From Dehalococcoidia bacterium (GTDB lineage Bacteria > Chloroflexota > Dehalococcoidia > UBA2979), in assembly GCA_963692775.1 (NCBI GenBank), contig OY839116.1, positions 1,990,544 through 2,054,543 on the forward strand: DNA of 64,000 bases, written 5' to 3'. Of this stretch, positions 1 through 64,000 are shown piece after piece. Position 1 is the stretch's first letter. The number at the start of each line of letters is the position of its first letter. The position numbers and the translations under genes were made by a program. The notes beneath the pieces are model-generated. The model saw only the letters and a program-made list of their open reading frames with translations. It searched no databases and was not told the DNA's origin.

Positions 1-55689: not shown

Positions 55690-57564
55690 ATGGGTGAGGG
55701 GCGGGAGCAGCGGATGCCTGGCGGCGGCGCGAGCGGGATCTTCGGGCAGGCGCTTCGTGCGCGGCGCCTGCTGCTGCTTGCGGCGCTCGCGCAGGCGATC
55801 GTGCTCGGCGCCTGCAGCGCGCTGCCCGGCGGCGCGCCGCCGCCCGCCGCCCTGACGGCGACCGCAACGCCGACGGCGACTCCGGCGCCCGTCGCCGAGG
55901 AGGCGCCCCGCGCCACCCCGGAGCCGGCCGCCGCGCCCGCCCCGACACCGGCCGCCACGCCCGCCCCGCCGGCCGCCACGCCCACGCCCGAACCCGGCGA
56001 GCCGGTGGCGATCCTCGTCACCGATCCCGCCGAGCGCTCGCGCCTCGAGGCGGCGCTGCGCTCGGCGGCCGGCTTCGCCCCCGCGGATCGCGACGCGCCG
56101 CTGCGCTGGGCGATCGCCGATGCGCCGCTGCCCGGCTCGCGGCCGCTCGTGCTCGCGCGCTGGGCGGCGATCGCGGACCAGCGGCGCGACGTGCTGGACC
56201 TGAGCCGGGACGACGTGATCCGCATCCTCCGGGGCGAGCTGCGCGGCTGGTCCCGGCTCGACGGGACGCGGCAGCCGATCACCGTGTATCTCGGCGTCTC
56301 GCAGGCGCTGCCGATCGCGCGCGCCCTCGGTATCTCGTCCGCCGACCTGCACGCGCGGGTGCTGCCCGACGGGGAGGTGGTCGACCGCGTCGCCGGGACC
56401 CCGGGCGGCTTCGCGCTGATCCCGCCCGAGCAACTGCGTCTCGGGGTGCTCGCGCTCACCGTCGACGGGCACGACCCGTACCGCGACCCGGCGGGGGAGT
56501 CTCCGTTGCGCATGGTGCGCTGGATCCGGGCCCCGACCCCGGGGGACGTCGTCAGGCTGGCCGCGTCCGCCGGCCTCGAGGCCGCCGAGCCGTTCGACCC
56601 GGCGGGCATGCTGGTCGCCGGCGATCTGATCCCGGTGCGTTGCAGCAACTACGTGCTCGCCACGCTCGACGACTACGGCGCGATGTTCGACGGCGTGCGC
56701 GACGCGATCGAGGCGGCGGACGTCGCCGTCGTCCCGCTCGAGTCGGCGCTCACGGGGCTCTCCGAGCCGACGTCCTGCGTGGAGACGTTCCTGCTGCAGG
56801 GCAGCCCTCGCTCGATCGATGCGGCGGCCGACGCCGGGGTGGACGTGATGCTCACGATCGGCAACCACATGCTCGACTGCTGGGAGGACTGCTCCGGCGC
56901 CGGTGCGCTGCTCGACACGCTGGCGCGGCTGGAGGAGGCCGGCATCGCCGCGGCCGGGGCCGGCGAGAATCTCGGCGACGCCCGCACGCCGGCGGTGTTC
57001 AGGGTCCACACGGAGCAGGGCTTCGTGCGCTTCGCCTTCCTCGGCTACGACGGGATCGCGCCCTGGTACGCGGCCAACCAGCACTCCCCGGGCGTCGCCC
57101 CGATCGAGGCGGAGAGCGTGCGCGAGGACGTGCGCGCGGCGCTCGCGATCGCGGACCATGTCGTGGTCGGGTTCAGCTGGGGCGTCGAGTACACGAGCGA
57201 TCCGACGGAGTTCCAGCGCGAGCTCGGCGCGATCGCGATCGAGTCCGGCGCGACGCTCGTGATCGGCAGCCATCCGCACTGGGTGCAGGCGGTCGAACAC
57301 TTCGATGACGCGCTCGTGACGTACTCGTTCGGCAACTTCATCTTCGATCAGGACTGGTCGGTGGAGACAACGCAGGGGATGATCATGGAGCTGGGATTCG
57401 CACTCGACCGGCTGATCGGGTACCGCATCCGGCCGATCGTGATCCGCGGCGACGGCGGCGAGCCGCACTGGATCTACCGCCCGGAGTTCGTCGACCCCGC
57501 CGGCGAGGGCCGCCCCATCCTCGAGCGCATCTGGCAGGCCCAGGACCGGCTCCCCGCGCGATAG
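55690..57564 (+). CDS. CapA-family protein (poly-gamma-glutamate capsule synthesis / metallophosphatase-like), lipoprotein
   Basis: Lipobox VLGACSALPG, Ala/Pro/Thr linker, CapA motifs TIGNH, GSHPHWVQ and SFGNFIFDQ. Confidence 0.75.
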   Translation: MGEGREQRMPGGGASGIFGQALRARRLLLLAALAQAIVLGACSALPGGAPPPAALTATATPTATPAPVAEEAPRATPEPAAAPAPTPAATPAPPAATPTPEPGEPVAILVTDPAERSRLEAALRSAAGFAPADRDAPLRWAIADAPLPGSRPLVLARWAAIADQRRDVLDLSRDDVIRILRGELRGWSRLDGTRQPITVYLGVSQALPIARALGISSADLHARVLPDGEVVDRVAGTPGGFALIPPEQLRLGVLALTVDGHDPYRDPAGESPLRMVRWIRAPTPGDVVRLAASAGLEAAEPFDPAGMLVAGDLIPVRCSNYVLATLDDYGAMFDGVRDAIEAADVAVVPLESALTGLSEPTSCVETFLLQGSPRSIDAAADAGVDVMLTIGNHMLDCWEDCSGAGALLDTLARLEEAGIAAAGAGENLGDARTPAVFRVHTEQGFVRFAFLGYDGIAPWYAANQHSPGVAPIEAESVREDVRAALAIADHVVVGFSWGVEYTSDPTEFQRELGAIAIESGATLVIGSHPHWVQAVEHFDDALVTYSFGNFIFDQDWSVETTQGMIMELGFALDRLIGYRIRPIVIRGDGGEPHWIYRPEFVDPAGEGRPILERIWQAQDRLPAR

Positions 57565-57685
57565 GGCCTGGTCGCATTCGTTGCGGGCTGGTCAGCGAAC
57601 GGATCAGGTGTCTGCGCACGCCAACTACGATTGTAAACCCCTCTCAAACCGCCTAGGCTGGCCGTCCCAGTAAGGGGGGTGGAAT

Positions 57686-58501
57686 GTGAAACGAGCAATC
57701 CTGTTGCTGGATGCTGAGTGCGGCCCGTGCTCGGGGTTCGGGAAGCAGATCGAGGCGGAGGGACTGACCGAGGGGACGATCCTCGAACTCGGCAGCCTGC
57801 ACGACCTGCGCTACCAGGACCACGTCACGAAGATGGAGCCCACGCTGGTCCGGTACGACGGCCCTGCGGTGGCTGTGTCCACCGGGGTGAGGCTGGCGAC
57901 CGCGCTGGTGAGGATCGTCGGGATGCGGCGTGCCTTCCGCATCGCGCAGCTCGTCCGCGAGGCGACCTCGGACGCCAAGTTCGACCCGTCGCGGCGCAGC
58001 TTCCTGCTTAGGGCTGCCGGTGCCGCAGCCGTCCTGCCGGTCGCGGGGGTGCTTGGCACGAAGGCGGCATCTGCCCAGACCGCTCCGAGCACCAGTTACG
58101 CGCTGACTGTGGCCGAGGCACTGGGGGCGTACAGGCTCCTGCTCGCTTCGGACGAGTTCAAGGCGGCCCACGCTACTGCTAAGAGTGACGGGCTGAGACA
58201 TCGCAGGGACACTAATCTGCAGACACGGCGAGGGCTCGATGGCTTTGCATCCAGTACTGCTGCCATTGGACTCGTCCGAGAACATAACGGGGAGCGACTA
58301 CTCGAACTCATCCTCTTCTACGAGGACGCCAAGGGCAACCGCGCCGAGATGCGCTTTATGTCTGCGTTGATAGACACCCGTGGCAACACCATTGTGGCGC
58401 TCGATGTCGATGGAAGTGGTGATGAGCAGGAGCAGGACACGCCAGGCGGGCGATTCCCAACGATACCTGGGGAATCACAAAGGACTCAGGCGCTTCCGTA
58501 G
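57686..58501 (+). CDS. DCC-family thiol-disulfide oxidoreductase domain (DUF393) fused to, or overlapping, a second domain preceded by a Tat-signal-like segment
   Basis: MKRAILLLDAECGPCSGFG (D-x-E-C-G-P-C). Mid-protein MRRAFRIAQLVREATSDAKFDPSRRSFLLRAAGAAAVLPVAGVLGTKAASAQ. Confidence 0.55.
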   Translation: MKRAILLLDAECGPCSGFGKQIEAEGLTEGTILELGSLHDLRYQDHVTKMEPTLVRYDGPAVAVSTGVRLATALVRIVGMRRAFRIAQLVREATSDAKFDPSRRSFLLRAAGAAAVLPVAGVLGTKAASAQTAPSTSYALTVAEALGAYRLLLASDEFKAAHATAKSDGLRHRRDTNLQTRRGLDGFASSTAAIGLVREHNGERLLELILFYEDAKGNRAEMRFMSALIDTRGNTIVALDVDGSGDEQEQDTPGGRFPTIPGESQRTQALP

Positions 58502-58641
58502 CGTCCGGCCAAGACGCTCCGGCACTCGCCCCTACAATCCGGATCAAGGGGCAGGGCGTTGACGTTACGCACACCAACGGTGAGTGGTCGGGGTCACAGG
58601 TTCCGTCAGCCGTTGCTGATGGTGTCACCGCCCAAGGTGAG

Positions 58642-58782
58642 ATGATGTACTGCTGGTCAGTCAGGTCGCGGATATGCACCACCTGCGCCGTGGTCGCCCC
58701 GAACCCACTCGCTGGTCTAATCTGCGTCATCGCCTGCGTCTACATAACTTGGCGCTACTGCTACATAGTCACCGTCGATTGA
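58642..58782 (+). CDS. Candidate small Cys-rich hydrophobic peptide (46 aa, 7 Cys)
   Basis: Hand-translated: MMYCWSVRSRICTTCAVVAPNPLAGLICVIACVYITWRYCYIVTVD*; AAGGTGAG SD 5 nt upstream. Below the ORF-track cutoff. Confidence 0.3.
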   Translation: MMYCWSVRSRICTTCAVVAPNPLAGLICVIACVYITWRYCYIVTVD

Positions 58783-58791
58783 GTTGGACCG

Positions 58792-59004
58792 ATGAGACGC
58801 TGGCTGCAGGGGTTTCGCGGGCCACCGACACGGAAGGAACTCTTGGTCGGTGGCCTCGCCGGGCTTGTCATAGGCAGCCTCGGGTTCGTGCTCCCGACGC
58901 TGTCGATCGAGGTCACACTCATCAGCCTGGCAGTGGGCATCACCGTGGTTGTCTTCGTTCGGTGGCGCTGGGGTGAGACGATCGACAGGTGGTTCCGCGG
59001 CTGA
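58792..59004 (+). CDS. Small membrane protein (70 aa, two TM helices)
   Basis: LLVGGLAGLVIGSLGFVLPTL and LISLAVGITVVVFV hydrophobic stretches; stop overlaps the next start (TGATG). Confidence 0.4.
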   Translation: MRRWLQGFRGPPTRKELLVGGLAGLVIGSLGFVLPTLSIEVTLISLAVGITVVVFVRWRWGETIDRWFRG

Positions 59005-59399
59005 TGGACTGGCGCCAGTACCTGCTCCTGCTCGCCTCGTGCGGCGTGCTCATCGGCCTCGCGATGGGGCTGCACTACGGGCACATGCACCACGAGAGCG
59101 CCGAGGAGCCTGCCGCTGTCGAGGCCACGCCGGAGGCGCCGCCGTGGCCGCCGACGCTCAAGGCTCGGATGATCGAGAACTGCGCCAGCACGGAAGTGGA
59201 AGGTCTACCGCGCACCAGCCGGGAGCAGTGCACGTGCACCTTTGATTGGTATGAGAAGCACATGGCCCTCGGTGACTACCTGGAGTGGAGCAACACGATG
59301 GGCACGGGTGGAACGCTCGGTGACGAGGCCAACGAGCTGTTCCAGCGAGCGGCGTCGGAATGCTCGGAGATCATCGTTGTCACTCCCGAGGCCCGCTGA
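59004..59399 (+). CDS. Signal-anchored Cys-containing small protein (131 aa)
   Basis: MDWRQYLLLLASCGVLIGLAMGL anchor, then a soluble domain with five Cys (ENCAS, EQCTCTF, ASECSEI). Internal Met of ORF 58989..59399. Confidence 0.45.
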   Translation: MDWRQYLLLLASCGVLIGLAMGLHYGHMHHESAEEPAAVEATPEAPPWPPTLKARMIENCASTEVEGLPRTSREQCTCTFDWYEKHMALGDYLEWSNTMGTGGTLGDEANELFQRAASECSEIIVVTPEAR

Positions 59400-59423
59400 C
59401 ACGCTGGCCGGCCGGAGCCCGGT

Positions 59424-60038
59424 TCAACTCCGCGCGAATGCCAGCAGCTGCGACGTGTCGCCCCCGTCAGCCTGTTGGATTGCGTGCAGGTAGGCGGACC
59501 GCAGTTCCCCGGTCGTGGCGTCGAGGTTCGCTCCCCAGCTGAAGTGGTCCCGTCCGAGGCCCTCAATCAGGTAGTTGGCGGCAACCCTGCCGTGACGACC
59601 GTTCCCGTTCGGAAACGGATGAATCGCGACGAGACGGTGGTGGAATCGCACCGCGAGGTCGTCGGGAGGGAACGACTCGTGCTCGACCCACGCCCGGGCG
59701 TCGTCGACGAGGAGACGGACGGCCGTCGCGATCCGGCGGGGGTCGATCCCGATGTTCGTCTGCGTTGTCCGATACTGGCCGGCCCAGGCCCACACCTCAC
59801 CGAACATCGCCCTGTGCAGGTCGCGGAGGTACTTGTCGTCGAGCAGTTGTGAGGGGTTCGGCGCACGACGGCGGAGGAGTGCGGCCGAGACATTGCGTTG
59901 CTCCGCATCGAACAGATCGCCCCGGGTGGCGATGTAGGAGGGGATGAGTCCTTGCCGGTCATCCTCGGAGAGCTCCGTGTGGCCATCGCCGACCGGGACC
60001 AGCGGATCGATCATCGCGGCGGTTTGGACTCCGCCCAC
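59424..60038 (-). CDS. Fic-family protein (mobile mystery protein B type)
   Basis: Fic motif HPFPNGNGRHGR; DKYLRDLHRAMFGEVWAWAGQYR. Confidence 0.8.
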   Translation of the reverse strand: MGGVQTAAMIDPLVPVGDGHTELSEDDRQGLIPSYIATRGDLFDAEQRNVSAALLRRRAPNPSQLLDDKYLRDLHRAMFGEVWAWAGQYRTTQTNIGIDPRRIATAVRLLVDDARAWVEHESFPPDDLAVRFHHRLVAIHPFPNGNGRHGRVAANYLIEGLGRDHFSWGANLDATTGELRSAYLHAIQQADGGDTSQLLAFARS

Positions 60039-60481
60039 AGCCCTCGGCGGTCGACCAACTCCGTCGCCAGGTCTTCGAGTTGGGCGGCGGCATCGGCGCC
60101 CGTGACGGCCTGATCCTCAAGCCTGCTGTGGTGCGCGACGCGCTCGAGGTGCTCGGACGCCTTGGCGCGCGCTTGCGCGGCAACGAGCTCGTCGAGGCTG
60201 CGGCGGGGAAGCAGAAAGTAGACCAGATCGCACTCGAGCGCGGCGGCGGCGCGCTCGAGCGTCTCAAGCCTGATTGCGCCTCGCTGCTCGCTACGCTCGA
60301 GGCCGGCGATGGTCTGCTGCGTCACGCCCATGCGTTCGGCCAGCTCTCTGCTCGACATTCCAAGTGCGTCCCGGACTGCCCGGATCCAGCCCCGGTGCGG
60401 GCGCGGCGCTCCGCCCAGCGAGCGAAGCCCGTCCAGGGTGCCATCCAGCCGCGACCTTGCGAGTTCCCGTGGAGAAGCCAT
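60011..60481 (-). CDS. HTH XRE-family protein (mobile mystery protein A type), partner of the Fic gene
   Basis: MSSRELAERMGVTQQTIAGLERSE HTH; overlaps the Fic start by 28 nt. Confidence 0.7.
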   Translation of the reverse strand: MASPRELARSRLDGTLDGLRSLGGAPRPHRGWIRAVRDALGMSSRELAERMGVTQQTIAGLERSEQRGAIRLETLERAAAALECDLVYFLLPRRSLDELVAAQARAKASEHLERVAHHSRLEDQAVTGADAAAQLEDLATELVDRRGLWAESKPPR

Positions 60482-60492
60482 GGGTTCATTAT

Positions 60493-60572
60493 ACAGGCCA
60501 TAGGCTGTATTTCAATATCGACTCAACAGTCTAGGACTTGTATATCAGGGTGGAACTTACAGGCTGTGGCCT
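60493..60572. promoter_or_regulatory. Two operator-like palindromes ACAGGC-N4-GCCTGT / ACAGGC-N4-GGCTGT upstream of the HTH gene
   Basis: tACAGGCcataGGCTGTa and ttACAGGCtgtgGCCTGTc in an AT-rich leader. Confidence 0.35.
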
Positions 60573-60580
60573 GTCGCCCC

Positions 60581-61921
60581 CTACAACGGCTTCGGCGCGT
60601 AGTCGCGGTCGATGCGCAGCACGGAGCCCATCTCCTCGTAGTCCTCGAACGGGAGCTGCGAGCCCTCGCGCGCGATGGGGTCCGATTGCAGGCCGGAGGC
60701 GCGGTCGGCGATGCGCCGCGCGTGCAGATCCTCGATCTCGACCGCGCTCAGGCCCAGCTCCGCCAGCACCGCGTCCGTGTCCGCGCCGAGGTGCGGCGCC
60801 GGTCCCTTCGCGGGCACGGCCGCGCCGTCGAACTTCGCCGGCAGGTAGCGCTGGATCGGCACCCGCCCGAAGTCGCCGATCGCGAGGTCGTCGAAGAACT
60901 CGCGCGCGGCCAGCTGGGGGTCGGCGATCACCTCGTCGGCCTTGAGAATCGGCCCCGCGGGCGCGCCCGCGCCTTGCAGCAGCGCGGCGACCTCGAACTT
61001 GTCGCGCTCGCGCGTCCAGGCCGCGATCGACTCGTCGAGGGCGTCGTGGTGCTCGGTGCGCGATGCGGCGTCGGCGAAGCGCGGGTCGTCGAGCCAGGCC
61101 TCGTGGCCGCTCGCGCGGCAGAAGGCCCGCCACTCCGCCTCGTCGCGCAGCGAGATCGCCACCCAGTCGTCGTCGCCCGCGCAGGGGTAGGCGCCGCGCA
61201 CCATGCCCGGCCGGCGGTTGCCGTCGCGCGCCTGGTGGCGGCCGTTGCGCTGGTAGTCGGCGAACTGCGACTCGAGGACCGGCAGCGTCGCCTCCTGCAT
61301 CGAGACATCGATGATCTGGCCCTCGCCCGTGCGGTCGCGGTGGATCAGCGCGGCGACGAGGGCGGCCGTGCCGTGCAGCCCGGAGTAGGGGTCGACCCAG
61401 GTCTGGCCGGTCTTGGTCGGGCCCTCGCCGCGGTAGCCGGTCACCGTCGGCACGCCCGAGGCGGGCTCCATCGTCATGCCGTTGGCCGGGCGGAAGGCGT
61501 TGGGGCCGGTCTGCCCGAAGCCGCTCAGGTGGAGCAGGATCAGCTGCGGGAACTCCTCGTGCAGCCCCTGGAAGTCGAAGCCGAGCCGGGCGACGACGCC
61601 GGGCATGAAGTTCTCGACCACCACGTCGGCCTCGGAGATCAGCCGCCGCACCAAGGCGCGGCCCTCCGCCTGCCCGAGGTCGATCATCGCCGAGCGCGTG
61701 CCGGCGTTGCGGACGGTGAAGTAGATGTTGCGGTTCCAGACCTCGCCCGCGATGTCGTTGCGAGGCGGGAAGAGCGTGCGGTTGCCGTAGTTGCCGCCCG
61801 GCGTGAACGCCCGCTCGACGCGCACCATGTTCGCCCCGAGATCGGAGAGGATGCGCGTCGCCAGCGGCCCGACCCAGCCCTGAGTCAGCGCGACGACCTT
61901 GAGGTCCTCGAAGAAGCGCAT
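60581..61921 (-). CDS. Family III CoA-transferase (CaiB/BaiF)
   Basis: LKVVALTQGWVGPLATRILSDLGANMVRVER. Confidence 0.85.
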   Translation of the reverse strand: MRFFEDLKVVALTQGWVGPLATRILSDLGANMVRVERAFTPGGNYGNRTLFPPRNDIAGEVWNRNIYFTVRNAGTRSAMIDLGQAEGRALVRRLISEADVVVENFMPGVVARLGFDFQGLHEEFPQLILLHLSGFGQTGPNAFRPANGMTMEPASGVPTVTGYRGEGPTKTGQTWVDPYSGLHGTAALVAALIHRDRTGEGQIIDVSMQEATLPVLESQFADYQRNGRHQARDGNRRPGMVRGAYPCAGDDDWVAISLRDEAEWRAFCRASGHEAWLDDPRFADAASRTEHHDALDESIAAWTRERDKFEVAALLQGAGAPAGPILKADEVIADPQLAAREFFDDLAIGDFGRVPIQRYLPAKFDGAAVPAKGPAPHLGADTDAVLAELGLSAVEIEDLHARRIADRASGLQSDPIAREGSQLPFEDYEEMGSVLRIDRDYAPKPL

Positions 61922-61922
61922 C

Positions 61923-63152
61923 TCAGGCCGCCCCGCCCGTGCCGTCCGCCGTCGCCGCGCCCGCGCGCAGCGCCTCGCCGTCGGCGTCGAGGGCGGGCGC
62001 GGGGCCGAAGCGCTGAGGCGTGGCCGAGAGGATCGCGCCCGCGCCGGTGAGCCGGACGCCGTCCGGTCCTTCGTCCCAGTAGTCGCGCTCCTCGAGGTGG
62101 GAGTCGCCGAGCAGATCCTCGACGTCCGGGACGGTGCCGAAGCCGAGGCCCAGCTCGCCGGCCCGCCGGAAGATCTCCTCGCGGGTGTGGCGCGCCAGCC
62201 AGGGCAGCGCGACGGCGTCGAACTCGCGCCAGCGCAGGTTGCGCGTCTGCGTCTCCGTGAAGATCGGGCTGTCCTTCAGGTCCGGCCGTTCGAGCAGCGT
62301 CGAGACCACGCCGGCGAAGTCGTGATGGCCGGTGCCGACGGGCACGAAAGCGATGTGGCCGTCCTTGCAGGCCATGATGTCGTTGGGGTAGCCGGGCAGG
62401 ATCCGCGAGTAGTAGCGCTTCCGCACCACGCCCGAGCCGAGCCACACGACGAGGTTGTGGTCGTCCGTCATCGACAGCGCCTCGTGCGCGGAGATGTCGA
62501 CGACGTGCGTGCGCAGTCCCCGCCGCGCCGCAGCGAGGGCGGCGAGGGCGGCGATCGCGGCGTGCGTCGCCGCGAAGTAGTCGCTGAGCTCGATGCCCGC
62601 GCTGAGCGGCTCGCGGTCCGGGTCGCCGCTCACGTAGGAGAACCCCGCGAGGCCCTCGATGATGTGGCTGTCGGCGCGCCACGAGGCGTACGGCCCGGTC
62701 ATGCCGAAGTCGGAGATCGAGACGAAGGTCGTCTCCGGGAAGCGCTCGCCCCAACGCTCCGGGTCGCCGAGCGGCAGCTCCGAGGCGAGTCGCTCGCCCT
62801 CGCGCCAGTCGGAGACGAGCAGCGCGGCGCCCTCGATCAGCCGGGCGGCGAGCGCCGCCTCCTCGTCGCGTTCGAGGTCGAGCGCGACGCTGCGCTTGCC
62901 GCGATTGATGGCGGCGTGCAGTCCGCCGCCGTCGGGGTCGGGCTCGTCGCCGTTGAAGGGACCGGCGAGGCGGATCGCATCCCCGCCGGGCGGCTCGATG
63001 CGGATCACCTCGGCGCCGTACTGGGCGAGCAGCTGCGCGCAGTAGGCGACCGCGCGCCCGGCCGCGATCTCGACGACACGCAGGCCGTCGAGCGCCGTCG
63101 CGCCCTCGGACGCCCCGCCCGCTGCGTCGCCGTTCGTCGCGCTCACGTGCAC
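61923..63152 (-). CDS. Family III CoA-transferase (CaiB/BaiF)
   Basis: LDGLRVVEIAAGRAVAYCAQLLAQYGAEVIRIEPPGGD; probable GTG start at VHVSATNGD, since the ORF track extends to 63362. Confidence 0.75.
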   Translation of the reverse strand: MHVSATNGDAAGGASEGATALDGLRVVEIAAGRAVAYCAQLLAQYGAEVIRIEPPGGDAIRLAGPFNGDEPDPDGGGLHAAINRGKRSVALDLERDEEAALAARLIEGAALLVSDWREGERLASELPLGDPERWGERFPETTFVSISDFGMTGPYASWRADSHIIEGLAGFSYVSGDPDREPLSAGIELSDYFAATHAAIAALAALAAARRGLRTHVVDISAHEALSMTDDHNLVVWLGSGVVRKRYYSRILPGYPNDIMACKDGHIAFVPVGTGHHDFAGVVSTLLERPDLKDSPIFTETQTRNLRWREFDAVALPWLARHTREEIFRRAGELGLGFGTVPDVEDLLGDSHLEERDYWDEGPDGVRLTGAGAILSATPQRFGPAPALDADGEALRAGAATADGTGGAA

Positions 63153-63279
63153 CGCCCTCCGCGCGCCCGATGGTGGTGCGCCCGCGCGCGGCGCGTCAAG
63201 CGGGCGGGGTGAGGGTAGGGCGAGGTCGACGGCAGCAGGGATGTGACAACAACAGAAGTGTTGCGTATGATCGGGATCG

Positions 63280-63468
63280 ATGAACGCGCGGGAGTTTCGT
63301 CGCTGGCTGAGCCGGCGCGGCTGCACGTTCCACACGCACAAGGGCGGCAGCGGGCACGTCACCGTGCGGCGCGGAAACCGAACCAGTCAGCTGCCGATGC
63401 ACGGCGGCCGCAAGGAGTTGGGACGAGGGCTCGTCGCCAAGATCAAGAAGGATCTGGGGTTGAACTGA
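63280..63468 (+). CDS. hicA: HicA-family toxin
   Basis: MNAREFRRWLSRRGCTFHTHKGGSGHVTVRRGNRTSQLPMHGGRKELGRGLVAKIKKDLGLN. Confidence 0.65.
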   Translation: MNAREFRRWLSRRGCTFHTHKGGSGHVTVRRGNRTSQLPMHGGRKELGRGLVAKIKKDLGLN

Positions 63469-63932
63469 TGCTCGCCTACCCGATCGTACTTGAGGACGAC
63501 GATGGCGCCGTACTGGCGACATCGCCCGACTTCCCTGAGCTGTCGACATTCGGTGACGACCGCGAAGAGGCCCTTGCCCGCGCCGTCGATGCCCTCGAGG
63601 AAGCGATCGCCGCGCGTATCCACGACCGCCGGGATATTCCCGAACCCTCCCGAGGCGAGATCGACGCCGTGCTGCCGACCCTCACCTCGGTCAAGGTGAT
63701 GCTCTACCAGGGAATGCGAGATCAGGGGATTGGGAAGGCGGAACTTGCCCGTCGTCTGGGCTGGCACATGCCGCAAGTCGACCGCGTGCTCGACGTGAAC
63801 CACCACTCGCGATTGGACCAGATGGACGCCGCCCTCGGAGCGATCGGGAAGCGCTTGCAGGTGATTGCCGCACCCGTGTCGGAACCGGCGCTCAGCGGAG
63901 GGGCAGGCGGCGGATCAGGCACGCCAGGATAG
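63468..63932 (+). CDS. hicB: HicB-family antitoxin with C-terminal HTH (paralog of 39556..40041)
   Basis: MLAYPIVLEDDDGAVLATSPDFPELSTFGDDREEALARAVDAL; GIGKAELARRLGWHMPQVDRVL HTH; ATG overlaps the hicA stop (TGATG). Confidence 0.7.
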   Translation: MLAYPIVLEDDDGAVLATSPDFPELSTFGDDREEALARAVDALEEAIAARIHDRRDIPEPSRGEIDAVLPTLTSVKVMLYQGMRDQGIGKAELARRLGWHMPQVDRVLDVNHHSRLDQMDAALGAIGKRLQVIAAPVSEPALSGGAGGGSGTPG

Positions 63933-64000
63933 GCGTCCAGCGAGACGCGCCCCCGGTTACCGGAACGCCGGCGCGACCTCCGAGGCGAAGCGCTCGATGG

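Follow-up and report, generated by a model that had tools for sequence, protein, structure and literature searches.

Halocin C8 of Natrinema is the C-terminal peptide released by cleavage from a precursor that the Tat pathway exports; this precursor, ProC8, has a size of ~280-380 aa, its last 50-76 residues constitute the hydrophobic Cys-rich peptide, and production and immunity are encoded together (bioRxiv 10.64898/2026.07.27.741052). A recent census contains only 26 bacterial halocin-C8 homologues; neither Chloroflexota nor Actinomycetota are among their hosts, and none of them has the architecture described here.

The segment analysed here lies within a 64-kb stretch of DNA (the window) and is one state of a hypervariable locus, located between a CapA and a CoA-transferase gene in the genome of a member of the Dehalococcoidia (Chloroflexota). 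It contains a three-gene cassette, consisting of a frameshifted precursor gene, p70 and p136, and an adjacent HTH/Fic pair of the mobile mystery A/B type (Table 1). These structural statements, taken alone, we make with high confidence. Going beyond them, comparative sequence analysis inclines us, on balance, towards regarding the cassette as a Tat-exported, halocin-C8-like bacteriocin/immunity cassette, the precursor of which is decayed or mis-assembled here. The predicted precursor resembles ProC8 in that it bears a Tat signal and ends in a hydrophobic Cys-rich peptide whose release is predicted; as with ProC8, peptide and putative immunity would be encoded at one place. It differs from it as follows. 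Firstly, the Tat signal is internal, after a ~95-aa thioredoxin-fold DxxCxxC domain. Secondly, the tail has 6 cysteines in a C-x7-C-x2/3-C..C-x3-C-x7-C hairpin, whereas the HalC8 peptide has 10. Thirdly, the candidate immunity function resides in separate downstream genes.

Table 1. Features of the segment and its flanks (positions are those of the window)
Feature	Position	Strand	Basis or remark
CapA/PGA_cap family gene, left flank, core genome	55690..57564	+	PF09587, E 1.7e-48; GC3 0.95
Upstream non-coding element CTACGATTGTAA..CTCTCAA..CTAGGCTG	57619..57665	+	Invariant block, alignment A6
Precursor gene, 5' part	57686..58501	+	271 codons, GTG start, Shine-Dalgarno AAGGGGGGTGG upstream; homologues P0002-P0009
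Predicted thioredoxin-fold DxxCxxC domain, precursor 5' part	~57686-57970	+	AF2 model of homologue P0002 and Foldseek
Predicted internal Tat signal SRRSFLLRAAGAAAVLPVAGVLGTKAASA	~57980-58075	+	Tat-signal models match weakly, aa 96-136
Overlap of two open frames	58426..58499	+	Three-frame translation; single-base frameshift (-1) must lie inside
Precursor gene, 3' part, other frame	58426..58782	+	Alignment A1; tblastn; 46-aa ORF of the sequence-only reading (58642-58782) is its last part
Conserved motif TIRIKGQGVDVTHTNGEWSG	58534-58593	+	Precursor 3' part
Cys6 hydrophobic helical-hairpin tail	58651-58779	+	C-x7-C-x2-C-x12-C-x3-C-x7-C
p70, 70-aa two-helix membrane protein, C-terminal end RWRWGETIDRWFRG	58792..59004	+	Candidate immunity/partner protein
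p136, 131 aa from ATG at 59004	59004..59399	+	N-terminal membrane anchor and extracytoplasmic domain, 4 conserved Cys
Fic-domain protein, mobile mystery protein B, motif HPFPNGNGRHGR	59424..60038	-	TIGR02613, 213 bits (cut-off 124.4)
HTH_3 protein, mobile mystery protein A	60011..60481	-	TIGR02612, 160 bits (cut-off 122.6)
Sigma-70-like promoter of HTH/Fic operon	60488..60515	-	TTGAAA-16-TATAAT, 11/12 (promoter scan)
Imperfect palindrome I10 over HTH/Fic promoter	60493-60509		Putative operator
CoA-transferase family III gene, right flank, core genome	60581..61921	-	PF02515, E 3e-98; GC3 0.98

The split precursor gene

The sequence-only reading of the segment had described four co-directional genes, among which were a DCC-family oxidoreductase and a separate gene for a 46-aa Cys-rich peptide. 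Judging from comparison with homologues, these two ORFs are two frames of one gene of ~365 codons that is interrupted by a single-base frameshift. Firstly, homologues of 350-585 aa span both ORFs colinearly, with the 46-aa ORF corresponding to their C-termini. Secondly, the frame of the 46-aa ORF is open from position 58426, that is, for 216 nt upstream of its own ATG, and the conserved motif of the family is encoded there. Thirdly, all 72 junctions that were tried across 58426-58499 gave a stop-free product of 365 aa, and one such repaired product aligns end to end with the homologue P0002 (47% identity, E 6e-95). In addition, tblastn placed residues 381-467 of P0003 and 490-578 of P0009 on positions 58501-58779 (E ~2e-10 to 4e-10). 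A GGGG run within the stretch CCTGGGGAA is a candidate for the frameshift site. Since the 46-aa ORF is the end of a frameshifted gene, the segment contains three co-directional genes, one of them frameshifted; what had been seen as an oxidoreductase beside a peptide are a thioredoxin-like domain, a Tat signal and a Cys-rich peptide that form parts of one precursor.

We give very little credence to the alternative that there are two separate functional genes, one for a 271-aa oxidoreductase and one for a 46-aa peptide with its own translation start: each ORF does have a start codon, an AAGGTG is present just upstream of the ATG at 58642, and no other obviously split ORF pair was seen in the window, but, besides the open frame and motif upstream of this ATG, no Met is conserved at this position in the homologues (alignment A1), the Shine-Dalgarno-like bases simply encode Q-G-E at a spacing of 2 nt, which is too short, and the 271-aa product would end inside the pro-domain, before the conserved motif and the tail.

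The precursor gene is either a fresh pseudogene or mis-assembled, and with its precursor broken the cassette may be without function here. In L003, L004 and L093 the precursor gene is disrupted as well, each time at a different site, and thus no disruption is a conserved feature.

Architecture of the precursor family

Intact homologues are all built alike: they begin with a thioredoxin-fold DxxCxxC domain, carry the Tat signal internally, continue with a pro-domain and end in a hydrophobic Cys6 tail. The DxxCxxC motif of the window protein is DAECGPC (residues 9-15). Among 96 members, the D and both C residues of the motif are at least 90% conserved; D31, C34, C37 and P74 are nearly invariant and R125 is invariant, and the position of P74 is consistent with the cis-proline of thioredoxins. 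An AF2 model of P0002, a homologue and not the window protein, has a pLDDT of 79.8 overall and of 90-96 in the N-domain, and nearly all of its top 50 PDB matches in Foldseek are thioredoxins or thioredoxin-fold domains, most with a probability of 0.9-0.99. The model points to a thioredoxin fold for the N-domain.

This domain shares with DCC1-like oxidoreductases (PF04134, formerly DUF393) an N-terminal beta-strand followed by D-x-x-C-x-x-C and, according to the P0002 model, a thioredoxin-like fold. However, DCC1-like oxidoreductases are small stand-alone proteins, whereas the domain described here is part of a longer protein, in which Tat signal, pro-domain and Cys-rich tail come after it. The earlier assignment to the DCC family was not borne out, as PF04134 did not match the window protein at E<=0.1 or even at E<=10. 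Weak matches at E<=1 were obtained for 25 of the 96 relatives (profile positions 1-85, best E 1.1e-4), but among the scores listed these reached at most 18 bits, compared with a gathering threshold of 27.8 bits. Membership of the window protein in the DCC1-like family was therefore rejected as below threshold; the resemblance is remote only.

The predicted Tat signal is located internally and not at the N-terminus. Residues 102-131 of the window protein contain SRRSFL, an h-region and, read directly from the sequence, an AxA signal-peptidase site. Tat-signal models match 25 of the 96 members at residues ~100-140, and P0033, one member that was scanned, scores above the TIGR01409 cut-off. The 5' part of the precursor continues after the Tat signal as a helical/beta, cystatin-like pro-domain, and the family motif LR(L/I)KGxGVD..NGxWSG is conserved.

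A profile search retrieved 363 representative clusters at E<=1e-3, nearly all with a hypervariable Cys-rich tail, and the superfamily comprises at least 363 clusters at 50% identity. At least four Cys are present in the last 70 aa of 86 of the 94 full-length members (median 10), compared with a median of 3 elsewhere. The tails contain 4-16 Cys and are hypervariable also in Cys spacing and in hydrophobicity, some being clearly soluble and resembling knottins. The precursor gene occurs rarely and patchily, in association with IS elements, and is disrupted repeatedly, and the members that have a taxonomic label so far belong to Dehalococcoidia MAGs and one actinomycete. This family with a thioredoxin-like head was previously undescribed.

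Among relatives, it is a recurrent finding that the tail aligns to the C-terminal part of a model of the halocin set, namely TIGR04450 (Gpos_C8_like, an 'immunity/bacteriocin fusion'), TIGR04449 (halocin_C8_dom) or NF040679, in all cases below the cut-offs of 27, 24 and 200 bits, respectively. With whole proteins the best E was 1.7e-4, which is below the cut-offs among the scores listed, and with isolated tails it was 0.0012, the best near relatives scoring 18.5 bits against TIGR04450 and 15.8 bits against TIGR04449. The window's own tail had no halocin-model match at E<=10, and the HalI immunity domain PF22862 was not matched in the window protein or in the family matches listed (the first 25 of 39 families). 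A Cys-rich hydrophobic composition could inflate matches to halocin models.

The hypervariable CapA/CoA-transferase locus

As the sequence-only reading had noted, the segment is AT-richer than its surroundings. The GC content of the whole window is 0.711, and none of its 64 kilobases is poorer in GC than 58001-59000, with 0.62; the island genes have a GC3 of 0.75-0.86 versus a median of 0.94 for 55 crude gene calls in the window, with the 271-aa ORF having the lowest GC3 of all. The flanking CapA and CoA-transferase genes had been recognised correctly; both are syntenic in relatives, with 63-76% and 86-96% identity, respectively.

At this locus in relatives the segment is absent or different. 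L089-L091 and L086 have the p70-p136 pair but no precursor, L009 and L010 have a 4-TM partner alone, VapBC occupies the locus in L007 and L008, and the mobile mystery A/B pair is found there in L087/L088 (93% and 79% identity). The view of the segment as one inserted island was given up, as the locus is hypervariable and the p70-p136 pair is shared with relatives. An integrative genomic island was likewise rejected, because the segment contains no integrase ORF and no flanking direct repeat above chance, in agreement with the first inspection, and the nearest tRNA is ~39 kb away. Cassettes in all six loci checked have a GC content below that of their own flanks and several are IS-flanked; the three-gene cassette is present at three unrelated genomic sites, those of the window, L003 and L093. 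The non-coding element upstream of the precursor gene is invariant in the window, L086, L087, L089, L009 and L010 despite differing downstream genes, and is probably the promoter/operator region for whatever cassette fills the hot spot.

The convergent HTH/Fic pair had also been named rightly. Like other mobile mystery A/B pairs, it exceeds the NCBIfam cut-offs, its adjacent, co-oriented genes overlap (by 28 nt) and form one operon, and it lies in a variable region. In the 204-aa Fic protein (Pfam Fic E 7.8e-14; PADLOC candidate PDC-S04 E 2.4e-18; FICD relatives in PDB), HPFPNGNGRHGR follows the HxFx(D/E)GNGRxxR pattern of Fic/DOC proteins (PF02661), with N replacing D/E. The palindrome over the promoter of this operon may be its operator. 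The pair itself is nothing new, and it is a neighbour and not a conserved part of the cassette: together with p136 it was found only in the window and L087/L088.

Partner genes and possible function of the cassette

A small membrane ORF of the p70 type is located directly downstream of the precursor in 10 of 10 close cassettes; the distant member of Paractinoplanes, L092, has no small membrane partner. The start/stop coupling by TGATG that had been reported stands, the stop of p70 overlapping the ATG of p136 at 59002-59006. The p70 homologues that L089-L091 retain without a precursor are 63% identical. Only 10 homologues of p136 were found; coupling to p70 homologues is present in L003, L093 and L089-L091, in L086 the neighbour of p136 is a frameshifted p70, and L087 has two tandem copies of p136. 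It is a candidate second immunity/accessory protein. The partners co-vary with the tails: partner similarity correlates with tail similarity (Mantel r 0.64, p 0.003; n=9, largely the effect of one trio and uncorrected for phylogeny), and not with that of the conserved core (r 0.12, p 0.28; n=9, likewise uncorrected).

A conserved N-terminal body, a hypervariable C-terminal module, a partner co-varying with this module, partner-only loci in relatives, association with IS elements and location in a hot spot are features that the family shares with polymorphic toxin/immunity cassettes. On the other hand, RHS/YD, T6SS, T7SS or CDI delivery domains are lacking here, delivery being predicted to occur via Tat, and the 'toxin' would be a Cys-rich peptide of 45-70 residues without an enzyme domain. 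We tentatively suggest, as a possibility for the superfamily as a whole, that it consists of polymorphic, Tat-exported Cys-rich toxins, in which a cytoplasmic thioredoxin-like domain upstream of the Tat signal in every precursor serves as a built-in redox chaperone or quality control, and the small tail-matched membrane proteins, as immunity factors, are exchanged together with the tail.

The bacteriocin-like reading is favoured because of the hypervariable Cys-rich tails, the tail-matched partners, the orphan partners and the sub-threshold halocin-C8 matches. According to it, the C-terminal part of the precursor would be exported via the Tat pathway and the thioredoxin-like head would remain inside, presumably in the cytoplasm, where it would govern the tail's redox state up to the point of export. 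Released and disulfide-stapled outside the cell, the tail would then act on the membrane or envelope of competitors. The producer would be protected by p70 and by the translationally coupled p136, and relatives in which just p70-p136, or a partner of another class, is present would be immune without producing the peptide. It counts against this reading that a Tat signal is not usually preceded by a folded domain, and no conserved protease or exporter was found near the cassettes.

It is also possible, although rather unlikely, that the cassette encodes a module like DsbD/CcdA, serving as a thiol-redox relay in the membrane or in envelope stress, in which the precursor stays intact in the membrane and electrons pass from the thioredoxin-like CxxC via the Cys of the tail hairpin to p136. 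The thioredoxin fold with its conserved CxxC and a proline at the expected cis-proline position, the six tail Cys in a hydrophobic hairpin and the four conserved ectodomain Cys of p136 are in line with this. However, tails so variable in Cys number, spacing and hydrophobicity, some of them soluble, are unlike a conserved relay, and the retention of p70-p136 without the precursor, the rarity, patchiness, IS association and repeated disruption of the gene and the AxA site after the Tat h-region also argue against it. That the tail is a secreted Cys-rich peptide for signalling or for kin or self recognition, with p70/p136 as receptor or sensor, appears improbable. Tail polymorphism and tail-partner co-variation fit this explanation as they do the bacteriocin-like one, and the partners are membrane proteins; but the cassettes are not accompanied by any conserved kinase, regulator or other transduction gene, orphan partners without a ligand gene match immunity better, and the weak halocin-C8 similarity points to a toxin. 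Finally, maturation of the Cys-rich core by dedicated tailoring enzymes, as in a modified RiPP, is highly improbable: a precursor with a long 'leader' and a Cys-rich C-terminal core is reminiscent of RiPPs, but radical-SAM, LanB/C/M, YcaO, peptidase and ABC exporter genes are absent from the window cassette and not conserved in other neighbourhoods, and the only redox domain is the fused head. Thus, of the redox-matured peptide system proposed earlier, the bacteriocin-like, thiol-dependent part is favoured by the comparative evidence, whereas enzymatic RiPP maturation is unsupported, a conserved modifying enzyme being absent from all 10 neighbourhoods.

For annotation, the 271-aa protein as deposited and the Cys-rich 46-aa ORF that follows it are pieces of one gene. 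If the bacteriocin/immunity reading is true, the family would be a sizeable, unannotated group of ribosomal antimicrobial peptides in the poorly cultured Chloroflexota and in Actinomycetota, and the fusion of a thioredoxin-like domain before an internal Tat signal would be a new way of producing a hydrophobic, disulfide-rich toxic peptide and moving it out of the cell. Sister genomes, in which the CapA/CoA-transferase hot spot would be in a producer state, an immune-only state or a state with unrelated toxin-antitoxin genes, would then offer a natural series in which to follow how toxin and immunity genes are gained and lost.

One precursor gene in two frames

Judged from reading frames and homologues, the 271-aa ORF p271 and the 46-aa Cys-rich ORF p46 are a single gene with a -1 frameshift, because (i) the p46 frame is open from 58426 and encodes, 5' of the p46 ATG, TIRIKGQGVDVTHTNGEWSG, the conserved motif of the family; (ii) p271 and the second frame are colinear on the homologues in our alignment (A1); (iii) the homologous proteins P0003 and P0009 both match a p271 piece and a p46-frame piece in tblastn; and (iv) the tested junction product aligns end to end with the homologue P0002 (47% identity, E 6e-95). 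Any junction within the overlap, 58426-58499, gives a 365-aa product without a stop, and the joined protein has eight cysteines, two in the N-terminal CxxC and six in the tail. Only eight relatives of p271 exist in a collection of 5.8 billion proteins; the intact ones are 350-467 aa long and have a hydrophobic Cys-rich C-terminal tail like p46. The sequence-only reading had seen separate genes for a DCC-family oxidoreductase and a 46-aa peptide. This anatomy is not borne out: the frames join into one ORF colinear with its homologues, frame continuity and the homologue alignment count against an independent p46 gene, which we reject, and the HMM search (Pfam/NCBIfam) gave p271 no DCC match. The same search gave no family for p46 or for the membrane proteins p70 and p136 encoded downstream.

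A programmed frameshift is also rejected, as most close homologues are single-frame and the disrupted ones differ in break site: at the compared loci of other genomes, the precursor has another 5' frameshift in L003, is split at another place in L004 and is interrupted by an IS element in L093. The frameshift in the window is either a mutation or an assembly error. Frameshift-split genes occur in several of the compared long-read MAG assemblies (see table), and indel errors are therefore plausible in such data; related assemblies of this kind do contain errors of this sort, as L090 has a broken CoA-transferase gene that is whole in L089 and L091. No other split ORF pairs were seen among the approximately 55 genes of the window, where a paralogue search found no second family copy.

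Features of the window and, where a locus (L) is named, of other genomes
Feature	Position (strand)	GC3
p271	57686-58501 (+)	0.75 (window minimum)
p46	58642-58782 (+)	0.77
p70	58792-59004 (+)	0.80
p136	from 59004 (+)	0.85-0.86
p70/p136 TGATG overlap	59002-59006	
Fic gene	59424-60038 (-)	0.81
HTH gene	60011-60481 (-)	0.80
CapA gene		0.95
CoA-transferase gene		0.98
Window-specific stretch versus L010	about 57667-60558	
Imperfect palindrome TACAG..CTGTA	60493-60509	
Similar hairpin	60558-60574	
Six other small genes	9027-9449, 10109-10633, 18893-19303, 33199-33669, 55091-55471, 63387-63806	0.76-0.84
ARAGORN 'tRNA-???'	29181-29279	
Stretch without high-GC3 ORF	28886-31023	
ARAGORN tRNA-Pro(cgg)	18722-18798	
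Crude ORF call	17946-18782	
Tandem CapA genes	L006:10001-13650, L007:8098-11860, L008:8089-11860	
Toxin-antitoxin pairs	L007:11957-12636, L008 same region, L086:8408-9060, L090:8228-8922	
p136 homologue of 207 aa	L087:5001-5624	
Tandem cassettes	L002:4079-9778	
Split p70	L086:4788-4998	
Split CoA-transferase genes	L090:5420-7297	
Split precursor 5' end	L003:7850-8060	

The precursor family and its partner genes

When 1.84 billion representative proteins were searched with a profile of the close family, 363 matched at E<=1e-3, and the stricter limits of E<=1e-10 and E<=1e-30 left 63 and 18. Distant members (300-400 aa) have the first ~130 positions in common. Among 96 members, R125 never varies, and conservation reaches at least 90% at D31, C34, C37, P74 and R126; these positions make up a DxxCxxC motif, twin arginines and, by our own reading of the alignment, a proline at the thioredoxin cis-proline position. 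Tat-signal models match 25 of the 96 at residues ~100-140. At least four Cys lie within the last 70 residues in 86 of the 94 members that have the N-terminal motif and a length of at least 280 aa (median 10, maximum 16; elsewhere the median is 3). The tails fall into several recurrent classes that look unrelated, with hydrophobic hairpins at one end of the range and soluble peptides very dense in Cys at the other. The Pfam DCC1-like model matched 25 of 96 members weakly (best E 1.1e-4, all scores shown being below the 27.8-bit threshold) and never the window protein, and a metagenome-contig scan with the family gave no matches. In the very long protein P0025 (1798 aa, 50 Cys), a 50-residue piece of the family pro-domain is matched in 12 separate stretches, and the protein appears to be a repeat protein made of that unit.

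A small membrane protein gene lies 3' of the precursor in all ten close cassettes (window, L001, L002a, L002b, L003, L004, L005, L093, L094 and L095), starting no more than a few bases from its stop or beyond an inserted IS. There are at least two classes of these partners: the first, found in the window and L093 and in similar form in L003, terminates in RWRWGE..WFR(G/S) and has a p136-type gene after it, and the second terminates in ..VWGWRD or ALWGTRD, without p136 (L001, L002b and L094). In nine cassettes, a small sample uncorrected for phylogeny, partner similarity follows tail similarity (Mantel r 0.64, p 0.003) and not that of the conserved core (r 0.12, p 0.28), a tail-partner correlation that joint exchange of a toxin tail and its immunity gene would produce. 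Only ten homologues of p136 were found, with 4 Cys conserved; in the one at L087, the 4-Cys ectodomain is tandemly doubled. Locus L002 carries two paralogous precursor-partner cassettes in tandem, 3' of a 271-aa secreted protein to which no family was assigned, and around them lie genes for IS21, IS110 and IS256-type transposases and for a serine recombinase.

A variable site between CapA and CoA-transferase

Where the sequence-only reading failed on gene anatomy, it was right about the low GC, the flanks, the HTH/Fic pair and the TGATG coupling of p70 and p136, whose overlap is present. The window has 71.1% GC and kilobase 58001-59000 has 62%, the minimum among 64; GC3 in the segment is 0.75-0.86, against a median of 0.94 for 55 crude gene calls. 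The flanking genes match PF09587 and PF02515, and the mobile mystery A/B pair scores over the TIGR02612 and TIGR02613 cut-offs. As had been noted, there is no integrase, and there is no flanking repeat beyond chance; with no tRNA close by either, an integrative island is rejected. Rfam found no RNA family within the island, and PADLOC matched nothing but the Fic/HTH pair (PDC-S04).

The CapA gene and the CoA-transferase gene (the latter 86-96% identical) border the same spot in relatives, and the contents between them differ: VapBC in L007 and L008; an antitoxin gene remnant in L006; a WGWRD/WEWLD-class partner of ~130 aa with four helices, and nothing else, in L009 and L010; coupled p70-p136 without precursor and without Fic in L089-L091; a frameshifted p70 with p136 in L086; and a p70 remnant, a tandemly duplicated p136 and HTH/Fic in L087 and L088. 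A 45-nt upstream element is conserved before each aligned variant (window, L086, L087, L089, L009 and L010). Because the contents differ behind a conserved element at one locus, the segment represents, by these comparisons, one of the states that a recombination hot spot takes, rather than a single insertion. The suspected low-GC island thus survives in that the segment differs or is absent in relatives at this locus, but not as one inserted island, since p70-p136 also occurs in relatives. The precursor was found at this site in the window genome only, and precursor-p70-p136 cassettes occur at two further unrelated sites (L003 and L093). Cassettes are often IS-flanked, and their GC was lower than that of the surroundings in every one checked.

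Several other features accompany the locus and the window. CapA is tandemly duplicated in three of the closest relatives, each copy being 73-76% identical to the lone CapA of the window. Toxin-antitoxin pairs are abundant in the relatives' neighbourhood, AbrB-like/PIN (VapBC) inside the hot spot and HicA/HicB shortly beyond both CoA-transferase genes. The palindrome spans the -10 box of the HTH/Fic promoter, and the similar hairpin, directly 3' of the CoA-transferase stop, is also kept in L010. The six other low-GC3 genes (126-175 aa) may be further accessory or toxin-antitoxin-type genes. ARAGORN called a 'tRNA-???' of 99 nt whose anticodon has four bases (cgcg), where Rfam has no tRNA, inside ~2.1 kb devoid of high-GC3 ORFs; its tRNA-Pro(cgg) overlaps a crude ORF call and is absent from the Rfam gathering-threshold scan.

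A proposed halocin-C8-like cassette

Halocin C8 is the cleaved C-terminal end of a 283-aa precursor, ProC8, which is exported by Tat and has the immunity protein as its N-terminal part; the bacterial homologues reported number only 26 and come from Bacillota, Nitrolancea and WOR-3 (bioRxiv 10.64898/2026.07.27.741052). By analogy with ProC8, the architecture of our family may function similarly; however, the family falls outside ProC8 in the membership tests and has an extra Trx-like head ahead of the Tat signal. Matches of members to the NCBIfam halocin-C8 models were sub-threshold (six to TIGR04450, three to NF040679 and two to TIGR04449), and the window's own tail had none. When tails of near relatives were isolated, 7 of 10 aligned to one common C-terminal profile region, also sub-threshold (best E 0.0012). 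In the literature searched we found no description of a Trx-like head before a Tat signal, and nothing relevant on DCC/DUF393 together with bacteriocins.

The structural picture of precursor gene, family and locus is well supported by the comparisons, and the cassette fits a halocin-C8-like bacteriocin that is exported by Tat and has its immunity genes apart from the precursor; its export, cleavage, killing and immunity are what we infer. The partner-only relatives would be immune non-producers. The window genome would be a producer whose toxin gene has just been lost, or seemingly lost. The main rival, a DsbD-like redox relay, is disfavoured by the hypervariable tails, the presence of an AxA cleavage site and the retention of p70-p136 without the precursor. 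The earlier suggestion of a redox-matured peptide or bacteriocin is partly supported, in its bacteriocin-like fit and not in its separate oxidoreductase and peptide genes.
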